Shown here: positions 1 to 64,000 of the stretch, in pieces | Position numbering within the stretch: position 1 is the first letter of the stretch | How the letters are laid out: every line of letters begins with the position of its first letter | DNA from: Escherichia phage T4 | Sequence record: NC_000866.4 | Length of the DNA stretch: 64,000 nt | Direction: 5' to 3' (one strand) | Program-made: the position numbers and the translations under genes | Notes under the pieces: model-generated | Told to the model about the DNA's origin: nothing | What the model saw: only the letters and a program-made list of their open reading frames with translations | Database searches by the model: none

Positions 1-11
1 AATTTTCCTTA

Positions 12-2189
12 TTAGGCCGCAAGGGCCTTCATAGTTTTAGCGATTTGGGAAACTTCATCATCACTTAAAGAGTTGCGATAACCGATGAAGTCGGAAACAA
101 TACGGAATTTCTTGGTAAACTCAGCAACCATTTTATCACTGTTTTTTGAAGCATTATTTGATAATACATCAAAAAGATTAGTTACTGTCCAAATGTCATG
201 ACCGATGGTATCTTTTCCACCATTAAAATATACACCCTGTAATGAACTAACCATATTAGCGAGTCGTGTATATTCTTCAGAAACTTCATCTATACTGAAG
301 TACTTCATCATAAAATCTAACTCAGGATACTTGATAATTTTATCAATATATCGTTTAGCTGAACTTGAATAACCTACATACTTATCATAATCTACATCAT
401 CAAAAGCATCTACATATAAATCACGCAAAGCTTCAAAAATACATTGGCACTGACCGAGTTCTTTTACCTTTTTCTGTAAAAGCGGACGAATAACATAAAA
501 TTCATTAATGCCAATAAGATTAGCCATACGAATCAAAATATTCATAGATGGATGACAAAGAGATGTAGTACCATCCATAGAGAAAATATCAGAACGATGC
601 ATATACGCTACATAACCAGTAATTTCATCTGCTTCTGATGTGAGGCGTAAATAATTCCTCTTTTCCCAGCGCCCGTCTTTAATTTCAAACTTAAACGCTG
701 TAGCAGCTTTAGGACGAGGAGCTTTACTTTTAACTACCTTTGGAATATAACTTTTTACTAAAGCTTCAATTTCTGACAAATAATGAATGTTAACTTCATC
801 ACTTTCAAACATCGCCATAATATCAGGAAGCAAATCAATCTGCGATTCTACTTCTGGATTAATAAACAGAAGACGTTCGTTATGATGAATATTCAAAGTG
901 TTATTAAATTCACTATCATCTAACGCACGTGCTAATCCACGGACAATATTAACACGATTTTTAATATTATCAATAACGATATTAATTTTTGTTGTATTAA
1001 TACCAAACAGACGATAACTTGATGCAACGGCTGAAGTTTCATGACTTTGCTTAATGCGCTTCAGTCGAGGGTCAAGATTTACTTCATACACAACTCCCGC
1101 GTTGCATAACTTACTGTCAGGTTCAAACATGCTCTGCATCTTTTTATATGACAGATTTTTAGTCGTGAATTTGACTGAATTACTAATCATATAATCTCGA
1201 GCAGAATACCCCATCTTCATCAATTCACGATATGTGTGACGAGGAGATGTAGATTCTTTAAATCGTTTTACATCTTCATTAAATGCTTTCTCACTGAGTT
1301 CTTTAACTCGTTCAATAATATTTTTACGAGTGCGATCATCCAGTGAAAGAGCCTCGCGAGATGGAGCAATATCAAGTGAACCCATTGGAAACTTAATGTA
1401 ATTCACTTCATTGCGAATGCTTAGCCAGTTACGGTCTCTAATAACACCATCGATAGGATAAACAATACCACCGTAGATAGCATATAATCCACCACGATCA
1501 GGCCAGTATCTTTCTGGATTTACACCGTAATAGTCATCAAAATCCGGAAAATAATCAATTTCGCGGTCAAGACCATTAATGATAGCCAAATCTTTGAACG
1601 GTCGCATGATATAAGAAACTTCATAAGCAAAGTTTCTAAAGTCTTTTTCTTCAACTGGAACTACGATTTCAATACCAGTTTTATCATCTGGACCCATTTC
1701 TTTTACGAATGTAGGTTTAATCTGTGGACCATCACCATCCATGTAAGCTACATAACCACGAATTTCACCTTTATGATACGAAGTAATACTAAACGTATCA
1801 GTATAACTAAACGGAGATTTAGAACCTAAACCAAATCCGCCAATAAAGTCATTAGATTCAGCTTTAGATGAACTGAAGTATGAATTATACAACCCAGGAG
1901 AATTATCATCACCTTGAATATCAAAATCACTCATACCCGGACCAAAATCTCGACAAACAAATCGTGGGTCTAAACGTCCAGGAACTTGTATGATAAATTT
2001 TTCAGGATTTCCATTAAGTGCATGAGCATCAATCATGTTAGTAATCAATTCACGGACTACTGCGCGAATCTTGTTTGTATACAAATCAGATGACAGAATT
2101 TTAAATACTTTAGGAGATGCTGTGATGCTAAATGCTTTTGATTTAGAACCATTACCAAGAATTGTTTCTTTTTCAGTGGTGATAATCAT
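12..2189 (-). CDS. rIIA: rIIA protein, 725 aa, GHKL-type ATPase-like N-terminal region
   Basis: 725-aa [11 protein letters not shown]..., ATG at 2187-2189; length and sequence match T4-type rIIA; motif [10 protein letters not shown]. Confidence 0.93.
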
Positions 2190-2199
2190 AATTTCCTCA

Positions 2200-2403
2200 T
2201 TAATTCATATTACGCTTAATAACTTCAGCAACTTCTAGTAGTTCATCTTTAGTTGCGGTGTCGGATTGAATTTTATCTCTAATATCTTTAAAGCGGGTTT
2301 TAAATTCTTCGGCTTCTCCCATATCGAAAAAGCGTTGAATGATTCTATATTCTCGATGAACTGCTTTATCAAAAAGTTCTAAATTTACTTTATATGATTT
2401 CAT
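2200..2403 (-). CDS. hypothetical small protein (rIIA.1 position)
   Basis: 67-aa ORF packed between rIIA and gene 60. Confidence 0.6.
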
Positions 2404-2457
2404 TTCAATATCCTCATTTGCCCAATTAATTATACCACATCCTTGTGGTAAAGTAAA

Positions 2458-2990
2458 CTACTGGCTCATCCATTCTTTACGAAGGTCAGCATTATCTCCC
2501 ATGAGCATTTCAAAAAGCTCTTTCCAGTTCTCAGGAAGTTTAACAACATCATATACTGGGTTTTGAATCATCTCACGATATTCAGATTTTTCCAAAGAGC
2601 CAAGTCCCTTAATATAACGGATGCTATGTTTAGGTAGAGCATCTTTGGCACTCTCATATTCAGCGACTGTATAAAACCATTCTTGTTTTTTACCGACCTG
2701 AGCGATGATTACAGGAGTTTTGACAAAGCGAATTCGTCCTTGCTCAAACAATTCTGGCCAATTACTAAAAAATCCGAGCAGAGAAGGATAAATAGAACCT
2801 AATCCAATAATCTCTTAATTATGAGGTATTTCTATAGATAGCCCGAAGGCTATCCATCGTGATCTGCGTCTGTCATAATAGCGACATTCGCATAGTTCAT
2901 TGAAGAGGATTTAATAGAACGACGAACATTGTTCTGCAATTTATATTTTTTCATATCAACGCTAGAAGAATCAATTTTTACAAATTTCAT
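2458..2990 (-). CDS. 60: DNA topoisomerase II subunit gp60, translated across a 50-nt coding gap
   Basis: Two ORF-track pieces (2850..3041 holding MKFVKIDSS...MTDADHDG then stop; 2458..2751 holding the C-terminal part) separated by the classic bypass sequence; ATG at 2988-2990. Confidence 0.9.
2803..2855 (-). other. translational bypass (hop) element: take-off GGA, UAG stop, UUCG-loop hairpin, landing GGA
   Basis: Minus-strand sequence GGA UAG CCUUCGGGCUAUCUAUAGAAAUACCUCAUAAUUAAGAGAUUAUU GGA read directly; take-off GGA at 2853-2855, stop at 2850-2852, landing GGA at 2803-2805. Confidence 0.88.
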
Positions 2991-3351
2991 TATACACCTC
3001 ATAGAACTTTTCATCAGGAATCCAACCGCGTTTAAATTCATTAAATGCTCGGCCGAATAATTTTGAATTCACAGTTATATTATTAACTGATTTCCATTTA
3101 GCAACTCCCGTTCGTTTATAATGATCGGGGTCATATTTCGTGACGTACCATTCATATAAATTTGGTATTAATTTTACAGCCTCTGGATTTGTCGCTGATT
3201 TATTATACCATGGTTTCGCTTTTTCAAGTTCAGCTGCTTTTGCAGTAGCAGCAACAGTATTTCCAACACCAACTAATTTTTCAGTTTTAATGCGTGGATC
3301 ATTAACATGAAGACGAAAAACTTCGCCCTTTTCATTTTTAAAGCATGTCAT
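2971..3351 (-). pseudogene. mobA: mobA-like truncated homing-endonuclease remnant
   Basis: 126-aa ORF between genes 60 and 39; upstream 3352-3777 has no intact ORF on either strand. Confidence 0.45.
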
Positions 3352-3777
3352 GCCTTTAATTCCAGGAAGCTTAACACCTTTATTAACACCGCATCATTCC
3401 TTTGGGTTAAATGATCCTTTAATTAATAAGGCGCATTTACCCGATTTAACTACTTCTCATTCAACAACTTTATCTTTCATAACGTTTTTTGACCATTCAG
3501 ATACTGCTCTTTGATGGCTAAATTCTAGCAATTTCACTATAATTTGCACTAGAACGTAAACTATTTTTCAGTGTTTCAACATTCTATTCATCGCATATGC
3601 CATTTCACGATTACGATGAATTTTATATAGTAGAAAATAGTGCTAAAAAGTGTTCACGAAAAGTCATGTTTCACCAAATTTTCGTTATCATCAGAACCTC
3701 CCATTGATCTTGGAAGGATATGATGAATTTCACCCTTAAATTTAGAAACGCGGGTTTTACCCCGCACTATTAAGTCA

Positions 3778-5328
3778 TTATAGATTTTTTCGTAATTCAC
3801 CTACTGTTATCCATTTACCATTAATCTGTACTTCATCATTTTCATTTACGATAATTGTATCGCCATTTAGCTCGAAAGTAAACCACTCGCCATCTTCTTT
3901 TTCTTCAAACGCTTTTTCACCGAGAACTAGACCAGTGATTGCGCAAATATCAAATAGTTCTTTGTTTTTAAGCATATCTGCATAAGACATACCCCAACTG
4001 TTGAGAACTTTACCACGCAATGGATAACCACCGTGAAGTTCTTTATCACGAACATCAATAAGATATCCGATAGCCGAATCACCCTCAGTCAAGAAAAGAG
4101 TAGTATCAGCATCTTTACCGCAAAGATTCGCTTTGATATGTTTATGAACCTTAGCTTTAGAAGCCTTTTTAGCTGCTTTAGTTTCTGCTGCTTTTTCTGC
4201 CGCCAATTTACGAGCCAAAGCAGCTTCAATAATCGGCATTAGAATTGCTTCATTATTTAGAATATCACGTGAAATCTTTTTAGCATCAAGTTGAATATGA
4301 CTACGAATTTCGCCAAATGGAGAAGTCAAACGCTCTTTAGTTTGACGAATCAATCGCATGTTTTTCATATCACGAACAAACATAACGATAGTCAAACATT
4401 CTTTGACACGTGCTTTAGTCACATCAATTTTGAACTTACGTTTGATTTGTGGAATAAGGTCTTCACAAATATCATCCATAGCGCAGTCAATGTGATGGCC
4501 ACCATTCTTAGTATGAATGTTATTGACGTATGTTAATTGACGAAAACCATCCGGTGAACGACCAACCGCAATAGAACAATTTTCTTGCTCTTGAACAATA
4601 GCATGTTCATCATACTGCCGTGCATATTTCTTAAAATTGCCCTGAACCTTTTTACCATTAAAGGTAAATTGAATATCAGGATAAACTACAGCAAGTGTCT
4701 GGAGACGATCCAGTGTAATGTCAAGATAAACTTGGGACAGCTCATTAGTTTCAAATGACATAAAATCAGGAATGAAAGTAACACGAGTTCCTTTCCATTT
4801 TCCAGGAATATCTTCCCATGATTTATTTTCCATGCCATTTGAACAACGAACTACAATATTATTTTGACCGTCGCCAGTTTCACCGACAAACATCACAGAA
4901 AAAATGTTTGTCAAACTAGAACCAACACCGTTCATACCGCCGGTGACGCGTTCTTTATCATCACCAAAGTTACCACCTGCTTTTGGAATAGTCCATGCGG
5001 CAACAGGACCAGGAATTTCTTCACCGGTAGGTGTTTTAACCATCGCTTGTGGAATACCGCGACCGTTATCTTCAACTGTTACTTGATTGTTTTTAATAGT
5101 AACATTAATTTTATTCGCGAATTTAAACTTAGTACGAATACCTTCATCTACTGAGTTATCGATAATTTCATCAATAAGCTTAACAAGACCAGGTACATAC
5201 TGAACACTTTCCCATTTACCAAACATAAAGCGCTCATGCGTTTCATTAGCAGAAGAGCCAATGTACATGCCACTACGCTTTTTGATATGTTCAATATCGC
5301 TCAGAATTTTAATTTCATTCTTAATCAT
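3778..5328 (-). CDS. 39: DNA topoisomerase II large subunit gp39 (GyrB-like ATPase)
   Basis: ORF MIKNEIKILSDIEHIKKRSGMYIGSS..., GHKL ATPase motifs; ORF-track start is GTG at 5329-5331, ATG at 5326-5328 gives 516 aa. Confidence 0.94.
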   Translation of the reverse strand: MIKNEIKILSDIEHIKKRSGMYIGSSANETHERFMFGKWESVQYVPGLVKLIDEIIDNSVDEGIRTKFKFANKINVTIKNNQVTVEDNGRGIPQAMVKTPTGEEIPGPVAAWTIPKAGGNFGDDKERVTGGMNGVGSSLTNIFSVMFVGETGDGQNNIVVRCSNGMENKSWEDIPGKWKGTRVTFIPDFMSFETNELSQVYLDITLDRLQTLAVVYPDIQFTFNGKKVQGNFKKYARQYDEHAIVQEQENCSIAVGRSPDGFRQLTYVNNIHTKNGGHHIDCAMDDICEDLIPQIKRKFKIDVTKARVKECLTIVMFVRDMKNMRLIRQTKERLTSPFGEIRSHIQLDAKKISRDILNNEAILMPIIEAALARKLAAEKAAETKAAKKASKAKVHKHIKANLCGKDADTTLFLTEGDSAIGYLIDVRDKELHGGYPLRGKVLNSWGMSYADMLKNKELFDICAITGLVLGEKAFEEKEDGEWFTFELNGDTIIVNENDEVQINGKWITVGELRKNL

Positions 5329-5397
5329 CACTTATCCTCGTTTGGTTTCGGGAATATTATACTCCGGTAATCATAAAGCTAAAGGCCCGAAGGCCTT

Positions 5398-5595
5398 TTA
5401 TTTAAAACGAATAGTTGAATCCTTAAAGAACAGCCCAGAACATACTGTTCCTTCTACTTTCTGCCCGGTAGGTCCAATAGCACGAAATCCAGTATGCTGG
5501 AAATCATTTTCAGAGCAACCGAACCAATTATATCCAGTGATTTCAATATTAGTAAAACCACTTGAAGACAAAACTTTGGTTGCATTAATCAGCAT
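5398..5595 (-). CDS. hypothetical protein (39.1 position)
   Basis: 65-aa ORF followed by a UUCG-loop hairpin. Confidence 0.5.
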   Translation of the reverse strand: MLINATKVLSSSGFTNIEITGYNWFGCSENDFQHTGFRAIGPTGQKVEGTVCSGLFFKDSTIRFK

Positions 5596-5701
5596 CAGTA
5601 CTATTAATTAAAGACACTGCTAATACTAATGCTGCAATTGAACGACTAATATATTTCATAACTACCCTTTAAGCAAGTCGTAAAATCCATTATTCCCATG
5701 C

Positions 5702-5839
5702 TTAGGAAGCGGAAACTAACCGAACAGCCAGCCGATGACAATCAGGACATACACCAGTATCTCTTCCAGAAATTTTCTTGATTTTTTCGTATTCTTTTGC
5801 ACAGTCTTTGGATTGACATTTATAATCATAAAGCGGCAT
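5702..5839 (-). CDS. possible 45-aa zinc-ribbon protein (CxxC...CxxC)
   Basis: Translation gives MPLYDYKCQSKDCAKEYEKIKKISGRDTGVCPDCHRLAVR... only if one extra T is read in a T-run near 5820; the goF ORF-track coordinates imply my reading is 1 nt short in this interval. Confidence 0.35.
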   Translation of the reverse strand: MPLYDYKCQSKDCAKEYEKIKKISGRDTGVCPDCHRLAVRLVSAS

Positions 5840-5841
5840 AA

Positions 5842-6267
5842 TTATTCCTTAAAGTAAGCTTTCAACATCTGATATAAAGACCACGCCTGATCATTATTTT
5901 CAATAGTAACTTTCATGACTGGGAATTCTGTGAAATCTTCTATTTGTTCTTGCTCTTTCTCTTCCTGCTCTTGCTCTTCAACCGCCTGATATGGATTTTC
6001 CACTTCATCAAAGAACCCAGCTTCGTTAGTAGAGAGCCAGATAAAGTTTTCGTCAAGGATATCACCGCCGGCACAACGTTTGAGTACACCTATGGATGTC
6101 ATAATTTTAGTAGGACGCCCAAGATAATCAGCATCTAAAATTTTAAAAGGCTCCATACCTAAACGTCGTGCATAGATTCCGTTATCAGTATGGTCTTTAA
6201 TAAAATTTTCTTGAGCTTGTTTATTTTTAAATTGATACCATTTATTAACTTCAAATTTAATAGCCAT
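5842..6267 (-). CDS. goF: 141-aa protein, probably goF
   Basis: 141-aa [15 protein letters not shown]... at the goF position and length. Confidence 0.6.
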
Positions 6268-6482
6268 TAATAAATTTCCTTCCAGTAAGTTGTGCCGTCT
6301 TCAGTAATTTCACGAAATACACCATAAATTGGCTGTTTATCACCGACTTTCTCATACACATAAACAGAAGTCAAGTGAGTAAACTTGCTAGTATGTTCCT
6401 TTTGAACTACTACCAAATTTGGATCAAATAATACATCTTCAAATTCATCATTAGTGCAATTCTGAACAATTTTACGTTTCAT
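6267..6482 (-). CDS. cef: 71-aa protein, probably cef
   Basis: 71-aa ORF whose stop overlaps the goF start; synteny. Confidence 0.5.
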
Positions 6483-6652
6483 TACAATTTCCTCATTAAT
6501 TGAACAGTGGAGCGATACGTTTCAGAAGAGTATCAACACCTTTAGCGAATTTTCCATTTTATTCTCCAAGTTGTTTTCTGTATCAGTAGTTGATATTGAT
6601 ATAGTACCATAATCAACTACTGATGTATATAGTTTTATGAAAAATTTAAACT

Positions 6653-7141
6653 TTATGCATAGAGAGCATTGCTATAGTGTTTAATCCAACTTTCAGGAAT
6701 GACTTTGTATGTTCCTAAAAATACCACGTTGTACAACTTAACACCATCTTCTACCCATTGATCGGTAATGTATCCACACATAGCGCGAGTATAAACAACC
6801 CTTCCATCATCTTTAATAAAGTTAAATTCACAAGGAGCAATGAACTTGATAGCCTGACCGAGTTTCCACTTAAAGTCTACACCTACATGCGAAGTATCAA
6901 TCGTTTCAATTCCTTTAGCAGGAACAGCTTTTAAAAACGCAGACTCAAGAAATTTCGCACGAACATAGCCAAACTGGGGTTTAGACTTTCCATCTTTAGG
7001 AATGATACGCACTTTTACTTCAGAATCTTCATCTTTAACACCATGCTTAAGCTGAATGCTTACAACTTCGACCAATTTTCCTGCTGCTTTAGAACGGGAT
7101 TTATCAGATACACGAGCTAATTCACCAATATTAATAATCAT
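6653..7141 (-). CDS. motB: 162-aa protein, probably MotB
   Basis: 162-aa ORF with an early promoter upstream; synteny. Confidence 0.6.
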   Translation of the reverse strand: MIINIGELARVSDKSRSKAAGKLVEVVSIQLKHGVKDEDSEVKVRIIPKDGKSKPQFGYVRAKFLESAFLKAVPAKGIETIDTSHVGVDFKWKLGQAIKFIAPCEFNFIKDDGRVVYTRAMCGYITDQWVEDGVKLYNVVFLGTYKVIPESWIKHYSNALYA

Positions 7142-7185
7142 AGTTATCTCTCACTTGTTAAAAAGATTTTATACTCCACGGGACC

Positions 7186-7216
7186 ATTATACTCTGGTCC
7201 CAAGAGTTTGTAAACT
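7186..7216 (-). promoter_or_regulatory. early sigma70-type promoter (GTTTAC -35, TATAAT -10)
   Basis: Minus strand reads GTTTACaaactcttgggaccagagTATAAT upstream of 6653..7141. Confidence 0.6.
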
Positions 7217-7290
7217 ATTAATTCAAAATAGCTACCACTGCACTACGAGGAACTACGGAGTACTCTCCAGCATGAACTACGTTCAGAAGT

Positions 7291-7650
7291 TCAACGCCAT
7301 CTTCCAATCCATTGGTCAGTTACCCAACCACCAATCGGATTCGCAAATGGACGACGAATGTAAACTGCCTTACACAACAAATCAGTCGGGTCTTCAGGTT
7401 TTTCAATTTCTGTCAATAGATTAAAATCTTCTTCATAGATGATGAATGATGATACCCTTCCATAATAGTTTCTAATTTCCATGTACACTGTACCAATGAG
7501 AATTCCACTATTAACACTAATGACAGTAAAAGGATATCCGCCAGTTGTACCAAGAAGTTCCCAAAATTTGCTATCAGTCGTATTCGACATTGTCTGAAAA
7601 TCAATTTCAGATGGTTTTTTCATTTGATACGCAGTATTAATTTTAATCAT
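7291..7650 (-). CDS. hypothetical protein
   Basis: 119-aa ORF in the minus-strand array. Confidence 0.55.
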   Translation of the reverse strand: MIKINTAYQMKKPSEIDFQTMSNTTDSKFWELLGTTGGYPFTVISVNSGILIGTVYMEIRNYYGRVSSFIIYEEDFNLLTEIEKPEDPTDLLCKAVYIRRPFANPIGGWVTDQWIGRWR

Positions 7651-7660
7651 AATTTTCTCT

Positions 7661-8200
7661 TTAGTTTAAGGTAATAAAGCCTTTTAGTTCGGCATAGGAT
7701 TTACGGAACATTACTTGATGCCCGCCAATGATAACTTGGTCATCTGGTACTTCGTATACAGCAAGATAAAATCCTTTCGAAGCTAATTCTTCACGCTCTT
7801 CTCGTGTGAACCATTTCATCATATCATATTCGCTAGCAAAAGCAAAATGATAAAGAGCTACAAACCATCCGGGAATATGATATTCTACTCCAACATAATC
7901 TTTCTTGAACTTAGTATTAATTACGATATTAGCATTTTTAACTAATAGTTTGTCTTCGTGCGGCACAGGAATTCTTTTATTATCATTACTATGATGCATA
8001 AAATTAGGTCTGTCATAACCTACATGTAATAACCACTCTTCACTCCATGAATCTATTATACTTCTATACGGCGTTATTTGAACACAAAGATCTCGGCGTA
8101 TTGTTATAGCGTCTTCATAATTAAGAATACTAAACGATGATTCAACACGATAAATTTTCATTTTATTATCCTCAGTAGCTATGGTGTTATAGTACCACAA
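7661..8200 (-). CDS. hypothetical protein
   Basis: 179-aa ORF in the minus-strand array; true start may be an internal Met. Confidence 0.55.
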   Translation of the reverse strand: MWYYNTIATEDNKMKIYRVESSFSILNYEDAITIRRDLCVQITPYRSIIDSWSEEWLLHVGYDRPNFMHHSNDNKRIPVPHEDKLLVKNANIVINTKFKKDYVGVEYHIPGWFVALYHFAFASEYDMMKWFTREEREELASKGFYLAVYEVPDDQVIIGGHQVMFRKSYAELKGFITLN

Positions 8201-8224
8201 CTAACCGAGGAAGTAAACAACTTT

Positions 8225-8908
8225 TTATCGTTTTGTTGGAAGAGATAGAGGATCGCATTCTTCCTCTGATGGAGCATCTTCAAGACCCATAGCATATCGC
8301 AAAGCATACTTCATCATCAGGATGTCTTTCGCACAGTCATGAATAGAATCATGTGCAACGAATCCATCTAAAGTTCCCTTTGGAAGAGGACACGTTGTCA
8401 TATCACGAACAAGCAGAAGTGCTTCAATTCTAGTACGAATATCACGCTGATTCCAAAATTTACAAGGTTCTAACTTAAATGTATCAAGCTCATTCTCGGA
8501 AACGCCGTTAAGACGTTGAATATCGCGAATAAGATCGACTAAAATTGGAAAATCAAACGACATTCCACGGCACCAGCCTTGAGATTTCCAAGGATCGATA
8601 TTATGTGCATTGATGTAATCATTAAATTTTGCAATACCGTCGATAGTGCTTACATCTTCATCGGATGGTGCAATATTTTTTCGAGCTTCAGGAGATTGAT
8701 TCTTCCACCATTCGATAGTACTTTTAGTAAAAAGACGGTGTCCTTTTTGGCTTTTTAAATCAAATTTGATTTTAATGCCACGTGAAACTAATTCATCGAA
8801 TGTTTCAACTACTTCTGGATTAGGGTCAAAAGCAATTACAGCCAAATCAATAACCGCTGCTTTTTCACCACTTCCCATTGTTTCAAAATCTATAATAAAA
8901 TCAAACAT
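8225..8908 (-). CDS. dexA: exonuclease A (DnaQ-like 3'-5' exonuclease)
   Basis: 227-aa ORF MFDFIIDFETMG... with DxE exonuclease motif. Confidence 0.88.
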   Translation of the reverse strand: MFDFIIDFETMGSGEKAAVIDLAVIAFDPNPEVVETFDELVSRGIKIKFDLKSQKGHRLFTKSTIEWWKNQSPEARKNIAPSDEDVSTIDGIAKFNDYINAHNIDPWKSQGWCRGMSFDFPILVDLIRDIQRLNGVSENELDTFKLEPCKFWNQRDIRTRIEALLLVRDMTTCPLPKGTLDGFVAHDSIHDCAKDILMMKYALRYAMGLEDAPSEEECDPLSLPTKR

Positions 8909-9165
8909 TAAATTTTCCTCGCTAAATCACGAATTTGACCTACAGTATAGTCTTGAATATAAACTTTATTAATAGGCTCATCAATAAATTTTGCCATAGA
9001 TTCAATATCTTTTTGTATTTCTTCAAGACTGTATACTATCTTTGAAGCTTTTTCGCGAATAGTGATATTTTCAGGACCCGGATTTTCTTGAATGACAACT
9101 TTAACATTTGTCATAAGAGATTTAAACTGGTACCAACTTAATTCAATCATTAATAATCGCCTCAT
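8908..9165 (-). CDS. hypothetical protein
   Basis: 85-aa ORF, start overlaps upstream stop. Confidence 0.55.
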   Translation of the reverse strand: MRRLLMIELSWYQFKSLMTNVKVVIQENPGPENITIREKASKIVYSLEEIQKDIESMAKFIDEPINKVYIQDYTVGQIRDLARKI

Positions 9166-9403
9166 AAAGATAGCTAATTTCGCCTAAAACATAATCATTG
9201 ATTGTAACAGTTTTAACTTCACCGCAAAAGAATTCTAACGCAATTAAATCTCGTTCAATTTCTTCTAATTGAAGCATCAACTTACTAGATTCAATTTTTA
9301 CAGTTTCACGATTTTTGCTATAAGCTATTTCATAAATTTCGCTTACTTTATCTTGAAGAAGATAAAACTGATCTTTAGTTATTTCCACGAATAGCTTCCT
9401 CAA
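9143..9403 (-). CDS. hypothetical protein
   Basis: 86-aa ORF. Confidence 0.55.
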   Translation of the reverse strand: MRKLFVEITKDQFYLLQDKVSEIYEIAYSKNRETVKIESSKLMLQLEEIERDLIALEFFCGEVKTVTINDYVLGEISYLYEAIIND

Positions 9404-9409
9404 ATTTAA

Positions 9410-10729
9410 TCATACATAAAACACATCATAACGACCACGGGTGACACCAACATAAAGAAGTTGTTGAGCTAATTCAACATCTGCATAATGAATACAAGGC
9501 GTATAAATGAAAGCACGGTCTACAGACATACCCTGCGCTTTATGGAATGTTGATGCAGGAAGTGCTTTCACTTTACTAAACTGTGATTTAGCATCCCAAA
9601 AATCACTCCACGGAGCTTTTCCGCCTTTGTTCCAATTTTTATAAGTTTCTGCTGTTTTAGCTAAAAATAGGTTAAACTTATACAATTCTTCGTCAGATGA
9701 AATTATTTTAATCTTTTCACGATAATATTCATCATCGCCATAAGTTTCTACTGTTAAATCCCAATGACGAATTAGATATTCTCCAGGAACACCACGGGCT
9801 TTAACAAACGTTGATGTATACTCTGCTTCTATAATACGAACTAATTGTCCGTTATTAAAAATAATTTCTGACACAGGCTTTCCATCAATTTTATATGTTT
9901 TAAATAATGGTTCCTGCATTACAATAATTTCACCGACAATAAAATCTTTATCAGTTTCAAAAATCTTTTTACGAATAATGCTATTTAACTTGTCAACAGA
10001 TTTATTCGTAAATGCCATTACGCGATTTTCAAACAAATCATCTAGTGATTTGACGATTGAAAAATAATTTACCATAAAATCGCGTAAAGCGGTATCACCA
10101 GTAAATCCACGTACTCCATGCCCGTCAACAACTTTATCATAATTCCACTTACCGTTGCGAACGTCAGTAGCTACATCAATAATAGGAGCATTACTGCGTT
10201 TAACTTCAGTGAGTTCACACTGATAAAAATCTTTATGTGTAAAGAATGGACTGATATAAGCAGTATTTTCTCCTGGTTCAACAGGTCTGATTTGCTTATT
10301 ATCCCCTATTCCAATTATAGTACACCAAGGTGGAATAGTTGAAAGCAGAATTTTAAATAGCTTTCTATCATACATTGACACTTCGTCGCAGATTAATACT
10401 CTGCATTTGGCTAAATCAGGTACTTCTTTTTGTTCAAAAAGAACATTTTCTTCATATGTTACTGGGTTAATTTTAAGAATACTATGAATAGTACTCGCTT
10501 CTTTCCCTGATAGTTTTGAAAGAATCTTTTTAGCTGCATGTGTAGGAGCTGCTAAAATAATACCAGTTCCACCCGTAGATATTAAAGCTTCAATGATGAA
10601 CTTAGTAAGAGTAGTCTTACCGGTACCAGCAGGTCCATTAATAGTTACATGATGTTTCTTTTCTTTAATAGCCTTCATAACAATGTTAAAGGCATTTTTC
10701 TGGCCTTCGGTCAAATCATCAAATGTCAT
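9410..10729 (-). CDS. dda: Dda DNA helicase (SF1)
   Basis: 439-aa ORF, Walker A GPAGTGKT. Confidence 0.94.
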   Translation of the reverse strand: MTFDDLTEGQKNAFNIVMKAIKEKKHHVTINGPAGTGKTTLTKFIIEALISTGGTGIILAAPTHAAKKILSKLSGKEASTIHSILKINPVTYEENVLFEQKEVPDLAKCRVLICDEVSMYDRKLFKILLSTIPPWCTIIGIGDNKQIRPVEPGENTAYISPFFTHKDFYQCELTEVKRSNAPIIDVATDVRNGKWNYDKVVDGHGVRGFTGDTALRDFMVNYFSIVKSLDDLFENRVMAFTNKSVDKLNSIIRKKIFETDKDFIVGEIIVMQEPLFKTYKIDGKPVSEIIFNNGQLVRIIEAEYTSTFVKARGVPGEYLIRHWDLTVETYGDDEYYREKIKIISSDEELYKFNLFLAKTAETYKNWNKGGKAPWSDFWDAKSQFSKVKALPASTFHKAQGMSVDRAFIYTPCIHYADVELAQQLLYVGVTRGRYDVFYV

Positions 10730-11037
10730 CGTAAATTCCCTGCAATTGGTATACTAACAATACGCCCAGTATCTAAAATTCGCTGATATAATCTTTGCGT
10801 GTCTACGTCAGGCTTAACATGTTTAACTTCTATTTTATTAAACCAAAATTTACGTGGAGTCTCAACTAATCTTGGAATTCCCTTACCTAAAGCTAATCGA
10901 TACTGCTCTTTAAGAGTGGTAAATACTTTATCAGCAATCTTCCATTCAAAAAATACAGCAGGACGATGTTCATCAAGCGGAACTGGCGCTGTAAATCCGT
11001 CTTTGTCTCGGTAAACTATCGCATATACATAAACCAT
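10726..11037 (-). CDS. hypothetical protein
   Basis: 103-aa ORF. Confidence 0.6.
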   Translation of the reverse strand: MVYVYAIVYRDKDGFTAPVPLDEHRPAVFFEWKIADKVFTTLKEQYRLALGKGIPRLVETPRKFWFNKIEVKHVKPDVDTQRLYQRILDTGRIVSIPIAGNLR

Positions 11038-11038
11038 A

Positions 11039-11785
11039 TTATCCTCGGATAAGTTTAAAAATTGAACAATTTAGCGGATATCCTCTTTTCAGTTTAAGTT
11101 TATCAATAAAAGACAAATTTTGATACCGCTCTACACCTTGAATAATTTTATCACACATATCATATTGCATTTCTGCTTCTGACAACTTTTTCACAATTTT
11201 CCAATCCGAGCCTTTAAGAAGAACGTTCAATTTAACAACTTCAGCGCCTTCTGCTATGCGAGAACCATCAATACGTGCTTTAAGTGCTATAATTCTCAGC
11301 TTAATGTCAGAGGTCTGTTTTGATTTAGAAAGCTGAGAAATGTGTTCAATTCGATTTTCACGTTTTTTCTGTATAGCTTTAATTTGATTATAAGTCTTTT
11401 TGATTTTAGCCCATTTCTTTTCATCTAAATTTAGTTTATGAACTTTTTTCGCAGATGAACGACCAATTCGCAAAGCAAATAAATCACGCTTTTCAATCAA
11501 CTCTTCTAAAGTATAATCAGAACGAAATGTATTATACTTTTTCTTTACTGCAATAACATTCCCTTTAATGTATCCAACGTTATTATCAAAACGTTCTAAT
11601 GATAATTTCTCTCCTTCAATACGATTATCAAAAGGTTCTCCCGAGTAAGCACAAACTTTTTGATCTAAAATGTTCTTAATGTAATTGAAGTCTAAGTTAA
11701 AATCTTTAGAACGTCTTTTTGCAGATGCCTGAGTATGCTCTAAACGACGTTTAATTTTACGAATTTGGTTATTAGACAGCTTCAT
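11039..11785 (-). CDS. srd: 248-aa basic protein, probably Srd
   Basis: 248-aa lysine/arginine-rich ORF at the srd position. Confidence 0.55.
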   Translation of the reverse strand: MKLSNNQIRKIKRRLEHTQASAKRRSKDFNLDFNYIKNILDQKVCAYSGEPFDNRIEGEKLSLERFDNNVGYIKGNVIAVKKKYNTFRSDYTLEELIEKRDLFALRIGRSSAKKVHKLNLDEKKWAKIKKTYNQIKAIQKKRENRIEHISQLSKSKQTSDIKLRIIALKARIDGSRIAEGAEVVKLNVLLKGSDWKIVKKLSEAEMQYDMCDKIIQGVERYQNLSFIDKLKLKRGYPLNCSIFKLIRG

Positions 11786-11907
11786 ATTTTTCTCACATCT
11801 TACGGACGGTTAACTACTTATACTATAACATTTTTACTTTAACTTGTAAACAACTTTATGAAAAATGCTTTAAAACTTTCATGGTATAATGAATCTAAGT
11901 CCTTCCA

Positions 11908-12510
11908 TTATAGATTAAATCCTTCAAAATCAAGAGTATAGATAGTGTATGTTGAACACTTTTTATACTCATATCTATCTGCAATTCTAAATACACTTCC
12001 AGCTGGTATCATTACTTCTTGTTCATCTGAAACTAATTCCATATTACGATAACGATGACTATCCGGAAACTTAAAGTTTGGATTGTATTCTTTACAGCGT
12101 AGAGCTTTTATAGCATACTCCTGGAAATTGAATACCATAGGAGCTTTGAATTCAAAAATAACTTGTGTGTTATACTCTAAACCAGAAGCAAAATGTAGAG
12201 CTATATTTTTATCATATGAAGCTGATACGACTTTATCAAATGTAATAATATCAATTCCTTGATTTAATACTTGTTTAGTCTCAGCTGGAACACCTCTCCA
12301 AAGAGGTTTATCGTTTGGAACCAAACGAGATTTGATTATTTCATTTAACCAAGAATGGTCATCTGGTTTATTAGTAATACAATGAATTAAAAGTTCAATT
12401 TCAGATAAATTAAACCCTTCAGAAAGTAATTCTTCACGAATAGAAGCACGCACCGATGCATCCATTGATTTTATTTTAAAATCTTTTAGTTGCATTACTG
12501 AGTATTTCAT
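11908..12510 (-). CDS. modA: ADP-ribosyltransferase ModA
   Basis: 200-aa ORF, paralogous to the adjacent 207-aa ORF; synteny and length. Confidence 0.78.
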   Translation of the reverse strand: MKYSVMQLKDFKIKSMDASVRASIREELLSEGFNLSEIELLIHCITNKPDDHSWLNEIIKSRLVPNDKPLWRGVPAETKQVLNQGIDIITFDKVVSASYDKNIALHFASGLEYNTQVIFEFKAPMVFNFQEYAIKALRCKEYNPNFKFPDSHRYRNMELVSDEQEVMIPAGSVFRIADRYEYKKCSTYTIYTLDFEGFNL

Positions 12511-13130
12511 TCAACTACCTCAATATCATAAACTTTAAATGTTCCAAATGAATCGTGTAATTTTTCTTTTGAAATAGAAGTTATTTTATACTTTCCAATT
12601 GGAATCATCCATTCTTGTTCACGCACAATCATCATTAAGTTATCAGTACGCTCTGAATCTAATCCATCAGTATCTTCATACGTGTACTTAAACTCAGTAT
12701 TAGGAGAAGAAAGTATAATATCGCTGATATGGTCAGAATAATTAAAAGCTTTATCAGTTTTTAAACGAAGTATTGTTTCAGTGAAATATTCAGCATAAGA
12801 AAAAGAACACGCTGTATGCAAACTAGTAGTAAATGAATCTACCCTGTTCGTTGAAAACACTTCTCCAACTTGTAAATCTTTAATGAGTTCTTTTGTCGAT
12901 TTTGATATACCACGATATAATTGATAAGGCGATTTAGTTAAATGCTTTTTAATGATTTCATTTAAATGCTTATGAAGAGCTTCATTCTTTTTGGCTTCCA
13001 TACATTGCCAAAGAACAGACTGCTCAAAGTCAGTAAATTTTTCACAGACCTTTTTATACATATCATATTGAAAATCAACGCTTTCAGCTTTTATAGATAA
13101 CTGTTCAACATCTGCAAGATTAATAATCAT
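12507..13130 (-). CDS. modB: ADP-ribosyltransferase ModB
   Basis: 207-aa ORF, stop overlaps the modA start. Confidence 0.78.
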   Translation of the reverse strand: MIINLADVEQLSIKAESVDFQYDMYKKVCEKFTDFEQSVLWQCMEAKKNEALHKHLNEIIKKHLTKSPYQLYRGISKSTKELIKDLQVGEVFSTNRVDSFTTSLHTACSFSYAEYFTETILRLKTDKAFNYSDHISDIILSSPNTEFKYTYEDTDGLDSERTDNLMMIVREQEWMIPIGKYKITSISKEKLHDSFGTFKVYDIEVVE

Positions 13131-13197
13131 GATAGCCTCCGTATACTTCAGAAGCTATCATATCATCGTTAGAAAGGAAAGTAAACAACTTTTTGAA

Positions 13198-13380
13198 TTA
13201 TTTTGCCCAGGGAGCCCAAGGCGGAGGGTCAAGATGGTATGAAGCTAGTTCTTCTAGAAGAGCATCTGGGGCTTCAATTCCATAATTCTGTAATACTATA
13301 CGGTACTCTTTCTTATAATCACTAGAATCATTCTGGTTATTCGTAGAATGATTATCTTCTAACATCTCAAATAAATCCAT
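13198..13380 (-). CDS. hypothetical small protein
   Basis: 60-aa ORF. Confidence 0.5.
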   Translation of the reverse strand: MDLFEMLEDNHSTNNQNDSSDYKKEYRIVLQNYGIEAPDALLEELASYHLDPPPWAPWAK

Positions 13381-13388
13381 ATTAATTC

Positions 13389-13859
13389 CTAGCGATAAAA
13401 ACCAAATTTACGATTAGTTTCAATGATCTTTCTTTCTTCTTCGGACATTCTCCAGCGTAGTCCAACATCAAAATGAGCCCAGACCATCCTAACAAATGCA
13501 TTTATATCTTTAATATCTTCAATAATGAATGTTTTACTTTTAGAAGGTTGACTCGCTAATTTAACTTTATCGTCTTCAAACATGTCAAAAAGACCATATT
13601 CATGAGCTCTTTTATAGCCTTTAATAGTTAAAGCTTCAGAAGAAGAAAATGGTGAATCTGTATTCTGCAAAATATCTTCAGTATGCTTTATAATTAGAAT
13701 AATATTTTCTGGATATTTTCTTTCTTTTATATCTTTAATTAAAAAATCCGGATTTTCTGCTAAAGGAATAATTAATGAGCAATTTTTATCAAGTGTATTT
13801 ACTGATTTACCTTCTTTAGACATAAATTCTATTGAATATAATTTTGCTACTTCAATCAT
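13389..13859 (-). CDS. hypothetical protein
   Basis: 156-aa ORF. Confidence 0.6.
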
Positions 13860-14017
13860 GTGATTTCCTTTTGCCTACTAATGGACCGTCAGGAATTTTA
13901 TTTTCCTGGATATATTTCTCATTTTCTTCCATCATTTTACTGCCAATTTTAAGAAGCAAATCCATTGCTTCATTTGCTTTTGCTTTAGCTTCTTCTAACG
14001 TCATATCTTTGTTCATG
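13857..14017 (-). CDS. hypothetical small protein (about 54 aa)
   Basis: By-eye translation [42 protein letters not shown]...; stop overlaps next ATG (ATGA); below the ORF-track size cutoff. Confidence 0.4.
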
Positions 14018-14216
14018 ATTTATCACCATAGATGTCTCTCATCAATTTAAGCGCTGAGCGTTCTAGTTTCTTTTCTTTCTCAGCACTAATCATTGATTTC
14101 ATCCATTCTTCTGATTCATTCTGCATTTCTTTATTTGCTTGTTCAACCCAACCGTCATCAATATACATTGAGTTTGGTCTATTGAACCATTCAAGCATCT
14201 TCTTCAGAACTTTCAT
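14013..14216 (-). CDS. hypothetical small protein
   Basis: 67-aa ORF. Confidence 0.5.
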
Positions 14217-14688
14217 TCGTTTTACCTAAAACAATAGTAGGAGCATCGTCAAATTTATGAATTTTTAGCAAATTTGGATTTAAATTATTCCATAAAGAGG
14301 TAATAAAATATGATAGCGCACTTTCGTCCGTAATTATAAATTTATTTCCTTTATCTATTTTCCAATCATATATTGAATCATATGAATAGAAGGATAACGG
14401 TTTATTATTATAATATGCTTCAGCAACATCAATATAGTTAGATTTAGTAAATGCTTGAATTGCCATAAATGGAGAATTTTGTACAGTTTCAATAATTCCG
14501 ATCTTTTTAAGTTTTATTTCAACATCTTCTGGAATTGGCATTGAAATAAAATCTTCTACTAGATACATATTATTGTCATATCTTTTATCAATCATTACTG
14601 CTACAGTAATTGGAACATCCTTGACAAACGCCATACTAATACTATTGATAGACATTTCAAACAAAATTGCTTCCATAATTTTCCTCAA
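14191..14688 (-). CDS. hypothetical protein
   Basis: 165-aa ORF. Confidence 0.6.
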
Positions 14689-15026
14689 TCACAAGATGTA
14701 GATGAACAACTAGAATCACAAGAACTTCCACATGAATCACCTGCCCATACATGAACAGGAACATTAGTATCATATGAATCAGAACTAGACTGTGTATTCT
14801 GTGTGTTAGATGATGTAGTAGGTGTTGACCAGCGCCAAGGATTTTTATAATATTCTTGGGCTTCTTCATAAGTCATAGTAACTGCTTCTACTGTTCCATC
14901 TCCCATATAAACATATTCAACTACAGTTAAAGGAAGGTAGTCATTTGAAATAGGAACTACACCTTCCCCAGGAGTTGTAGAGAAAAAATCCGTAAAGAAA
15001 CTTTTAAACCAATTAAAGATAAACAT
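14685..15026 (-). CDS. hypothetical protein with Cys/Ser-rich C-terminus
   Basis: 113-aa ORF ending ...[18 protein letters not shown]. Confidence 0.55.
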
Positions 15027-15232
15027 TACAAAAAGCCTCTTTTGAATTCGACTTGCTTCTCACCATAATCATATCGAATCTCTACATTAAATTCGACAGA
15101 ACCATCTGCGTACATCATAAATGAATGCACAACAACTTCTGTAGACCATGGTTGTAGTTCATATTTCTTCATTACATGTCGTGAAATGATAATATCTAAA
15201 TCTTCATTTGGTTTAATCCAACGATTTAACAT
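15026..15232 (-). CDS. hypothetical small protein
   Basis: 68-aa ORF. Confidence 0.55.
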   Translation of the reverse strand: MLNRWIKPNEDLDIIISRHVMKKYELQPWSTEVVVHSFMMYADGSVEFNVEIRYDYGEKQVEFKRGFL

Positions 15233-15258
15233 AGTACTCTCCTCTATAAGATAATTCT

Positions 15259-15288
15259 ATTATACCATACTCATTTTGGAAAGTAAAC
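15259..15288 (-). promoter_or_regulatory. early sigma70-type promoter
   Basis: Minus strand GTTTACtttccaaaatgagtatggTATAAT. Confidence 0.6.
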
Positions 15289-15304
15289 CATTTAAATGAA
15301 AAAA

Positions 15305-15322
15305 GGACTCCCGAAGGAGTCC
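15305..15322 (-). terminator. GC-rich hairpin with UUCG tetraloop downstream of soc
   Basis: ggactcc-cgaa-ggagtcc inverted repeat directly after the soc stop. Confidence 0.6.
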
Positions 15323-15330
15323 TTGAGTTA

Positions 15331-15573
15331 TTAACCAGTTACTTTCCACAAATCTTCATTTGCAGCAATCCATTCAGTACGTTGATTTTCTTCATATACT
15401 GTAGAATATGCTGCTTTTTCTGAAGGGAATGTCTGGTAATGAGCGCCAGAAATTTTGTGAACGTCAGAATAAAGAGGGAAAGCTACAGAAATTTCCTTTC
15501 CTTCAATTTTCTTATTTCCATCTAATTTCTGCTCAAATGTTTTGATATTAACATAACCGCGAGTACTAGCCAT
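15331..15573 (-). CDS. soc: small outer capsid protein Soc
   Basis: 80-aa ORF MASTRGYVNIKTFEQKLDGNKK... Confidence 0.93.
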   Translation of the reverse strand: MASTRGYVNIKTFEQKLDGNKKIEGKEISVAFPLYSDVHKISGAHYQTFPSEKAAYSTVYEENQRTEWIAANEDLWKVTG

Positions 15574-15603
15574 GTAATTCTCCTTTATTTAAATTACATG
15601 ATT

Positions 15604-15611
15604 ATTTATAC
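15604..15611 (-). promoter_or_regulatory. late promoter motif TATAAATA upstream of soc
   Basis: Minus strand TATAAATA about 25 nt upstream of the soc SD/ATG, inside the 3' end of the segF ORF. Confidence 0.55.
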
Positions 15612-16295
15612 ATCTTCTTTTCTGAATAAGTAAATTAAATTCTTAAGAGCCGAACTTGTTACATCATATTTTCCTTTAAGCGCCTTTACAACCGGGCCTG
15701 TTGCTGGTTTACCTAAAGAAACCCATAACTCGTGTATTTCGCTTTTAAGTGGTTCATGCCAATGCGGTGCTTTTCTTTGCGCCCTTGAAGTTCCTTCTGA
15801 AATCTTTTTATTTCCGCCATTCGAATAAAACTTTTTCATTACTTCAGATTGCCGAGCTTTTCTTTCTGCCCTATTTTGGGCTATACGTTGTGAATTCTTC
15901 ATCCGAGTTTTTGTTTCAGGATTGTTTAATCTAAGTTTATGTTCTAATCGTTGTTGCTCAGTCCATTTTCTTCCTTCTCCACCCTGACCACCAGGAGAAA
16001 TATTAATGCAAGTATCTGGGTGTTTACGTTTTAATGCAGATATTAGCTCACGTTCAACTTCATATGATTTTTCTCTAGAACCATGGCATTTTGACCATCG
16101 TATTTTATAATTAAATCCATACTTACGATATATGTTCCATAGTATTTTACCTGAACCCGGATATTTATCATTATATGGATTTACAATAAATGATTCATGT
16201 TTCCCAGCGTACCAAAAGACGCCTTTCGGCGTCCTAACTTTTACTATATATGTTCTATAAAATTTTTGTTTAATATCCATTATCTTGACGTTCAA
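15606..16295 (-). CDS. segF: GIY-YIG-type homing endonuclease SegF
   Basis: 229-aa ORF with an N-terminal GIY-YIG-like region (YIVKV...YAGKH); sits between 56 and soc. Confidence 0.75.
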   Translation of the reverse strand: MNVKIMDIKQKFYRTYIVKVRTPKGVFWYAGKHESFIVNPYNDKYPGSGKILWNIYRKYGFNYKIRWSKCHGSREKSYEVERELISALKRKHPDTCINISPGGQGGEGRKWTEQQRLEHKLRLNNPETKTRMKNSQRIAQNRAERKARQSEVMKKFYSNGGNKKISEGTSRAQRKAPHWHEPLKSEIHELWVSLGKPATGPVVKALKGKYDVTSSALKNLIYLFRKEDV

Positions 16296-16785
16296 AATTA
16301 TGTTTGTTCTTCAGATAATAAAGTTTAAAGATTTCTTCCGCATTCATTCCAAGGCCAACAAACATATTTAATACGAAATGAAATATATCCACAAGCTCAA
16401 ATTTAATTTCGAGCTGGTCTTCGGGGGACATTTCATCAATGCGTTTTTCTTGCGCTTCAATATAACGTGCTTTCCATTTTTTCCATACAGCAGAAGCTTC
16501 TTTTTCACCACGTGACATTTCACCAAGAGAAGTCAGAAGTTCGCGGAATTCATCATCAATACAGTCTTTTTGTTCACGCATCCAAGAAACAACATCACCG
16601 GCAGTTTCTAATTTATCTGGATGATAGCAGTATTCGCGGACATTAGCCAAACGAATCTGTAAAAACCGCTGCATATCAAGCATAACTTGCAGCGGATCTT
16701 TTTCATCACCGAGAATATCCCAGTATTCATTTTGAGCTTTATCAACACCTTCGATCAAATGAGCACATTCATTAAAGTGAGCCAT
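16270..16785 (-). CDS. 56: dCTP pyrophosphatase gp56 (MazG-like)
   Basis: ORF MAHFNECAHLIEG...; ORF-track start is TTG, ATG at 16783-16785 gives 171 aa; stop overlaps the segF start by 26 nt. Confidence 0.88.
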   Translation of the reverse strand: MAHFNECAHLIEGVDKAQNEYWDILGDEKDPLQVMLDMQRFLQIRLANVREYCYHPDKLETAGDVVSWMREQKDCIDDEFRELLTSLGEMSRGEKEASAVWKKWKARYIEAQEKRIDEMSPEDQLEIKFELVDIFHFVLNMFVGLGMNAEEIFKLYYLKNKHNFERQDNGY

Positions 16786-16845
16786 TAGTTTTCCTTTCAA
16801 TTCATTAATAAGTTAAATAATTATATCATTTGAGTATGTAAGCAA

Positions 16846-17634
<789 letters not shown>

Positions 17635-17737
17635 TCATTTATTGCAGCAAAAATGAATTATACAATTCTTCATCATATGTATTTGATAGTAATACTAACA
17701 CGTTTTGCGATAAATATTAATTTAAAGGAGGATATAT

Positions 17738-17938
17738 ATGGTACAAAAATTAATGGCACTTGTTAATGCCATAAAAGGTAATAAGAAACGTATAGCTTTT
17801 ACTATTTCTACTATGGTAGGAATTTTACTCTGGAACTTTATTTTATCACCTGTTGCAATTGCACATGGTGTTAATATTCCAGTAGTTACTCTTGATACAT
17901 TCGTAGATTTAGCATTTGCTTTAGTTGGGTTAATTTAA
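17738..17938 (+). CDS. hypothetical small hydrophobic protein, 66 aa, opposite strand to all neighbours
   Basis: ORF-track plus-strand ORF in a 309-nt intergenic gap; strong SD (AAAGGAGG) 6-8 nt before the ATG; late-promoter-like GATAAATA about 20 nt upstream; two hydrophobic segments. Confidence 0.45.
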   Translation: MVQKLMALVNAIKGNKKRIAFTISTMVGILLWNFILSPVAIAHGVNIPVVTLDTFVDLAFALVGLI

Positions 17939-18963
17939 ATCTTAGCATATTTAGATAGCCGCATTTTAGCCATTAACCCCTGGGCAATATTATTTTTCAT
18001 ATATTCCATAATTTGTTCAGGGGTTGCACCTTCCTTTCTAATCATATCATTAACATCTTTTGATTTCCAGGGAGATTTATCCCAAAACATAACCCTTTCT
18101 CCTGCATCAACTAATTTAGTCATTCGTTTAATAGTGTCAGGGTGACGAGGTTCATTATCTAAGACCCACACACGTCTATCTTTAAATGGAACAACTTCTA
18201 GGTCTAATTGACCGCCCGTAATAGCTATACCATTTTCAATAAAAAGTGAATCTATAGGTCCTTCTAGAACATATACATCACCATCTTTAACTCGTTCGAC
18301 TCCATAGATTTTTGTTGCCTCAGGATAAGCTTCGATGGTGATATATTTTTGAGGAGCATCTTTCTTTAATGCACGTCCTTGAAAAGACTCAGCTTTTCCA
18401 TTAGCATTATAAATTGGAATAACAAGACGAGGCTCAGAAATTTCCTTTTTGTATGTTCCCGGTGCTATGCTATTAACTAATTTAGGCCATTCGGTTGTAA
18501 ACCAAAGATATTTCCATTTATCCTTTGGAATACAACGAGCTTTTACGTATTTTATAATTGGATGGTCTTCCGCCAGTTTATCTAATCTAACACATGACGG
18601 AAGAGATTTAATTATTTTCTTCTCGGGTTGTTTAGGAAGTTCTTTAGGTTTTTCTATTGGACGACTTTTACCTTTTTCTTTTCTTATTTCAAAGATATAC
18701 TCACGATATAAATCGGGTTCAAACTCCTTTAAATATATTCCGATTGGTGCATGATAGTTACAGTTATAACAATGAATATTTCCTTCATTATTATCACCAT
18801 AATACCATCCACGGGCTTTATTCTGGTCGGTTTTTGAATCTCCACAAACAGGGCATCTAAACCGTAATTTAAAAGTTGAACTATTATTTACTTGTGTGAA
18901 TTTAGGTAAATGAGCTAATGCACGGTATGCAAACTCATTATCAATCCAAGGTATTGATGACAT
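17935..18963 (-). CDS. 61: DNA primase gp61
   Basis: 342-aa ORF with an N-terminal zinc-ribbon (CPVCG...CYNC) and TOPRIM-like region. Confidence 0.93.
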   Translation of the reverse strand: MSSIPWIDNEFAYRALAHLPKFTQVNNSSTFKLRFRCPVCGDSKTDQNKARGWYYGDNNEGNIHCYNCNYHAPIGIYLKEFEPDLYREYIFEIRKEKGKSRPIEKPKELPKQPEKKIIKSLPSCVRLDKLAEDHPIIKYVKARCIPKDKWKYLWFTTEWPKLVNSIAPGTYKKEISEPRLVIPIYNANGKAESFQGRALKKDAPQKYITIEAYPEATKIYGVERVKDGDVYVLEGPIDSLFIENGIAITGGQLDLEVVPFKDRRVWVLDNEPRHPDTIKRMTKLVDAGERVMFWDKSPWKSKDVNDMIRKEGATPEQIMEYMKNNIAQGLMAKMRLSKYAKI

Positions 18964-18965
18964 TT

Positions 18966-19130
18966 TTACTCTTCTTTTTCTTTAGATTCCTCTTTTTTCT
19001 TTTTAGGAATCTGTTCAGGACCTTTATTTACTACAGCGCCTGATGTTGTTCCAATAGAGATATTTTCAGGATTACCACCTGAATCTCCAGCGACCATATC
19101 TTCTTTGATAAATTCTTTAAATGTTTTCAT
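18966..19130 (-). CDS. hypothetical small acidic/basic protein (about 54 aa)
   Basis: By-eye translation MKTFKEFIKEDMVAGDSGGNPENISIG...KKKKEESKEKEE; stop sits 2 nt before the gene 61 ATG. Confidence 0.4.
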   Translation of the reverse strand: MKTFKEFIKEDMVAGDSGGNPENISIGTTSGAVVNKGPEQIPKKKKEESKEKEE

Positions 19131-19131
19131 A

Positions 19132-19758
19132 TTAACCTCTATTCATAAAAGCATTAAAAATTTGGTCATCAATAGAAACATTTACTTTAGGCTGTTTTTC
19201 AGATGGCAATTCATATCCACATATTACAATTTTATGATCAATATCAAAATACACAGAAGCAATATGATTAATGATATTTTCAGTAAAGTCTAAATCAACA
19301 TCAATATCTTTTTGACCAAAGCCCAAAGGATAAATAATGCGAGTAATTCGATTATCTTTAACAAAGATTCCACCGACATACTCTGTGCTGCGTTTAAAGT
19401 CTACACGCCGACGAAATGAAAAATATTCAGGCTCTTTATGAGCTCGGCTCATAGGACACAACGAATAACTAGAATAAGAGATGTCAAATCCTACGCCTTC
19501 AATATGAACTAAATTGTCATGATTAAACCAATTATAATCATATGCCAAGTCCATTAGATTGTCATATGTGAAAAGCACCGGATTAACATCATTGGTCACA
19601 AGCATATAATTAGCAACTGCTATAATTTCATTATTTTTAACGAATACAAACCGTGATTGATGCGAATGGCCTGGACCTGCGTTTTCACGATTAATGATAT
19701 AACACTGGGCACCTTTATATTTGTACGTGTCTTTACACTTGTGCATTTGATAAAGCAT
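19132..19758 (-). CDS. hypothetical protein at the 61.2 position (possibly the anti-DarT factor AdfA)
   Basis: 208-aa ORF; assignment by synteny and from memory only. Confidence 0.55.
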   Translation of the reverse strand: MLYQMHKCKDTYKYKGAQCYIINRENAGPGHSHQSRFVFVKNNEIIAVANYMLVTNDVNPVLFTYDNLMDLAYDYNWFNHDNLVHIEGVGFDISYSSYSLCPMSRAHKEPEYFSFRRRVDFKRSTEYVGGIFVKDNRITRIIYPLGFGQKDIDVDLDFTENIINHIASVYFDIDHKIVICGYELPSEKQPKVNVSIDDQIFNAFMNRG

Positions 19759-20051
19759 TATTCACCTACCACTTCAGCGATGATATTTTTGTTATTAAAG
19801 TTTTTATCGCAATACAGAACATAATTATACTGCATTACACCACCAGACTTAAGCTGTTTTTGCACTTCAGCTTTCATTTCAGGACGATCACGCTTAACGA
19901 TATTCATAATATCTGCTTCAATTTGAGTTTCAACCTCAGTCTGATCCGCAGTCATAGACCATTCGCACAAATCTTTATCATAACCTGCCATAGCAGGCTG
20001 AGCAGCACAAGAAGCTAAAGCAAAAATTGTAGCAAAGATGAATTTTTTCAT
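19758..20051 (-). CDS. predicted lipoprotein
   Basis: 97-aa ORF with signal peptide and lipobox (MKKFIFATIFALASCAAQ...). Confidence 0.65.
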   Translation of the reverse strand: MKKFIFATIFALASCAAQPAMAGYDKDLCEWSMTADQTEVETQIEADIMNIVKRDRPEMKAEVQKQLKSGGVMQYNYVLYCDKNFNNKNIIAEVVGE

Positions 20052-20111
20052 GATAATCTCCTCAGTAGTTTATGTTTATATAGTATCTCAATTTCCAACA
20101 AAAGTAAACAG

Positions 20112-20411
20112 TTATTTTAAAATTTCTGCGTAATCACATGTTACAAACTGTTTCTCTAACTTGACGATTTTACGAAAGTATCTTTTGCATTGGCGAATCT
20201 GCCTCTTCGTAGGGCGAACAGCAAACTTAATAAATTCCACTCGACCAAATGGAGGGCTTTCTTCTGCTGGAATATCTAACACCAATTCCCACGTATCTGC
20301 AATAAGTGCTTTGAATTGCGTATTTTTCCTGACGTTATACGGAGTAGGTTTAAATAAAACAATATGCATATTATCCTCGGCAATCCACTTCACATACTTT
20401 CTTGTCATCAA
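20112..20411 (-). CDS. small basic protein at the 61.4 position (possibly TifA)
   Basis: 99-aa ORF with a basic C-terminal region (KRQIRQCKRYFRKIVKLEKQ); assignment from memory. Confidence 0.55.
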   Translation of the reverse strand: MMTRKYVKWIAEDNMHIVLFKPTPYNVRKNTQFKALIADTWELVLDIPAEESPPFGRVEFIKFAVRPTKRQIRQCKRYFRKIVKLEKQFVTCDYAEILK

Positions 20412-20553
20412 TGAAAGCTTTAACTAATGCTTTATTAACTTCAGCATATTGAGTAGTAGCCCATTGAACGTCATCTTTCATCATTGTGATTTCTTTAGTA
20501 AACATGCTTTCATTCTTAAACCACCCCATAAAAACTACCTTTACCAATTCCAT
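20371..20553 (-). CDS. dmd: Dmd, antitoxin against RnlA/LsoA
   Basis: 60-aa ORF MELVKVVFMGWFKNESMFTKEITMMKDD... matches Dmd. Confidence 0.88.
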   Translation of the reverse strand: MELVKVVFMGWFKNESMFTKEITMMKDDVQWATTQYAEVNKALVKAFIDDKKVCEVDCRG

Positions 20554-20582
20554 AACAATCTCCTCATTTAACCGACAAGACT

Positions 20583-20611
20583 ACTATACCATAGTCTTGT
20601 CAGCTTGTAAA
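20583..20611 (-). promoter_or_regulatory. early sigma70-type promoter upstream of dmd
   Basis: Minus strand GTTTACaagctgacaagactatggTATAGT within a 13-bp inverted repeat. Confidence 0.55.
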
Positions 20612-22039
20612 CTAAAATTTTAATTCATTCGCCAAAGCATCTAACTGAGCTCGAGTCGATTCATTTCTTTGATAGCGATTCTGCTCAGCCTGAATCTGTT
20701 GTGAACCTGCTACTTCGTTCACTTCAGTTGGAGTAGAATCTTGTTCAATTTCTACCCATTTTTGATTTCCTTTTTGAACACCCATCAAAAACTTATTCCA
20801 CTTATTCTTATCACCATATCGTGATTTGATTTGCTTAATGAGTTGTTGTTCAGCAGCTGCTAGCTCCTCGGTTTCAATGACCGCAAGCATAAAATCGGCT
20901 GTTGCTGGAAGACCGGCAGATTCTGCAATATCGCTCATGTTAACATCGGAAGAGTCCCAAGCTTGTTTACCAACCTGTGCTGCAGTCCAAAGAACAGTTT
21001 CGGTTTCAACAGCCAGAGCACGTAATTCCTCTGCAATAGCTTTAACAGTTGTGTAACTATTTTCTGAATAAACTCTAATGCGGCAAGATTTACAAATACC
21101 TAGATAGTCGACAATAATGATTGTTGGAACAAAATTCTTCTTGAGCTTCAATTCGTTTAAAAGTGATCGAAATGTATTAGCGTCTGCTCCACCAGTAGGA
21201 TACTGTTTAACGATTAAACGACCAAGAGTAGATTTCTCACGCCATTTTTCCATTTTTCCTTTATACTCAGCGTAAGAAATATGCCCATCATCAATGTCAT
21301 CAAGAGAAACATCAAGCATATTAGCGTCAATACGTTTAGCACAGACTTCTTCTGCCATTTCCATGGAAATGTAAAGAACATTATGTCCGAGCTGTAAATA
21401 ATCTGCCGCTAATGAACACAATCCTAATGATTTACCAACGTTAACGCCAGCCATTAAAACGTTCAGTGTTCCAGTTTCAGCTCCGCCTTTCGTAATTTTG
21501 TTCAGAATTCTGAGTTTAAATGGAACCTTACGAGCTTTATTCATATAAGATAGCCAACGTGCTTCGTAGTCATCCATCCAATCATGACCAACGTAACTAT
21601 CAAATGAAATTGATAATGCCTGGCGCATGATGTCAGGAATAGCACCAACATCCGGCATTTTCTTATTTCGTTTTTCCGGAGGAAGCTCAGCATTAGTTTG
21701 AATTTCGATTATTTTAGACGTAGCATTAAACATCGCCCTTTGCTGAACATATTTTTCTGTTTCTTTTACTAACCAGCTGTGGTCTTCCGGAGAATCAGCC
21801 AGTTTTGAAATAAGTGTTTTTACACCAGAATATTCTGTTTCAGTAAATGAACTATTTTCTAATGCAACATTTAACGCATTAATAGATGGAACGCTATGGT
21901 ACTCATTAACATGAGATTTAATTAATTTGAATGTATTTTTAGCTGGACCACTTTCAAAATATTCTGAATCCATATATGGCCAAACTTTTGAAAAATAAGC
22001 TTGATCAAATATGAGATGAGAAAGAATAATTTCTACCAC
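20612..22039 (-). CDS. 41: replicative DNA helicase gp41 (DnaB-like)
   Basis: 475-aa ORF, Walker A GVNVGKS. Confidence 0.94.
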   Translation of the reverse strand: MVEIILSHLIFDQAYFSKVWPYMDSEYFESGPAKNTFKLIKSHVNEYHSVPSINALNVALENSSFTETEYSGVKTLISKLADSPEDHSWLVKETEKYVQQRAMFNATSKIIEIQTNAELPPEKRNKKMPDVGAIPDIMRQALSISFDSYVGHDWMDDYEARWLSYMNKARKVPFKLRILNKITKGGAETGTLNVLMAGVNVGKSLGLCSLAADYLQLGHNVLYISMEMAEEVCAKRIDANMLDVSLDDIDDGHISYAEYKGKMEKWREKSTLGRLIVKQYPTGGADANTFRSLLNELKLKKNFVPTIIIVDYLGICKSCRIRVYSENSYTTVKAIAEELRALAVETETVLWTAAQVGKQAWDSSDVNMSDIAESAGLPATADFMLAVIETEELAAAEQQLIKQIKSRYGDKNKWNKFLMGVQKGNQKWVEIEQDSTPTEVNEVAGSQQIQAEQNRYQRNESTRAQLDALANELKF

Positions 22040-22048
22040 ACTTACTCC

Positions 22049-22411
22049 TTAAAAGAATTTAAATTTTTTCTTTGACCTTTTATTAAATGCATCTTGCAGT
22101 TGCATTGTAATACATTTTTCTACATGAGGAGCTAACTCAGCTTTTCTTTCTTGGTCAAGAACAGCAAAGTCCATTACAACCTTTCCATCAACCCAATCCA
22201 GTTTAGTTACATACACTATATGCGTAGAACCATCTTCTAGTTTAATGACAATCTCCTGGATAACATTTTCCATAGCAGATTTAATTATCTTAAGAGACTC
22301 ATTAAAAAGACGTTCTTTTCTTTCTTCTTCCCCCTCCGAAGAGGGGGATTCATCGATAATTTCTAGATCTAAATCTAAATCATCTTTATTCATTAAATTC
22401 TTCCATATCAC
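22049..22411 (-). CDS. 40: gp40-like protein
   Basis: 120-aa ORF between 41 and uvsX; synteny. Confidence 0.65.
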   Translation of the reverse strand: MIWKNLMNKDDLDLDLEIIDESPSSEGEEERKERLFNESLKIIKSAMENVIQEIVIKLEDGSTHIVYVTKLDWVDGKVVMDFAVLDQERKAELAPHVEKCITMQLQDAFNKRSKKKFKFF

Positions 22412-23561
22412 TTAGCTGTTCGAGGTCAGTTTCTAAATCAGCAGCTGATTTACTTTTACTTTCTGGAGATTTAAATTTTTCAACCTTTGAGTTAATCAAT
22501 TCATCAACTTCAGCTTCAACAATTTCATTACTATCAATAGCACCTAACTGATAAGCACGTTTAATAGCATCTCGGAATGGTTGATGCTTAAATAAAGGAC
22601 CCCAGAATGTAGTGCAGTTGGTATCTTTTGCACGCCAAGATTTTTCTTCGCGAATCATCTCGCCAGTTTCTTCGTCAAGAAATTCACGAGCATACCAGCC
22701 ATTTTTAGGTTTTACCACGAATCCTAATTCTAGAGCCATATCTAACAATCCAGAATAAGGATCGATACCACCGTCAAATTTAACATCAATAAAGAATTTA
22801 CTTTTTTCTTTAACGGTACGAGATTTTTCTACATTTAGAACAAATTGATACCCCTGAAGATCAGAACCATCTTTAATCTGGCGTTTACCGATAATGAATA
22901 CGGTATCAGCCGAATACATCGGTCCAGTACCACCTCCCATAACTGTTTTACTAAACATTTCTTGTGTTTCGTATGTATGGTTAATAGCAATACATGGAAT
23001 ATTTTTAGTACTAAAATAGGGAGTTACGATACGAAATAAGCTTTTCATTGTTTTAGCTCTAGTCATATCACTAACAACTTTTTCATTTAAAGCATCTTCA
23101 GTTTCTTTCTTAGAAGCTAAGTTACCAAGTGAATCGATAAAAACGACTACCTTTTCGCCGCGTTCAATTGCATCCAATTGATTAACCATGTCAATACGTA
23201 ATTGCTCAAGTGATTGAACCGGAGTATGAATTACTCGTTCTGGATCGACTCCCATAGACCGCAAATAAGCAGGAGTAATACCAAATTCACTATCATAAAA
23301 CAAACATACTGCATCAGGATATTGACGCATGTAAGATGACACCATTGTTAATCCAAAGTTTGATTTAAATGATTTTGATGGACCTGCCAAAATTAACAGA
23401 CCAGATTGCATACCACCAGTAATTTCACCAGAAAGTGCAATATTCATCATAGGAATTTTTGTTCGAACTACATCTTTTTCATTAAAGAATTTAGATGCTG
23501 TTAATTCTGCAGTCAATTTAGAAGTAGAAGCTTTAATCAAACGAGATTTTAAATCAGACAT
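22386..23561 (-). CDS. uvsX: UvsX recombinase (RecA-like)
   Basis: 391-aa ORF, Walker A GPSKSFKS. Confidence 0.94.
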   Translation of the reverse strand: MSDLKSRLIKASTSKLTAELTASKFFNEKDVVRTKIPMMNIALSGEITGGMQSGLLILAGPSKSFKSNFGLTMVSSYMRQYPDAVCLFYDSEFGITPAYLRSMGVDPERVIHTPVQSLEQLRIDMVNQLDAIERGEKVVVFIDSLGNLASKKETEDALNEKVVSDMTRAKTMKSLFRIVTPYFSTKNIPCIAINHTYETQEMFSKTVMGGGTGPMYSADTVFIIGKRQIKDGSDLQGYQFVLNVEKSRTVKEKSKFFIDVKFDGGIDPYSGLLDMALELGFVVKPKNGWYAREFLDEETGEMIREEKSWRAKDTNCTTFWGPLFKHQPFRDAIKRAYQLGAIDSNEIVEAEVDELINSKVEKFKSPESKSKSAADLETDLEQLSDMEEFNE

Positions 23562-23569
23562 ATAATACC

Positions 23570-24235
23570 TTATAGTAGTGTTCTTGTTCCACGAAATACT
23601 TCGAGCATTCTTGCATAAGATTTATTTGGAAATCCAGCTTCAATTGCTAATTTTTTAAGCTTAATAGCACCGGATTTTCCAGAGTTTTCCCATATTTCTT
23701 TAATCTTTTCAATGTTATCCCACATTATTGGGTCACGTTTATGTGATGGTTTATTTCTATTATAACCATATGGATTATTAAGCAAAGCTTCTTTTCGTTT
23801 TGCTTTAGTTTCTTCTGACTGCTTTTTGCCTAGCTGGGCTTTCCGGCAAACATCACTAAATCCAAGATGTTTTGGTTTTCCTTTTTGAGCTTTTGAAATT
23901 TTTTCTTTGGTTTCTGATGAAACTCTATAACCAATTCTTCTACCACCCTCTCCACCAATTTTTAAATTATAAGTCATAGGATCATTTACCACATCTATTG
24001 TTACTAATTCTCTTTCAGCATCACGGGCTGATTTAAAATCTTTATAAAACCCAAGAATGCTTAAATTAAAATTTTTCTTACCATACTTTTTCTTGGCTTG
24101 TGCTAATAAAGTTCCTGATCCCATATAACCATCATTTAAATCATCGGTTGAATGAGTTCCATAGTAAATTTTATTATTAACTAAATTAGTTATAACATAA
24201 GTATAATTATATTTCTTTTCTTTATGTCTTTTCAT
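23570..24235 (-). CDS. segA: GIY-YIG homing endonuclease SegA
   Basis: ORF with GIY-YIG motif (YVITNLVNNKIYYGTH); ATG at 24233-24235 gives 221 aa. Confidence 0.82.
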   Translation of the reverse strand: MKRHKEKKYNYTYVITNLVNNKIYYGTHSTDDLNDGYMGSGTLLAQAKKKYGKKNFNLSILGFYKDFKSARDAERELVTIDVVNDPMTYNLKIGGEGGRRIGYRVSSETKEKISKAQKGKPKHLGFSDVCRKAQLGKKQSEETKAKRKEALLNNPYGYNRNKPSHKRDPIMWDNIEKIKEIWENSGKSGAIKLKKLAIEAGFPNKSYARMLEVFRGTRTLL

Positions 24236-24399
24236 GTCATTAATCAACTGCTATTCGATGAACTTCTCTCTTTTCTAATCAATATAACAAAAGAAGTCCC
24301 AAAAAGCAAACAGACCTAAACCGATAATAAGCAATAAAGGTCCTAACATTTATTCCACCGGTTAAAGATAAATAACTTTCTAATAATAGTTCATAATTT

Positions 24400-25455
24400 T
24401 TATAAATCAATAGCTTTTTTGAACGCATCTTGCCATTCGGCTTTCTTTGCACGGGTTTTATTTAAAATATCATGTTGAATAGAAAGCATCTCTTTACGCA
24501 AAACATCACTGTGTTTTAACTCATTGACTCTATCAATGAGTTCAGCACGATTATTTACATAAAAACGAGCATCATTAATAATTCGATGTTTGGTATCAAA
24601 TTCTTCGTCAATTAGCATCACTGCATCAGATGCCATTGTTTCCCAGACGCGTAAGGTAATAAAGTTGTCATTATAATTCTTGTCACCAATAATTAATGCA
24701 GCAATAGCTTGACTATTCTTTTCAGATACCATGTTCATAGGAATTTTTCCAGTGAACACCGGAGCTTTGGTCCAAGGATATTTAGGATTTTTAAACTGTT
24801 TTTCTCGTGCATTGCCAAAAAACTCAATATTTAAACCGGTGTCAAATAAGAATTCTACCATCTTGGATTCGCGTTGACCGGACCGAAATGAACCGCCATA
24901 AATAACATCCAAAGTTTTCTTGGTAGGCTTAGATAATTGAAAATCGTTCATATGAATTTTATATTGTTCAATAGGAAAATATTCAAATTCAATAACATTA
25001 TCAACTTTCTTATGCGCAGCCTTAGCAATGTCTAAATTTATACCTTGGGAAATCACTTTAATTGGTGATTTAATTAATAGCTCTTCTTCAGTGTACAAAT
25101 ATGCCCATGGTCTATTTTTAACATTTGGCCAAGACTGCGAAAACGGCAAACGTATATCTGTAAATAAATAATAAATTTTACTTTTGTATTTTGCCATAAA
25201 TTTTTGCGCAGATAAAATTGCTAAATTAGGTTTACCGCCAAAAAAGTTAATAGAAGAATTAACAACTATCAAACGGTCATAATCATTAACATCTACTTCA
25301 TCAAAAGATTTAGTGTAAACACCATTTTTAAGAGAAATAATGTCGACATTAAGACCCATTTCAGAAATAACTTTAAAAAGATAAATAGTTTCAGAAGATG
25401 GAACAGTTTTAAAATTAATAACATTATTACCCATATTAATTATAGCAATTTTCAT
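24400..25455 (-). CDS. bgt: DNA beta-glucosyltransferase
   Basis: 351-aa ORF MKIAIINMGNNVINFKTVPSSETIYLFK... Confidence 0.9.
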   Translation of the reverse strand: MKIAIINMGNNVINFKTVPSSETIYLFKVISEMGLNVDIISLKNGVYTKSFDEVDVNDYDRLIVVNSSINFFGGKPNLAILSAQKFMAKYKSKIYYLFTDIRLPFSQSWPNVKNRPWAYLYTEEELLIKSPIKVISQGINLDIAKAAHKKVDNVIEFEYFPIEQYKIHMNDFQLSKPTKKTLDVIYGGSFRSGQRESKMVEFLFDTGLNIEFFGNAREKQFKNPKYPWTKAPVFTGKIPMNMVSEKNSQAIAALIIGDKNYNDNFITLRVWETMASDAVMLIDEEFDTKHRIINDARFYVNNRAELIDRVNELKHSDVLRKEMLSIQHDILNKTRAKKAEWQDAFKKAIDL

Positions 25456-25478
25456 ATTATTCCTTTTATGTTAAACGA

Positions 25479-26219
25479 TTAAGCGTATTTTCCTACATAA
25501 TCTTTTTTCGAAATATGTGTTTCGCCAGTTTTCCACCAATGATCAACCAAATAAAAATGACGAGAATACACATGTAGGCTTCCAACATTCCATATAATGG
25601 AACCTGCTTTATACTGGCGAGTTGAATCACCTGCATTCAAATCAGATACTAATTTATCTAATACGTATTTTTGCCATGCATAATCATTACGGAATCCGAA
25701 GACCACGTCATTTGAGCGCATGTTAACAACCGCATTGATTTTCTTGTCACGAATCAGGTATTGTACTGTATTCGTGCACATGAAATCTGACATACCATCT
25801 TTATTATAGTCAAACTGCATAGATGGACGAGTATAAATCATGATACCACGTCGAGAATCAGGATTTTGACCAAGTTCAGCTAAACACATGTCATACTGAG
25901 CATAGTTATCTTCTGACCAGATAGCCCAACCATAATTCGAGTTAATTTCACCTTTAGAAGATGCTACTTGTTGCCAAATCTTCGGTGTTTCACCCGGAAT
26001 ATCTTTAACGAACAAGCTTTTAGATTTATACCATTCAAGTTCACGCTGAATGTATTCATCATTAAGAGCGCCAAAAATAAACGGTTCATCTGCTACAAAT
26101 GATGCGCCAATAATTTCAATAGTTTTAACACCTGTTTTATCAACTACGAAATCTTTTTCTTTTAATGCAAGCCCCAAATGAAGACGGATTTCTTCAACTG
26201 TCATAGAGTCACTAATCAT
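25479..26219 (-). CDS. 42: dCMP hydroxymethylase gp42
   Basis: 246-aa ORF, thymidylate-synthase-like fold. Confidence 0.93.
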   Translation of the reverse strand: MISDSMTVEEIRLHLGLALKEKDFVVDKTGVKTIEIIGASFVADEPFIFGALNDEYIQRELEWYKSKSLFVKDIPGETPKIWQQVASSKGEINSNYGWAIWSEDNYAQYDMCLAELGQNPDSRRGIMIYTRPSMQFDYNKDGMSDFMCTNTVQYLIRDKKINAVVNMRSNDVVFGFRNDYAWQKYVLDKLVSDLNAGDSTRQYKAGSIIWNVGSLHVYSRHFYLVDHWWKTGETHISKKDYVGKYA

Positions 26220-26227
26220 TTAAACCT

Positions 26228-26376
26228 CAATTGATACATTCATATTTAACTTGTAACAGTAATAAACTCCAACCTAAAATAATAGTTGGAATCATAAGAG
26301 GAACCGTTACACTATAGTATATACTTATTATAATCATCAAGATTAAAAGCAATGCTGCTATAATTTTGCTTTTCAT
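26228..26376 (-). CDS. possible 49-aa membrane peptide
   Basis: By-eye ORF MKSKIIAALLLILMIIISIYY...; its ATG overlaps the upstream stop (ATGA). Confidence 0.35.
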
Positions 26377-26624
26377 TCCTTCTCTCTGATGATAATTACC
26401 TGATTTGGCTGCGCAGACTTTTTAGTTTCACCTGCAATTGACCAAATAAATGTAATAAACCAACCAATAATTGACCAGTTAAACAGTAAAGATGCGAAAA
26501 AGATTCCTACTGTCGATTTTGACCCACGCATCAAGGCGATAAACCATGGAAGCATGTATATAATAATAGCCAACACGCCTGAAACTAAAACCATAAAAAT
26601 TGAACCTGCTACTAAAGTTTCCAT
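26373..26624 (-). CDS. imm: two-TM membrane protein, probably Imm
   Basis: ORF METLVAGSIFMVLVSGVLAIIIYMLPWF... with two hydrophobic helices; ATG at 26622-26624 gives 83 aa. Confidence 0.6.
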   Translation of the reverse strand: METLVAGSIFMVLVSGVLAIIIYMLPWFIALMRGSKSTVGIFFASLLFNWSIIGWFITFIWSIAGETKKSAQPNQVIIIREKE

Positions 26625-26635
26625 GTTTTCCTCAC

Positions 26636-27025
26636 TTAGGTCAAATTTTTTACACATGAATTATAAGAATTCACTACATACTCCATCGGAGCGTTTTTAC
26701 CTGTACGCCACTGGTAATTATTAGCCCAATTTGCCCAAAGCTCAGCGCAGTAGTTTTCAATTTTTTCTTCGCGTGTAATTACATCTGAATTACGATATGC
26801 TTGAGCAGATTCATCTGGACGAATAGCTTCGTCAAAATTCGCCTGCATTTGTTCTACTGTCTGTTTTGGAGCTTCTTTATAACACTTGACATTAGGATTA
26901 TAAAATTTGCTTGAACAGTTTACAATTTTTCCTACATCAGACTGATTTACTACCGGTCCTTGAGCTACACAACCAGCAAGACCTAATGCAATAACCAAAA
27001 TAGCGATTTTCATTTCATTCTCCAA
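26636..27025 (-). CDS. predicted lipoprotein (imm.1 position)
   Basis: 129-aa ORF with signal peptide and lipobox (LGLAGC). Confidence 0.6.
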   Translation of the reverse strand: MENEMKIAILVIALGLAGCVAQGPVVNQSDVGKIVNCSSKFYNPNVKCYKEAPKQTVEQMQANFDEAIRPDESAQAYRNSDVITREEKIENYCAELWANWANNYQWRTGKNAPMEYVVNSYNSCVKNLT

Positions 27026-27048
27026 ATCCGTATCAGTAGTTGATAGTT

Positions 27049-27080
27049 GTATAGTACCATGGAAGAACAGTCTTGTAAAC
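27049..27080 (-). promoter_or_regulatory. early sigma70-type promoter
   Basis: Minus strand GTTTAC -35 with AT-rich UP-like tract, just upstream of 26636..27025. Confidence 0.55.
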
Positions 27081-27167
27081 AGTTTTGTGAAAAAATTTTT
27101 AGGGAATCCAAAGGGTCCAGAATCATCTCTTTTTCATAAGTATAGATTTATATTACTTGTATGAAAA

Positions 27168-27185
27168 AGGGACCTGGAGGTCCTA
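27168..27185 (-). terminator. hairpin downstream of gene 43
   Basis: gggacc-tgg-aggtcc inverted repeat after the gene 43 stop. Confidence 0.5.
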
Positions 27186-27196
27186 GATTTATTCTA

Positions 27197-29893
27197 TCAG
27201 CCAAACAGGAAGTCTAACGAAGCTTTTTCTTCATAGTCCATGCCAGCCGATTCACACATACCCGCAAGCGGTTTAACAAACGATTTTTGGAACAAAGTTG
27301 AGTGGTCAATCCAAGATAGCACATCAGAACGAATTTCTTTTGGAAGTTCTGTACCCGATGGCCAAGCAATGCACTTGTCACCAAATGGATTTCCTTCACG
27401 TAATGGAAGAACCATTACTTTATTTCCATCCAAAATTGGAGCTACACCTAAACCGCTAACAGCTCGACGATAAGTTAGCACACCACGAATATGGAACGGG
27501 CATTTAAATCCTGGCCAACCTTTATCATCATATTTCGCTATATCGTTCGCAGTTTTTACTTCAGCAATAACTTTATAGTCAAGTTGACGATATTCTTTCT
27601 CGAAGTTCTTGTAGTATTCTTGGACAGACTCTTCACCTTCCTGAAGAATACGACGAATACTTTCTTCGAGAGCTTCTTGCACTGCTTTTGGTGTTGAACT
27701 CTGCTGAGTTTCCATACCCATGATTTTTAGATGCGGTTCAGCAAATCGCTTATCTTCCATATCATAAACGTTCAGAGCATAACGCTTTTTCGCTTTCCAA
27801 AATCCACCAACGCCCTTTGAACCAAGCGGAGGGCAAGAAATAGCTTCACGGTCCATATGCATCAGATGCTCGCGGTTATTCATATAATCACATAACTCAC
27901 GATATGCAACATCAATCATAGGTTCCATCTTTTTCTTACCGAACTGATTCATGAATTCAACCAAATCGTTCTGCTCTTTGAATCGGTCAAGACCAACTTT
28001 TTCAATAACTTTATCTACGCAAACATATACCGAATCAGTATCACCTGCTGCAATGAAATCTTCATCATTAGTTCCGCATACTTTATTCAGATATTCATTA
28101 ATTTTACGAGCAATCCACTGAATACCGACTTGGCCGAAAATTGTGATAGCAGTAGCATTTCGCAAATCATAGTAACGGAAATGAATATTACCAAGAGCAC
28201 CATAAAGACTGTTAATGAGAATTTTACGGTTCAGCTGATTTGTATTAGCAAGTGTAGCTGCTTTTTCACATTCTTCAATCAGACTATTGAGAACAGATTC
28301 GGTGTAATTCGATAGTTCATTTAAGAAATCATCACTGAACTTAACATATCGTTCAACTTCTGGTTTAGTTGAACAAGACCCTGCGCCTTTCATAATAATC
28401 TTTTTAATAGCTTCGGCATTCATTTCTTCAGCGAACATTTTCTTTTTCCAGTCTTTACGCTGGAAAAATACTTTAGCGATTTCCTTTGGAATGATACCTT
28501 CTTGATGTTTATCATACATCCATCCATTCGGAGAACAAGAATATTCATCACTCGGTTTAGGAGCTGTTCCTGCGATATATTCATGAATTGGATGAACTTT
28601 AAACTGACCACGAATAGTTTCAGGACTAATGTTAACCTGGCGAATAATGCTCGGATACAGAGACGTCAAGTCAAAACTCATAATGTATCGACGTGCAATT
28701 GGTTTAGGTTCAAACACAAATGCACCCGGAAAACTCTGTTTAACGTGCGAACCTTGTTGAGGAATAACCTTATGTTCACCTTTCAATGAGTTAAAAATAA
28801 TAGCATCCCAAGTTTTAATAGGACTCATTACACCAGAAAAAGGCATTTTAGCGTAATAAGACATACTTAAAACTAGATCGATAAACCCACGAATTTTATC
28901 GATTGCTTGAACTGATTCTACGTCAATGATGTTATAACTAATGTATCGTTGATGATTAGTCTCACGAAGTTTATTAATAGGACCGTCGTATGGTAATTTA
29001 CCTTTTTTGGTTTCATGTTGAGCAACTGATTCCAAAGAGAATGACGGCAAATTAGTAAAAGCGAATTTCTTGTACAAATCTAAATAATCAAGAATAGATA
29101 CGCCATCAATAGAATAAATTTCTTTGCTACCGTACATATTTTGAATTAGTTTAGATTTTACCCGACCGATTGGAGAGAAACGTTTCATACTACGTTCACC
29201 CAGAATCATTTTAACACGATTCATGATATACGGAACGTCAAACCCCTCAATATTCCAACCAGTAAAAATAGCAGGTCGTTTCTGTTCCCAAAGATTGATA
29301 TATTCCATGAGCATATCACGCTCATTATCGAATGGCATATAAATTACTCGGTCAAGAATTTCTTGAGGAACTTCATCACCACCTTCACAGTCAAGCTTAG
29401 CAGCTAACTTTGCATCCCATTTTGATACTGAACCGTACATTGAATTCAAAAGGTCGAAAACATAAAAACGATCGTCAATTGAATCGTAATGAGTGATAGC
29501 ATCAATTTCATATTCTGCTTTCATTGGGTCAGGAAATTTATCACCAGTAACCTCAATGTCACAGTTAGCTACACGAACAAATTTTCGGTCATAAACAATT
29601 TCTGAACCATATGTATCACTTATATAAGCGAGTTTAAAATCGTTCATACCGAGAGCTTCGAGACCGATGTCTTCCATTCGCTTCATCCAATCTCGAGCAT
29701 CTTTCATTGATGGAAATTTTTGAGGAGCGCAGTTTTTACCATAGATGTCTTTGTATTTTGACTCTTCCTTACAATGCCTAAACATAGTTGGAAGATATTC
29801 TACTTCACGGGTACGTTCCTTTCCATTTTCATCAATATAACGTTCAACAATGTTATTTCCGACTGTTTCAATAGAGATATAAAATTCTTTCAT
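27197..29893 (-). CDS. 43: DNA polymerase gp43 (family B)
   Basis: 898-aa ORF MKEFYISIETVGNNIVERYIDENGKER... Confidence 0.96.
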   Translation of the reverse strand: MKEFYISIETVGNNIVERYIDENGKERTREVEYLPTMFRHCKEESKYKDIYGKNCAPQKFPSMKDARDWMKRMEDIGLEALGMNDFKLAYISDTYGSEIVYDRKFVRVANCDIEVTGDKFPDPMKAEYEIDAITHYDSIDDRFYVFDLLNSMYGSVSKWDAKLAAKLDCEGGDEVPQEILDRVIYMPFDNERDMLMEYINLWEQKRPAIFTGWNIEGFDVPYIMNRVKMILGERSMKRFSPIGRVKSKLIQNMYGSKEIYSIDGVSILDYLDLYKKFAFTNLPSFSLESVAQHETKKGKLPYDGPINKLRETNHQRYISYNIIDVESVQAIDKIRGFIDLVLSMSYYAKMPFSGVMSPIKTWDAIIFNSLKGEHKVIPQQGSHVKQSFPGAFVFEPKPIARRYIMSFDLTSLYPSIIRQVNISPETIRGQFKVHPIHEYIAGTAPKPSDEYSCSPNGWMYDKHQEGIIPKEIAKVFFQRKDWKKKMFAEEMNAEAIKKIIMKGAGSCSTKPEVERYVKFSDDFLNELSNYTESVLNSLIEECEKAATLANTNQLNRKILINSLYGALGNIHFRYYDLRNATAITIFGQVGIQWIARKINEYLNKVCGTNDEDFIAAGDTDSVYVCVDKVIEKVGLDRFKEQNDLVEFMNQFGKKKMEPMIDVAYRELCDYMNNREHLMHMDREAISCPPLGSKGVGGFWKAKKRYALNVYDMEDKRFAEPHLKIMGMETQQSSTPKAVQEALEESIRRILQEGEESVQEYYKNFEKEYRQLDYKVIAEVKTANDIAKYDDKGWPGFKCPFHIRGVLTYRRAVSGLGVAPILDGNKVMVLPLREGNPFGDKCIAWPSGTELPKEIRSDVLSWIDHSTLFQKSFVKPLAGMCESAGMDYEEKASLDFLFG

Positions 29894-29951
29894 AGATATT
29901 CCTTAGTTTATAGCCCGAGTTATTAGGCTCTTGATATATTATACTCCAAAT

Positions 29952-29969
29952 AAGGGGCCGAAGCCCCTT
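29952..29969 (-). terminator. UUCG-tetraloop hairpin between regA and 43
   Basis: aaggggc-cgaa-gcccctt inverted repeat. Confidence 0.5.
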
Positions 29970-29971
29970 GC

Positions 29972-30340
29972 TTAATTACCAATCGTATATTTAGGAACGA
30001 GCTTCCATTCATGTTTTTGTTTAAAAGAAATAACTCGGAAGTTATTAGTTAAATCTTTCATAAAAGTTCTTTGACCAGGAACGATTTCAATTAGTCCCCA
30101 ATCTTCTAATAGCCATGCAATCGAATCACGACGAACTTCATCTTCTTCTGTCATTTCAACTTGACGACCATCCATACGAAGCATTTCTTTAAAATGAACG
30201 ATATAGTATAGTCCTTTTTTCTGAAGAATATGACAGGACTGATATAGAACTTTATCTTTATTATTAGCAATTCCCATACGAGTCAAAGTTTCTTTTACTT
30301 TCAGAAAATCTTCAGGTTTTTTAAGAGTAATTTCAATCAT
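29972..30340 (-). CDS. regA: translational repressor RegA
   Basis: 122-aa ORF MIEITLKKPEDFLKVKETLTRMG... Confidence 0.9.
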   Translation of the reverse strand: MIEITLKKPEDFLKVKETLTRMGIANNKDKVLYQSCHILQKKGLYYIVHFKEMLRMDGRQVEMTEEDEVRRDSIAWLLEDWGLIEIVPGQRTFMKDLTNNFRVISFKQKHEWKLVPKYTIGN

Positions 30341-30341
30341 T

Positions 30342-30905
30342 TTACCATTCCAATGCTAGTTTTTTGAGTTGTTTCTGTTCTTTTACGTTCTTAGTCACTT
30401 CTTTCAAAAAATCATCCGTGACTAAACCTTTTAGTTCTTTTAATACTAAAGGAAGTTTTCCATTTTTAGTAAGAATTGATTTATAGTTAATTGCATCATT
30501 TGTATTAACTTGATACCGCTTAGCAAGTAACTTAATAATCAATACTTCGGTGGAATCTTCAACCAGTTTTGCCCATTTACCATATCTTTTACCACGAGGA
30601 ACTGCAGCCATTAGATAATTAAAATGAGCTTCATCACTTAAGCCTGATCCAATTAAATTCATAGCATATACAGCTGGCATACACTCTGGAAATTGTGATA
30701 ATGCATTTTCAACCATGAATTTTGAATAATCTTTTTGAGCAATAGAGCATTTAGTTTTATTATTAATAGCTCCAATTATTTCAAAAAATTCATTTTCTGC
30801 TTTTTCTTTAAAAGAATCAGCAGCGGATTGGACAGCTGTCCAATCTTTTGAATACCAAGCAACTTGATGCTCGTTTAATTGAATATCATCTTTAAATAAG
30901 CTCAT
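30342..30905 (-). CDS. 62: clamp loader small subunit gp62
   Basis: 187-aa ORF directly downstream of 44. Confidence 0.88.
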
Positions 30906-30906
30906 A

Positions 30907-31866
30907 TCACTTCCACTGCATTTCGCATGCTAATTGAATGAAAAGATAAGCTAAATGCAATTCAGTATTAGCTGCAATACCATGATACTGATTATTTTCG
31001 CCGACAATTTCGTACATACGAATAATACTTTGTGGAGTTACACGTGAATAGATTTCTTCGGCAAGTTTACCCACGAACCACGAATAATCAGCCGCATATT
31101 TTGGTGCTAAAGCTCTGAGTTGTTTAACATCTTTATTTTTGAGAGACTCAAGAACATCATCAATAGCACCACGATCGTTAGTAACCAGTGATAAAATACC
31201 AGCATCCAAAACACCTTTAGACGAATAACTATCGAGCTCGCCAATAGTTTTACGAAAATCAGGAAAATTCTTTTTAACCAAAGCTGCTACAACTTTCATA
31301 TCAGCTATAGCAATTCCTTCATGCTTGCAGATTTCAGTCAATCGACGAATCATCTGCTTCATCATTTCAATTTTATCTTCATCAGTTGGTTGACCGAATG
31401 TAATAACTCGGCAGCGTGACTGAAGCGGTTTAATAATACCATCAATATTATTAGCAGTAATAATAATACTACAGTTTGAACTATAAGCTTCCATAAAGGA
31501 ACGAAGATGTCGCTGAGACTCTGCTAACCCTGAACGGTCAAATTCATCAATAACGATTACTTTTTGACGACCATCAAATGAAGCGGCGCTGGCAAAATTA
31601 GTCAAAGGACCACGAACGAAATCAATTTTACAATCTGACCCATTCACAAACATCATATCAGCATTTACATCATGACATAATGCTTTTGCTACAGTTGTTT
31701 TACCTGTTCCTGGAGAAGGAGAATGAAGAATAATATGTGGAATCTTACCTTTACTTGTAATAGATTTAAAGGTTTCTTTATCAAAAGCGGGAAGAATACA
31801 TTCATCGATAGTAGATGGACGATATTTCTGTTCAAGAATGTGTTCTTTTTCATTTACAGTAATCAT
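30907..31866 (-). CDS. 44: clamp loader large subunit gp44 (AAA+)
   Basis: ORF-track start is TTG; ATG at 31864-31866 gives 319 aa; Walker A GTGKTT. Confidence 0.92.
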
Positions 31867-31916
31867 AATTTCCTCATTCAAGTTTTAGTGTAAATTATAA
31901 AGGCCGAAGCCCTCTA

Positions 31917-32603
31917 TTAAAAATCGTGGGTAGAATCAGCTTCAAGAGCTACCACATAATTCGCGTGTTCACCTTCAAATTTAGCAGCACCTTGTTTACC
32001 TTTTGCCCAAAGCAGAAGTTTATAATTTCCTGGTTGCATTTTCATATTTGCCATATTGATAATGAAATTAAATGTATTTTCACCATCATAATCACCAAGA
32101 GTCAAAGAATATTTAACACGGGTCAGAGCAGAATCTTCTACTTTATTAAAACCGTTAATTACGATTTTACCTTCTTTTACCGTGATAGCAATTGTATCAA
32201 TTTGCAGACCACGAGATACACGCAACAGCTGTTGAAGGTCTTCAGCTTTAATTTCAGTAACAGCAGATGCTACCGGGAATGGAATTGGTTTATTAGGAGC
32301 AACTACTGTACTCGGATCGGCTGCTGGCCAAAAAATTGTTGAGCGGGCATCAGCAATTTTAATATTTCCATCTTCTGACTGGGAAATTTCTGCATCATCA
32401 TTAACTAAAGACAGAATACCGAGAAAACCGTTCAAATCGTAAATTGCTACATCAAAATCAATAACGTCAGAAATATTTGCTTCCGCATAAGTTGTACCAT
32501 TAACTGCGCGAGTCATAATAAATTGACCGGATTTAAGCATAATACCAGAGTTAATAGTAGCGAAATTTTTAAGCAGAGCAGTAGTATCTTTAGACAGTTT
32601 CAT
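31917..32603 (-). CDS. 45: sliding clamp gp45
   Basis: 228-aa ORF MKLSKDTTALLKNFATINSGIMLK... Confidence 0.94.
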   Translation of the reverse strand: MKLSKDTTALLKNFATINSGIMLKSGQFIMTRAVNGTTYAEANISDVIDFDVAIYDLNGFLGILSLVNDDAEISQSEDGNIKIADARSTIFWPAADPSTVVAPNKPIPFPVASAVTEIKAEDLQQLLRVSRGLQIDTIAITVKEGKIVINGFNKVEDSALTRVKYSLTLGDYDGENTFNFIINMANMKMQPGNYKLLLWAKGKQGAAKFEGEHANYVVALEADSTHDF

Positions 32604-32658
32604 GTAATTTCCTTCAATTCAAATGAGATTTAATTTTATAACTAATTTAATAAAGCAA

Positions 32659-33048
32659 TTAACGATTAAAATCAGCCGCAATTGTTTCCGCAACAATTTG
32701 AGCAGCAACAATTAGACGTTCATCTGCATTACCGCAATAATCATCTTCAAGGCGTTCACCACATGAAGTCATAATAAATTTAGCACCGGCGTTTAGGGAT
32801 TCTGTAGTATGTTTGCGCATTAGTTCAATCCATTTATTACTTACTTCACGATCGATAGCTTCATAATACGCATGACGAGCAGGTGCAGATTTAATTTTGT
32901 TCTGAATAACTTCCATTGCGTTATCAGAAAGAGACAAAACCCATGCTCGACGAATTTTATTTTGGTTTTGTGGATTTGATTCAGAACGCACGTGTTTTGG
33001 CTGAATATCTTTTACATCAACAGTATAATTCACAGTAATTTTAGTCAT
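32659..33048 (-). CDS. rpbA: RNA polymerase-binding protein RpbA
   Basis: 129-aa ORF at the rpbA position; synteny and length. Confidence 0.65.
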
Positions 33049-33057
33049 AATACACCT

Positions 33058-33246
33058 TTAGTCATAATAATCAGTAACAGTCCAAGCTTCATTTCTATTG
33101 GACATTATTTTTGTATATTCTGCTTTAAATGCATTCCTAAGCATAGATTCAGTAACTATATGCTCTTCATTAGAAAAATTATTTCTCAGAATATATCGTT
33201 TTATTTCAGGAATAGTTAATAGATGCTGTCCAGTTGAATATTCCAT
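33058..33246 (-). CDS. hypothetical small protein
   Basis: 62-aa ORF. Confidence 0.5.
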   Translation of the reverse strand: MEYSTGQHLLTIPEIKRYILRNNFSNEEHIVTESMLRNAFKAEYTKIMSNRNEAWTVTDYYD

Positions 33247-33301
33247 GTTTTTCCTCCATAGAGATTATACTCTAATAAATTAAAGCATAATCTCTTATAA
33301 A

Positions 33302-34984
33302 TTAAACCATTACAGTAAATCGACCAACTTTCTTCATTTGAAGATGCTGACCATATTCTTGCGGGTCATGGTCTTTATGCGAAATTATAAAAACGTTAGT
33401 GTTTTTCATTGAATTTATAATATTAGCTACACCTTTAATACCTTCGGCATCAAATGACCCATCAAACACTTCATCAAGAATTAATGTACTAATACTAACA
33501 CCAGATACGATAGAAGCAATATCACGCCAAGTAAATAAAAGAGCAATATCGATTCGTGCCTTTTCACCTTCACTAAATGAAGCATAACTAAAATCTTCAC
33601 GACCACGGGATTTAATTGTCTCATTAAATTCTTCATCTAATGTAAACACATAATCCGCTTCCATTATTTTAAGATAATGGTTAATCTGCTTATTAAATAA
33701 TGGAATGTACTTTTTAATAATAGCACCTTTAATACCAGAATCTTTGAGCATATCAGTCAAAATTCCTCGGTGGTATTTTTCCATTACTAAATTAGTTTTT
33801 GTCTTAACAATTTTATCAAGTTCTTCTTGAAGCAGTGCTATTTCATCAGCATGGTCAATAAACTCAGAAGATGCTTTTTCTATAGCCGCTTTAACTTTTT
33901 TAGCTTTATCTACTGCTGCGATCAGAGATTGCTTTTTATTGCGAATATCATTTGCCAACGACTGCTGGGTTTTAATATTATCTCGGTATTCATCAACAAG
34001 AACTTTTAAATTATCACGATGTGTTGAAAGCTGTTCAAACGAATGTGTGCATTCAGAAACTTTATCTTTAATTTTAGAAACAACTTTATCACCGGAACTC
34101 AATTGTGACAAACAGGTTGGACATAATCCACCTTCGTGATACATATTAATGACTTTATTATACGAGTCAATTTTTGATTTAATTAAAAATGCTTCTTGAC
34201 CGATTTTATTAAATGCATCAGTCGGGTCTTCGTCCAAAACAATATTAACTAATCTTTCGTTAGCTTCTTCTATTTCCGATTTTAGCGTTCTAGCTTCTTT
34301 TGCCAAATCATCATACATATTTTGTAGACGAGTAAGGTTGTCACCCGTTAATTTTTTCTGGCGTTCAACATTATCATTATATATTTTAATTTGTTGGATA
34401 ATACTATCTTTTTTAACATCAAGCACTTGGTTCTGCGAATTTAATTCACGTATTAGTGCTTTATTAAGCTTATCCATTTCAGCTAATGTTCCTACCTCAA
34501 GCAGGTCTTCCACAAGCTTTCTTCGCGCAGGGGTCGACAAACCCATGAAAGGGGTATACCCTGCTGTACCAAGGACAACAATCTGCTTGAAACTGGCATA
34601 TGACATTCCGATAAGCTGTTCAAATTCTGCTTGGAAATCTTTACTGCTGGCAGATTCATTAAGACGTGTACCGTTAACGGTGATTTCGAAAACGTTTGGT
34701 TTTTGTCCTCTTTTGATATAGTACTTTTTCTCATCATATTCCATCCACAGTTCAACTAAAAGTTCTTTCTTATTTGTGCTGTTTATTAATTGACCTTTCT
34801 TTACATCGCGAAATGGCTTACCAAAAAGCCCAAATGTGATGGCTTCTAGCATAGTAGACTTACCACCGCCATTTCGTCCAGTAATAAGAGTTTTTTGAAC
34901 CTTATCTAATTGAATGTCAATCCCATTTTGACCAACTGACATTATATTTTTATATTTTACTCTATTAAGTTTAAAATTCTTCAC
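33302..34984 (-). CDS. 46: recombination nuclease subunit gp46 (Rad50/SbcC-like ATPase)
   Basis: 560-aa ORF, Walker A GRNGGGKST, coiled-coil middle. Confidence 0.92.
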   Translation of the reverse strand: MKNFKLNRVKYKNIMSVGQNGIDIQLDKVQKTLITGRNGGGKSTMLEAITFGLFGKPFRDVKKGQLINSTNKKELLVELWMEYDEKKYYIKRGQKPNVFEITVNGTRLNESASSKDFQAEFEQLIGMSYASFKQIVVLGTAGYTPFMGLSTPARRKLVEDLLEVGTLAEMDKLNKALIRELNSQNQVLDVKKDSIIQQIKIYNDNVERQKKLTGDNLTRLQNMYDDLAKEARTLKSEIEEANERLVNIVLDEDPTDAFNKIGQEAFLIKSKIDSYNKVINMYHEGGLCPTCLSQLSSGDKVVSKIKDKVSECTHSFEQLSTHRDNLKVLVDEYRDNIKTQQSLANDIRNKKQSLIAAVDKAKKVKAAIEKASSEFIDHADEIALLQEELDKIVKTKTNLVMEKYHRGILTDMLKDSGIKGAIIKKYIPLFNKQINHYLKIMEADYVFTLDEEFNETIKSRGREDFSYASFSEGEKARIDIALLFTWRDIASIVSGVSISTLILDEVFDGSFDAEGIKGVANIINSMKNTNVFIISHKDHDPQEYGQHLQMKKVGRFTVMV

Positions 34985-35244
34985 AAAAGATTCCTTTTAA
35001 TGTATCTTTTAGACCATTCTATCATATCATCATAATCTAAAAAGTATTCATCAAATTCAGCCATGCAAACAACGCCTTGTGCTGTTTTTGATGTGATATA
35101 AATTATTCCAACATATCTAGAATCTTCTTCGGTATAATCAATATTTGCTATGAATTCATCATTAATGTCAAATGTCGAAAACTTCACAGTATGCATCCTT
35201 AATACAAGATACAGCCATATCTCGTAATGATTTAGGTGTGTCAT
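34981..35244 (-). CDS. hypothetical protein
   Basis: 87-aa ORF. Confidence 0.55.
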   Translation of the reverse strand: MTHLNHYEIWLYLVLRMHTVKFSTFDINDEFIANIDYTEEDSRYVGIIYITSKTAQGVVCMAEFDEYFLDYDDMIEWSKRYIKRNLL

Positions 35245-35431
35245 TATCTAAAATGTTGAAGTTAAAAGATACAGCCCAGTCAGTGCAGACAGTAACCTTT
35301 TTAATACAATTATCTTCAACCTCTAACGGTTCAAACCAGTATTCAATAATTTCTTTATGACCAATATCATCTTTTACTTCACATTTAAAATGCTGACTCA
35401 TCATAACATTTTTAAATTCATCAAAAGTCAT
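35168..35431 (-). CDS. hypothetical protein
   Basis: 87-aa ORF, start likely at an internal Met. Confidence 0.5.
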   Translation of the reverse strand: MTFDEFKNVMMSQHFKCEVKDDIGHKEIIEYWFEPLEVEDNCIKKVTVCTDWAVSFNFNILDNDTPKSLRDMAVSCIKDAYCEVFDI

Positions 35432-36447
35432 TGTGTTGCCTCTACATATAGCTGATTTGCATATTGAATAAGTGCTTCACGGTCAGAATCAGTGATGTCT
35501 GGAATTGCATTAATATACTCTTCCATTAATGTCTGAAGCGATTGAACTTCAACTTCTTCACTGTCATCTGACTCGACAGAGTTATCAATCTTTGACACAA
35601 CTCGTAATGAATGCACAACTTTTTCTAGTTCAGATTCGAACTTCGTCAGATTTTTGTCTACTTCAGTTACTATAACACGTACTGATAGATTTGTAAAATC
35701 TTTATAGTCAATTTTTCCTTTAAATGGATAATGAATTCTACGATGCCAGGTAGTATTGTTTGGAATAAATTCCGTTCGTTCTGTTTCTGTATCAAACATC
35801 CAGAACCCACGAGGGTCATTCTCGTCACCTGCGGTTAGTGTCCATGGTGTCCCAATATATCTGACGTTTGCAGCCTCAGAAATAGTATGGAAGTGACCAG
35901 ACCACACTTCTTTATAAGTCTTAAGGAAATCGGGTTCAAGACCATGAGATTTCATTCCTTTATAAAAATAAAATCCATTCAGTTCCCAGTGACCAACACA
36001 AAAAGAAGCAGATGAAGTTTTGATATGCTCAAGAATTTCACCAGTATTTTCTTCGCACATCCAAGGAATCAAATCAATCAAACACCCGTCAAAATCTACT
36101 GTAGTAGGCTTATCATACACTTTAACATTAGGATATTTAGCCAAAAGCTCAGTAGAAGCATTTGGATGCATTACATTTTTATAGTGGAGATCGTGATTTC
36201 CTACAATAGTGTGTAATGTAATTCCAGCATCATCAAGCGTTTGAACTATTTCACGGGCAAACTCCATAGTTTTATGTGTGATCGCTTTTCGCACATCAAA
36301 AATATCACCGTATTGAATCCAGGTAGTAATTCCATTTTTCTTAGAATATTCTATCGCTTGCTTAATTCCATCAATTTGAATACCGCGAATCCACTCATCA
36401 TCAGCTTTAACGCCTAAATGCCAATCACCTAAATTTAAAATTTTCAT
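35428..36447 (-). CDS. 47: recombination nuclease subunit gp47 (Mre11/SbcD-like)
   Basis: 339-aa ORF with calcineurin-like phosphoesterase motifs (GDWH, GNHD). Confidence 0.92.
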   Translation of the reverse strand: MKILNLGDWHLGVKADDEWIRGIQIDGIKQAIEYSKKNGITTWIQYGDIFDVRKAITHKTMEFAREIVQTLDDAGITLHTIVGNHDLHYKNVMHPNASTELLAKYPNVKVYDKPTTVDFDGCLIDLIPWMCEENTGEILEHIKTSSASFCVGHWELNGFYFYKGMKSHGLEPDFLKTYKEVWSGHFHTISEAANVRYIGTPWTLTAGDENDPRGFWMFDTETERTEFIPNNTTWHRRIHYPFKGKIDYKDFTNLSVRVIVTEVDKNLTKFESELEKVVHSLRVVSKIDNSVESDDSEEVEVQSLQTLMEEYINAIPDITDSDREALIQYANQLYVEATQ

Positions 36448-36607
36448 ATATCAAGAACCGTCATTGAAATGCAAAATAAAATTATTGAAATAAATCCATC
36501 TGGAGTGCTAAAGAACCCAATCCAACATGCTCTAGTGAATAGATAAAATGCAAGAAAAAGTATCACATATCCAAGAAATATCATTATATCAAACTCCGTA
36601 TAAAGCT

Positions 36608-36622
36608 AAAGGGCCGAAGCCC
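36608..36622 (-). terminator. UUCG-tetraloop hairpin after the alpha-glucosyltransferase gene
   Basis: aaagggc-cgaa-gcccttt inverted repeat. Confidence 0.5.
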
Positions 36623-36623
36623 T

Positions 36624-37826
36624 TTATTTTGTAATAATGTCAAACTGTTCTTTAAAGCAGAAGCTTGAATCTTGATGCTGATACAAAAATTCATATGCTT
36701 TTTCTCGCTCACGGTCATAAAGAGCTCGGTCAGATGACAGTTCTTTAATACGTTCAAATGTTGATTCCATATCATTTTCATCAAACCAAATGATACCGCT
36801 ATCATGCGAGGTCAAAGGAGTATTATCAACACGGAATTTTAAATTTTCGCCAGTAGATTTCCAAAATACCGGAATTGTTCCACATGCACCAAGCTCGAGA
36901 TGAGTATATTCGAGTGAGCGTTGTAAGTATTTCTGGTTAAGTTTACTCAACTGATATCCAAAGCCAGATTTACTCATTCGTTCAAGCATTTCACTATTAA
37001 TATAACAATCTAGGATTTGTGCCGGTTGATTCGGCGCGAGATTCATTTTATCAATCTCACGATTACCGTAATATTCATACGGAATACCTTTTTCCTTAAT
37101 TGCAATAAAAGCAGGGGAACGTTCCAGACCTTCCATTACAGTGGATTTACCAGCAGGTTTTAAGAATTTTTCATGAAAATCAAACATCTGGTAAAAACCT
37201 TTCCATGTAGTCGTACGACCAATCCAACGGTTGATATTCATGTTAATTTCAGAAACATCTTTCCAATAAGTTGACCGAACCTTCACAATATCCATAGGAG
37301 GCTGAAAATTATATACTGTCGGTGCTTCTTCAATATCATCAAACAGAGAAACAGTTTCTGGATACCATTCTTTCATCAGAACTTTATTAAAATCACCATT
37401 ATCAGAATGGCTAAAAATAACATCAGCTCGACGAACAGTTTCTTCTAATCCCAAATTTCGACGCAAAGAAAGAACAGAATGATCATGCTGATAAACTACA
37501 ACACGAATAGAAGGTTTAATATTATCTAAAAGTTTTTTATAGTTATTAATCGTAGCTTCTTGAACGGAAGTAGCAGGAACAGAATTAATAATTAGAATAT
37601 CACAATCATTTACTAGCTTAAGTGCTTTATCGTATTCTTTAGCTAAAATAACTGGAATTGAAAATGATTTGTGGTCATGAGAACTTGTACGAGTAAATGA
37701 TTTATCTTTAGCATAAACCAAAGTTACTTCATGACCATTTTTAATAAACCAATCACGTTGCTCGAGTGAGAATTTTGTTACACCACAACCTTCAAGACCT
37801 CGAGCCATAAAAATGCAAATACGCAT
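36624..37826 (-). CDS. agt: DNA alpha-glucosyltransferase
   Basis: 400-aa ORF MRICIFMARGLEGCGVTKF... Confidence 0.9.
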   Translation of the reverse strand: MRICIFMARGLEGCGVTKFSLEQRDWFIKNGHEVTLVYAKDKSFTRTSSHDHKSFSIPVILAKEYDKALKLVNDCDILIINSVPATSVQEATINNYKKLLDNIKPSIRVVVYQHDHSVLSLRRNLGLEETVRRADVIFSHSDNGDFNKVLMKEWYPETVSLFDDIEEAPTVYNFQPPMDIVKVRSTYWKDVSEINMNINRWIGRTTTWKGFYQMFDFHEKFLKPAGKSTVMEGLERSPAFIAIKEKGIPYEYYGNREIDKMNLAPNQPAQILDCYINSEMLERMSKSGFGYQLSKLNQKYLQRSLEYTHLELGACGTIPVFWKSTGENLKFRVDNTPLTSHDSGIIWFDENDMESTFERIKELSSDRALYDREREKAYEFLYQHQDSSFCFKEQFDIITK

Positions 37827-37884
37827 AGTTTTCCTCTTTTCATTTAATAAATCATGTAAATAATATTTTATTTTCTATAAAACG

Positions 37885-38679
37885 CTACGAATAGGCCCAA
37901 ACATATCCATAAGCAATTTTGCTTTTTCCAGATATGCACTTTTTAATATTAGACATGCATCCTTTAACGGATACAGCTGCGTCTTTAATTCTAGGAAATA
38001 CTCGTAATAATTTTCCAGTAGTATCATATTGAAATACTGGCACATTTCTTTTCTGAGTTATCCCACGTTTAGATTTAGACATTTTTTGTTTAGTTGCATT
38101 AGACATCCTAGAGGGCTTTCCTATGTTATCAGAATAATAATATTTCCATTGAAATCCTCCAGCGGTTTTCCTTTTACCATCTACACATTGTTTAATTGAA
38201 GTTGAACAGCTATATGACATATCTTCTGCAGCATCTGTAATACATCTATATTTGCGAATAAAATTTCCATTTAAATCATATTGATAAATTGGTTTTCCAG
38301 CATTTCGTCTAGCGTTAGACATGTATTTTTTATTATCATCATCTTTCCAGAACTCTTTCATGCTTTCCGATATTGAAGAAGATACAGCTGTTTTAATCCA
38401 TCCATACATTTTATTATTTAGTCTTGTTCCGTCAGAACTATAACACATCATACGAATAGCTAAAGCCAATTTAGGAAGTCTATAAATTTTAAATAATAAT
38501 AAATGCGCGGTAAAATGTTCTTCTGGTGTCAAAAGAACTAAATTAGTTTTATCATCTGTACCACCCATACATCTAGGAATTATATGATGTGTTTCAGTAT
38601 AGTATGTCAAAAGACTTTTATCATTGCCTCTGTTTAGTCCTTTTTCGATCAGTAAATTATATATGTTTAAATAATTCAT
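37885..38679 (-). CDS. mobB: HNH homing endonuclease MobB
   Basis: 264-aa ORF with HNH motif (HHIIPRCMGGTDDKTNLVLLTPEEH). Confidence 0.8.
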   Translation of the reverse strand: MNYLNIYNLLIEKGLNRGNDKSLLTYYTETHHIIPRCMGGTDDKTNLVLLTPEEHFTAHLLLFKIYRLPKLALAIRMMCYSSDGTRLNNKMYGWIKTAVSSSISESMKEFWKDDDNKKYMSNARRNAGKPIYQYDLNGNFIRKYRCITDAAEDMSYSCSTSIKQCVDGKRKTAGGFQWKYYYSDNIGKPSRMSNATKQKMSKSKRGITQKRNVPVFQYDTTGKLLRVFPRIKDAAVSVKGCMSNIKKCISGKSKIAYGYVWAYS

Positions 38680-38730
38680 TTTAGTTTATTTTACCAAAAA
38701 ATTTATAAAGCAATATAGGAGCCGAAGCTC

Positions 38731-38922
38731 CTATCCACATAATACGCCATACAGAGGCTCGTTAGAACTTTTAAATTTTATGCGCTTATATGTTATAGTT
38801 CCTTCTGCTTTAGCTTTATCATGAGCCTCTTTAAAGCGTCTCATCATTTCCTCTCTAGAGGAACGAATTTTATTATAATCTATTTCAGAAGTCGGATGTT
38901 CATCTTTCACAGTTGCCACCAT
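38731..38922 (-). CDS. hypothetical small protein
   Basis: 63-aa ORF. Confidence 0.5.
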   Translation of the reverse strand: MVATVKDEHPTSEIDYNKIRSSREEMMRRFKEAHDKAKAEGTITYKRIKFKSSNEPLYGVLCG

Positions 38923-39113
38923 TTTTTGACTTGATAAGAATCAACCCACACTTTCATATTAGGGTCTGCTCTTACAATAGGAGGATTAACTTCTTTGATT
39001 GAACTATCACGGTATTCTTTTTCAGAAATTTTCACGCAAAGATGACCATTCAAAGATTCAGTAAATCCTGCATTAATTTTAAGACGCTTGAATTTTACGT
39101 GTGTAAGCATCAA
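38907..39113 (-). CDS. hypothetical small protein
   Basis: 68-aa ORF. Confidence 0.5.
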   Translation of the reverse strand: MMLTHVKFKRLKINAGFTESLNGHLCVKISEKEYRDSSIKEVNPPIVRADPNMKVWVDSYQVKKWWQL

Positions 39114-39396
39114 TCATATCCTCAATCTGCGATCTAGTAGTCTTCCAAAGAATACTGATGAGTTCATCGTTATATGGCTGTTTTAGAATATCCCGACTTT
39201 TCTTGATAGCATATTCGTATTGAGCAAAATTATTATTTTCAGCTGCGATCTGAGCGTGCTTATAAAGACGATTCAGTTCGCGTTTGTTTTTAGACAATAA
39301 CTTATTTGCTTTTCTTTCTGCTTCAAGACGGTTCTTTTCTTCAATAGAAGAAATAAGCTTTTCCACTTCATCATTAATTTCGGGTTTATCAGTCAT
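39079..39396 (-). CDS. hypothetical coiled-coil protein
   Basis: 105-aa ORF. Confidence 0.5.
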   Translation of the reverse strand: MTDKPEINDEVEKLISSIEEKNRLEAERKANKLLSKNKRELNRLYKHAQIAAENNNFAQYEYAIKKSRDILKQPYNDELISILWKTTRSQIEDMIDAYTRKIQAS

Positions 39397-39397
39397 A

Positions 39398-39643
39398 TTA
39401 TTTCTCTAATATAAAATAAAAATCATCATCTGTTAAATGATACCGATAGTTTAATTCTACACCATTAGATTTAAAAGCGGTATCATACGGATTTTCTGGA
39501 TCAATATCAATGTCAAGAGCTAAAACTTCCCTGAGATACATTTTAAGTAAATAGGGAATAGCTTCAACTTCAGGTATTTCTTCCAAGAATCCGGAGAGGT
39601 TAATCGTTAGCCTCATATAAAAAATCCAAACTAGGAGAATCAT
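39398..39643 (-). CDS. hypothetical small protein
   Basis: 81-aa ORF, start likely internal. Confidence 0.45.
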
Positions 39644-40157
39644 CTACAACACTTTTCTTTTCAGCCCCCGGTGTTCTATAGGTTGATTCTTCGTAATGCG
39701 TCATTTTATCATAGATGTCTTGAATAAAAGTTTCATCTACTAACGCAACCATATCGTCGTCACGGCTGTCATAGACATTGTGAACGAAGTAACTATATTT
39801 CTTTGCAACTTCCTTACGTTCTTTTTTAATACGTTGGACGAATGCATTAAAACAAGCTTGAGTTATATACGCATGTGGGTTTTTATATTTCGTTTCATCA
39901 AAATTGTGAAGCCCCTTAATAGAAGCTTCTATACCATCTGCAATCATTTCTTGTTTCCAAGACTGGGTGTATCCTGAAAAGTTGAAACGTTTAGATAAGC
40001 CTTCTGCAATAAGCATAATGGCTAATCCGATAGTATCATTCTGACGAACTACTTTATTTGGGTCTTTATTATTTGCTAATTCTGTTTTCCAATCAATAAT
40101 AGCTTGTAAAAGCTCTTTATTGTTTACGTAATTATATTTAGGCTTAGTTTCTGACAT
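39600..40157 (-). CDS. 55: late sigma factor gp55
   Basis: [26 protein letters not shown]...; ORF-track start is GTG, ATG at 40155-40157 gives 185 aa. Confidence 0.9.
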
Positions 40158-40192
40158 TTTCACCTCTTAGCTCAATTCATAGATCTATTATA

Positions 40193-40456
40193 TCATAATA
40201 TTTGAAGACCTATCTTAAAGCATAGAGGATGAATCAATTTCAAGCACTTCATCAGATTAGCCGCTCCAAGAGCTGCATCTAGTGAATCAAATTGGTCAAC
40301 ATATTCAATTAATTCGCCGTAATTAGCGTATAACCACCATTGGCTAAATTCATACTCAAGGATGAATCCATTTCCTTCAATTTGAGTTAAACCAATGCCA
40401 TTTGTATTTACTTCATACCCAGCGAGACGTAAATCGTTAATAAGAGCTTCGTTCAT
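40193..40456 (-). CDS. hypothetical protein
   Basis: 87-aa ORF. Confidence 0.5.
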   Translation of the reverse strand: MNEALINDLRLAGYEVNTNGIGLTQIEGNGFILEYEFSQWWLYANYGELIEYVDQFDSLDAALGAANLMKCLKLIHPLCFKIGLQIL

Positions 40457-40458
40457 AA

Positions 40459-40785
40459 TTATACCTTAGTAATTTTCAGGTCTGCAAATTTTTTCTTGCG
40501 TTGATTTTTCATGCGACGAATAGTTTTATCGGAAATTTCATGCTTTTGATAAGCTTTAGATTCTACACCAAAAGCTTTAACATCAAATTCTGACAAGATA
40601 TATTGAACCAACAATTCACGGACAGTATTGCGTCCAATCTTCTGATCATTCTGTTTCATCGTTTGATGAAGCTCTTTTTCCCATTTATCCAAAATTTGAG
40701 GAGTTACAATATCGCCTTTTTCTAGCAAAGAAACTACTTTATCATATGCGTAAGAATTGATGGCGTTTTTAATTTGAATAGTCAT
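40459..40785 (-). CDS. hypothetical protein
   Basis: 108-aa ORF. Confidence 0.55.
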   Translation of the reverse strand: MTIQIKNAINSYAYDKVVSLLEKGDIVTPQILDKWEKELHQTMKQNDQKIGRNTVRELLVQYILSEFDVKAFGVESKAYQKHEISDKTIRRMKNQRKKKFADLKITKV

Positions 40786-40798
40786 ACATTATCCTCAA

Positions 40799-41038
40799 TT
40801 ACGTTAAAATTTTATTATCCAAAAAGGCCGAAGCCCTTAGGCTAAACTTTTTGGCACCCTTCCAGCCTTCGTACATCATTGCGACTGACAATGACAAAGC
40901 TCCTTCACATGCTGCATACTTATTATTCCAGAACCAATTTAGAAAAACTTCATCCTCAATACCGTTGTGTTTCATGTTCTGGAAAAATTTGGCGCGTTCT
41001 TCAGCAATTCGCTGCGATAATTTAGATTCAGGATTCAT
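40799..41038 (-). CDS. hypothetical protein
   Basis: 79-aa ORF; a UUCG-loop hairpin is embedded in its 3' end. Confidence 0.5.
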   Translation of the reverse strand: MNPESKLSQRIAEERAKFFQNMKHNGIEDEVFLNWFWNNKYAACEGALSLSVAMMYEGWKGAKKFSLRASAFLDNKILT

Positions 41039-41254
41039 TTAAATTTCCCAATTGCCATTTTCATCAATAAATTTAATCCAGTCATTTACTGACCACTTGG
41101 TCGTATCGCCTTTTGGAGTAACATTTAAAGTGTATAGCCCTTGCTTAAAAAGCATGCGTTTGATATTCATATTTTCCTCAGCTGTAACGATAACACTCGT
41201 TTGATTTACGTTTAGCAACTCGTTGAGAAGTATTATAATCAAAATCATCATCAA
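41039..41254 (-). CDS. hypothetical small protein
   Basis: 71-aa ORF. Confidence 0.5.
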   Translation of the reverse strand: MMMILIIILLNELLNVNQTSVIVTAEENMNIKRMLFKQGLYTLNVTPKGDTTKWSVNDWIKFIDENGNWEI

Positions 41255-41516
41255 TGTAAACTGATTTTTTCAACTTTCTTACTTCACCGCGTAATTGACG
41301 ATTTAACTCATCTTTAACTTCTGAATCAATACCTTTCATTCTACGCCATTTATCTGAGCGAAAAATGTTTTCAACCATATCTTTATGACTTACCCCATCA
41401 GGAGCTTTACGCTTTCCGAAATAGTCATAATCACGCACTTTTAAGTCTTTACGACGATACGTTTTACCCATGGAGTTTAATTTCCTTAGCAACTGAACTA
41501 AATACAGCACGATCAC
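41178..41516 (-). CDS. hypothetical basic protein
   Basis: 112-aa ORF, start likely internal. Confidence 0.45.
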   Translation of the reverse strand: MIVLYLVQLLRKLNSMGKTYRRKDLKVRDYDYFGKRKAPDGVSHKDMVENIFRSDKWRRMKGIDSEVKDELNRQLRGEVRKLKKSVYIDDDFDYNTSQRVAKRKSNECYRYS

Positions 41517-41646
41517 AAATCATACGTTTATGTAACTTGAGTATAAGATAGTAAACATCAAAACCATTTACATAAGTAACACGAACAACATTACCATTCA
41601 CGAGATAATACTGTCCCTTTTTAATCTCTTTATCAACCACAACCAT
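41464..41646 (-). CDS. hypothetical small protein
   Basis: 60-aa ORF downstream of an early promoter. Confidence 0.5.
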   Translation of the reverse strand: MVVVDKEIKKGQYYLVNGNVVRVTYVNGFDVYYLILKLHKRMICDRAVFSSVAKEIKLHG

Positions 41647-41676
41647 ATCAATTCCTCAAAGGTAATTCATATGTTA

Positions 41677-41706
41677 ATAATACCACGGTTTGAACTTGTT
41701 GTAAAC
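41677..41706 (-). promoter_or_regulatory. early sigma70-type promoter
   Basis: Minus strand GTTTACaacaagttcaaaccgtgGTATTAT. Confidence 0.5.
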
Positions 41707-41786
41707 AACTTTGTGAAAAATATTTTAGGGAATGATAAGAAAGGAACGATAGCTTAGAATGGTAATATACAGAATGTGAGAAAGAA

Positions 41787-41803
41787 AGGCCCAGAGGGCC
41801 CGT
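41787..41803 (-). terminator. GC-rich hairpin after nrdH
   Basis: ggccc-aga-gggcc inverted repeat directly after the nrdH stop. Confidence 0.5.
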
Positions 41804-41804
41804 C

Positions 41805-42113
41805 TTAATCTTCTATGATATCTCTATCATATCCAAGTGAAATGAGAGTTTCTTTGAAGTGTTTAATGTTCTTTTGTCTAGAATCATTAATGAAAATGAC
41901 TGGATAACGAATGTTAAGAGATGTGAATCCAGCGCGTTTAGCAAGAGATACAATCAGCGGACGATCATACTCAATCTTACCATTATTTGTAAGAACTTTA
42001 TAGAAAGTAAAAGGAGCATTGAGCTCCTTTAGAAGTTTTGTAACTGATTGACATCCAGGACAACGACCTACTTCATCTGGAATTCCATAGACTTCAATCT
42101 TATTTTGTTTCAC
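41805..42113 (-). CDS. nrdH: glutaredoxin-like protein (CPGC active site)
   Basis: 102-aa ORF with CPGC redox motif. Confidence 0.72.
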   Translation of the reverse strand: MKQNKIEVYGIPDEVGRCPGCQSVTKLLKELNAPFTFYKVLTNNGKIEYDRPLIVSLAKRAGFTSLNIRYPVIFINDSRQKNIKHFKETLISLGYDRDIIED

Positions 42114-42115
42114 AA

Positions 42116-42328
42116 CTATTCCTTACTAAGAGCAGCATTCAGCTTGTTAGTAATTTTATCCAGACGCTCATTGAATTCACTAGAAGATAAGCCCTTTTCT
42201 GGAGAAATCAAACTAATCACGAAAAATATAGCAATAAAAGGAATAAGGAAAATAGCTCCAACTGCCATAAACAGAAAGAATGTTACAGTTGTAAGAAAAT
42301 CAGCTAAACCTTTACGAAATTTATACAT
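42116..42328 (-). CDS. hypothetical small membrane protein
   Basis: 70-aa ORF with one hydrophobic helix. Confidence 0.5.
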   Translation of the reverse strand: MYKFRKGLADFLTTVTFFLFMAVGAIFLIPFIAIFFVISLISPEKGLSSSEFNERLDKITNKLNAALSKE

Positions 42329-42445
42329 TTACATTTACCTTTAATTGATTAACCAAGCATTGATAAGCACTAAACTATACTGCGAATAAAATTCTGGACC
42401 AAAATGAAAATCATATCATTTATAGTATCCATAATGTAATTCAAT

Positions 42446-42916
42446 TTAATCATGTTTCCACACCCCATCGGTATTTGACCAAAGTCGCTGATTATCTGAT
42501 CCTCGCCACAGCTTTTTGGTCGGAAGATTTTTCTCATACTTCCCATCAATAATAACATCAACATATTTAAGCATTTCTAGTTGTTTAATATCTTCAAACT
42601 TATATCCTGTCCACAACCAGATATCTTTCTCCGGAAATCTTGCTTTAACCCAAGAAACTAAATTTGAAATCTCTTCTCGGTTCTGTGGATAAAGTGGGTC
42701 ACCGCCGGTTAAGGTAAGGCCTTGGATATACGATTTGCTTAAATGGGACGCAAGTTCTTTAACGGTATTCATAGTGAATAACTGTCCGTTACGAGCATTC
42801 CAAGTACTACGATTATAACAACCTTCGCATTTATGCAAACATCCAGTGACGAAGAGAACGACCCTACATCCAGGGCCGTTAACGAAATCGCATGGATAAA
42901 TTCTATCATAATTCAT
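42446..42916 (-). CDS. nrdG: anaerobic ribonucleotide reductase activating protein NrdG (radical SAM)
   Basis: ORF MNYDRIYPCDFVNGPGCRVVLFVTGCLHKCEGC... with CxxxCxxC cluster; ATG at 42914-42916 gives 156 aa. Confidence 0.9.
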   Translation of the reverse strand: MNYDRIYPCDFVNGPGCRVVLFVTGCLHKCEGCYNRSTWNARNGQLFTMNTVKELASHLSKSYIQGLTLTGGDPLYPQNREEISNLVSWVKARFPEKDIWLWTGYKFEDIKQLEMLKYVDVIIDGKYEKNLPTKKLWRGSDNQRLWSNTDGVWKHD

Positions 42917-43538
42917 CTTTATATTTCCAAGTATATCCCTTATGAATAGATTGAATTCCTTTGCAACATTTATAAACAGCAGAATGAAAAAATCCTGCAT
43001 TTCTTATTTCAGTTGCTCCAGTTAGTTCTATTGTATTTCCGTCTGGTGAATAGCCAATAACCGTTTTGGTGTTAAAGCGATTTCTAGAACTATTTTTGAT
43101 ATGCTCTTTATGATTAGTAGACAAAGTTCTTCCTGTTAGCCCATCAGATATCCTTTTTCCAAAATCATCAGGAAGAGTTACTTTAGACCTAGCTATGCTC
43201 ATTAGCTTCTTAGTTTTATCGCTTCTTTTTGCGCCACGCTGATTTTCAAATTTCTTAGCTTTTGCATACGCGTATTGTGAAGAAGTAACTTTTCTATGCT
43301 TACTATTACTCATTATCCAATATGCATCATACATCTTTCCACCATATATTTTAGCCAATAAATGGTGAGCAGTATAGTGGGCCTTATAAGTTAAAAATAC
43401 TAAGTTGTCTAAATCATCTGAACCACCCATACTTCTTGGAATTATATGATGAAGTTCATACCCGGCTTTAGTTTGACGGGGCTTAGATGGGTGTTCAGCA
43501 GAATTAACTAGATTTGAATAGATTCTGTCATAATTCAT
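42906..43538 (-). CDS. mobC: HNH homing endonuclease MobC
   Basis: 210-aa ORF with HNH motif (HHIIPRSMGGSDDLDNLVFLTYKAH); paralogous to mobB and mobD. Confidence 0.8.
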   Translation of the reverse strand: MNYDRIYSNLVNSAEHPSKPRQTKAGYELHHIIPRSMGGSDDLDNLVFLTYKAHYTAHHLLAKIYGGKMYDAYWIMSNSKHRKVTSSQYAYAKAKKFENQRGAKRSDKTKKLMSIARSKVTLPDDFGKRISDGLTGRTLSTNHKEHIKNSSRNRFNTKTVIGYSPDGNTIELTGATEIRNAGFFHSAVYKCCKGIQSIHKGYTWKYKDEL

Positions 43539-44809
43539 TGGTGCTTAACCCTATGCATGATTTCTTTATTTTTACCGAGATTAAATCCGCGTTCGTTCGG
43601 ATTTCCCAAATAACCACATGTTCTTCTTATGGTATTCATCTTTTTAGGATCAGTTTCTCCACAAATAGAACAAACAAATCCGTTTTCAGTAGGAGTCATT
43701 TCATGGGTACTTCCACATGTAAAACATTTATCTACTGGCATATTAACACCAAAATAATCTAAATGCTGTGCAGCATAATCCCACACGGCCTCAAGACCTT
43801 TTAAGTTATTTTTCATATCAGGAAGTTCAACATAAGAAATGTGACCACCTGTCGCAATGAAATGATATGGCGCTTCACGAGAAATCTTTTCAAACGGAGT
43901 AATATTTTCTTCTACTGAAACATGGAAACTGTTAGTGTACCAGCCTTTATCGGTAACATCTTTTACGCTTCCATATTTTTCTGTATCGAGTTTACAGAAG
44001 CGATAACACAGGTTTTCAGCAGGAGTCGAATATAAACTAAAAGCAAATCCGGTTCTTTCAGTCCACTGTTTAAGATGAGCATTCATTTTAGTTAAAATTT
44101 CTCGTCCAATATCACGACCGACAAGAATATTCAATTCGTGAATACCAATGTATCCTAAAGACACTGAACTTCTACCGTTTTTAAATAACTCAATTATGTC
44201 GTCATCAGGTTTAAGACGAACCCCGAATGCACCTTCTTGGTAAAGAATAGGAGCAACAGTAGCTTTAACTCCTTTTAAGGAACTAATTCTACACATCAAA
44301 GCTTCAAAACATAAATCCATTCGTTCATTAAATAGCTCAACAAATTTCTGTTCATTGAACTGTGTTCCAATATAAGAATCTAACGCGATGCGAGGAAGAT
44401 TCAGTGTTACAACACCAAGATTATTGCGTCCATCAAGAATTTCATTGCCAGTCGAATCTTTCCATACGCTCAAGAAACTACGGCAACCCATCGGAGAAAC
44501 AGGAACAGATGAACCAGTGATAGCTTTATTGTTCTTAGCTGAAATAATATCAGGATACATCCTTTTGCTTGCGCACTCTAGAGCAAGCTGTTTAATATCA
44601 TAGTTCGGATCGTCTTTATAAAGATTAACACCTTCTTCAACGAACATAACAAGCTTAGGGAAAATAGGAGTTATCCCATCACGACCAAGACCTTTAATAC
44701 GATTTTTCAGAATTGCTTTCTGAATCATTCGTTCAGTCCAGTCAGTTCCCGTACCAAATGTAATTGTTACAAAAGGAGTCTGTCCGTTTGAACTGAATAA
44801 CGTGTTCAC
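43535..44809 (-). CDS. nrdD: anaerobic ribonucleotide reductase NrdD, exon 2 (glycyl-radical C-terminus)
   Basis: 424-aa ORF ending ...RTCGYLGNPNERGFNLGKNKEIMHRVKHQ; ORF-track start is GTG, the true exon boundary lies upstream within 44810-44851. Confidence 0.9.
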   Translation of the reverse strand: MNTLFSSNGQTPFVTITFGTGTDWTERMIQKAILKNRIKGLGRDGITPIFPKLVMFVEEGVNLYKDDPNYDIKQLALECASKRMYPDIISAKNNKAITGSSVPVSPMGCRSFLSVWKDSTGNEILDGRNNLGVVTLNLPRIALDSYIGTQFNEQKFVELFNERMDLCFEALMCRISSLKGVKATVAPILYQEGAFGVRLKPDDDIIELFKNGRSSVSLGYIGIHELNILVGRDIGREILTKMNAHLKQWTERTGFAFSLYSTPAENLCYRFCKLDTEKYGSVKDVTDKGWYTNSFHVSVEENITPFEKISREAPYHFIATGGHISYVELPDMKNNLKGLEAVWDYAAQHLDYFGVNMPVDKCFTCGSTHEMTPTENGFVCSICGETDPKKMNTIRRTCGYLGNPNERGFNLGKNKEIMHRVKHQ

Positions 44810-45845
44810 TTCATCAATGTGTTCAGTAGAGTTCGCTACTTCTCTACCCGTTTATATGAAACAATGTAATTTGGATAATTGTCATCTAAACACAAATCTT
44901 TAATACGACTTGGGTGGAGTTTTAAATCTTTAGCAGCATCCACAAATGATTTATAGATATTGTCATTTATTTTAACATATTCTGGGACGGGATGAATTGT
45001 TATTTTTATATCTATAACATTTGGATGATTACTAACCTGTTCTTCAGAGCATTTAAGAAATTTTGCAGCTGATTTAAAACTTCTAAATTTATTTCCGGAT
45101 TTTAAAGCTATAGAAACAGTCTTTTTAGCCGTTCTACTACCAATATTATTTTTAACATGAGCTTCACTTCTACTATTATTTTTATAATGCTCAATCAATT
45201 TCTCTCGTATCTTATCTTTATGTTTTAAAGATAAGATTTTACCTTTATGGGCATTACTAAGTTTTTGCTTATGTTCTTCTGAATCCGGATATTTGTTAAA
45301 TTTATATCCACCTATAGATTTATTAAGAATAAATTCGTTATTAAAATATTTCCTAATAAGCATTTCTTCATGTTTAAGGGCCGATTCATAAGAATCAAAA
45401 ACTTGAAGAATTATCCACTTAGCTTTATAATCTTTAAGCTTTTCTTTAACAAGCTTAGATGACGAATTGTATTCTTTCCAATTTGTATCTTTACCATATA
45501 TAGTTTTGAATTTTTTAAAACCTATATAAAAAGACTTATCAGGAAATCTTACCATATAGGTAAATGCTACAGAATTGGCAATTTTTAAGCTTTTTCTTAA
45601 TTTCCATTTCATCGTTTCACCTCGTATTCATATTTATACGAGGATAAACAGCTGCATGTCACCATGCAGTTCAGACTATATCTTCAACTCTTAGAGTTGT
45701 CTGCCGTTTCGGGTCGCTTGACCCTACTCCCTTACATTCATCAGGGATAGTCGTTGGGCATTTACAGCTACTGCTGATTTAGCAACGGATTGTCTCAGTG
45801 AGAGTTTCCCGTTTTAGGCAGATTTTACATGAGCTTGACTTACGT
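44810..45845 (-). ncRNA. group I self-splicing intron in nrdD, carrying the I-TevII ORF
   Basis: About 1 kb between the two nrdD exons; minus strand contains the conserved group I element AAGAUAUAGUC (about 45700-45725) and an intron-encoded GIY-YIG ORF. Confidence 0.8.
44836..45612 (-). CDS. intron-encoded GIY-YIG homing endonuclease I-TevII
   Basis: 258-aa ORF MKWKLRKSLKIANSVAFTYMVRFPDKSFYIGFKKF... with GIY-YIG motif. Confidence 0.88.
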   Translation of the reverse strand: MKWKLRKSLKIANSVAFTYMVRFPDKSFYIGFKKFKTIYGKDTNWKEYNSSSKLVKEKLKDYKAKWIILQVFDSYESALKHEEMLIRKYFNNEFILNKSIGGYKFNKYPDSEEHKQKLSNAHKGKILSLKHKDKIREKLIEHYKNNSRSEAHVKNNIGSRTAKKTVSIALKSGNKFRSFKSAAKFLKCSEEQVSNHPNVIDIKITIHPVPEYVKINDNIYKSFVDAAKDLKLHPSRIKDLCLDDNYPNYIVSYKRVEK

Positions 45846-46385
45846 TAACTCATAAGCTTGGAATGCATCGTATACGTCTTTTTCTGTTTTAGATTGAGCA
45901 TAATTCAACGCATCAGCGATTTGCCATTTTTCTGCATCCTCAATATGTTTTGCATAGGTGCGTTTAACATAAGGAGAAAGTACTTTATCTACATTCGCAA
46001 AAGTCGTTCCGCCGTATTGGTGAGAAGCAACTTGCGCAGTAATTTGTGCCATAATTGCAGTAGCAACTCCAATTGATTTAGGAGTTTCAATCTGCGCATT
46101 ACCAAGCTTAAATCCGTTTTCAAGCATTCCTTTTAAATCTACTAAACAGCAATTAGTAAATGGAAGAGCAGGGGAATAATCAATATCATGCACGTGAATA
46201 ATTCCGCTTTCATGCGCTTTCATAATAAAAGACGGGACCATATTTTTGGCAATGTGTTTAGACACAATACCAGCCATAAGGTCCCGTTGAGTTGGAAAAA
46301 CACGAGAATCTTTATTAGCATTCTCGTTTAAAAGGTCTTTATTAGTTTTATGAATTAATCCTTCAATTTCTTTTTCAATTGTCAT
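45840..46385 (-). CDS. nrdD: anaerobic ribonucleotide reductase NrdD, exon 1
   Basis: 181-aa ORF with NrdD N-terminus; the ORF reads a few codons into the intron before the stop. Confidence 0.88.
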   Translation of the reverse strand: MTIEKEIEGLIHKTNKDLLNENANKDSRVFPTQRDLMAGIVSKHIAKNMVPSFIMKAHESGIIHVHDIDYSPALPFTNCCLVDLKGMLENGFKLGNAQIETPKSIGVATAIMAQITAQVASHQYGGTTFANVDKVLSPYVKRTYAKHIEDAEKWQIADALNYAQSKTEKDVYDAFQAYELT

Positions 46386-46855
46386 TTTAAACTCTTTCTA
46401 AGCTGCTTCTTGAATGAAGCTATTAATTGTGTTTTGGTGTCAGATTCATTATATTCAAATCCTCTTTGAAGCATCTCGGCCATCATTTCCTCTTTTCCTA
46501 AACGAGAAAATTCCTTTGATTTATCTCCAACAAAGTTAGGGTGAATATTATTTTGGGTGTAATCGGATTTTAAATAAGTAAGTAAATTTTCTAACCATTC
46601 AAGATAATCAACACCTTGTCCCTTTAAGCCAGAACGATTAAATTTATGCTTCATTTGACCTTCTGCAGCATTGCATAGATTACAAAGCAATCCACGCACC
46701 TTTCCTGCTTTTGGTCCATTTAATTCATGGTCATGGTCGAGGTGATTAGCTTGAACATCAGGATTTAGTTCTCGTTGGCAAATTAAGCATTTACCGTTTT
46801 GTGCATCATAAAATTTCTGTTTTTCTTCTTTGTATAATTTGCCAGTCAATAACAT
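46382..46855 (-). CDS. 49: endonuclease VII (Holliday junction resolvase) gp49
   Basis: 157-aa ORF with zinc-binding CxxC...CxxC and HNH-like region. Confidence 0.92.
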   Translation of the reverse strand: MLLTGKLYKEEKQKFYDAQNGKCLICQRELNPDVQANHLDHDHELNGPKAGKVRGLLCNLCNAAEGQMKHKFNRSGLKGQGVDYLEWLENLLTYLKSDYTQNNIHPNFVGDKSKEFSRLGKEEMMAEMLQRGFEYNESDTKTQLIASFKKQLRKSLK

Positions 46856-46896
46856 AATAAACCCTTACCTTAAATAGATAAGGGTATTTATTATTT

Positions 46897-47382
46897 TCAA
46901 GTATTGTAAAACATTTGATGCAATCGCTTATATTGCTGAATCATTCGGTCAGAAAAAGAAATTTGAGTTTCAAGCCATTCAATGTACTCTGCGGCAGCTT
47001 GCATTAAATTTCCTTCATAGCCATCGTTATTTTCTTGTGCAGCTAATTTAGCTAATGCGTATGAAATACGTTCACCTTGAAAATCGGCTTTAGGCTTCTG
47101 AACAACTTGATTAGTTCGCTCTACAACTTCTTCAATTTCGCCATTTTCTACTGATTCAGTATTCCACAAACACCAATACGTAATTGGCTTATCGTAGATG
47201 TTAATAATCTTTCCATCAGAAAGTTCAATTTCAATAATTCCAGTGTCAGGCTCTATATCATCTTCACATTCTTTTACAAGTTCACGAACTTTAAAGACAG
47301 TACCTGCACTAAGTTCCGGCCAGTAATTACACAGCCCTGTATCAGCACGATTAATTCTAAACCATTTATCTACTGTAATCAT
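46897..47382 (-). CDS. pin: 161-aa protein, probably protease inhibitor Pin
   Basis: ORF MITVDKWFRINRADTGL...; ATG at 47380-47382 gives 161 aa; synteny. Confidence 0.65.
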   Translation of the reverse strand: MITVDKWFRINRADTGLCNYWPELSAGTVFKVRELVKECEDDIEPDTGIIEIELSDGKIINIYDKPITYWCLWNTESVENGEIEEVVERTNQVVQKPKADFQGERISYALAKLAAQENNDGYEGNLMQAAAEYIEWLETQISFSDRMIQQYKRLHQMFYNT

Positions 47383-47505
47383 GTCCCATCTCCATATCAA
47401 TTAAGTCATTTATCGTTGGTTCATTATACACCGTTTCTTCATCAGTGTAAACCGGTTCTTCCGGCTCTGGCTCTACAGTTTCCCATCTAGCCGCCCACCA
47501 AGGTT

Positions 47506-47826
47506 TTATAGCGTAATCCATTCTCGTACTGTCTGAGTTACTACACGTTCTCGAAGCTCAACCAGTTCAACAGTAGGAACTGCATAATACCAGTCAGAAT
47601 GGTAAGAACCTGAGCGAGATTCATTTACAGCCACATGTACATTATGTTTTGGACTAAAATAAACACACTGACGATATTGGCATTTACCATCTTGCACCCA
47701 GTCTTCTATTTCGATAGGTTTAAGATAGTCGGAAAAATCGAAATCATAGTTTTCCGAAAATGCATCATGGTCTTCAATGATTTCGCTCAGAACTGCATCA
47801 ACATCTAATTTATTTTCAATATTCAT
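47506..47826 (-). CDS. hypothetical protein
   Basis: 106-aa ORF. Confidence 0.55.
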   Translation of the reverse strand: MNIENKLDVDAVLSEIIEDHDAFSENYDFDFSDYLKPIEIEDWVQDGKCQYRQCVYFSPKHNVHVAVNESRSGSYHSDWYYAVPTVELVELRERVVTQTVREWITL

Positions 47827-48131
47827 TTTTCACACCACCAACTGCTTACTTCAAAATCGGGTTCGCCATGTTCCCAGAACCAGGGGCCGATAGGAATCCA
47901 CTTACCTTCATCGGTGACGTCATATTCTTCGGATTTAAGCCCAACGTATCGCCATTCGACTTCATAAGCGGTACCACCGATTACAACTGTGTTCTCGCCA
48001 TACGGGTTAGACACAACAAAGTCTATACCTTCTGCTTTAGCTAACCAAATCATGTATTCATAGAGTTTATATTCCAGGTCGCCTTCTGTTCCATCGCCTA
48101 GAAAAATAATTTGTTCATTTAATTCTATCAT
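47823..48131 (-). CDS. hypothetical protein
   Basis: 102-aa ORF. Confidence 0.55.
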   Translation of the reverse strand: MIELNEQIIFLGDGTEGDLEYKLYEYMIWLAKAEGIDFVVSNPYGENTVVIGGTAYEVEWRYVGLKSEEYDVTDEGKWIPIGPWFWEHGEPDFEVSSWWCEK

Positions 48132-48391
48132 TTAAAGTATTCCCGCAATTGGTCAAATCCACCAATATGACTTCCATCAGGAGCAAATACCTGAGGCATT
48201 GTTAAGCCGATTTGAGTATCACGACCTAGTTTAGTCAGAAGCTCAGCAATTTTCTCATCATCAAAAACACCTTTTTCCGGCATAATGTTGATAAATTCAA
48301 ACGGCTGTTTCTTCACAGTCAAAAGACGTTTTGCATTATCGCAATACACACATTTATGAATGTTGCTATCATAACCATATACTTTAAACAT
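48128..48391 (-). CDS. nrdC: thioredoxin/glutaredoxin NrdC
   Basis: 87-aa ORF MFKVYGYDSNIHKCVYCDNAKRLL... with CVYC active site. Confidence 0.9.
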   Translation of the reverse strand: MFKVYGYDSNIHKCVYCDNAKRLLTVKKQPFEFINIMPEKGVFDDEKIAELLTKLGRDTQIGLTMPQVFAPDGSHIGGFDQLREYFK

Positions 48392-48392
48392 A

Positions 48393-48617
48393 TTATTCCT
48401 TAATTCCTAGTACTTGTTTAAAAGTCTCGTCGTAATCAAGACTTTGGCCCGTTTGTTCTTTATGCTTGTATATAATATCACTTACTTCTGATAGCATATT
48501 TTTATATGAACGAGTTAAAGCAGATTTAAGCACGCTGTATCTATCAGGAAATTTACCGTGTTCATTATAATAAGCTATTGCTAATTCACGGACTGCCTTT
48601 TCAGCAGTCTCCATATA
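48393..48617 (-). CDS. hypothetical protein
   Basis: The 48393..48776 ORF overlaps the next gene; an internal ATG near 48617 removes the overlap. Confidence 0.45.
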
Positions 48618-48621
48618 TTCT

Positions 48622-48936
48622 TTACGCTTTGTCATTTTCTTCTCGGTCAAATCGGTGTTTACAATGGCGACATTTATAACGAAGATTATTAGTCTGCCAA
48701 TGGACCAATTGCACCTGTTCAGTTCCACATTCAGGGCAATTAGGAACGTTTTTAGAAGCCCTTTCGCGACGTTCAACCATGACCATTACAGAATCCCAAT
48801 TAACAGGAGGGCTATAATCATCACAACCATAAATCTTTCCACGCATTTCCAGATCGTCTTCTTCACCAGCCATAATAATTTTAATTAGACTAGAATTACT
48901 TGAAGCTGCAATGTCTTCTAATAGACGCTTTTTCAT
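48622..48936 (-). CDS. hypothetical zinc-ribbon protein
   Basis: 104-aa ORF with CPECG...CRHCKH. Confidence 0.55.
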
Positions 48937-49859
48937 TTCAATACCTCAATAGCATTACGTAAACCATTTGCTTTGGCGGTTAAATCCTTAAGAACTTTAG
49001 TATGCTCTTCAATCTGTTTTTCAACTTCAATCAAACGGGTACTGAGATATTCGCGTTCTTCTTTCATAGTATCATTCCCATGATTGGGCTTTGGCGTAGG
49101 TTTAAATTTATTAGGGTCCTTTAACTTAATAACAACTTTAGTTTCAAACAGTGAAAGACCATAATTCGTATTATCATCAAAGGATTCAACTACGTCCATT
49201 TTAGACAATAACGTACGAAGTTTATAAGTCAAAGAACGAATCGTTTTATTATGTTTATTAGCTTCACATGGTTTCATATATGGAAGATTTTTATATATTT
49301 CATGCGGAGCACAAACAATAATTAACAATTCAAATGGTCCATTCTGAGATGATGGAATGAATTTAGCCGTAACCCAATCTTTTACATTTACATTAATAGT
49401 ACGATCATCGCCATGACAAAACAGTCTACGAGAATGCTTAAAAAGCATATTCACATTATTATTAAATTCGTGTGAAAACTCACTGGCAAATTTTTCTTTA
49501 CTATCTTTAGAAAACCATTCTTCTAAATAAGTTCTTTTCACGTCGTTAATAATATTAAATGTAACAACATTATCATTTGATACATTAGTCTCAATGTAGC
49601 TTGGATACATAAATTTTTTAACATTATTAACAGCTATCACAGAAGATAGTAATCGGGAACGTTTGAACCACTCGAGCAAAGAACCAAGAGAATGTGAATA
49701 CGCATTTTGTGTATCTTTACAAATATGGTTTTCCCATCCAATATAGTCTAAAAAATCACGAAGAATATTATTGATTACTTCTCTATGTCCTTTCTGATAA
49801 TCACGATGTTTAGTAATAAGACTGTCAAAATAATCAATATAATGTTTACGAGTTTTCAT
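48933..49859 (-). CDS. hypothetical protein, paralog family with coiled-coil C-terminus
   Basis: 308-aa ORF starting MKTRKHYIDYF..., coiled-coil C-terminus. Confidence 0.6.
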   Translation of the reverse strand: MKTRKHYIDYFDSLITKHRDYQKGHREVINNILRDFLDYIGWENHICKDTQNAYSHSLGSLLEWFKRSRLLSSVIAVNNVKKFMYPSYIETNVSNDNVVTFNIINDVKRTYLEEWFSKDSKEKFASEFSHEFNNNVNMLFKHSRRLFCHGDDRTINVNVKDWVTAKFIPSSQNGPFELLIIVCAPHEIYKNLPYMKPCEANKHNKTIRSLTYKLRTLLSKMDVVESFDDNTNYGLSLFETKVVIKLKDPNKFKPTPKPNHGNDTMKEEREYLSTRLIEVEKQIEEHTKVLKDLTAKANGLRNAIEVLK

Positions 49860-49913
49860 GTTCTTCTCACTTGGTTAATGATTTATACTCCGAGCCATCC
49901 TTGGCTTTAAATT

Positions 49914-50915
49914 TTACTTAATTAACTGCAAAGCTTGTTCTAGACGATCAAGACGATTAACGGATTCTTCCCAAATCTTTTTAGCCTGCTCATATTCTTT
50001 CTGCGCTTTATTAGAAATTTCTAGAACTTCTTTATAAGCTTTTTCTAGTGCAATAACTTCTGGACGAATTTCTATCGGTTCAGGTGAATCATCAAGACAT
50101 TCCATTAGTTCCTCAAGGGTAGTTTCTTCTTTAGGAGTATTCACAATTTCATCACATTTTTGTTGGTAAATTTCTTTACTAGTAGGTGAATAAGCACATT
50201 TCACTTCACGAAGGCTAATTACGAGTTTATATCCTTCCCAACCGCATATATTCTTAAAAGGATATGTATGAATATTTTCTACTGTTTCCATACAAAGTAA
50301 TGCGGTCTCTAATTGACGAGTTATAGTGCTAGCAATTGAGAAAAATTTATTAATATTCTTTTGGTTAGTTTCTGGTGTAAAAAATCCATAATTCACAAAA
50401 ATAGATACTTTATTTTTATCAAGTTCATATTCTTTTATGATAATCATATCAGAAGCCAAAGGATGAATTTGACGATAATCGCCATAACATAATTTAGAAG
50501 CTGATTTTAGAATTTGCTTCTTGAAAAGTCTGAAATTACTAATCCAACGACGAGTAAAAATATTCTCAGGGTCTTCTTTATTATTGAGATGATAAGAATT
50601 AACATCACCGAACCAATTATATCCTACTACATCTTTAGTTCGTTTAATTTCTTTCCCAAAATTACCAAGAATATCCCGATTAACCAAATATGAAAGAAGA
50701 CGAGACTCTTTAAAGGTTTTCTTGATAACATCTTTATCTACACGGCTAGAAATTTTACGAATTTCATGAATAAATTTAGTAGAAGAAACAATACTTGCAT
50801 CAACACTATTGAGCCACTGATTGATAATAGAAAGAACGCTATTTTGGCCAAACATCGGTATAGCTTTATCATCAATAACGCTATTGAATGATTTGATATA
50901 TTCGTTACGAGTCAT
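49914..50915 (-). CDS. hypothetical protein, paralog family with coiled-coil C-terminus
   Basis: ORF MTRNEYIKSF... (ATG at 50913-50915 behind a strong SD GAGGAG). Confidence 0.6.
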   Translation of the reverse strand: MTRNEYIKSFNSVIDDKAIPMFGQNSVLSIINQWLNSVDASIVSSTKFIHEIRKISSRVDKDVIKKTFKESRLLSYLVNRDILGNFGKEIKRTKDVVGYNWFGDVNSYHLNNKEDPENIFTRRWISNFRLFKKQILKSASKLCYGDYRQIHPLASDMIIIKEYELDKNKVSIFVNYGFFTPETNQKNINKFFSIASTITRQLETALLCMETVENIHTYPFKNICGWEGYKLVISLREVKCAYSPTSKEIYQQKCDEIVNTPKEETTLEELMECLDDSPEPIEIRPEVIALEKAYKEVLEISNKAQKEYEQAKKIWEESVNRLDRLEQALQLIK

Positions 50916-50943
50916 ATTAATCTCCTCAGTAGAAAGTAAGAAC

Positions 50944-50973
50944 ATTATACCACATCCTTGTGGCAAAGTAAAC
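50944..50973 (-). promoter_or_regulatory. early sigma70-type promoter
   Basis: Minus strand GTTTACtttgccacaaggatgtgGTATAAT. Confidence 0.6.
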
Positions 50974-51995
50974 TAGTTCAGTGCATTTAGTGCATTGTTC
51001 AGTTTAGAACGTTGCTTTGTCAGATTTTGAACCCTTGACTGAGCTTGTTCTAACGCCTTTTCAGCTTCTAGCACTTCATTGGTCGCTTTAACTAATTCAG
51101 CATCTACTGCCTTAAGAGACTTCTCAATCGCATCCGCGTGCCATTTTTCAACAGGTTTAAGACTTGGATTTTCAACAGGAAGAAAATTCACTTTATTGAA
51201 TTTCCATGCATCTTTATTACCTGAGCTATACATCCAAAATTTAGGATCGTTTGATAAGTAATTAGATAAATTTAAGTTATCTTGCACTTCTTGCTTTTTC
51301 TCTTGTGTGACTTCGTCCTTTCTCAAAAATTCATATTTAAATGAAACGATCATATCAAGTTCATATGATGTTGTATCTAACTTAAATCGTTCAAAACGAG
51401 GTAAAATCTTAGATTGAACAGCAGCAACAACATCCATATACTTAAATGCTTCTGTCAACTGCGATTTAAGGCATTCGCAAATTGAAAGAGAATTTTTTGT
51501 ATTAGGTTTAAAGCTAATTCGTGCAGTTCTATTATTTTCTTTTAACGGTCTTACTTCCATCTGAAGAGTATAACCATCAAATTTCAGATTCTTTAAGTTA
51601 ATGTCAGAGCCTTTTAATCGACTAGCAGTAGACAAAATTTGCTTTAATTGTCTACGGAACAGAGCAATAAATCTCCATTCAATACGATAATGATTTGGAT
51701 TGAAAAATCCAGATGATAAATCGACCTTACTTTGACCAACGCCTTGAACAAATAGAGGATTTTTATAATCAATAGTTTTACAGAAATCGGTGAGCTGTTC
51801 ACGAGCAGTCATTTGAGTAATATACCCTGCTTTACTAAAATTACGCACCCATTCACTGCTATTCGTATACTTAAAGTGATGAATAACACGATTAACTTTA
51901 TCAGGGTCTAAATTATTTTCACACAAAAATGTCATAACATCACGAGTATAGCTGGCATTACGAACCATATCTTCAATTTGAGAACGAGTTTTCAT
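50973..51995 (-). CDS. hypothetical protein, paralog family with coiled-coil C-terminus
   Basis: 340-aa ORF starting MKTRSQIEDM..., coiled-coil C-terminus. Confidence 0.6.
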   Translation of the reverse strand: MKTRSQIEDMVRNASYTRDVMTFLCENNLDPDKVNRVIHHFKYTNSSEWVRNFSKAGYITQMTAREQLTDFCKTIDYKNPLFVQGVGQSKVDLSSGFFNPNHYRIEWRFIALFRRQLKQILSTASRLKGSDINLKNLKFDGYTLQMEVRPLKENNRTARISFKPNTKNSLSICECLKSQLTEAFKYMDVVAAVQSKILPRFERFKLDTTSYELDMIVSFKYEFLRKDEVTQEKKQEVQDNLNLSNYLSNDPKFWMYSSGNKDAWKFNKVNFLPVENPSLKPVEKWHADAIEKSLKAVDAELVKATNEVLEAEKALEQAQSRVQNLTKQRSKLNNALNALN

Positions 51996-52065
51996 GGTGT
52001 TCCTTAAGATTTAAGTAAATCAACAATTTTAATTAACTTTTCACGCTCAGATTTAGCTTTACTAC

Positions 52066-52917
52066 TCAATCCAGATAGTCTGAAAATTTCATCATCATAT
52101 TGTTGAATAGAAATATCAGCTCTTCAATTTGCTTATTAAAATAATCAATTTGTTCAGAATGTTTTTCGTTACTACGAACTGGTACAGGTTTTGTAGGCAA
52201 TTTAGTTGAACTGGATTCATTCGGGCGATAAATTAAAATGCAATTTGAACCAATCGGGCATTTAGCACCAGATGAATATTCTAACGTTCCAGCTTCTTTT
52301 AAAACTTCAAAAGCTAAACAGAGATGATGCCCCATATTAACATAATCAGTAGAGCGAGCTCTGATGTAATAATCATCTCCACGAGTGCTAAATTTAAAGC
52401 ATTTAAGGTCTTCTGTATTATTAGTTTTAAAAATCATTTGTTTATCTAGACCTTTAGCCAATCGAGCACCTAATGCTAATAATCGTCGTTGATTTTCCCA
52501 CAAATCTGCGATCATTTGGTCAAATGATAATTTCGGCATTAGCCGACCATAAAGGTCATATCCTTTATTATAATTGCGAAGGATTTCACTCGCATTAATA
52601 CGAGACAACGCTCCAATTTTATTAAGGGCTTTCATAATACGATTAGATAAACTCATTCCAGACCCGTTTGTTCGCTGTAAATGTTTTTCTAATCCAAATC
52701 CAATATCAACTTTAAATTTATCTAAAATTTCAGCATGAACATCTCTGTCAATAACATTCAAATCCAAAGTTGGGTTAAATCTATGAAAAAATTTATCTGG
52801 CTCTCCACGACGTAAAACAGTCCATTCATTCATCATTTTTTTATTAACTAAAGATTTAATTACTGCGTTGACATTATTAATTACTACTGACATATTTTCC
52901 TCACTCAATTTTACCAA
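52066..52917 (-). CDS. hypothetical protein
   Basis: 283-aa ORF. Confidence 0.55.
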   Translation of the reverse strand: MVKLSEENMSVVINNVNAVIKSLVNKKMMNEWTVLRRGEPDKFFHRFNPTLDLNVIDRDVHAEILDKFKVDIGFGLEKHLQRTNGSGMSLSNRIMKALNKIGALSRINASEILRNYNKGYDLYGRLMPKLSFDQMIADLWENQRRLLALGARLAKGLDKQMIFKTNNTEDLKCFKFSTRGDDYYIRARSTDYVNMGHHLCLAFEVLKEAGTLEYSSGAKCPIGSNCILIYRPNESSSTKLPTKPVPVRSNEKHSEQIDYFNKQIEELIFLFNNMMMKFSDYLD

Positions 52918-53302
52918 TTACGCGGAATAAGATTGAACAGACTATATAAGTACCACATATAGATTGAACTAATGCCATTCCAAAGAACCAAACAATATTA
53001 TCAAACCATGTCTGTTTTACGTCGAAAGGACGTAAACTTACAGTAATATTATCACCTTTTTCTATTGAAGAATACGTCTCTGGGGAAATATATTCACTAA
53101 ATCTATAACCGTCTTTGAGTTCATATACAGCAATAAACGATAAACTAGACCCCTTTCCTTGAGTTCCTGTAAGGGTATTAACTACAGTAACATCATAATC
53201 TTTATAATGCATATAATCATTAATTGCGTAATAACCATATGCAATTACTATACATAAACAACATATCAATAAATTCAATCTTTTAATTATCAACTGTTTC
53301 AT
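52901..53302 (-). CDS. hypothetical membrane protein
   Basis: 133-aa ORF with N-terminal hydrophobic helix. Confidence 0.55.
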   Translation of the reverse strand: MKQLIIKRLNLLICCLCIVIAYGYYAINDYMHYKDYDVTVVNTLTGTQGKGSSLSFIAVYELKDGYRFSEYISPETYSSIEKGDNITVSLRPFDVKQTWFDNIVWFFGMALVQSICGTYIVCSILFRVIGKIE

Positions 53303-53357
53303 AATAATCTCAATTAAAAGGGCTTAGAACCATTATACCATCCTTGGTATAAAGCGG

Positions 53358-53885
53358 TTATGCGAGTACCGTATTTAACCGTTCTTCAAACTTCCGAAGA
53401 GTGTTCTGGCGTTCAGCTCTTTGCTTTTTGTAAGTTTCAATACGCTCTGAAATGAGAGTGTATCGTTCATTTACTGATTCTTTCATAAAATCAGGAATTT
53501 CTCGAGAAGCTTTAATCTCGTCAAATTTATCAATAACAGCTTGCTCTTCAGCAATTAAGTTATCATACATCAAAATATCTTTCTTGATGAACTCAATATC
53601 TTCTTGAGTTACACGAGATAATTTAGATGCTTTATCCTTTTTGTACTGTTCGTTAGTATCACGAGACCAGTGTAATGTACGATTTTTATTCGTATTCTTG
53701 TAAATTTCTACAATACCAATCTCATCGATAATAACGATCCAATTCCAACGGGATTTGTAAATTTGTCCTCCATTAACAGTGATTTCACCTCCGATTGAGA
53801 TGTCATTAAAGAACTTGCTTTGTGCTTCTGATTTAAATTTACCATCGTTGTAATTTACCAGGTTGAAAATATCTTTAGCGTTCAT
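53358..53885 (-). CDS. hypothetical protein
   Basis: ORF MNAKDIFNLVNYNDGKF... (ATG at 53883-53885 behind SD GGAGGAA); the longer ORF-track start would overlap the promoter. Confidence 0.55.
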   Translation of the reverse strand: MNAKDIFNLVNYNDGKFKSEAQSKFFNDISIGGEITVNGGQIYKSRWNWIVIIDEIGIVEIYKNTNKNRTLHWSRDTNEQYKKDKASKLSRVTQEDIEFIKKDILMYDNLIAEEQAVIDKFDEIKASREIPDFMKESVNERYTLISERIETYKKQRAERQNTLRKFEERLNTVLA

Positions 53886-53911
53886 TTTGTGTTCCTCCGT
53901 AGTTGATAGTT

Positions 53912-53943
53912 GTATAGTACCACAGAGGAACGGTCTTGTAAAC
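53912..53943 (-). promoter_or_regulatory. early sigma70-type promoter
   Basis: Minus strand GTTTAC -35 with a TATAC-type -10, same arrangement as the other early promoters here. Confidence 0.5.
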
Positions 53944-53945
53944 AA

Positions 53946-54260
53946 CTAAAAGAAACTTCTTTCACAATTTTTTCCACTGAACCAAGCGCTCACTGCTTTC
54001 TTAGTTTCAGGAGCAGTGTTATCCATAAACCATTCAAAGGCAGCCTTTTTATGATTCTGGAGGGCTTCTCGGGCTTTAATCTGCTCACGGTCTATTAACA
54101 CTAACATATGAGCCTTTCTTGTCACCAGGGGCTTCTTATGATTTTTTGAATACTCCCAATCATTTGTCCATCGCATCGTTGTTGCGAATTGAAATACAGC
54201 TTCTTTAATCTTAGTTTCGTAAATTTCACGAGCCTTTGAGTATAACATCATTACCTCCAT
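53946..54260 (-). CDS. hypothetical protein
   Basis: 104-aa ORF. Confidence 0.5.
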   Translation of the reverse strand: MEVMMLYSKAREIYETKIKEAVFQFATTMRWTNDWEYSKNHKKPLVTRKAHMLVLIDREQIKAREALQNHKKAAFEWFMDNTAPETKKAVSAWFSGKNCERSFF

Positions 54261-54342
54261 TTACCAGTTTAATTCTAGTCATCTTTTTGATGGCAGTCCA
54301 TATAATCTATTTCTGAACTGCCTTTTTGTCTTAGAAGGCCTC

Positions 54343-55332
54343 TTATGAATTTATTTCAGAAGAGTAACCCGTAGCGATTTCTTCCCAACCGTTTTTGTCG
54401 GTCATAATAAAGTCAGCAAGATAAAGTGCAGTACGCAGTGAAACATTACGTAAACGGTTAACATTGACTTTCATCCATGATAATGCTTTATAAGTTTCTT
54501 CATCAGAAAGACCACGCTTTTGCATCATGTCGGTTGAAAGAATAACATCTTCAACCCTGACCATAATTTCTTCATTAGTGTGAACACCCAAATCCAAATA
54601 AACTGAGCGGGACACTAATGCTTGTAAATGTGGAGCAAGTTTAGTACCACGGTCTAATTCGCGGTCAATGTCAACGTTTGTGATAAAAACAATTGTTCCT
54701 TTAAATTCGAGCTCACGCTCAATGCCTTTTTCTTCTAAGTAAGAAGATGCAGTGCTCCAGCAGACTTTACGGGTCTCTCCAGTGTCCAGAGCAGCTTTCA
54801 GAAGATTAAGAATGTCCATATCAGAGAAAACATCCACATCATCAATCAAAAGGACAGAATTCTCTTCACGATTATTCCAAAGCTGTTCATAAAGACCGAT
54901 ACCAGAGATTTTACCGTTAATGCTTTTATACTCAATGTATCCAATATCATTTGCTTTATTCAAAGCTTTATCTAAAGAATATGTTTTACCAATACCCGCC
55001 GCACCAGAGATAATTAATGAACGAATATTTCCGTTAATAATACCATTCGTCATCATTCCCATAACATTAAATCTTTTATTAATGCGGGTTTTCATATCTT
55101 CATATGATTCTTTAACTTCTTCAACTTTTACACCATCATATGAAATGTCTGATTTGTAAACCCAAACACCGCGACGTTTACCGTCAATTTCAACAAAAAC
55201 TTTACCATCTCCTTGTGCATCTACCGGAGCATTATCAGGGAACCATTCACCTAAGAGCTCAAAAGTTCCAGAGATTTCTTTACCGAAGTACATACCCTTA
55301 TTGATAGTTACAGTTTTCATTTTATTCTCCAA
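54343..55332 (-). CDS. predicted P-loop NTPase (AAA-like ATPase)
   Basis: 329-aa ORF with Walker A GAAGIGKT and Walker B LLIDDVD. Confidence 0.65.
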   Translation of the reverse strand: MENKMKTVTINKGMYFGKEISGTFELLGEWFPDNAPVDAQGDGKVFVEIDGKRRGVWVYKSDISYDGVKVEEVKESYEDMKTRINKRFNVMGMMTNGIINGNIRSLIISGAAGIGKTYSLDKALNKANDIGYIEYKSINGKISGIGLYEQLWNNREENSVLLIDDVDVFSDMDILNLLKAALDTGETRKVCWSTASSYLEEKGIERELEFKGTIVFITNVDIDRELDRGTKLAPHLQALVSRSVYLDLGVHTNEEIMVRVEDVILSTDMMQKRGLSDEETYKALSWMKVNVNRLRNVSLRTALYLADFIMTDKNGWEEIATGYSSEINS

Positions 55333-55352
55333 ATCCGTATCAGTTGATAGTT

Positions 55353-55384
55353 GTATAGTACCATAAAGCTTTATGCTTGTAAAC
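55353..55384 (-). promoter_or_regulatory. early sigma70-type promoter
   Basis: Minus strand GTTTAC -35 with an A-rich upstream tract. Confidence 0.5.
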
Positions 55385-55412
55385 CGTTTTGTGAAAAAAT
55401 TTTGAAATAAAA

Positions 55413-55432
55413 AAGGGAGCCCGAAGGCTCCC
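55413..55432 (-). terminator. UUCG-tetraloop hairpin
   Basis: agggagc-ccgaagg-ctccct inverted repeat directly after the 55435 stop. Confidence 0.55.
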
Positions 55433-55434
55433 TA

Positions 55435-56445
55435 TCATTTATAATAACTTCGATGGTTTTCAAGATAAACCCTCTCAAGGAAGTCATCCCAGAAACTCAT
55501 GTCTACTTTTTGCTGCATACCGTTCTTAGAAGCTTCAGTAGATGCTGCTTCTACTTGATCGACCACATCTTCCAAAAACTCTTGAACGGTTTTAAATGGA
55601 TGCTTACCCAACTTCACGTCGAGAATAAATGGAGCATCTTGGAGTGGATAAACCAAGTCACCAGTTTTGTAAATTTCCAATAGTTGAAGTCCACCACGAC
55701 AAGCATGGCTCAGAGCTTTCCAGTCAATGCCTTCATTGGCTTCGGCCTTACGAGCACGTTCGCCGTATTCAGCATCTAATTTGTTCAGTGACTGCTTAAG
55801 CTCAATAAGAGAAAGCGTTGTCTGATATTTACGACCCAACACTGTGTAAAACGTTTGTGGGCCTGTTTTCTCATGATTATGGAACACCCATTCACAGAAT
55901 TCGTTTTCTGGAAGACGATGCTTAATATCTTCAACTTTAGTACGACGCTGCTTAATGGAACCATCTTCTTGGTAATCAACCCATTGCTCAGGGATTTGAT
56001 TAACTACTTTCAATACATCGCGTAATGCAGCCAAACGAGAACCCTTGACGCCGTATTTAGAAGCTTGCTTGCGGACATATCCTAAATATGATTTCATGTT
56101 AGTCGTATAAAAACGAGAACGGTTGTCTTGAATAAACTTCCAAACATCAGGCAAATCGGATTTAACCACTAGTTCAGGTGGAGTGTGAAGCATATCCAAT
56201 GCTACAGGTTCACCATCTGCTGCTAATTTAAAGAAATACTTAAGACTATACAATTCGTGGTCAATATTATCTTTAGTGTTTTTAGATGATGTGTTGTTGG
56301 TATTTTTACTCATGTGCTCTTTGACGTTTCCAATAAGAATATCGCGAGCAGGAGGAACAAAGATTTCTTTAAAATCTACATCAGATTCTGGAGTAGAAGT
56401 TCCATAAAGATGACTACCAAAATAAGACTTAACTACAGTTTTCAT
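55435..56445 (-). CDS. predicted Pol-beta-type nucleotidyltransferase
   Basis: ORF with the minimal NTase motif GSHLYGTSTPESDVD (GS...S/D-x-D); ATG at 56443-56445. Confidence 0.6.
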   Translation of the reverse strand: MKTVVKSYFGSHLYGTSTPESDVDFKEIFVPPARDILIGNVKEHMSKNTNNTSSKNTKDNIDHELYSLKYFFKLAADGEPVALDMLHTPPELVVKSDLPDVWKFIQDNRSRFYTTNMKSYLGYVRKQASKYGVKGSRLAALRDVLKVVNQIPEQWVDYQEDGSIKQRRTKVEDIKHRLPENEFCEWVFHNHEKTGPQTFYTVLGRKYQTTLSLIELKQSLNKLDAEYGERARKAEANEGIDWKALSHACRGGLQLLEIYKTGDLVYPLQDAPFILDVKLGKHPFKTVQEFLEDVVDQVEAASTEASKNGMQQKVDMSFWDDFLERVYLENHRSYYK

Positions 56446-57208
56446 TATTAGACCTTTCATAATCTTCATTAAATTGTACAATCAATCGATGATAATTAGA
56501 TTTTGGATATCCTAATTTACTTATATAAGTTCCGAATGACCCACGTTTAGGTCTATTTAATTTAATCCATAACTTATAAAGTAAGTCATAGTCTTGCCAA
56601 TGTTTACCAGTTCTTTGTCTAATTTTAGATGAATTTGATTGTTTCTTTTTAGCTTCAAAATTATTCAAAGATTTTTTGACTGCAGCAGAGTGTTTTTCTT
56701 TAACTCCCGGTCGTTTAAAAGCAGCTTTCACCCCTTTAGATATTTTTTCTTTAACTTCCGGTTTGTTTTGTGCTTCTAACTGGGATTCTGAAATTTTAGC
56801 CCTTATTTCAGGAAGACTTAATGTTATCGAACGTTTTTCTCTGTATTCATTAGACTTCCACATTTCTTTCATTGTATTAGAATGTATTTTTGAAAATTTT
56901 TCTCTAACTAACTGATATCCTCTTGAAGTTAATTTGAGATTTCTTCCTAAAGAATCTTCTCCAAAATTATAAAATGACCACCATGCATAAATTAATCCAG
57001 GCGAATTGTAATGAATTTTAGCTAAAAGCCAATGGGCTATAAAATGCTCTCTAGCTGTTAATAAAACTAGATTATCAGAATCATCATTACCACCAATACA
57101 AGATGGAATAATATGATGCTTTTCCGTATAAAAATTTAATTTAGATTTATCTAATTTTCTGAGTTTTCCTTTCTTAATTAAATTATTATATACTTTAGTA
57201 TAATTCAT
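56429..57208 (-). CDS. mobD: HNH homing endonuclease MobD
   Basis: 259-aa ORF with HNH motif (HHIIPSCIGGNDDSDNLVLLTAREH). Confidence 0.8.
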   Translation of the reverse strand: MNYTKVYNNLIKKGKLRKLDKSKLNFYTEKHHIIPSCIGGNDDSDNLVLLTAREHFIAHWLLAKIHYNSPGLIYAWWSFYNFGEDSLGRNLKLTSRGYQLVREKFSKIHSNTMKEMWKSNEYREKRSITLSLPEIRAKISESQLEAQNKPEVKEKISKGVKAAFKRPGVKEKHSAAVKKSLNNFEAKKKQSNSSKIRQRTGKHWQDYDLLYKLWIKLNRPKRGSFGTYISKLGYPKSNYHRLIVQFNEDYERSNNENCS

Positions 57209-57282
57209 TGGTTCTTCGTCTCATTTAATTTTGCTTTGCATTTATAACACATGTCTGTTCCACTTGAAATAAACATATTTCC

Positions 57283-57828
57283 TCACTTTGAAATCATAGT
57301 TGGAATAACAGAATCAAGATAAGTCTTTAGTGCAATAGCTTCCTCTTTCTTTAATGTAATGATATGTGATCGAAAATCATCAATTTGACGAATAGATACT
57401 ACATCTCCCTCTTCATAGCATTTTGAAACATTTAAAATAGTTTCATCATTCTGATTACAGGAGTTAGTAATAATAGCATTACATTTTTTAAACCATTTTA
57501 AATTATGTTTTCTTTTAGTAGAATCATAAAAATATTTAATGTTAGTTATAAAATTATCCCAATTATTAATTGATAAGCACATTGACTCGCTTTTAATATT
57601 AAATCCTGGGCATGAAGAATAAAAATGAATTTTATGCTCATCATTAATGCTTACAATTTTATCAGTGTAAGCATATTCAATTTGGGTTAAACGAACAATT
57701 TCGCTAGGCGTAAAATATAACATGTCATCTTCTTGCGTCAAACGATACATGTTATTTACTTTTTCTATAGCCAATTCACCAAAAAGTGGACTAACTTCTA
57801 ATACTAGTCGTTTCGCCTCGCTCATCAT
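57283..57828 (-). CDS. hypothetical protein
   Basis: 181-aa ORF. Confidence 0.55.
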   Translation of the reverse strand: MMSEAKRLVLEVSPLFGELAIEKVNNMYRLTQEDDMLYFTPSEIVRLTQIEYAYTDKIVSINDEHKIHFYSSCPGFNIKSESMCLSINNWDNFITNIKYFYDSTKRKHNLKWFKKCNAIITNSCNQNDETILNVSKCYEEGDVVSIRQIDDFRSHIITLKKEEAIALKTYLDSVIPTMISK

Positions 57829-58154
57829 TACATACTCCTCTGAATCATATTAATAATGTTATTCACCAGATTATAAGTAAACATTGGGTAATTATATTGA
57901 ATCATCACATATATAACAAACAAAACTTTCATTCTCTTCTCCTTGGCAGTTGACAAGATTACTATACCATAATCTTGTCAACTTGTAAACCATTAAATGA
58001 CGTTTTCGATAAAATTTTGAAGCTTTGTATGAGCATCAACCATGATTTTCATTTCTTCCTTGGAAAAGCTGTGCCTCTTTCCCGAGAAGAACATTCATAG
58101 TCAGAAACTGCATTAGCATATTCTTCAATTAGCTTCATTAAAAACATCTGTTTT

Positions 58155-58349
58155 TCAGTTTTCATTATTCCACCTAATCATTTCAAGATATTGAACTAAC
58201 TTAGCTTTGGATTTATCCAAATCCCTTTTAGCTGCTTCTATACCGTCGTATGAATATCCTTCACAATGCTCAACTGCTAATTGATATGAATCTATTTCAA
58301 TATCATGCGCTAATTTAATGATTTTTTCAAACTGTTCGCGTGTTAGCAT
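58155..58349 (-). CDS. hypothetical small protein
   Basis: 64-aa ORF. Confidence 0.5.
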   Translation of the reverse strand: MLTREQFEKIIKLAHDIEIDSYQLAVEHCEGYSYDGIEAAKRDLDKSKAKLVQYLEMIRWNNEN

Positions 58350-58351
58350 AC

Positions 58352-58570
58352 TTAAACTCTCGTATTATGATCGATAATTTCATCAAGAAACATATCTAAC
58401 GCTTCTACAGCATTATTAACTTTAGCTTCAAATTCTTCAATACCTGATAAGGCAAAGTTAATGCGTTCCTCATCTGCTTTACGAATTAAAGCTACCAATT
58501 CCTTAATTTTATCCGCTTGTTCGATACTAATCATTATTCCACCACATATGAAAGAGAGAATATTGCACAC
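58352..58570 (-). CDS. hypothetical small protein
   Basis: 72-aa ORF. Confidence 0.5.
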
Positions 58571-58722
58571 GCCATGTGAGTTGCAACTTCATCACACATA
58601 TTATAACGTTTCTTAAGAAGTTCTACAAGTTCTTCACTAGTAACTTCATCCATGTCGACGAAAAAATCACCATTAATGATGACGTAGATATTTCCTTCTT
58701 GATTGAGTGCTTCAATTTTCAT
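58534..58722 (-). CDS. hypothetical small protein
   Basis: [21 protein letters not shown]... (ATG at 58720-58722 behind SD GAGGAGA). Confidence 0.5.
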
Positions 58723-58748
58723 GATGTTCTCCTCTTTATCCGATGGTT

Positions 58749-58780
58749 GTATAGTACCACAGCTCAAACGGAAAGTAAAC
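58749..58780 (-). promoter_or_regulatory. early sigma70-type promoter
   Basis: Minus strand GTTTAC -35 with a TATAC-type -10. Confidence 0.5.
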
Positions 58781-58795
58781 CGGTAAAATGAAAAA

Positions 58796-58815
58796 AAGTC
58801 TCCCGAAGGAGACTA
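58796..58815 (-). terminator. UUCG-tetraloop hairpin
   Basis: agtctcc-cgaa-ggagact inverted repeat after the 58819 stop. Confidence 0.55.
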
Positions 58816-58818
58816 ATG

Positions 58819-59205
58819 TTATTCGAGGGAAAGAAGATACTTACTCTGGTAAAACATTCCAGTAATATCATCTATCGTGCTTTGGATGGCTGGAGGCATT
58901 TCTTTATAAATGCTGTTAGATTGGTCTAGTATGCGATCAATCATTTTAATTGTGTCGGTAGGAAGTTTACTGGCATCTGGAATTGAAGGCGTGTATTTTC
59001 GACCAGAATACCCCAAATATTGCTCACCAAATTTATCAATCAAATCTGGCAACTCGGAAAAAATAAAATCGTATGCTTTGTGTCTAGCATAACTTTTAGT
59101 TTCAAAATGTGCAGAATGAAAATAAGCTTGTGCAGCCATTAATAAACCTAAGTATTCATCTGCCTTTGAAGGTTTTCCACTTTGTGAAAAGTCGCTGAAT
59201 TTCAT
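58819..59205 (-). CDS. hypothetical protein
   Basis: 128-aa ORF, start overlaps the rI stop. Confidence 0.55.
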   Translation of the reverse strand: MKFSDFSQSGKPSKADEYLGLLMAAQAYFHSAHFETKSYARHKAYDFIFSELPDLIDKFGEQYLGYSGRKYTPSIPDASKLPTDTIKMIDRILDQSNSIYKEMPPAIQSTIDDITGMFYQSKYLLSLE

Positions 59206-59495
59206 TCAGTCTCCAATTTAATGTTCATAATTCTAGCGTATGATTGTGCCATCTCCGCGCCTCGCTCTATACATTCAAAATCAGAAGAGCACGGGTCATT
59301 TTTATAGGTCGTTCTCATAAAACTATAGAATTGTTCAGACGATTCTACGCTTTTATTTTCAAAAAGCATATAAACGTGCCTAATACCAGATTCCATAAAT
59401 TTATCAAAATGAGGATCGACATTCGCTTCAATCGATGGAGATAAAACAAATGACAATCCTAGCATGGCAAAAAGTGCTGTTGCTTTTAAGGCCAT
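59202..59495 (-). CDS. rI: lysis-inhibition regulator rI (periplasmic antiholin)
   Basis: 97-aa ORF MALKATALFAMLGLSFVLSPSIEANVDPHFDKF... with N-terminal signal-anchor. Confidence 0.85.
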   Translation of the reverse strand: MALKATALFAMLGLSFVLSPSIEANVDPHFDKFMESGIRHVYMLFENKSVESSEQFYSFMRTTYKNDPCSSDFECIERGAEMAQSYARIMNIKLETE

Positions 59496-59507
59496 AAAGG
59501 CCTCCTA

Positions 59508-59720
59508 TCATTTTTGTCCTGTATTTACTTTGTGCCGATGCACGGCCTTAACTTTATCAAGGTATTTTTCAAAATTTCGCAATCTAGTATAGTCTGCCGG
59601 AGATTGGTTGAGTGATACTTCTCGACGCAAAGCTGAAATGATATTTCCAACTTCCCTACGAATTTCATCTAATTGAAGAACAGTAAGATTGCGAAGTTGC
59701 TTTTCAGTTAATTGTAGCAT
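59508..59720 (-). CDS. hypothetical small protein
   Basis: 70-aa ORF. Confidence 0.5.
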
Positions 59721-59762
59721 ATATACCCCTTTAGTTAGATAAACCTATTTATAACTTTTGCA

Positions 59763-60344
59763 CTAACCGAGCTTTTTAGTTAATTCATTCCAATGTTTTC
59801 TACACAAAGAAACATAAATTTCATCACCAATACAAATTTGATTACCTTCTTTAACTGGTGTTCCATCTTCCATTAATCGAGCTGTCATAATCGCTTTTTT
59901 ACCACAATGACAAACTGCTTTTAGTTCAATAAGTTTATCTGCAATCGCTAAAAGTTCTTTAGAACCTTCAAATAATTTTCCAGCGAAATCAGTCCTTAGC
60001 CCATAAGCCATAACAGGAACATTATATGTATCAACAATTCGGCTCAATTGATGCACCTGTTCAGTTTTTAAAAACTGAGCTTCATCTACAAATACGCAAT
60101 GAATATCTTTTTGTGCTTCAGCCCATTTATAGAACTCGAAAATATCCATATCATCTGTAATAATATTCGCTTCCTGCTTAATTCCAATGCGAGAAACGAC
60201 TTCACAGACAGAATCGCGAGTATCAATAGCAGGCTTAAGAACTAATACACTCATTCCACGTTCTTTATAATTATGTGCAGCAATCAAAAGAGAAGCAGAT
60301 TTTCCAGCATTCATTGCTGCATAAGTAAAAATTAAACTCGCCAT
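59763..60344 (-). CDS. tk: thymidine kinase
   Basis: 193-aa ORF, P-loop AMNAGKS, C-terminal zinc CxxC. Confidence 0.94.
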   Translation of the reverse strand: MASLIFTYAAMNAGKSASLLIAAHNYKERGMSVLVLKPAIDTRDSVCEVVSRIGIKQEANIITDDMDIFEFYKWAEAQKDIHCVFVDEAQFLKTEQVHQLSRIVDTYNVPVMAYGLRTDFAGKLFEGSKELLAIADKLIELKAVCHCGKKAIMTARLMEDGTPVKEGNQICIGDEIYVSLCRKHWNELTKKLG

Positions 60345-60345
60345 C

Positions 60346-60534
60346 TTAGTCCTTAGTTAAATTTTCTAAATATGTTTCTAAATCATTTTCAGCTTTATCG
60401 ATAGATTTTACTAATTCGTAATATGTTTCGGCATCTCCATATTCAGAAGATATTTCAAAAGACAAATCCTTTTCTAAACTAATAATTTCACCAACTAAAA
60501 ATAATATTTCGTTCTTTTGTTCGCGAGTAATCAT
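60346..60534 (-). CDS. hypothetical small protein
   Basis: 62-aa ORF. Confidence 0.5.
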   Translation of the reverse strand: MITREQKNEILFLVGEIISLEKDLSFEISSEYGDAETYYELVKSIDKAENDLETYLENLTKD

Positions 60535-60722
60535 AAGGAATTTATATAATCAATGAGTTCTTGTTCTTTATTATCGAATTCTTTAGAAAGTTCTTCGTAC
60601 TCGTTTGCGCTAAAAGGACCGCATTCATTACAAACTTTTTCCAATTCACTATTTTTATCCATAACTTCGTGGATAAGAGAAAAGAGTGTGTCTTTTTGTT
60701 CTTTGCTTAAACTCATAACCAT
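60531..60722 (-). CDS. hypothetical small protein
   Basis: 63-aa ORF, paralogous in style to 60346..60534 (...SKEQKDTLFSL / ...TREQKNEILFL). Confidence 0.5.
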   Translation of the reverse strand: MVMSLSKEQKDTLFSLIHEVMDKNSELEKVCNECGPFSANEYEELSKEFDNKEQELIDYINSL

Positions 60723-60940
60723 GTCACCTTTAAGCAGTATTCTTCTACATGCTGTTTACGACCTTTCTTATCAATAAAGGTATATTCAACGAATGTTCCA
60801 ATGTAGTCTTTATCTACATCATGTGGACTATTAATTGGACATTTAGTGCGACAAATGCGTTCCCATTGACGAATAATTACTGCCTTATTCTTTGGGTCAT
60901 ATGGATGTGGATAATGTATATTCATAATAATGGTTCCCAA
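60713..60940 (-). CDS. hypothetical small protein
   Basis: 75-aa ORF. Confidence 0.5.
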   Translation of the reverse strand: MGTIIMNIHYPHPYDPKNKAVIIRQWERICRTKCPINSPHDVDKDYIGTFVEYTFIDKKGRKQHVEEYCLKVTWL

Positions 60941-61389
60941 TCAACAATCACAATTTCTAATTTAGAGGAATATGTATCTAAAATCCCCTCAATAATATCC
61001 CAGTTCCCTTTACCTATGCCTGCACCAATCCTAGGCATATAGATTGTAGGTTTAATCAGTTTATTTTCACCAAACTCATTTAATTCTAACATACAATTCA
61101 TTAAAGCGGAATACTCAAAATTTGGCCCTGGTTGAAATTGAGTATAAAGATTGAAGCAGTAAGCTTTATGAGTCCTAAAGTATTTTTCATAGACTGAGTA
61201 AGAACCGAGTTTAGTTACATCACCCCATTCAGTCTGTAATTTATCAGCTTCCAAAATTTTAGGGAAAGCTTTGGTTAATTGACCCGCTACGCCTGAACCC
61301 ATAGTATGAAAACAATTACATCCATGTGCAATATTTTTACCTTCAGCGAAAAGGGCGACAATATCGCCCTTGATATATTTTACAATCAT
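60922..61389 (-). CDS. macro-domain protein (predicted ADP-ribose binding/hydrolase)
   Basis: 155-aa ORF with macro-domain signatures KGDIV...IAHGCNC..MGSGVAG and PRIGAGIGKG. Confidence 0.72.
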   Translation of the reverse strand: MIVKYIKGDIVALFAEGKNIAHGCNCFHTMGSGVAGQLTKAFPKILEADKLQTEWGDVTKLGSYSVYEKYFRTHKAYCFNLYTQFQPGPNFEYSALMNCMLELNEFGENKLIKPTIYMPRIGAGIGKGNWDIIEGILDTYSSKLEIVIVDWEPLL

Positions 61390-61733
61390 CTAGTACTCAA
61401 TCCTCGATTATAAGAATCTACCAAACGGTCAACCATTGAATGACAAGCGGCTTTATCTTTCTCCTCCGCAACTGAACATTCTAAGGTATTCCACTTTTTA
61501 GCATATCGTTTTAACAATGTATCGTTTTTGTATCTGCTTGATTTATCTCTTTCTCCGTCTTTATATGCATATATTAATTTCTGTGCAAATTCAGCTTGGC
61601 ATGCCTTATTTTTCCCACAATAATCTGCCGCAGTGCGGTTTACATATTCTCTAATTTCAGTATATGATGTATCTGCTGACGCAGAAGCAGAAAATGAAAT
61701 TAATCCTATACATAAAACCAAAATTTTAGTCAT
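61386..61733 (-). CDS. secreted 115-aa protein (vs position)
   Basis: 115-aa ORF with N-terminal signal peptide (MTKILVLCIGLISFSASASA). Confidence 0.6.
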   Translation of the reverse strand: MTKILVLCIGLISFSASASADTSYTEIREYVNRTAADYCGKNKACQAEFAQKLIYAYKDGERDKSSRYKNDTLLKRYAKKWNTLECSVAEEKDKAACHSMVDRLVDSYNRGLSTR

Positions 61734-62271
61734 TTACTATTTCCAAAAGTTTATTATTTTTAAGGTAATTAGCCTTTTCTAGGACTTCAGAAGCATATTT
61801 AGAACCTGCTTTAACATTCCATCCCGAATTATAAGAGGATATTGCTTTTCTTATATCGCCCTTATGTATATTTAACCAATAAGAAAGTTCAATGTACGCC
61901 CAGGAAGCTGAATTGGATCGTTTATTCAACATTCTTTTTATTTCAGCATCGGTCATATTATAACCAAGTTCCTTAACTCTTGCTCGCATAGTAGGCAAAT
62001 AATTTTGGAACATTCCGTAGGCGTGATGCTTTGGTTTAGATTTTAAATTAACTCCGCCAGAGCTTTCTTGCCATAAAATGGCAGCCATTATATGACCTAA
62101 TCCGCTCTTGTGGATATTTTTGTGTGTTTTATATTTTCCATCCTTAGAAAATTGTTCCCCGAATTGATACGCGTAACGCATGTTATCGAGTTGGACATTA
62201 CTGAAAGTATGCTCGGAGCTATGTGCCATCATTGAAATGGCCAATAGACCAGCGAGTAGTGCTTTTCTCAT
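61726..62271 (-). CDS. secreted lytic-transglycosylase-like protein
   Basis: 181-aa ORF with signal peptide and SLT-like motif (AAILWQESSGG). Confidence 0.6.
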   Translation of the reverse strand: MRKALLAGLLAISMMAHSSEHTFSNVQLDNMRYAYQFGEQFSKDGKYKTHKNIHKSGLGHIMAAILWQESSGGVNLKSKPKHHAYGMFQNYLPTMRARVKELGYNMTDAEIKRMLNKRSNSASWAYIELSYWLNIHKGDIRKAISSYNSGWNVKAGSKYASEVLEKANYLKNNKLLEIVND

Positions 62272-62278
62272 GCTTACC

Positions 62279-62740
62279 TCATTGAGTTTTAATTACTGCT
62301 TTAGAAGCCTTTCCTGGTAAACGACGACTGTTGATAATTGCCATCCTACATTGAAGTGACGGGTCTTTGAACTTCTCGTTAGGTTTACAAACTGTAAATC
62401 CAAGCCAAAGATTTCCATCTGTGATTTCTAAACGTCCAGGACGATATTCAACCCCATCAATAAAATCCTCGTCAATGTCAGGACGCGGAGGCATACTCAG
62501 GAATTCATTAACTTCTAAAACATGGTCTTTTATTTTATGGAATAATTCAAAAACGTATGTCTCATCAATCTCCCGTTGAATTGCGCGATCAAGAAGATGT
62601 TGAGAATATTTTAGATGAAACGATGAGACTCCTGCTGCTTTTGATGCCTCACGAATCTCATTGTTAATTTGACGAAACTCCGACTCAAAGTGACGACGAA
62701 GCTTATTTCGACGGATAAAAACTTCTGTATTGATAGTCAT
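62279..62740 (-). CDS. regB: endoribonuclease RegB
   Basis: 153-aa ORF MTINTEVFIRRNKLRRHFESEFRQINNEIREA... Confidence 0.88.
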   Translation of the reverse strand: MTINTEVFIRRNKLRRHFESEFRQINNEIREASKAAGVSSFHLKYSQHLLDRAIQREIDETYVFELFHKIKDHVLEVNEFLSMPPRPDIDEDFIDGVEYRPGRLEITDGNLWLGFTVCKPNEKFKDPSLQCRMAIINSRRLPGKASKAVIKTQ

Positions 62741-62768
62741 GTTATTCTCCTCTTAACTGATAGAAAAA

Positions 62769-62797
62769 TTATACCACAGTCAAGAGGAAAAGTAAAC
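62769..62797 (-). promoter_or_regulatory. early sigma70-type promoter upstream of regB
   Basis: Minus strand GTTTACttttcctcttgactgtgGTATAAT. Confidence 0.6.
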
Positions 62798-62799
62798 AG

Positions 62800-63078
62800 T
62801 TATTCTTTAAATCTAATCAATTTATTCATAGACTTTGAAACTTCGGCACGAACCTCATGTAGATTTTTGAGCTGTTCAAGACGCTGCGTATAGTAAGCAA
62901 TTTCATCTTCTTCGAGACAGTCCTGCGAATCTTCTTTAAGATAACGTGCATAGTCCTGGAAAGCGTTACGGACTACTTCCTGGAAGTCATCAAGACTTTG
63001 AATTTTCTTAGGAGCAACAGATACACGACGAGGGGCAGTATAATACTCATAACCAAACCCTGCGCTTAATTGAGCCAT
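62800..63078 (-). CDS. hypothetical protein (vs.3 position)
   Basis: ORF 62800..63120; likely ATG at 63076-63078 ([14 protein letters not shown]...) overlapping the upstream stop. Confidence 0.5.
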
Positions 63079-63380
63079 TAGTATTTTTCCTCTGGTTGGA
63101 ACACTGCACGACAAGCCCACATACTGGCTTCTTTGAGTTTCGTTTTAGCAATAGTTAACTGATCGAGACTTTCAGCATAATTCTTCGCGAATTCACAGTC
63201 TTCGCAATTATCTAGTGCTTCCCAGAATTCATCATATAAAGCATCAAAGATAAGTCCTAAACGAACTTCAGCGTCTTTAATAGCATTTACTTTACCGATT
63301 TTCTCTTCAGTATGTGGTTTATAACCCTTAATATCTTCAATCATATTTGACTTCCTCACCAGTACATAATACGTATTCAA
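63078..63380 (-). CDS. acb2: probable Acb2-like anti-CBASS cyclic-nucleotide sponge (vs.4 position)
   Basis: ORF-track start is TTG; first in-frame ATG gives about 88 aa ([17 protein letters not shown]...); assignment by synteny and from memory. Confidence 0.55.
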
Positions 63381-63556
63381 CTAAACGAATAGGTTCATGA
63401 ATGCCATAGCCTTGAACAGAAATTTCTGTCGTAGGATAAATTCCATCAATATCACCCATATTCCACGCTTCATTAAATTGCTGTTCGCCTGAGTTACTAA
63501 ACCACTCGCGAAAGCATTTAGCACATCTTCAGAACCTTCAATAATTATCTTTGCCA

Positions 63557-63919
63557 TTACAAACTTTCAGTAAAGGTACGAGCGATAACGTCGCGCTGCT
63601 GTTCCGGAGTCAGAGAGTTAAAGCGAACTGCATAACCGGATACACGGATGGTCAGCTGCGGATATTTTTCCGGATGCTTAACTGCATCTTCCAGAGTTTC
63701 ATGACGCAGAACGTTAACGTTCAGGTGTTGACCACCTTCAATTTTAACTGTAGGTTGTGGCTCAATTTCAATTTCACGGGCATGCAAACCATAGAAAATT
63801 TCTGGGTCTACAAAAGAGTCCTCTTTAAAGGTTTTAGAGACAATAATTCGTGCTTGAATACCATCTTCAAAATAAATAGTACCTTTATGTGTGCCTTCAA
63901 GAATTTGATATGCTTTCAT
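63557..63919 (-). CDS. GrcA/YfiD-like autonomous glycyl-radical cofactor
   Basis: 120-aa ORF ending ...[31 protein letters not shown] with the glycyl-radical motif RVSGY. Confidence 0.85.
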
Positions 63920-64000
63920 ATAAACCTCAATTAGAAAATAAATTTATCCAAGATTGTTCTTTAATTAAAAATGGCTCAGAATCATATGCCATTAAACTTT

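Follow-up and report, generated by a model that had tools for sequence, protein, structure and literature searches.

A duplicated nrdG start as the probable left homing junction of mobC in Escherichia phage T4

Introduction

In the group I introns of organelles, homing-endonuclease ORFs are fused in frame to the upstream exon. In Aeromonas phage Aeh1, the insertion of mobE reportedly splits nrdA, and the reductase is said to stay functional through new start and stop signals at the junctions. Between nrdD and nrdG of some T-even phages, SegH, a GIY-YIG endonuclease, is said to replace mobC. Within T4 itself, mobE is a free-standing HNH homing endonuclease gene located between nrdA and nrdB (PMC2790892; PMC2988022), while the MobA/gene 60 bypass cassette of the topoisomerase combines a Mob HNH gene with adaptor sequences that keep the interrupted gene working (bioRxiv 10.1101/2022.08.31.505936). 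The T4 gene mobC has likewise been described as a cassette that has no promoter and for which no ribosome-binding site is well placed, and the activity and target of its product are entered as 'ND' and 'unknown', respectively (PMC2988022, Table 1).

Here, we analyse the junction of mobC with nrdD and nrdG in a stretch of 64,000 nucleotides of the T4 genome (NC_000866.4), hereafter called the window. A first-pass annotation of the window had proposed that mobC and nrdG share their first codons because of recombination or gene conversion at the insertion junction, rather than through family conservation alone. We compared the T4 locus with related phages that carry mobC, another endonuclease gene or no insert at this position.

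Results

Organization of the nrdD–mobC–nrdG junction

On the minus strand, the genes follow each other in the order nrdD exon 2, mobC and nrdG. The 3' part of nrdD corresponds in the ORF list to 43535..44809; the I-TevII ORF lies upstream, inside the nrdD intron, and is followed by endonuclease VII. The gene mobC (42906..43538, minus strand; 210 aa) is a free-standing HNH homing-endonuclease gene, as judged from its Pfam match (PF01844 at residues 28–50, with 27.6 bits for a cutoff of 21.4) and from its presence or absence among phages. It is followed by nrdG (42446..42916, minus strand), with an ATG at 42916. Both boundaries are overlaps. The nrdD stop codon TGA (43537..43535, minus strand) overlaps the ATG of mobC (caATGA), and the mobC stop codon TGA spans nrdG codons 3–4, 8 nt inside nrdG, the two genes overlapping by 11 nt. 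This last position had already been noticed in the first pass and is borne out by the sequence. A promoter and terminator scan of positions 42400–43900 returned nothing above shuffled expectation.

In several database records, the start of nrdG or of the endonuclease gene at the nrdG junction is annotated wrongly, or the endonuclease is named 'NrdG'. For annotators, such wrong starts and names are a practical concern.

The repeated start and the Mob family N-terminus

Codons 1–7 of mobC (43518..43538, minus strand; ATGAATTATGACAGAATCTAT) and codons 1–7 of nrdG (42896..42916, minus strand; ATGAATTATGATAGAATTTAT) both encode MNYDRIY. They are identical at 19 of 21 nt and differ at two third codon positions only, both synonymously, in agreement with the initial description of the repeat. 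Towards the 5' side, no similarity extends beyond the ATG, and towards the 3' side it stops at about codon 7 (2 of the next 3 nt still match). In a repeat search, this pair is the top-ranking one of the region, with 21/24 matches over 24 nt and a spacing of 622. With up to three mismatches allowed, the 21-mer occurs at two sites only in the 64 kb window, for 0.07 expected from shuffles. Across the 9,180 ORF-start pairs of the window, the best match is 17/21; mobB and mobD, which are true paralogs, match at 16/21 at their starts (MNYLNIY at 38679 and MNYTKVY at 57208, as earlier stated). A random-sequence null is nevertheless too lenient for this start match, because both protein families constrain their N-termini.

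To characterize this constraint, a word-indexed protein search was insufficient (12 relatives only) and the N-terminal statistics needed a full HMMER scan of representative proteins, which yielded 13,277 MobC relatives at E<=1e-3. The statistics are those of the 118 top representatives that start in register with MobC. Their start reads M, then N (75%) or D, Y (96%), mostly Q/K/E, K (41%) or R (34%), I (64%) and Y (97%), followed by [D/N]xLI. MobC, with MNYDRIYSNLV, aligns to this family start MNYx[K/R]IY[D/N]xLI from residue 1 and without any indel. Its R5, I6 and Y7 are typical of the family, D4 is rare (2/118), and F at position 3 is found in 0/118 (tabulated over Y/F/H/W starts only) and in none of the out-of-register starts either. 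An unrelated family member, P0064, starts with MNYDRIYKALID and thereby also with MNYDRIY, matching the mobC start at 17/21 nt; it is located on a metagenomic T4-like contig between gp5-like and gp6 baseplate genes, without nrdG nearby. The exact DRI match, which the first-pass annotation had used as its main argument by comparison with mobB and mobD, was therefore given too much weight.

The start of nrdG is ancestral to NrdG. In E. coli NrdG begins with MNYHQYY, and the phage alleles are MNYDR[I/F]Y, MNFDRIY and MNYIRIY. Mob and NrdG are thus two unrelated protein families that happen to have almost the same start. The repeat within T4 is weak evidence, since six of its seven residues are expected from the Mob family consensus. 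Taken by itself, it would represent a coincidence of roughly 1 in 100 to 1 in 400 under the family constraints, a hint that falls short of proof.

Empty sites

In most related phages, the corresponding segment spans 1033 bp for a 1655-bp query, i.e. exactly 622 bp less, which is the distance from ATG to ATG in T4. The empty-site phages T2, wV7, T2H, ime09 and VR20 carry a single 21-mer, in which the nrdD end CA is followed by ATGAATTATGATAGA[A/T]TTTAT and the remainder of nrdG. T2, wV7, T2H and ime09 read CA and then ATGAATTATGATAGATTTTAT (20/21 relative to the nrdG copy of T4), and VR20 reads ATGAATTATGATAGAATTTAT (21/21). At these sites, the nrdG start has the same ATGA overlap with nrdD that mobC has in T4, and the left copy of T4 occupies exactly the position of the empty-site nrdG start.

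The comparison with mobC-less phages had been suggested in the first pass, with the expectation that an identical 21-mer there would reduce the match to simple shared ancestry. The 21-mer is indeed present, once, and in VR20 it is identical, but the expectation was mis-specified. An empty site with the same 21 nt means that the nrdG copy is ancestral and that the extra copy is the one of mobC. It fixes only the direction of copying, and shows no shared ancestry of two unrelated proteins. The converse possibility, that the nrdG start was copied from mobC, is ruled out by the 21-mer already carried by empty sites.

Distribution of mobC in Tequatrovirus and Jiaodavirus

We identified mobC in 30 GenBank phage records among ~830 with this junction. 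The census of mobC, and that of the second endonuclease gene described below (HEG2), is limited to GenBank phage records, since exact-pattern scans of IMG/VR for the mobC- and HEG2-specific sequence just past the shared segment gave no matches. All 30 records agree in mobC at 99.3% identity or more over the internal 601 nt of the gene (99.3–100% across Tequatrovirus and Jiaodavirus); three of them are Klebsiella Jiaodavirus phages (Wolf, Boboto and Shark). The resident nrdG alleles of these two genera differ by ~10–20% in the regions compared.

Over all 633 nt, mobC of T4 differs from that of Wolf and Boboto only at nt 8 and 9, where codon 3 is changed from TAT to TTC. The latter is the codon of the local Jiaodavirus nrdG (MNF), whose resident form starts with ATGAATTTCGACAGAATCTAC (MNFDRIY; phages Merci and 5N). 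The mobC start of these phages can be written ATGAATT(AT/TC)GACAGAATCTAT, with the T4 and the Klebsiella-phage ending of codon 3 in parentheses. Shark shares both changes and has four others elsewhere in mobC. In Jiaodavirus, nrdG is preceded by a small DUF7415 ORF and not by nrdD, and similarity to the Escherichia phages starts at the nrdG ATG. As the upstream genes are unrelated, the 21 nt are the sole left-hand homology between the two genera.

On the other side of mobC, nrdG of Wolf and Boboto is identical to that of T4 (MNY...) for ~113 nt and continues with the local allele. The two 21-nt copies differ at the same two sites in each Tequatrovirus carrier read (T4, HP3 and SHFML-11) and at four sites in Wolf and Boboto. 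The left copy follows the recipient and the right copy goes with the cassette, which is the signature of a crossover within the shared segment.

Mosaic structure of nrdG in T4

The nrdG gene of T4 is composed of three tracts. Nucleotides 1–75 (42842..42916, minus strand) are of a type associated with the cassette, and the first 95 nt of the gene are 100% identical in mobC carriers only, the closest empty sites reaching 91.6%. Over nt 1–75, T4 shows 8 differences from VR20, 11 from T2 and 17 from Klebsiella phage 5N. The source of this tract was not found, with no non-carrier above 91.6% identity. Nucleotides 76–329 (42588..42841, minus strand) are a co-conversion tract derived from a Klebsiella Jiaodavirus-like phage, with 7 differences over 254 nt from 5N versus ~90 from T2. 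The best non-carrier database matches of this tract are Klebsiella phages, at 92–95%. Nucleotides 330–471 (42446..42587, minus strand) are of the resident, T2-like Tequatrovirus type, with a single difference from T2 past nt 297. Overall, T4 is ~97% identical to 5N from nt 76 to ~300 and ~99% identical to T2 in the remainder, and the right-hand crossover falls somewhere within nt ~298–329. The nrdD flank of T4 matches T2 and wV7 at 28–30 of 30 nt per block up to the ATG, so that a co-conversion tract is absent on the nrdD side.

The left copy itself seems to be composite. Its nt 1–9 are of the Tequatrovirus type (codon 3 TAT), and nt 10–20 of mobC (GACAGAATCTA) are those of Jiaodavirus nrdG at the same positions, whereas the downstream nrdG copy of T4 has GATAGAATTTA. 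We infer that the left copy is a remnant of the nrdG starts of recipients. In the simplest history, the cassette would have entered a 5N-like Klebsiella phage, where its start would have been replaced by the nrdG start of that phage. Its later transfer to the T4 lineage would have involved one crossover on the right, at about nrdG nt 300, and one on the left, between codons 3 and 4, the latter leaving TAT (Tequatrovirus) followed by GACAGAATCTA (Jiaodavirus). This order and direction, from the cassette to a 5N-like Klebsiella phage and then to the T4 lineage, are suggested by few genomes. The tracts also show that nrdG of T4 itself originates in part from a Klebsiella phage.

Other endonuclease genes at the same junction

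A second endonuclease gene, HEG2, encodes a 279-aa distant HNH relative of MobC (BLASTP 1e-7 over the HNH region). It is present in 32 records at the same site, always adjoining nrdG, and starts with 13 codons of the resident nrdG type. In Escherichia phage ZJUN4 this start reads MNYDRFYPCDFVN followed by DKLS, corresponding to 39 nt of T2-type nrdG, and in Klebsiella phages Roth77 and SmallBear it reads MNFDRIYPSDFVN followed by DKLS, corresponding to the local nrdG type. There is no other usable ATG before the HNH motif of HEG2, and a separate, donor-type nrdG start (MNYDRIYPCCFVNGPG) lies downstream. The proteins end alike (GYNWKYINEL in HEG2 and GYTWKYKDEL in MobC), both stop codons being located in nrdG codons 3–4. 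The 39-nt capture by HEG2 is an independent case; family conservation cannot account for it, and it displays the same mechanism as at mobC.

A MobC relative with 45% identity is encoded in two Pseudotevenvirus phages, leB and Kiwi, where its gene runs up to the nrdG start and overlaps it by ATGA. This gene has a family-type start (MNYHKIY or MNYQKIY) next to an nrdG starting with MNYIRIY, and an intergenic region lies upstream. This arrangement probably represents the state before start capture. The association of mobC with the 5' end of nrdG is thus old, whereas its left junction forms anew in every genome context.

Phages RB9 and PM107 carry segH at this junction. At its ORF start, ATGCATAGG, segH matches the tail of the ancestral nrdD and not nrdG codons. 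Along with segH come a recoded 3' end of nrdD and a 'PCC' start of nrdG.

Discussion

Our observations are best explained if mobC is an HNH homing cassette that inserted at the nrdD/nrdG junction and if its left 21-nt copy is a recipient nrdG start captured at the left homing crossover, a reading to which we give a probability of about 0.84. The mobile unit would consist of mobC from about codon 4–8 onward together with the first tens of nt of the donor nrdG. A break made by MobC in the 5' region of the recipient nrdG could drive the transfer, repair then copying the donor. The right crossover would take place inside nrdG and the left one in the first 21 nt, where the recipient nrdG start would pair with the mobC start. 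As an outcome, mobC would begin with the codons of the recipient's nrdG start and would be followed by another nrdG start, of the donor type. Such a fusion would be tolerated, in frame and in register, because Mob MNYx[K/R]IY almost equals NrdG MNYDR[I/F]Y; with the N-termini matching in register, the chimeric endonuclease retains a conserved N-terminus. In this process, mobC would take over the ATGA coupling of nrdG to nrdD, and nrdG would re-initiate at the end of mobC. The gene arrangement thus hints at translational coupling all along nrdD, mobC and nrdG. The reported lack of a promoter and of a well-placed ribosome-binding site (PMC2988022) is consistent with a dependence of mobC on coupled initiation.

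The locus shows several features of homing: an optional gene between conserved host genes (a 622-bp indel, occupied in 30 of ~830 records), a donor-type tract in the flanking host gene (nrdG nt 1–~300 in T4 and nt 1–113 in Wolf and Boboto), and a near-identical endonuclease gene in otherwise diverged genomes, indicative of recent horizontal spread. The proposal that the shared start is a recombination footprint, beyond family conservation, holds on comparative evidence that the first pass did not have, namely the covariation of codon 3, HEG2 and the co-conversion tracts; ongoing gene conversion between the two copies finds no support. A point against the homing explanation is that T4 recombination would have to place the left crossover in a short homology of 12–21 nt.

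Alternatively, the two starts could have become MNYDRIY by separate ancestry, with no DNA exchanged. The family consensus over the 118 representatives covers most of this heptapeptide, P0064 displays it in full (with 17/21 nt in common with mobC) at a locus devoid of nrdG, and the 21-mer was already present in nrdG of the empty sites. Yet such a coincidence leaves unexplained why codon 3 is the sole difference between T4 and Wolf/Boboto and recreates the local nrdG codon, a fact that strongly disfavours it. Nor does it account for the 11-nt identity between mobC nt 10–20 and Jiaodavirus nrdG, which includes the rare D4, or for the 39-nt nrdG start of HEG2 that tracks the resident genus. We thus consider family conservation plus coincidence improbable. 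Convergence, either through selection on the initiation region or through intragenomic gene conversion homogenizing both starts, might be suspected because each start overlaps the stop codon of the preceding gene (that of nrdD, as ATGA, in the case of mobC; that of mobC, 8 nt inside the gene, in the case of nrdG) and because no ribosome-binding site is well placed for mobC (PMC2988022). However, the copies are not homogenized, with two fixed differences in Tequatrovirus and four in Wolf and Boboto; their upstream contexts are unrelated, and the corresponding starts differ in Pseudotevenvirus (MNYHKIY in the mobC-like gene, MNYIRIY in nrdG). This makes either form of the idea very improbable.

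The direct repeats that flank the insert, and the exact restoration of the empty site when the insert and one repeat are removed, also recall a transposition-like, cut-and-fill insertion duplicating 21 bp. We nevertheless find this hardly credible, as mobC is accompanied by no transposase and no terminal inverted repeats, and as the left copy is the essential start of the endonuclease itself, in register with the family N-terminus. At the same site, HEG2 has 39 nt and another inner boundary. Furthermore, the two copies carry different alleles, one resident and one donor, which fill-in synthesis would not produce, and co-conversion tracts of such length are indicative of homologous repair. A transposon-style target-site duplication would be expected to leave repeats of fixed length, identical at first, at independent mobC insertions in unrelated sites; their absence here counts against it.

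If the left copy was captured during homing, as we favour, it is tempting to speculate further that the in-register homeology of 12–21 nt between Mob and NrdG starts serves as a landing pad and forms the whole left arm, that start-codon capture is general, and that MobC is active in nature and targets the conserved 5' end of nrdG. Taken jointly, these propositions are tentative and, on balance, we would sooner expect at least one of them to fail. Should they hold, mobC, and HEG2 by a similar 39-nt capture, could hop between genera with unrelated upstream genes, each hop capturing the start codon and the translational coupling of the recipient. Start-codon capture would then be a general entry route of endonuclease genes without promoter and ribosome-binding site into tightly coupled operons.

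Indirect evidence that mobC is mobile in nature comes from the anatomy of the junction, from a mobC that is 100% identical in T4 and Klebsiella phages, and from the foreign tracts nested in nrdG. Together, these observations narrow the likely target of MobC to the first ~100 nt of nrdG. The junction further illustrates how a gene devoid of promoter and ribosome-binding site may enter a 4-nt stop/start overlap and leave its neighbours intact, by taking the start of the downstream gene and bringing a replacement. Much of the background is already known: mobC itself and its position between nrdD and nrdG, its replacement by segH, co-conversion, the stop/start overlaps of Mob genes and the adaptors of Mob cassettes. 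In the literature accessible to us, which did not include Sandegren et al. (2005), we found no description of the duplicated nrdG start as a left recombination junction, of the chimeric, lineage-tracking start of mobC, of the 39-nt capture by HEG2 or of a Klebsiella-phage origin for part of T4 nrdG.

Among described systems, T4 mobE is similar in many respects: it belongs to the same Mob HNH family, is a promoter-less cassette between two ribonucleotide-reductase genes, has an AUG that overlaps the upstream stop codon (UAAUGA), and spreads with co-conversion of its flanks. It differs in that a duplicated start of the downstream gene is not described for it in accessible texts, and in that MobE activity has been demonstrated whereas the entry for MobC is 'ND' (PMC2988022). 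SegH shares the very junction and is also a free-standing cassette bordered by altered ends of host genes, but it belongs to another enzyme family (GIY-YIG) and its start is not made of nrdG codons. SegH reportedly cleaves DNA with and without the endonuclease gene alike (Sandegren et al. 2005). The mobE insertion of Aeh1 likewise places a Mob-type endonuclease in a reductase coding sequence with the host gene still functional; there, nrdA is split into two polypeptides, whereas nrdG of T4 is whole, seven of its codons having been duplicated and donated to the endonuclease. Similar to the MobA/gene 60 cassette, whose endonuclease can be swapped for other families in relatives, mobC and its borders form a mobile Mob unit with adaptors, although the adaptor of gene 60 acts by translational bypass and supplies new protein tails, and is not a duplicated start. 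Finally, the intron ORFs of organelles also borrow translation initiation from a host coding sequence, but they are located within introns that splice themselves, and the enzyme is released from a fusion protein by processing, whereas mobC is free-standing and borrows start codons only. Set beside these systems, the T4 junction is instructive yet rather ordinary as a detail of a mobile gene whose kind is already known. It accounts for a minor peculiarity of a well-studied genome by a mechanism that is not new, and its modest interest lies in the structural detail.

Possible capture of start codons at the nrdD/nrdG junction

A SegH-like GIY-YIG endonuclease gene occupies the junction in RB9 (L003) and PM107 (L008; both 800-960, counted within each locus). 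In both phages the gene starts with ATGCATAGG (MHRYYIIYKITN..), and this 9-mer is the ancestral nrdD tail (ATGCATAGGGTTAAGCA[C/T]CAATGA, encoding MHRVKHQ*). The approximately 60 nt of nrdD located 5' of ATGCATAGG are heavily recoded, with 15-18 of 30 nt identical to the empty-site phage T2. This arrangement suggests that SegH captured an nrdD-derived ATG, in a manner analogous to the start segment common to mobC and nrdG.

A mosaic junction is visible in the sequence of Shigella phage SHFML-11 (L012, 800-1520). Its nrdD tail is of the recoded SegH type (..KEMVKRVKHA*, ending ..CATGCATAG). Between this tail and mobC lies a 12-nt piece of T4-type nrdD tail (GGTTAAACACCA), which no longer codes for protein. 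The nrdG start is similarly composite, its first 12 nt being of T4 type (ATGAATTATGAT) and the sequence thereafter of 'PCC' type (AGAATATACCCGTGCTGC). Competition between the segH and mobC cassettes seems to have produced the SHFML-11 junction, through one crossover at ATGCATAGG and another within the 21-mer.

A second endonuclease and a polymorphism in nrdG

The nrdD/nrdG junction of 32 records harbours HEG2, a distant HNH endonuclease of 279 aa, exemplified by L005, L006, L014, Yersinia phage PST (H219/H220) and Klebsiella phage UTI-K1 (H241). HEG2 is 95-100% identical among records of Escherichia, Yersinia, Shigella and Salmonella phages, to which the HEG2 of Klebsiella phages is about 87% identical. 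In Yersinia phage PST the gene is labelled 'mobC'. In UTI-K1, the NrdG activating protein is named twice among the features under the HEG2 match, a labelling that presumably stems from the N-terminus derived from nrdG.

All nrdG genes read 3' of SegH or HEG2 encode PCC (D10C) at codons 8-10, as do those located 3' of the 99.3% mobC variants (SHFML-11 and Shark), whereas T4 and the empty sites have PCD or PSD. The loci with PCC are L003, L005, L006, L008, L012, L014 and L016. PCC may be an immunity polymorphism directed against one of the endonucleases that cut at the nrdD/nrdG junction.

Other contexts of the junction and of Mob-family genes

In Jiaodavirus phages, nrdD and nrdG are separated by a small DUF7415 ORF of about 72-79 aa, which Tequatrovirus lacks; it is located at 847-1065 in L007 and has equivalents in L004, L006, L011, L014, L016 and L017. 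In these phages, its 3' end overlaps the start of nrdG or of the captured endonuclease. In Pseudotevenvirus, a MobC relative (45% identical) lies directly 5' of nrdG and its upstream neighbour is not nrdD (L009, Cronobacter phage leB, and L010, Klebsiella phage Kiwi_ER50; 1189-1842). In the leB record, the only annotated start of this gene is an internal Met (1396); nrdG is entered there solely as a misc_feature.

A Mob-family HNH gene starting with MNYDRIYKALID is present in a metagenomic T4-like contig (L015, Logan SRR26886987, 3001-3678), inserted between a gp5-adjacent gene and the baseplate gene gp6. It is a useful negative control, showing that the heptapeptide can arise without nrdG.

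Gene starts and overlaps

The junction is itself a cause of annotation inconsistencies in the records of RB9, SHFML-11 and Wolf_ER13. For 'segD' of RB9, the annotated start is an internal Met (955), although the full-length ORF, the same as in PM107, begins at 859. Instead of the MNYDRIY start, nrdG is annotated from a TTG at 1764 in RB9 and from an internal ATG at 1615 in SHFML-11. In Wolf_ER13 (L004), an upstream in-frame ATG at 1575 is used; the resulting 184-aa form, whose start is equivalent to window position 43000, overlaps mobC by about 95 nt.

In T4, mobC and nrdG overlap by 11 nt (window 42906-42916). A TAA in frame with mobC lies three codons 5' of its ATG, and therefore no earlier mobC start is possible. 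According to a review (PMC2988022), mobC overlaps the ORF 5' of it by 24 bp; the T4 sequence contains a 4-nt ATGA overlap between mobC and nrdD (window 43535-43538).

Follow-up and report, generated by a model that had tools for sequence, protein, structure and literature searches.

The anaerobic ribonucleotide reductase gene nrdD appears in the 64-kb stretch of DNA analyzed here (the window) as two open reading frames on the minus strand, and the question that this locus raises is what lies between them and how they relate to a single protein. A preliminary description took the interruption to be a group I intron that carries the gene for the homing endonuclease I-TevII, that is, a self-splicing selfish element. 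The ORF list places the two NrdD frames at 46385..45840 (181 aa) and 44809..43535 (424 aa). They match positions 1–141 and 146–562, respectively, of the Pfam NRDD profile (PF13597) with E values of 1.5e-40 and 2.7e-122, and the longer one also has a C-terminal Gly_radical domain (PF01228, E 9.4e-26). Because the two ORFs cover consecutive segments of the NRDD profile, we conclude that they are successive parts of one protein. The preliminary description was thus right that both ORFs are present, but neither equals an exon; we rejected the ORFs as the exons given that the exon ends, 45848 and 44814, differ from the ORF ends.

The boundaries of the interruption are defined by comparison with an intron-less close relative, phage 310Ecol104PP, which reads ...GCTTATGAAT/ATGAAGTAAAT... 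(the slash marks the insertion point) with zero gap at the position of the T4 insertion. This gapless junction sets the end of exon 1 at U45848, the intron at 45847..44815, and the start of exon 2 at A44814, and the boundary is unique to the base because a one-base shift in either direction alters the spliced sequence. The intron does lie where it had been placed, at 44810-45845, but by the same comparison those two ends are 5 and 2 bases off. At the 5' border the preceding U pairs with a G in P1, and the 3' end reads ...ACAUUG, with a terminal G. The frame of exon 1 continues for 6 nt into the intron, adding two intron-encoded residues (Leu-Thr) before a TAA codon, and the internal GTG taken as the start of the 424-aa ORF lies 5 nt into exon 2. 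Removal of the intron gives the predicted ligated junction ...GCUUAUGAGU/AUGAAGUGAA... and a continuous reading frame for a 605-aa NrdD that is colinear with the proteins of intron-less relatives; that 181 and 424 also add up to the real length of 605 aa is a coincidence. The features of the locus are collected in the table.

Features of the nrdD locus, in window coordinates; the two strands of a helix are separated by a slash
Feature	Position	Strand	Description
nrdD exon 1	45848..46385	minus	538 nt: 179 codons and the first base of codon 180
Group I intron (IA)	44815..45847	minus	1033 nt; begins right behind the splice-site U and ends with the terminal G (omega-G)
nrdD exon 2	43535..44814	minus	final two bases of codon 180, followed by 425 codons and a stop
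P1	45828..45854	minus	exon-1 UAUGAGU (45854..45848) with internal guide GCUCAUG (45834..45828)
Ribozyme core	45652..45822	minus	helices assigned by hand, MFE folding, covariation
P3	45822-17/45705-00	minus	
P4	45813-08/45789-84	minus	
P5	45803-00/45796-93	minus	
P6	45783-82/45759-58	minus	
P6a	45776-73/45768-65	minus	
P7	45752-47/45679-74	minus	pseudoknot with P3
P7.1	45746-43/45732-29	minus	CCCU/AGGG
P7.2	45724-20/45715-11	minus	GGGUC/GACCC
P8	45699-94/45690-85	minus	
Conserved element AAGAUAUAGUC	45674..45684	minus	J8/7 and 3' strand of P7; aligned to Rfam consensus GAUAUAGUC
P9	45669-63/45658-52	minus	
Hairpin (P9.1 region) CCUCGUAU/AUACGAGG	45620..45643 (45643-36/45627-20)	minus	-15.3 kcal/mol, z = -5.9
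T4 late-promoter motif TATAAATA	45631..45638	minus (ORF strand)	top of hairpin 5' arm (45638..45636) and loop
Candidate I-TevII operator UAUGAAUACGAGGUGAA	45616..45632	minus	14/17 identical to homing site TATGAGT/ATGAAGTGAA
I-TevII homing endonuclease ORF	44836..45612	minus	258 aa and stop; free-standing, not fused to exon 1
3'-terminal hairpin GGUAGAG/CUCUACU	44825..44848 (44848-42/44831-25)	minus	spans the ORF stop codon; predicted
3' splice-site elements	44815..44817	minus	UU (44817-16) with J7/9 AA (45671-70) forms P9.0, then omega-G (44815)

Two stand-alone ORFs are what an ORF finder would also yield for a gene in pieces, in which a free-standing endonuclease gene sits in nrdD and the separately translated halves assemble without RNA splicing, as is reportedly the case for nrdA/mobE of phage Aeh1. 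Database records likewise list the halves as separate genes, for example as nrdD-A and nrdD-B in phage PST or, in other records, as "NrdD-like" and "anaerobic ribonucleoside reductase large subunit." A gene in pieces is nevertheless excluded by the complete, covariation-supported ribozyme that lies exactly at the break (see below), by the position of the break inside a codon (phase 1), and by the restoration of the frame to the base upon excision. The only start that the ORF finder offers for the second half is the GTG, with no Shine-Dalgarno sequence visible upstream, and self-splicing of this intron has been reported (PMC2988022). We give separate translation a negligible probability and regard it as an annotation artefact that many phage genome records list each nrdD exon as a gene of its own.

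The evidence for RNA in the preliminary description consisted of a single 11-nt motif, which leaves room for a chance match beside an unrelated ORF with no ribozyme at all. This conserved core element, AAGATATAGTC, is indeed found on the minus strand, at 45684..45674, and it is the single occurrence in the window, in which 0.04 would be expected by chance. A covariance-model search had been proposed as a check on the intron, and the lack of any P1–P9 fold in 45613-45845 had been named as grounds for abandoning it. A scan of the whole window against Rfam gave a single family, RF00028 (group I). It matches 45883..45652 of the minus strand across the full model (positions 1–253) with a score of 105.3 bits against a curated gathering threshold of 50 bits (E 2.8e-26). 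P1 of the Rfam alignment, which starts at 45883 within exon 1, was rejected; the true P1 pairs UAUGAGU with GCUCAUG, a guide that Rfam treats as an insertion. Because the 5' end of the Rfam alignment (P1/P2) is wrong, we assigned the structure by hand. The resulting P1 contains a U45848·G45834 wobble at the 5' splice site and is also found by MFE folding. Folding of 45860..45613 recovers every assigned helix except the P7 pseudoknot, with z = -5.6 relative to shuffles.

The assigned helices are supported by covariation among seven introns: the T4 core, the variant nrdD intron of phage F1 (described below), four nrdD introns of Vequintavirinae and Justusliebigvirus, and the thyA intron of Pseudomonas phage OMKO1. 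In this set, which comprises only seven sequences, three of them close relatives of one another, 97.4% of the cells are in standard pairs and 22 of the 56 pairs are changed on both sides, values reached by none of 500 shuffles. Sliding the 3' partners by 1–3 columns lowers pairing to 34–45% and the number of compensatory pairs to 2–4. All cells of P1 (100%) are paired across the seven introns, the sole variable pair of P7 changes from U-A to C-G, and P7.1 and P7.2 have three pairs each that are changed on both sides. The presence of P7.1 and P7.2 between P7 and the 3' strand of P3 marks subgroup IA. With P1 and P3–P9 written out explicitly, together with P7.1 and P7.2, and supported by covariation, the proposed ground for abandoning the intron falls away, and the covariance-model match and the covariation likewise exclude a chance motif match, to which we give no credence.

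The catalytic core is complete before the endonuclease ORF begins, and ~840 nt separate P9 from the 3' splice site. This arrangement of a core wholly before the ORF and a remote 3' splice site is unlike that of many group I introns. The elements at the 3' end are supported by the variant intron, which is 66% identical: the 3'-terminal hairpin is GCAUGA/UCAUGC in the variant (four compensatory pair changes), and P9.0 is AU/AU (one compensatory change). P9.0 is said to have been defined originally on the T4 nrdD intron, by Michel et al. in Genes Dev 4:777 in 1990. A short P10 is possible between exon-2 UGA and intron UCA (45838-36), a candidate pairing that, by inspection, is lengthened to UGAA/UUCA in the variant. 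We did not adopt a pairing of AAUGU in the L7.1 loop with the ACAUU before the terminal G, which forms 5/5 pairs in T4; it forms 4/5 in the variant and competes with the co-varying P9.0.

According to this structure, the 5' ~200 nt of the intron folds into the ribozyme core in the pre-mRNA, with P1 presenting the U·G wobble at the 5' splice site, and P9.0, the terminal G, and the short candidate P10 (UGA/UCA) bring in the 3' splice site from the far side of the ORF, ~840 nt downstream. The exons would then be joined into the frame of the 605-aa NrdD by two guanosine-initiated transesterifications. This reading of splicing is built on sequence and structure, with catalysis itself taken from the family and the literature.

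The identity of the element is not in question. The segment 44600-46100 (1501 nt, including both junctions) is 100% identical to at least 10 bacteriophage T4 records, in which the stretch is annotated as nrdD with a CDS that is a two-piece join and, inside it, as [quoted passage not shown] (adding 13 to the coordinates of MT984581.1 gives window coordinates). The minus-strand gene order around nrdD (nrdC ... pin, gene 49 [endonuclease VII], nrdD, mobC, nrdG, nrdH) is that of T4 from nrdC to nrdH. The T4 nrdD (sunY) intron with I-TevII does not differ from the element described here, having the same ORF and the same length of 1033 nt, and we are virtually certain that the element is the group I intron of bacteriophage T4 nrdD (formerly sunY), a subgroup IA intron of 1033 nt with the I-TevII gene in its 3' half. 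Work on prokaryotic self-splicing, on the choice of the 3' splice site (P9.0), and on intron homing has used the T4 nrdD intron as a model since the 1980s. Together, the Rfam match, the T4 annotation, the covariation, and the restored 605-aa NrdD bear out the proposal of a group I intron with I-TevII in nrdD, and nothing contradicts this explanation. Its portrayal as a self-splicing selfish element agrees with the literature, which describes this exact element as self-splicing (PMC2988022) and mobile (PMC1865063). The intron and I-TevII have long been known and there is nothing new in the T4 element itself, so that as a discovery the finding adds nothing: it is real, correctly interpreted, and already known. 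What the exercise does provide is the observation that a group I intron is recognisable by a model reader from raw sequence, and base-exact coordinates for the T4 nrdD intron.

The 258-aa ORF described as a GIY-YIG protein is I-TevII: it is 100% identical to the I-TevII annotated in T4 records and matches PHROG 314 ("homing endonuclease") with an E value of 7.9e-29. The GIY-YIG label, by contrast, is unconfirmed by the Pfam cut-off. Residues 8–95 match SegE_GIY-YIG with 21.6 bits, below the cut-off of 25 (E 2.8e-4), and the scores against NUMOD1 and NUMOD3 are just under their cut-offs. All three aligned family members match the SegE_GIY-YIG profile (best E 4.1e-6), and a Seg-like relative is 33% identical to I-TevII (E 4e-5); these matches are suggestive of a GIY-YIG nuclease, with the I-TevII profile score itself below threshold. 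The motifs in I-TevII read FTY (residues 17–19) and YIG (residues 29–31), the first being degenerate, and Y29, I30, G31, E83, and N97 are invariant in a three-sequence alignment that includes a canonical Seg-like protein. This agrees with the family pattern of a GIY and a YIG motif ~10 residues apart and a conserved Glu and Asn after them.

Searches of NCBIfam with I-TevII returned nothing relevant, nor did searches of the PDB with phmmer and a three-sequence profile, in which only talin was matched (E > 0.03). An AlphaFold2 model computed from the three-sequence alignment is of low confidence (mean pLDDT 59), with a beta-beta-alpha-beta-alpha arrangement at the N-terminus. A Foldseek search of the PDB with this model gave nothing at E <= 0.001, and its top match, the DNA-binding domain of I-TevI (1i3j), was non-significant (E 0.93). 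Since our own tests of GIY-YIG membership gave weak results, the family assignment and the enzyme activity of I-TevII rest on the literature, in which it is listed as an active GIY-YIG enzyme (Table 1 of PMC2988022).

The region between the ribozyme core and the ORF contains the signals expected to control I-TevII. The AUACGAGG arm of the hairpin in the P9.1 region buries the I-TevII Shine-Dalgarno sequence GAGG (45623..45620), and the variant lineage keeps the hairpin, with two C-to-U substitutions on the 5' side that leave G·U pairs. The late-promoter motif TATAAATA is rarer in the 64-kb window than expected (3 copies vs 11.6) and is conserved in the variant intron. A local alignment of UAUGAAUACGAGGUGAA with the homing site around the insertion point is equaled in score by 10 of 500 shuffles, and UAUGAAUACGAGGUGAA is consistent with the putative I-TevII operator. 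A hairpin that hides the ribosome-binding site has been described for I-TevII, which is regulated by this hairpin plus a promoter, and a putative autorepression operator overlapping the promoter has been proposed (PMC2988022). We posit that in early and middle nrdD transcripts the hairpin would bury the Shine-Dalgarno sequence, whereas late transcripts from TATAAATA would start a few bases downstream of the motif, without the 5' arm of the hairpin, and would expose the ribosome-binding site, so that the endonuclease would be made late in infection, a timing that we infer from the literature.

One close relative of the T4 intron is a variant nrdD intron found in Tequatrovirus vB_EcoM_F1, pSe_SNUABM_01, IME537, and ~40 more records. 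It occupies the same insertion position and shares the T4 architecture (core, ribosome-binding-site hairpin with TATAAATA, ORF, and 3' hairpin). Its nucleotide identity to the T4 intron is 66%, its endonuclease is 56% identical to I-TevII in amino acids, its length is 1045–1046 nt rather than 1033 nt, and many of its helices differ by compensatory changes. Other nrdD introns, from Vequintavirinae, Justusliebigvirus, and Vibrio phages, have cores that are 70–81% identical to the T4 nrdD core and the same guide, GCUCAUG, and also reside in class III RNR genes. Their insertion site, however, appears to be different, with an exon-1 CDS of ~390 codons as compared with 180 in T4, and they either lack an ORF or contain an HNH ORF, unlike the T4 intron with its I-TevII.

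The T4 td intron, which encodes I-TevI, resembles the nrdD intron in belonging to subgroup IA and in interrupting a nucleotide-metabolism gene, and the two cores are ~81% identical over ~115 nt. In td, the ORF lies within a loop of the core and thereby splits it. The I-TevI ORF ends just inside a 113-nt core match, whereas in nrdD the ORF follows a complete core and separates it from a distant 3' splice site. Similarity of I-TevII to I-TevI was undetectable in a phmmer search of the PDB, where I-TevI is represented by structures such as 1i3j. I-TevII cuts about 13–15 nt downstream of the insertion site. I-TevI, which like I-TevII is assigned to the GIY-YIG family and follows a logic of ribosome-binding-site hairpin and late promoter, cuts 23 and 25 nt upstream of its insertion site (PMC2988022).

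The distribution of the intron was assessed in 693 phage records that match the region of the spliced junction. nrdD is uninterrupted across the junction in 626 of them, and the intron (at least 80% of its length) is present in the other 67, of which 23 are of the T4 type (at least 99% identity) and ~44 of the variant type (~66% identity). The insertion site is identical in the three carriers that were checked (L004, L005, and L014). Presence or absence at one exact site is the pattern expected of a homing element. The variant introns of L004 and L005 were missed by Rfam with default filters, which is a filter artefact and not an absence (L004 scores 74 bits with permissive filters). In a cycle of homing, I-TevII would make a double-strand break in the intron-less nrdD of a co-infecting phage, close to the insertion site, and recombinational repair from the intron-bearing allele would copy the intron together with flanking exon sequence; these steps are drawn from the literature and the pattern of presence and absence.

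The exons next to the insertion point differ between T4 and an intron-less relative in a manner that may be related to homing. Seven of the 13 differences between T4 and the intron-less 310Ecol104PP in 600 nt fall at -2..+19 of the insertion site (-2, +7, +10, +13, +14, +16, and +19), and the six of these in exon 2 (+7 to +19) are all at synonymous codon positions. An intron-less record with a T4-type junction was not found among the records searched, the best match being 92.9% over the 70-nt spliced junction. These observations fit either a transfer of neighbouring exon sequence along with the intron, by co-conversion or hitch-hiking, or a target site that has diverged, readings that we do not rank.

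Some copies of the variant intron have a damaged endonuclease ORF. A frameshift interrupts it in phages F1, FN, and 236Ecol005PP, and phage 215Ecol030PP has a clean 566-nt deletion of the ORF that leaves a 479-nt intron with core and 3' domain intact. Given such decay in a sister lineage at the same site, and the scores of I-TevII under the Pfam cut-offs, the T4 intron might itself be competent in splicing but immobile, with a decayed endonuclease gene, a condition of which we take the T4 nrdB intron with its truncated I-TevIII to be an example. We consider this highly improbable for the T4 nrdD intron because its 258-aa ORF is intact and matches exactly the I-TevII that is listed as active (PMC2988022); its regulatory hairpin and promoter are likewise intact, and the intron has been reported to be mobile (PMC1865063). 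Far less firmly, and inclined to doubt it, we suggest that the two lineages at one site, the decayed ORF copies, and the clustered silent substitutions might together constitute a snapshot of the homing cycle that is apparently undescribed systematically for nrdD in the literature searched, capturing invasion, decay of the endonuclease, and divergence of the target site.

A second intron lineage, found in about 44 phage records, occupies exactly the nrdD position of the T4 intron. These variant introns, which are 1045–1046 nt long, share 66% nucleotide identity with the T4 intron, their helices are preserved by many compensatory changes, and the endonuclease that they encode is 56% identical to I-TevII. 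The endonuclease ORF is split in two pieces in the variant introns of phages F1, FN, and 236Ecol005PP, and the intron of phage 215Ecol030PP has lost it by a clean 566-nt deletion that left the ribozyme core, the RBS hairpin, the first approximately 13 codons, and the 3′ terminal domain; in this respect, it resembles the T4 nrdB intron with its truncated I-TevIII. Group I introns are also present in the class III RNR genes of other phage families, either without an ORF or with an HNH ORF. The cores of these introns (L006–L010) share 70–81% identity and the guide sequence GCUCAUG with the core of the T4 nrdD intron. Given that their exon 1 coding sequences stop after approximately 390 codons, whereas T4 nrdD exon 1 stops after 180, these sequences suggest insertion positions different from that of the T4 intron.

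Features of the nrdD intron, its surroundings, and related loci in other phages
Feature	Location	Strand	Remarks
Clustered exon differences	window 44795-44816 and 45849		-2, +7, +10, +13, +14, +16, +19; T4 vs intron-less relative
L7.1, GAUGAAUGUA	window 45733-45742	-	contains AAUGU
ACAUU	window 44816-44820	-	directly precedes the terminal G of the intron
P9 hairpin + CUGUUUAU	window 45652-45669	-	rejected terminator
mobC, HNH endonuclease ORF	window 42906-43538	-	210 aa; between nrdD and nrdG; MobC in T4 annotation
Variant intron, phage vB_EcoM_F1	L004 796-1841
Variant intron, phage pSe_SNUABM_01	L005 554-1598
Shortened variant intron, phage 215Ecol030PP	L014 1216-1694		479 nt
Free-standing Seg-like GIY-YIG gene, Cronobacter phage GAP161	L013 598-1449
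Other-family carrier, Vibrio phage F88	L006
Other-family carrier, phage 18-1-2	L007
Other-family carriers, Justusliebigvirus	L008-L010

The nearest non-intron relative of I-TevII is a Seg-like GIY-YIG gene (33% identity over residues 28–154). Because this gene lies directly downstream of nrdD in Pseudotevenvirus phages, a related endonuclease in free-standing form accompanies the same host gene. Judging from sequence, the nrd cluster itself carries a second, free-standing putative homing endonuclease gene, since the HNH ORF mobC lies between nrdD and nrdG, its start overlapping the nrdD stop and its end overlapping the nrdG start. The ORF matches the Pfam HNH profile (E = 3.2e-6) and PHROG 655 (E = 4e-43); PMC2988022 gives both the activity and the target of MobC as unknown.

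T4 and an intron-less relative, phage 310Ecol104PP, differ at 13 positions in 600 nt, seven of which are clustered at exon bases -2 to +19, and all six of the clustered differences in exon 2 are synonymous. A search of intron-less phage records for the T4-type junction found none, the closest being 92.9% identical over 70 nt. The cluster could represent a co-conversion tract, divergence of the target site, or a constraint imposed by P1/P10 pairing.

The AAUGU of loop L7.1 is a perfect complement of the ACAUU at the intron 3′ end, and four of the five pairs are retained in the variant lineage. This candidate pairing would compete with P9.0.

Several apparent features are artefacts of detection or annotation. 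A terminator-like call at the P9 hairpin came from a simple scan and was rejected, as was the absence from the Rfam results of the variant introns (L004 and L005), which default speed filters had missed and which scored 74 bits under permissive filters. Many phage records (PST, fPS-2, G8, and IME537 among them) enter each nrdD exon as a gene in its own right and leave the intron unannotated, which is likewise an annotation artefact; the exons are labeled 'nrdD-A/nrdD-B' or 'NrdD-like ... large subunit' and 'anaerobic ribonucleoside reductase large subunit'.

Follow-up and report, generated by a model that had tools for sequence, protein, structure and literature searches.

The window analysed here, a stretch of 64,000 nt, is a 100% match to the phage T4 record U76612. 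Three consecutive ORFs of 308, 333 and 340 aa, which the first-pass annotation had described as tandem paralogs, correspond exactly to nrdC.3, nrdC.4 and nrdC.5, and the nrdC.5 ORF of the window is 100% identical to T4 nrdC.5. Their starts share the M(K)TR motif noted earlier (MKTRKHYIDYF in NrdC.3, MTRNEYIKSF in NrdC.4 and MKTRSQIEDM in NrdC.5). The neighboring fourth ORF had been listed as merely following this set; however, it is nrdC.6 and, as discussed below, likely the fourth member of the array rather than a bystander. At the other end, nrdC.3 and the start of nrdC.2 overlap by 4 nt (ATGA).

48933..49859, minus strand: nrdC.3 CDS, 308 aa (ORF list and T4T annotation)
49914..50915, minus strand: nrdC.4 CDS, 333 aa from the ATG at 50915 (ORF list and T4T annotation)
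50973..51995, minus strand: nrdC.5 CDS, 340 aa (Pfam DUF7235, PHROG_2351, PMC9391042)
52004..52893, minus strand: nrdC.6 CDS with one A restored, 296 aa (T4T alignment, corrected translation)
52116..52117, minus strand: missing-A site, GAGCTG^ATATT in the window versus GAGCTGAATATT in T4T

The fourth ORF had been delimited as 52066-52917 (283 aa), which was wrong at both ends. Its TTG start was rejected as an ORF-calling artefact, the annotated start being the ATG at 52893 with GAGG ahead of it. The 3' end is truncated in the window because one A is absent between 52116 and 52117 relative to T4T, as seen in the alignment; the frame is broken, the open part of nrdC.6 extends only over 52066-52893 (275 aa), and the U76612 annotation contains this truncated 275-aa NrdC.6. 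In other T4 records, tblastn with the 296-aa protein recovered residues 1-296 in a single piece, and in 11 records of 99.9% identity (nine T4 genomes, RB55 and RB59) the matching span is 4802-4803 nt against a 4801-nt query, which fits an extra base. After correction, the stop lies at 52004-52006, 8 nt ahead of the nrdC.5 ATG. The window ORF matched only positions 1-266 of the 303 in the PHROG_2257 profile. The corrected C-terminus (...KQIEELNISIQQYDDEIFRLSGLSSKAKSEREKLIKIVDLLKS), out of frame in the window downstream of the missing base, is a coiled coil resembling those of the other three proteins, and this tail was kept in 10 of 10 NrdC.6 homologs examined.

The claim that each ORF has its own Shine-Dalgarno (SD) site or early promoter held as well. 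Early promoter 50.0 and a GAGGAG SD lie ahead of the nrdC.4 ATG, and SD-like sequences were found upstream of nrdC.3, nrdC.5 and nrdC.6.

50944..50973, minus strand: early promoter 50.0 (U76612 regulatory features; promoter scan, 10/12 matches with TG)
49860..49913, minus strand: nrdC.4-nrdC.3 spacer, with hairpin AGCCAAGGATGGCT, then GTATAAAT and the SD-like GAGAAG (sequence)
53913..53943, minus strand: early promoter upstream of nrdC.8, TTTACA-17-TACTAT with TG (promoter scan; U76612 regulatory features)

Promoter 50.0 has GTTTAC at -35 and TATAAT at -10 with TG just before it; together with a hairpin in the same spacer (GCCACAAGGATGTGGT, fold -14.4 kcal/mol, z -2.05) it forms a cassette of the PeSL type (PMC2839356, PMC4122927). 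The RNA of the nrdC.4-nrdC.3 spacer folds at -8.4 kcal/mol (z -1.8). The promoter at 53913..53943 is probably the start of a transcript that would cover nrdC.8, nrdC.7, nrdC.6 and nrdC.5. Because these early promoters are annotated, nrdC.3-nrdC.6 can be regarded as expressed early.

The proteins have a common build. Each begins with a short helical segment at the N-terminus; next come an alpha/beta core of ~170 residues and a linker that is flexible and of low complexity, and the chain closes with a coiled coil of ~50 residues whose end reads ...A(I/L)xxLK. A KTRxEY-like start is present in three of the four and absent from NrdC.6. To assess the heptads reported for the first three ORFs, the hydrophobic fraction at a/d was compared with that at other positions over the last 49-56 residues, using 2000 shuffles. 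The enrichment was significant in these proteins and also in corrected NrdC.6 (0.79-0.94 at a/d versus 0.17-0.26 elsewhere, P<=0.001), and the register relative to the C-terminus was identical among the tested tails.

48936..49082, minus strand: NrdC.3 coiled coil, last 49 aa, ...LRNAIEVLK; a/d 0.79 versus 0.17, P=0.001
49917..50063, minus strand: NrdC.4 coiled coil, last 49 aa, ...LEQALQLIK; a/d 0.86 versus 0.26, P=0.0005
50976..51143, minus strand: NrdC.5 coiled coil, last 56 aa, ...LNNALNALN; a/d 0.94 versus 0.23, P<0.0005
52007..52152, minus strand: NrdC.6 coiled coil, last 49 aa of the corrected protein, ...LIKIVDLLKS; a/d 0.86 versus 0.20, P=0.0005
51330..51836, minus strand: NrdC.5 alpha/beta core, residues 54-222 (AlphaFold2 pLDDT mostly 80-93), which aligns with NrdC.4 and NrdC.3

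In the AlphaFold2 model of NrdC.5, residues 282-339 form a single helix (pLDDT about 81-93). Within each orthologous group (C3 to C6, after nrdC.3 to nrdC.6) the coiled coil is more conserved and the N-terminal part more variable, with identities of 0.64 versus 0.42 in C4, 0.61 versus 0.34 in C6 and 0.76 versus 0.56 in C3. The "divergent middle" described previously is in fact a homologous alpha/beta core. Two observations concern tails elsewhere. A protein in the nrdC.5 slot (P0161) combines an unrelated N-terminal part with the NrdC.5 tail, and the C-terminus of NrdC.8, which is unrelated to the array proteins, is also heptad-patterned.

Pairwise BLASTP gave marginal values (E 0.001, 0.014 and 0.15), whereas profile-profile comparison was significant and upheld the proposed paralogy. 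The nrdC.3 and nrdC.4 families align with E 5.6e-14 and 98% probability (hhalign), both proteins match PHROG_1435 (E 5.5e-101 and 5.6e-168, respectively) and homologs of both carry PF26897; their homology is certain. NrdC.5, a DUF7235 protein (Pfam E 5e-126), is probably homologous to them, as suggested by the profiles of nrdC.4 versus nrdC.5 (E 1.2e-5, 81%; score 45.5 versus a block-shuffle null of 18.7 +/- 2.6) and nrdC.3 versus nrdC.5 (E 3.7e-5, z 6.7). After removal of the coiled coil, the N-domains of nrdC.4 and nrdC.5 still aligned over 138 columns (hhalign E 3.3e-6, 88%). Motifs that line up across the family comparisons are FKxSRLLS..., RWxxxFRxxxKxILKxAxKL..GD.R and AL..MDVV. As a negative control, nrdC.8 behaved as unrelated in profile comparison (z 0.6). 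An exhaustive phmmer search with NrdC.5 returned 12 representatives only, none of the C3/C4 family. The family has no solved structure, and fold searches yielded neither a confident fold match nor an informative functional analogue.

The tie to nrdC.6 comes from one profile comparison: the merged C3+C4+C5 profile matched it with E 2.8e-5 and 74% probability over 125 collinear columns, and the score of 43.5 exceeded the null (18.1 +/- 2.4, maximum 27.1), with 0 of 150 shuffles as high. These profiles make common descent of nrdC.6 with the rest likely. It is possible, though on balance doubtful, that only nrdC.3, nrdC.4 and nrdC.5 are true paralogs and that an unrelated nrdC.6 gained its tail independently or by module exchange. 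Single-family comparisons with nrdC.6 are weak (E 0.004 to 0.11), the KTRxEY start is missing, and the NrdC.6 model, whose core is poor (pLDDT 34-48), matched its own family alone in BFVD; in addition, P0161 indicates that tails move between N-terminal parts here, and NrdC.8 has heptads without relatedness. However, the 125 aligned columns lie in the N-terminal part and not in the tail, the aligned motifs fall on the same predicted helices (H124-146 in C6 and H105-127 in C5, each leading into strands and a further helix), and nrdC.6 always adjoins the array.

The four proteins already belonged to three separate database families, all of "unknown function": PF26897/PHROG_1435, which merges NrdC.3 with NrdC.4, DUF7235/PHROG_2351 (NrdC.5) and PHROG_2257 (NrdC.6). 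In Pfam and PHROGs, C5 and C6 remain families of their own, and the link of C5 to C3/C4, the link of C6 to the rest and the common coiled-coil tail go beyond these entries. The first-pass annotation was essentially right, and our analysis adds modestly to what was already known.

Copy number ranged from 1 to 4 among the genomes examined: 1 in Jiaodavirus (gp156 of KP179, merged HMM E 5.6e-11), 2-3 in Mosigvirus (C6-like, C5-like and C3-like genes, or just two of these), 3 in a divergent group (C6-C5-C4, loci L007-L015) and 4 in Tequatrovirus, with T4-like loci arranged as C6-C5-C4-C3. The family occurs in 550-740 phage records compared with 1553 for the neighboring nrdC.11. Two deeply diverged alleles of nrdC.3 occur, and close relatives show allele swaps as well as split or fused genes. 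The description of these genes as rapidly evolving was supported by dN values 3-10 times those of most flanking genes, but not by signs of positive selection. In most comparisons dN/dS of nrdC.3-5 was 0.16-0.30, versus 0-0.11 for nrdC, nrdC.1, nrdC.8-nrdC.11 and gp49; one near-identical nrdC.3 pair reached 0.82 with very few substitutions. Since dN/dS stays below 1, an arms race is not apparent at the level of whole genes.

Overall, we favor the reading, with a probability of roughly 0.6, that nrdC.3, nrdC.4, nrdC.5 and nrdC.6 are co-oriented adjacent early genes that arose from one ancestral gene and have an accessory role, directed at the host and not at phage replication. The earlier suggestion of host interaction has direct published support for one member. 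When nrdC.5 is expressed from a plasmid, a T4 deletion clone again plates on MG1655 that carries the ECOR17 dsr1, and the deletions in evolved T4 clones, one of which removes nrdC.5, include 0 of 62 essential T4 genes (Srikant, Guegler and Laub, eLife 2022; PMC9391042). That nrdC.5, published as allowing T4 to overcome Dsr1, is the same gene as in the window; the study treats it as a lone uncharacterised early gene and mentions neither mechanism nor paralogs, whereas the rest of the array has the same build and, by profile comparison, probably common ancestry. Dsr1, a host immune protein, combines a SIR2 NADase effector with a TPR sensor, and a phage major capsid protein sets off this sensor (PMC12803255). 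A possible mechanism is that the coiled coil forms an oligomer and that the variable core binds an immune protein early, ahead of the late-made trigger, so that the immune protein stays inactive. NrdC.5 would neutralise Dsr1 in this way, perhaps by direct binding, although the rescue could be indirect; NrdC.3, NrdC.4 and NrdC.6 might rely on this scaffold to target different host factors or variants of them, which makes their genes testable anti-defence candidates.

A working analogy for NrdC.5 is DSAD1, a phage protein that halts a SIR2-domain NADase defence protein (PMC10973363, PMC10981675, PMC11087589). By this analogy, NrdC.5 may bind Dsr1 and occupy its sensor, thereby blocking the structural-protein trigger. 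The DSAD1 target differs, being DSR2 of Bacillus with the tail tube protein as trigger. We know of no coiled-coil tail or tandem paralog array for DSAD1.

It is improbable that the four proteins are instead subunits of one hetero-oligomer, assembled through the coiled coils and having a single function rather than separate targets. The genes are all early and in one cluster, and the coiled coils are alike in length and register from the C-terminus and show the highest conservation within each protein; however, plasmid nrdC.5 alone reportedly restores plating of the deletion clone on dsr1 cells (the clone may retain other nrdC genes), related phages have anywhere from 1 to 4 copies, with the single-copy state included, and the four tails differ strongly (coiled-coil-only hhalign E 2.6e-4 to 0.25). 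Less plausible still is a general role in the infected cell, such as organising host or phage structure by coiled coils, with Dsr1 rescue as an indirect by-product. It would agree with the location amid nucleotide-metabolism genes, dN/dS below 1 and the lack of a published mechanism, but the dispensable deletions (0/62 essential genes), a distribution much narrower than that of nrdC.11, and the allele swaps, splits and fusions in close relatives argue against it. Finally, that the similarity reflects only composition and coiled-coil periodicity, as marginal BLASTP values (E 0.001 to 0.15), AT-rich sequence and K-, E- and N-rich proteins might suggest, is scarcely credible, since it remains significant without the last 55 residues and scores lie 6-10 sd over composition-keeping block-shuffled or reversed alignments, with nrdC.8 inside the null; for C3, C4 and C5 the tail-removed profiles and these controls rule it out.

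Returning to the favored reading of an accessory, host-directed array, its setting recalls the hyperplastic regions and PeSL cassettes of T4-type phages (Arbiol et al. 2010, PMC2839356; Comeau et al. 2014, PMC4122927), which address the mechanism of exchange and not the nrdC.3-nrdC.6 protein family. The array is likewise located in a variable region. Cassettes of an early promoter and a stem-loop, a type proposed to mediate gene shuffling, occur in its spacers, and its copy number and alleles vary in relatives.

The 4.8-kb stretch around the array was 100% identical to T4 record U76612 and 99.9% identical to eleven further records (nine T4 genomes, RB55 and RB59). According to the T4T annotation, the minus strand carries, in transcription order, nrdC.8, nrdC.7, nrdC.6, nrdC.5, nrdC.4, nrdC.3, nrdC.2, nrdC.1 and nrdC. 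The first-pass annotation had described three consecutive ORFs with M(K)TR starts and C-terminal coiled coils, together with a fourth ORF, as tandem paralogs. We found this observation to be real and its interpretation essentially right. The lengths and starts it gave for the three ORFs agreed with our ORF calls and with the T4T annotation:

48933-49859, minus strand, nrdC.3 (308 aa)
49914-50915, minus strand, nrdC.4 (333 aa)
50973-51995, minus strand, nrdC.5 (340 aa)
50944-50973, minus strand, early promoter between nrdC.5 and nrdC.4 (GTTTAC, 17 nt, TGGTATAAT), the "early promoter 50.0" of the U76612 depositors

The genes had also been said to possess their own Shine-Dalgarno sequence or early promoter. 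Besides this promoter, we found GAGGAG at nrdC.4 and AAGGAA at nrdC.5, the latter overlapping the corrected stop of nrdC.6, with the nrdC.5 start 8 nt past that stop. A second early promoter was located 5' of nrdC.8 by the promoter scan and among the U76612 features. Many gene callers begin nrdC.4 ten codons early (50916-50945), at an ATG within the promoter -10 box, which yields 343-aa forms (MFLLSTEEINM...), and mechanical ORF calling extends the gene to a TTG at 50966; the annotated start is the ATG at 50915 that is preceded by the Shine-Dalgarno sequence.

The fourth ORF had been given as 283 aa, and this did not hold: the count starts from a TTG that mechanical ORF calling placed ahead of the ATG, and the 3' end is wrong through a one-base gap. 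Alignment of the window to T4T across nrdC.6 revealed one difference only, GAGCTG-ATATT in the window vs GAGCTGAATATT in T4T, the absent A lying between 52117 and 52116; the eleven near-identical records span 4802-4803 nt vs the 4801-nt query. With the A restored, NrdC.6 has 296 aa, starting from an ATG at 52893 preceded by GAGG and ending in ...KQIEELNISIQQYDDEIFRLSGLSSKAKSEREKLIKIVDLLKS. This tail was kept in all ten NrdC.6 homologs examined, and the 296-aa protein aligned to other T4 records as a single piece (tblastn, residues 1-296). In the window, as in the U76612 annotation, the protein is 275 aa long and its last 12 residues are unrelated; because of the frameshift, the window form matched PHROG_2257 (E 7e-126) only over profile positions 1-266 of 303. 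The simplest reading is that U76612, a record from the 1990s, contains a sequencing error, the alternative being a stock- or strain-specific mutation. The gap both shortens nrdC.6 and conceals its coiled coil, and its correction is worthwhile.

We analyzed the last 49-56 residues of each protein by comparing the best register for hydrophobic a/d positions with that of 2000 shuffled versions of the segment. The hydrophobic fraction at a/d positions was 0.79 in NrdC.3, 0.86 in NrdC.4 and 0.94 in NrdC.5, vs 0.17-0.26 at other positions (P<=0.001), which confirmed the heptads noticed in the three ORFs and placed them in the same register from the C-terminus. The NrdC.6 tail in the corrected frame gave 0.86 vs 0.20 (P 0.0005). 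About seven heptads in a fixed register from the C-terminus are present in all four proteins, in NrdC.6 after correction of the frame, and homologs retain these tails. AlphaFold2 modelled residues 282-339 of NrdC.5 as one unbroken helix (block-mean pLDDT 81-93). Within every orthologous group, the coiled coil is better conserved than the remainder of the protein: in divergent homologs, identity to T4 was 0.76 vs 0.56 for NrdC.3, 0.64 vs 0.42 for NrdC.4, 0.27 vs 0.19 for NrdC.5 and 0.61 vs 0.34 for NrdC.6.

Pairwise alignment was of limited help in establishing paralogy. BLASTP E-values were 0.001 for NrdC.3-NrdC.4 (collinear across 271 residues), 0.014 for NrdC.3-NrdC.5 and 0.15 for NrdC.4-NrdC.5, marginal values that are too weak to decide the matter. 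We therefore rejected BLASTP as an arbiter. Family alignments were built from homologs in a large protein collection, an exhaustive representative search (NrdC.5), 14 related viral loci and annotated Mosigvirus records, and were compared as profiles.

HMM-HMM comparisons of the NrdC.3 to NrdC.6 families (C3 to C6)
C3 vs C4: E 5.6e-14, probability 98%, 211 columns
C4 vs C5: E 1.2e-5, probability 81%, 235 columns
C4 vs C5 with the last 55 residues removed: E 3.3e-6, probability 88%, 138 columns
C3 vs C5: E 3.7e-5, probability 71%, 227 columns
Merged C3+C4+C5 alignment vs C6: E 2.8e-5, probability 74%, 125 columns

The links among the first three families, from E 5.6e-14 to E 3.7e-5, lay beyond the controls, which consisted of alignments column-shuffled in blocks of ten and of reversed alignments. 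The C4-C5 score was 45.5 vs a null of 18.7 +/- 2.6, and C3-C5 had a z of 6.7. Since the C4-C5 similarity survived tail removal, the coiled coil is not its driver. Each of the superfamily comparisons among C3-C6 scored above every shuffle (0/40 to 0/150), and the negative control, NrdC.8, fell within the null in its similarity to the array (z 0.6). The depth of the alignments mattered: with a shallow NrdC.5 alignment, in which all homologs were at least 81% identical, hhalign gave E-values of only 7.7e-4 and 0.058, and these improved once homologs of 22-43% identity from the representative search and the loci were added. An exhaustive phmmer search started from NrdC.5 yielded no sequence that bridges to NrdC.3 or NrdC.4.

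The same aligned blocks recurred in every pair. The first is FKxSRLLSxLV..D.L..FGK and the second a long helix, RWxxxFRxxxKxILKxAxKL..GD.R; a third, the helix AL..M(D/E)(V/T)V, occurs in C3, C4 and C5. The 125 columns common to the merged profile and C6 are in the N-terminal half. We regard the homology of NrdC.3 and NrdC.4 as certain and that of NrdC.5 to both as probable on these profile comparisons. Homology of NrdC.6 to the others is likely; with a probability of 74%, we consider it the weakest of the links. The rival view, that NrdC.6 is unrelated to the other three, has to be set against an observed score of 43.5 vs a null of 18.1 +/- 2.4 (maximum 27.1), with 0/150 shuffles reaching the observed value.

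NrdC.8 (53358-53885, 175 aa) also has a heptad-like helical segment at its C-terminal end. The heptads are weak (P 0.025), and NrdC.8 was rejected as a possible fifth family member, its sequence similarity being no higher than the null.

Existing databases divide the four proteins. NrdC.5 matched Pfam DUF7235 (PF23882) over its full length with 420.6 bits (E 5e-126; gathering threshold 30 bits), whereas NrdC.3 reached only 11.6 bits, in the region of the coiled coil, and neither NrdC.4 nor NrdC.6 gave a match; thus NrdC.5 is the only one of the four to belong to this family. PHROG_1435 was matched by NrdC.3 (E 5.5e-101) and NrdC.4 (E 5.6e-168), and precomputed PF26897 assignments were present on every NrdC.3 and NrdC.4 homolog cluster, including clusters 95-96% identical to T4. 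PHROG_1435 thus joins NrdC.3 and NrdC.4, PF26897 joins them through their homologs, and NrdC.5 (DUF7235 and PHROG_2351, E 1e-168) and NrdC.6 (PHROG_2257) are kept apart. The curated families matched by the four proteins (Pfam, PHROG) provided no functional assignment. The genes themselves, the NrdC.3/NrdC.4 grouping, DUF7235 and an nrdC.5 phenotype were already known. What is new here is the probable union of all four genes in one family, suggested by the sequence profiles, as well as the recovered NrdC.6 coiled coil, a copy-number series from one to four and the pattern of a conserved tail with a variable core. The advance is incremental, a useful and testable extension that holds no surprise.

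Although T4 serves as the reference phage, the four genes of the array still carry the label "hypothetical" or an erroneous "thioredoxin". The latter label appears in many GenBank phage records on nrdC.4, nrdC.5, nrdC.6 and nrdC.11 alike, and looks as if it had spread from the locus name. A thioredoxin or glutaredoxin should show a Pfam-detectable thioredoxin-fold domain with a CxxC motif, and no such Pfam family was matched by any of the four proteins, even at E<=1.

Of the two proteins modelled, NrdC.5 and NrdC.6, NrdC.5 gave the sole usable structural model. Its alpha/beta core (AlphaFold2, residues 54-222, pLDDT ~80-93) has helices at 54-69, 105-127 and 169-185 and strands at 74-92, 144-162 and 190-219, and the shared sequence blocks map to this confidently modelled region. 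The core of the NrdC.6 model was poor (pLDDT 34-48); at the aligned positions this low-confidence model has a long helix, then strands, then a helix, in the same order as in NrdC.5. The best BFVD matches of the NrdC.5 model, from Cronus (9e-8) and Mineola (8e-7), are uncharacterised proteins encoded by further T4-like phages, and the poor NrdC.6 model retrieved its own family only. Neither the NrdC.5 nor the NrdC.4 profile retrieved a related solved structure from the PDB chains; the matches were coiled-coil or designed helical-repeat noise such as Smc and EmrA. A 175-aa protein of Klebsiella phage KPV15 was a weak Foldseek match to the NrdC.5 model (E 2e-3).

The array varied in content across related phages, with one to four copies among those examined:

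T4-like loci: C8-C7-C6-C5-C4-C3-C2
More divergent group, loci L007-L015: C8-C6-C5-C4-C2, without C3 and C7
Mosigvirus PhAPEC2: a C6-like gene (332 aa), a C5-family gene (RB69p097, HMM E 1e-26) and a C3-type gene
Mosigvirus ESCO47: C6-like and C3-type genes only
Klebsiella Jiaodavirus KP179: a single member, gp156 (324 aa)

KP179 gp156 matched the merged HMM with an E of 5.6e-11 and has all motifs and the coiled-coil tail; relatives of gp156 were present in 142 records of Klebsiella and Raoultella phages. It is conceivable, though unlikely, that the four T4 proteins form a single hetero-oligomeric complex, a rival to their acting separately; the clustering of the early genes in T4 fits such a complex, and the single member in KP179 speaks against it. 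Both C3-type and C4-type genes are present in T4, and one or the other in the remaining lineages examined, a distribution consistent with duplication as well as with recombinational acquisition. In tblastn, nrdC.4, nrdC.5 and nrdC.6 were found in 552, 580 and 740 phage records, respectively. The neighboring gene nrdC.11 (55438-56445), annotated in RefSeq as a nucleotidyltransferase, was found in 1553 and is thus distributed far more broadly than the array.

Several rearranged forms were observed. P0034, a 299-aa collection protein on contigs of up to 167 kb, is a chimera of NrdC.5 residues ~146-268 and NrdC.3 from ~137 on, with the junction at a shared FN(K/N)VN motif (...AWKFNKVN|MLFKH...); its sequence implies that a deletion took out nrdC.4 and fused its two neighbors. 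P0161 (173 aa; locus L020, 120-641) occupies the nrdC.5 slot directly 5' of an nrdC.4 homolog and combines an unrelated N-terminal stretch of ~115 residues with a near-identical NrdC.5 coiled coil, on an 803-bp contig that may be a mis-assembly. P0165 (157 aa) has a signal-like, low-complexity N-terminus followed by part of the NrdC.5 tail. nrdC.4 is broken into two ORFs, of 193 and 158 aa, in phage vB_EcoM_G8 (L006, 6971-8003), matches in two pieces spanning ~250 extra nt in Sf25 (tblastn match H46), gives a two-piece alignment in T2 (H48) and is represented by its last 83 residues only in Salmonella phage Manna (H70). These sequences suggest that nrdC.4 is still decaying and rearranging in several relatives. 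In Mosigvirus, the nrdC.7 membrane-protein gene lies between nrdC.2 and nrdC and not between nrdC.8 and nrdC.6 (L016, 8254-8661; L017, 7295-7708), and the array of L007-L015 yielded no nrdC.7 homolog; therefore, the array borders were rearranged between genera.

Substitution rates (Nei-Gojobori) were calculated for T4 vs four close relatives. In the majority of comparisons, nrdC.3, nrdC.4 and nrdC.5 had a dN of 0.03-0.05 and a dN/dS of 0.16-0.30; a dN/dS of 0.82, for an nrdC.3 pair with hardly any differences, is based on very few substitutions. The dN/dS of nrdC.6 was 0.04-0.16. For nrdC, nrdC.1, nrdC.8-nrdC.11 and gene 49, dN did not exceed 0.014 and dN/dS was mostly 0-0.11, and nrdC.2, nrdC.7 and pin also had somewhat elevated values. 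Both nrdC.3 and nrdC.2 have two deeply diverged alleles in otherwise similar genomes (~60% amino-acid identity, dS ~1); nrdC.2 alleles among close relatives were 58-78% identical with a dS of ~0.5-1.2. The rates and the allele pattern therefore indicate genes that are faster-evolving and mosaic, yet under purifying selection overall. The earlier description of the array as rapidly evolving is supported by the raised dN and the diverged alleles, but has to be tempered by this selection. NrdC.2 itself (48622-48936) is small and resembles a zinc ribbon (CPEC...CRHC), with weak, sub-threshold matches to DUF7129 and other zinc ribbons.

With regard to function, previous work showed that, after T4 evolved on toxIN cells, one clone with compensatory deletions lost infection of E. 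coli ECOR17; deletion of dsr1 in ECOR17 restored infection, and cloned dsr1 shielded MG1655 from that clone (Srikant, Guegler and Laub, eLife 2022, PMC9391042). Rescue of phage growth upon expression, an anti-Dsr1 effect, was reported for nrdC.5 only (PMC9391042). This phenotype favors the host-interaction role proposed for the array in the case of nrdC.5, and the rival for the family as a whole would be an indirect or housekeeping role. Literature searches on NrdC.5 mechanism and on nrdC.3, nrdC.4 and nrdC.6 found nothing beyond this study and incidental mentions. Dsr1 is a host immune protein with a SIR2 NADase effector and a TPR sensor; a 2026 preprint reported that the sensor domain is common to Avs7 and that E. 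coli Dsr1 (WP_029488749.1) becomes toxic when triggered by a phage major capsid protein (PMC12803255).

Our data show four early, adjacent genes, homologous or probably homologous, whose products consist of a core, modelled as alpha/beta in NrdC.5 and probably alike in the others, a disordered linker and a ~50-residue coiled coil. In the mechanism that we consider most likely, the tail would turn each protein into an oligomer and the core would bind an immune protein of the host; as the product of an early gene, such an inhibitor would be in place ahead of the late capsid protein. By analogy with DSAD1, a phage inhibitor that acts on DSR2, NrdC.5 may keep Dsr1 inactive, and the paralogs may apply the same scaffold to different targets. 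Such a design would be expected to pair a conserved tail with a variable core, and the pattern seen here is no proof of it; the combination suggests a route to altered specificity. A more far-reaching reading is that the family would be a reusable platform, a coiled-coil oligomer with a variable core, that silences bacterial immune receptors for phage structural proteins. NrdC.5 would be a decoy or blocker of the Dsr1 TPR sensor, which normally senses the major capsid protein, and NrdC.3, NrdC.4 and NrdC.6 would each disarm another such receptor, e.g., further proteins whose sensor is of the Dsr1/Avs7 type. We give this reading roughly one chance in four. The link of anti-Dsr1 nrdC.5 to its three neighbors makes these three candidate counter-defence proteins.

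Hairpins with a common loop motif, CAAGGATG, are present in three spacers of the cluster:

50948-50963, hairpin GCCACAAGGATGTGGT, 5' of nrdC.4
49892-49905, hairpin AGCCAAGGATGGCT, 5' of nrdC.3
53331-53346, hairpin ATACCAAGGATGGTAT, 5' of nrdC.7

Two of the three sit inside early-promoter -35/-10 pairs. In a PeSL (promoter-early stem-loop) cassette, a stem-loop lies between the -35 and -10 boxes of an early promoter or overlaps them, and the cassette occupies an intergenic spacer within a variable region. This arrangement was found at 50944-50973, where GTTTAC is followed by the nrdC.4 hairpin and then TATAAT. A comparable promoter/stem-loop cassette is 5' of nrdC.7 and a degenerate one 5' of nrdC.3. 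Judged by sequence, the cluster hairpins look like the PeSL cassettes known from T4-type phages. In addition, CAAGGATGTGGTATAAT has an exact second copy at 2429-2445 of the window, and NrdC.10 (54343-55332) contains a Walker-A-like motif, GAAGIGKT.

Follow-up and report, generated by a model that had tools for sequence, protein, structure and literature searches.

A probable one-base omission at the 3' end of nrdC.6 in the bacteriophage T4 reference record

The window analysed here, that is, the whole stretch of 64,000 nucleotides, comprises positions 1-64000 of the T4 reference record AF158101 (NC_000866.4), as is indicated by the match between window coordinates and the variant positions published for AF158101. 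The features that concern us are collected in Table 1. The open reading frame listed at 52066..52917 opens at a TTG codon, and the real start of nrdC.6 is the ATG at 52893, in agreement with the annotation of U76612, which gives a gene of 828 nt and a protein of 275 aa as the window reads. Between the frame-0 stop and nrdC.5 lies an apparent 'gap' of 70 nt, in which a scan for promoters and terminators found nothing. Relative to nrdC.6, the -1 frame stays open here for 39 sense codons: it is bounded upstream by an in-frame TGA (52126..52124), begins 58 nt (19 codons) upstream of the frame-0 stop TGA (52068..52066), and is closed by a TAA from which exactly 8 nt lead to the nrdC.5 ATG (51995). 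Thus, the second open frame that the initial annotation had noticed does exist and its stop lies where it had been placed, 8 nt before the next ATG, although it is 39 rather than about 32 codons long and its upper boundary is at 52123 rather than 52130. The remark that it has no start codon of its own also holds, with neither ATG nor GTG in the frame and a single, internal TTG.

Table 1. Features in and around the 3' end of nrdC.6, in window coordinates, with the peptides that tell the two forms of the protein apart
Feature	Position	Strand	Remark
rIIA	12..2189	-	first long ORF of the window
nrdC.5	50973..51995	-	340 aa, DUF7235 / phrog_2351; next gene after nrdC.6
Probable true stop of nrdC.6, TAA	52004..52006	-	overlaps the Shine-Dalgarno-like AAGGA of nrdC.5
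Alternative open frame	52007..52123	-	39 codons; probable true C-terminus (N)ISIQQYDDEIFRLSGLSSKAKSEREKLIKIVDLLKS encoded from 52116 downward
Probably artefactual frame-0 tail IFLFNNMMMKFSDYLD plus TGA of the 275-aa reference protein	52066..52116	-	
Site of the missing base	52115..52117	-	window CTG-ATA, resequenced CTG-AAT-A; c.778dupA, codon 260
nrdC.6 codons 1-259, correctly read	52117..52893	-	ATG 52893..52891 to Leu259 CTG 52119..52117
Peptides of the 296-aa form			...ELNISIQQYDDEIFR / LSGLSSK
Peptides of the 275-aa reference form			...QIEELIFLFNNMMMKFSDYLD; ...ELIFLFNNMMMK

Around the site, 1.1 kb of the window agree at 100% identity with U76612.1, in which the T4 nrdC-mobD region was originally recorded. 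Thirteen other T4-lineage records were matched, all at an identity of at least 99.5% and 11 of them at 99.9%, and in all of these 11 records 1102 bases align to the 1101 bases of the window, i.e. there is one extra base. The initial annotation had proposed resequencing or alignment to the reference as a check; alignment to the other T4 sequences found the window short of one A relative to resequenced T4. In direct alignment the difference falls at 52115-52117, where the window reads GAGCTGATATTTC and both T4T (HM137666) and T4-Hancock (MT984581) read GAGCTGAATATTTC. The AA allele is also matched exactly by OZ209023, OZ209057, RB55, and RB59, and the count of resequenced T4 records with GAGCTGAATATTTC, aligned or matched exactly, is four. 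The extra A turns codon 260 from ATA (Ile) into AAT (Asn), the recorded CTG-ATA-TT giving way to CTG-AAT-ATT, and nrdC.6 becomes a continuous ORF of 891 nt and 296 aa ending in ...QIEELNISIQQYDDEIFRLSGLSSKAKSEREKLIKIVDLLKS. This corrected sequence encodes exactly the NrdC.6 of T4T (ADJ39810.1 / UniProt D9IEC4, 296 aa), whereas the window as written gives the 275-aa NP_049704.1 / P39257, the last 16 residues of which are derived from the frameshift. Up to Leu259, nrdC.6 of the window is identical to that of T4T and T4-Hancock, both of which annotate the gene as 891 nt (296 aa). The annotation of nrdC.6 reaches the TAA at 52006..52004 in these two as well as in T6 and PYps10T. Furthermore, a 4.1-kb alignment shows no difference between T4T and T4-Hancock, and four sites, namely 54370, 53502, 53076, and 52116/7, separate both of them from the window.

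The two alleles differ greatly in how widely they are found. Among 50,697 phage records, a 61-nt query specific for the window's allele matched only U76612 exactly, whereas the corresponding 62-nt query for the AA allele matched 46 records exactly; among IMG/VR contigs the counts were zero and three, respectively. At the protein level, the exact 275-aa form was present in one contig only, which is the 168,903-bp reference itself (NP_049704.1 / P39257), and the 296-aa T4 protein (ADJ39810.1 / D9IEC4) in 239 contigs.

Reading through in one frame to a homologous C-terminus is found in T6 and PYps10T (Tequatrovirus), NC-G and KIT01 (Dhakavirus), and TH40 (Gaprivervirus). The initial annotation had considered that orthologs might end where the listed ORF ends; all intact orthologs examined end instead at the stop of the alternative frame, and the frame-0 tail has no counterpart in any ortholog aligned. 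In tail alignments down to 39-44% identity the motif DDEIFRL is invariant; the invariant positions are D267, D268, E269, I270, F271, and L273, and likewise K281, E283, R284, L293, L294, and K295. All five differences between the T4 and T2 tails are third-position and synonymous, and in more distant relatives the differences in the tail fall 12-14, 3-4, and 18-20 times at codon positions 1, 2, and 3, respectively. Substitutions in the alternative frame are thus biased towards synonymous ones, and the tail is under purifying selection. Few segments of this protein family are as well conserved as the tail. The phrog_2257 profile matches the repaired protein with E = 3.8e-152, residues 1-296 aligning to positions 1-303 of the 303 in the profile, and PF26899 is the precomputed assignment on all NrdC.6 homologs. 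In an AlphaFold2 model of the repaired protein (mean pLDDT 76, pTM 0.65), helices are predicted at residues 243-272 and 278-295 (pLDDT about 85-90) after a disordered linker. If the model is right, the frameshift of the reference at codon 260 would cut the first C-terminal helix and delete the second.

The nrdC.6 homolog of T2 (LC348380, 595-1428, homologous to window 52004-52893) carries an in-frame stop at the codon corresponding to Gly202 of T4 (...EVLKEA-stop-TLEY...). It is also truncated at its 5' end, together with a shortened nrdC.7, and is annotated as two small ORFs. This lesion suggests that nrdC.6 is dispensable in laboratory hosts.

Very probably, the window lacks one A, the true nrdC.6 protein has 296 aa, and the omission is most likely a sequencing or compilation error. 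In this account, the reference record AF158101 would be missing one A in nrdC.6 at position 52116, within window 52115-52117, the real T4 gene would be one continuous 891-nt gene ending at the TAA 8 nt before nrdC.5, and the 'alternative frame' would be nothing other than the last 37 residues of the 296-aa protein. The omission itself would most likely go back to an error of reading or compilation during the gel-based sequencing of cloned and PCR fragments in the 1990s. As expected of an error in a reference record, independent resequencing disagrees with the record, correction restores a conserved ORF, and the aberrant allele is not seen beyond the record and those derived from it. The one-base difference and its exact position, the restored ORF, the conserved tail, and the allele unique to the reference record are observations, whereas an error of sequencing, as opposed to a mutation of the DNA used for it, is our inference as to the cause. 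The missing base lies outside any long homopolymer (A versus AA), so it would not be the most typical gel-reading error. We regard the second open frame as a known sequence-record artefact and a private mutation of the sequenced clone as less likely. The initial annotation had offered a frameshift, programmed or mutational, or chance as explanations; a frameshift it is, but neither a programmed one nor chance, and most likely not a biological mutation either.

The length of the open frame does not decide by itself whether it could be a chance open frame in AT-rich DNA without coding meaning, since at the 3' ends of the window's long ORFs 14-34% of off-frame spans reach at least 39 codons (the figure of 34% is inflated by neighbouring genes, the range being 14-24% once neighbours are removed). 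Within coding regions, stops occur in the -1 frame at a frequency of 0.15 per codon, which gives a geometric P of 0.0017 for at least 39 codons, and 0.04% of the -1 runs there reach this length. What excludes chance is that the encoded peptide is conserved in orthologs, down to 39-44% identity and with synonymous-biased substitutions, along with two confident helices in the model, and we leave this explanation next to no probability. The -1 phase, the conserved peptide, and the end just before the next gene would also fit programmed -1 ribosomal frameshifting or transcriptional slippage giving products of 275 aa and roughly 296 aa, much as in the lambda tail assembly chaperones gpG/gpGT, where the -1 frame past the frame-0 stop provides a C-terminal extension. 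In nrdC.6, however, unlike in gpG/gpGT, a slippery heptamer, a stimulatory structure, and a conserved two-frame layout are all lacking. A slippery heptamer, which the initial annotation had considered worth searching for, is absent from the 58-nt overlap: there is no X_XXY_YYZ in frame 0, the sole XXXYYYZ (AAATTTT) is in the wrong phase, and the longest homopolymer is TTTT. The RNA downstream has a minimum free energy of -17.5 kcal/mol, and shuffled sequences average -16.4 (z = -0.40), so that there is no sign of a stimulatory structure. Moreover, since all intact orthologs and all other T4 records examined use a single continuous frame, there is no two-frame arrangement to conserve. Programmed frameshifting is thus effectively refuted, its probability being negligible.

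A more serious rival to an error in the record is that one base was really deleted in the T4 stock, or in the cloned fragment, from which the sequence was determined in the 1990s; NrdC.6 would thereby be truncated at codon 260 to a protein of 275 aa ending in a nonsense tail. Such a deletion would be tolerated because nrdC.6 is non-essential in laboratory hosts; as T2 has an independent in-frame stop, the gene can evidently be dispensed with in the laboratory, and on this ground a real lesion is plausible in principle. The independent lesion of T2, with its in-frame stop and 5' truncation, is an example of gene loss in laboratory T-even phages, and contemporary T4 sublines carry private frameshifts in other accessory genes (arn and mobD.6; PMC8573959). 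However, none of the other T4 records examined has the window's allele, and these include T4T, the isolates RB55 and RB59, which are identical to T4, and a stock that was sealed in 1972. In addition, the reference is an outlier at about 172 shared sites (73-75 of the differences being indels), far above the at most 13 differences among real stocks, and a second C-terminal one-base discrepancy, in nrdC.10, lies only 2.3 kb away. This outlier pattern and the discrepancy in nrdC.10 favour an error of the record over biology, and we consider a real deletion unlikely. It is conceivable, albeit quite improbable, that the T4 stock of the 1990s did carry the single-A allele; together with the T2 lesion, this would mean that nrdC.6 has been inactivated more than once while T-even phages were propagated in the laboratory. 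If so, the conserved helical C-terminus may be needed only in natural hosts, e.g. for a role in countering a defence system that is absent from E. coli B and K-12.

The discrepancy in nrdC.6 is already known and published, and an error in the reference record, the explanation we prefer, agrees with what has been reported for the record as a whole. Data Set S1 of Subedi & Barr 2021 (PMC8573959) lists an insertion at AF158101:52115, A>AT, as a frameshift_variant of nrdC.6 (c.778dupA, p.Ile260fs). Reads for AT versus A at this position number 9225:14, and 7365:1 in another subline (PMC8573959); the entry is listed three times, which we interpret as once per subline. These authors found 172-175 variants relative to the reference, of which 73-75 were indels, in three T4 stocks, one of them sealed in 1972. 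About 172 of the differences are common to all three stocks, whereas the stocks differ from one another by at most 13 variants, and the authors trace these shared differences to possible artefacts in the original composite reference (PMC8573959). Taken together, two independent papers have resequenced T4 departing from AF158101 by 156-175 differences, 55-75 of which are indels (Rihtman et al. 2016, PMC4893331; PMC8573959). Errors of AF158101 / NC_000866 are thus documented (PMC8573959, PMC4893331), and the nrdC.6 variant is one of those listed, shared by all three resequenced sublines (PMC8573959). In the literature the term 'nrdC.6' was not found in main texts, and the variant was located only in a supplementary table. 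The papers give the variant without discussing its consequence, whereas here its correction is seen to restore a conserved, predicted helical C-terminus of 37 residues.

The correction is of little biological importance, and its value is practical, for curation. The RefSeq and UniProt entries NP_049704.1 / P39257 (275 aa, "31.7 kDa") would carry a wrong tail of 16 residues and lack the 37 conserved C-terminal residues, so that cloning, modelling, or proteomics based on the reference would use the wrong NrdC.6; the proper form would be ADJ39810.1 / D9IEC4 (296 aa). Because the reference has about 55-75 such indels, any 'alternative frame' at the end of a gene in AF158101 calls, as a first step, for a comparison with resequenced T4 genomes. 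At the 3' end of nrdC.10 (54343-54375, minus strand), the window reads ACGGGTTAC and T4T and T4-Hancock read ACGGTTAC, by which NrdC.10 ends in ...EEIATGYSSEINS in the window versus ...EEIATVTLLK in resequenced T4; this discrepancy is listed as 54367 del AC>A (PMC8573959). The substitutions at 53076 and 53502 relative to both resequenced T4 genomes, which are Thr76Met in NrdC.7 and synonymous in nrdC.8, respectively, count among these reference-specific differences as well.

NrdC.6 is uncharacterised, and its family, phrog_2257 / PF26899, is of unknown function. A search with a Pfam set that did not contain PF26899 gave nothing informative, a sequence search of the PDB gave antibody light chains as best matches (all with E of at least 0.09), and Foldseek found no match in the PDB at E of 0.001 or below. 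The structural relatives of NrdC.6 in BFVD are exclusively uncharacterised proteins of T4-like phages. The similar lengths and helical C-termini of NrdC.4, NrdC.5, and NrdC.6 had raised the idea that NrdC.6 is a paralog of the other two, which was rejected on BLASTP E values of 0.14-1.3 and an hhalign probability of 0.13%. NrdC.3, NrdC.4, and NrdC.5 have helical, coiled-coil-like C-termini, with no homology to NrdC.6 detected. Only nrdC.3 and nrdC.4 (48933-50915, minus strand) share a family, phrog_1435, to which each aligns from end to end (E = 5.5e-101 and 5.6e-168), so that these two genes are tandem paralogs; nrdC.4 and nrdC.5 both show weak matches to phrog_26858. In many phage records and GenBank relatives, the ORFs from nrdC.3 to nrdC.8 (window 48933-53945) are labelled 'thioredoxin'. 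No thioredoxin Pfam domain was found in NrdC.3-6, and the label looks like a name propagated from the neighbouring nrdC. The NrdC.6 homolog of Shigella phage Sf25 is annotated with 378 aa, about 82 aa above the usual length, probably because its start was wrongly assigned or because it is fused to the nrdC.7 region upstream.
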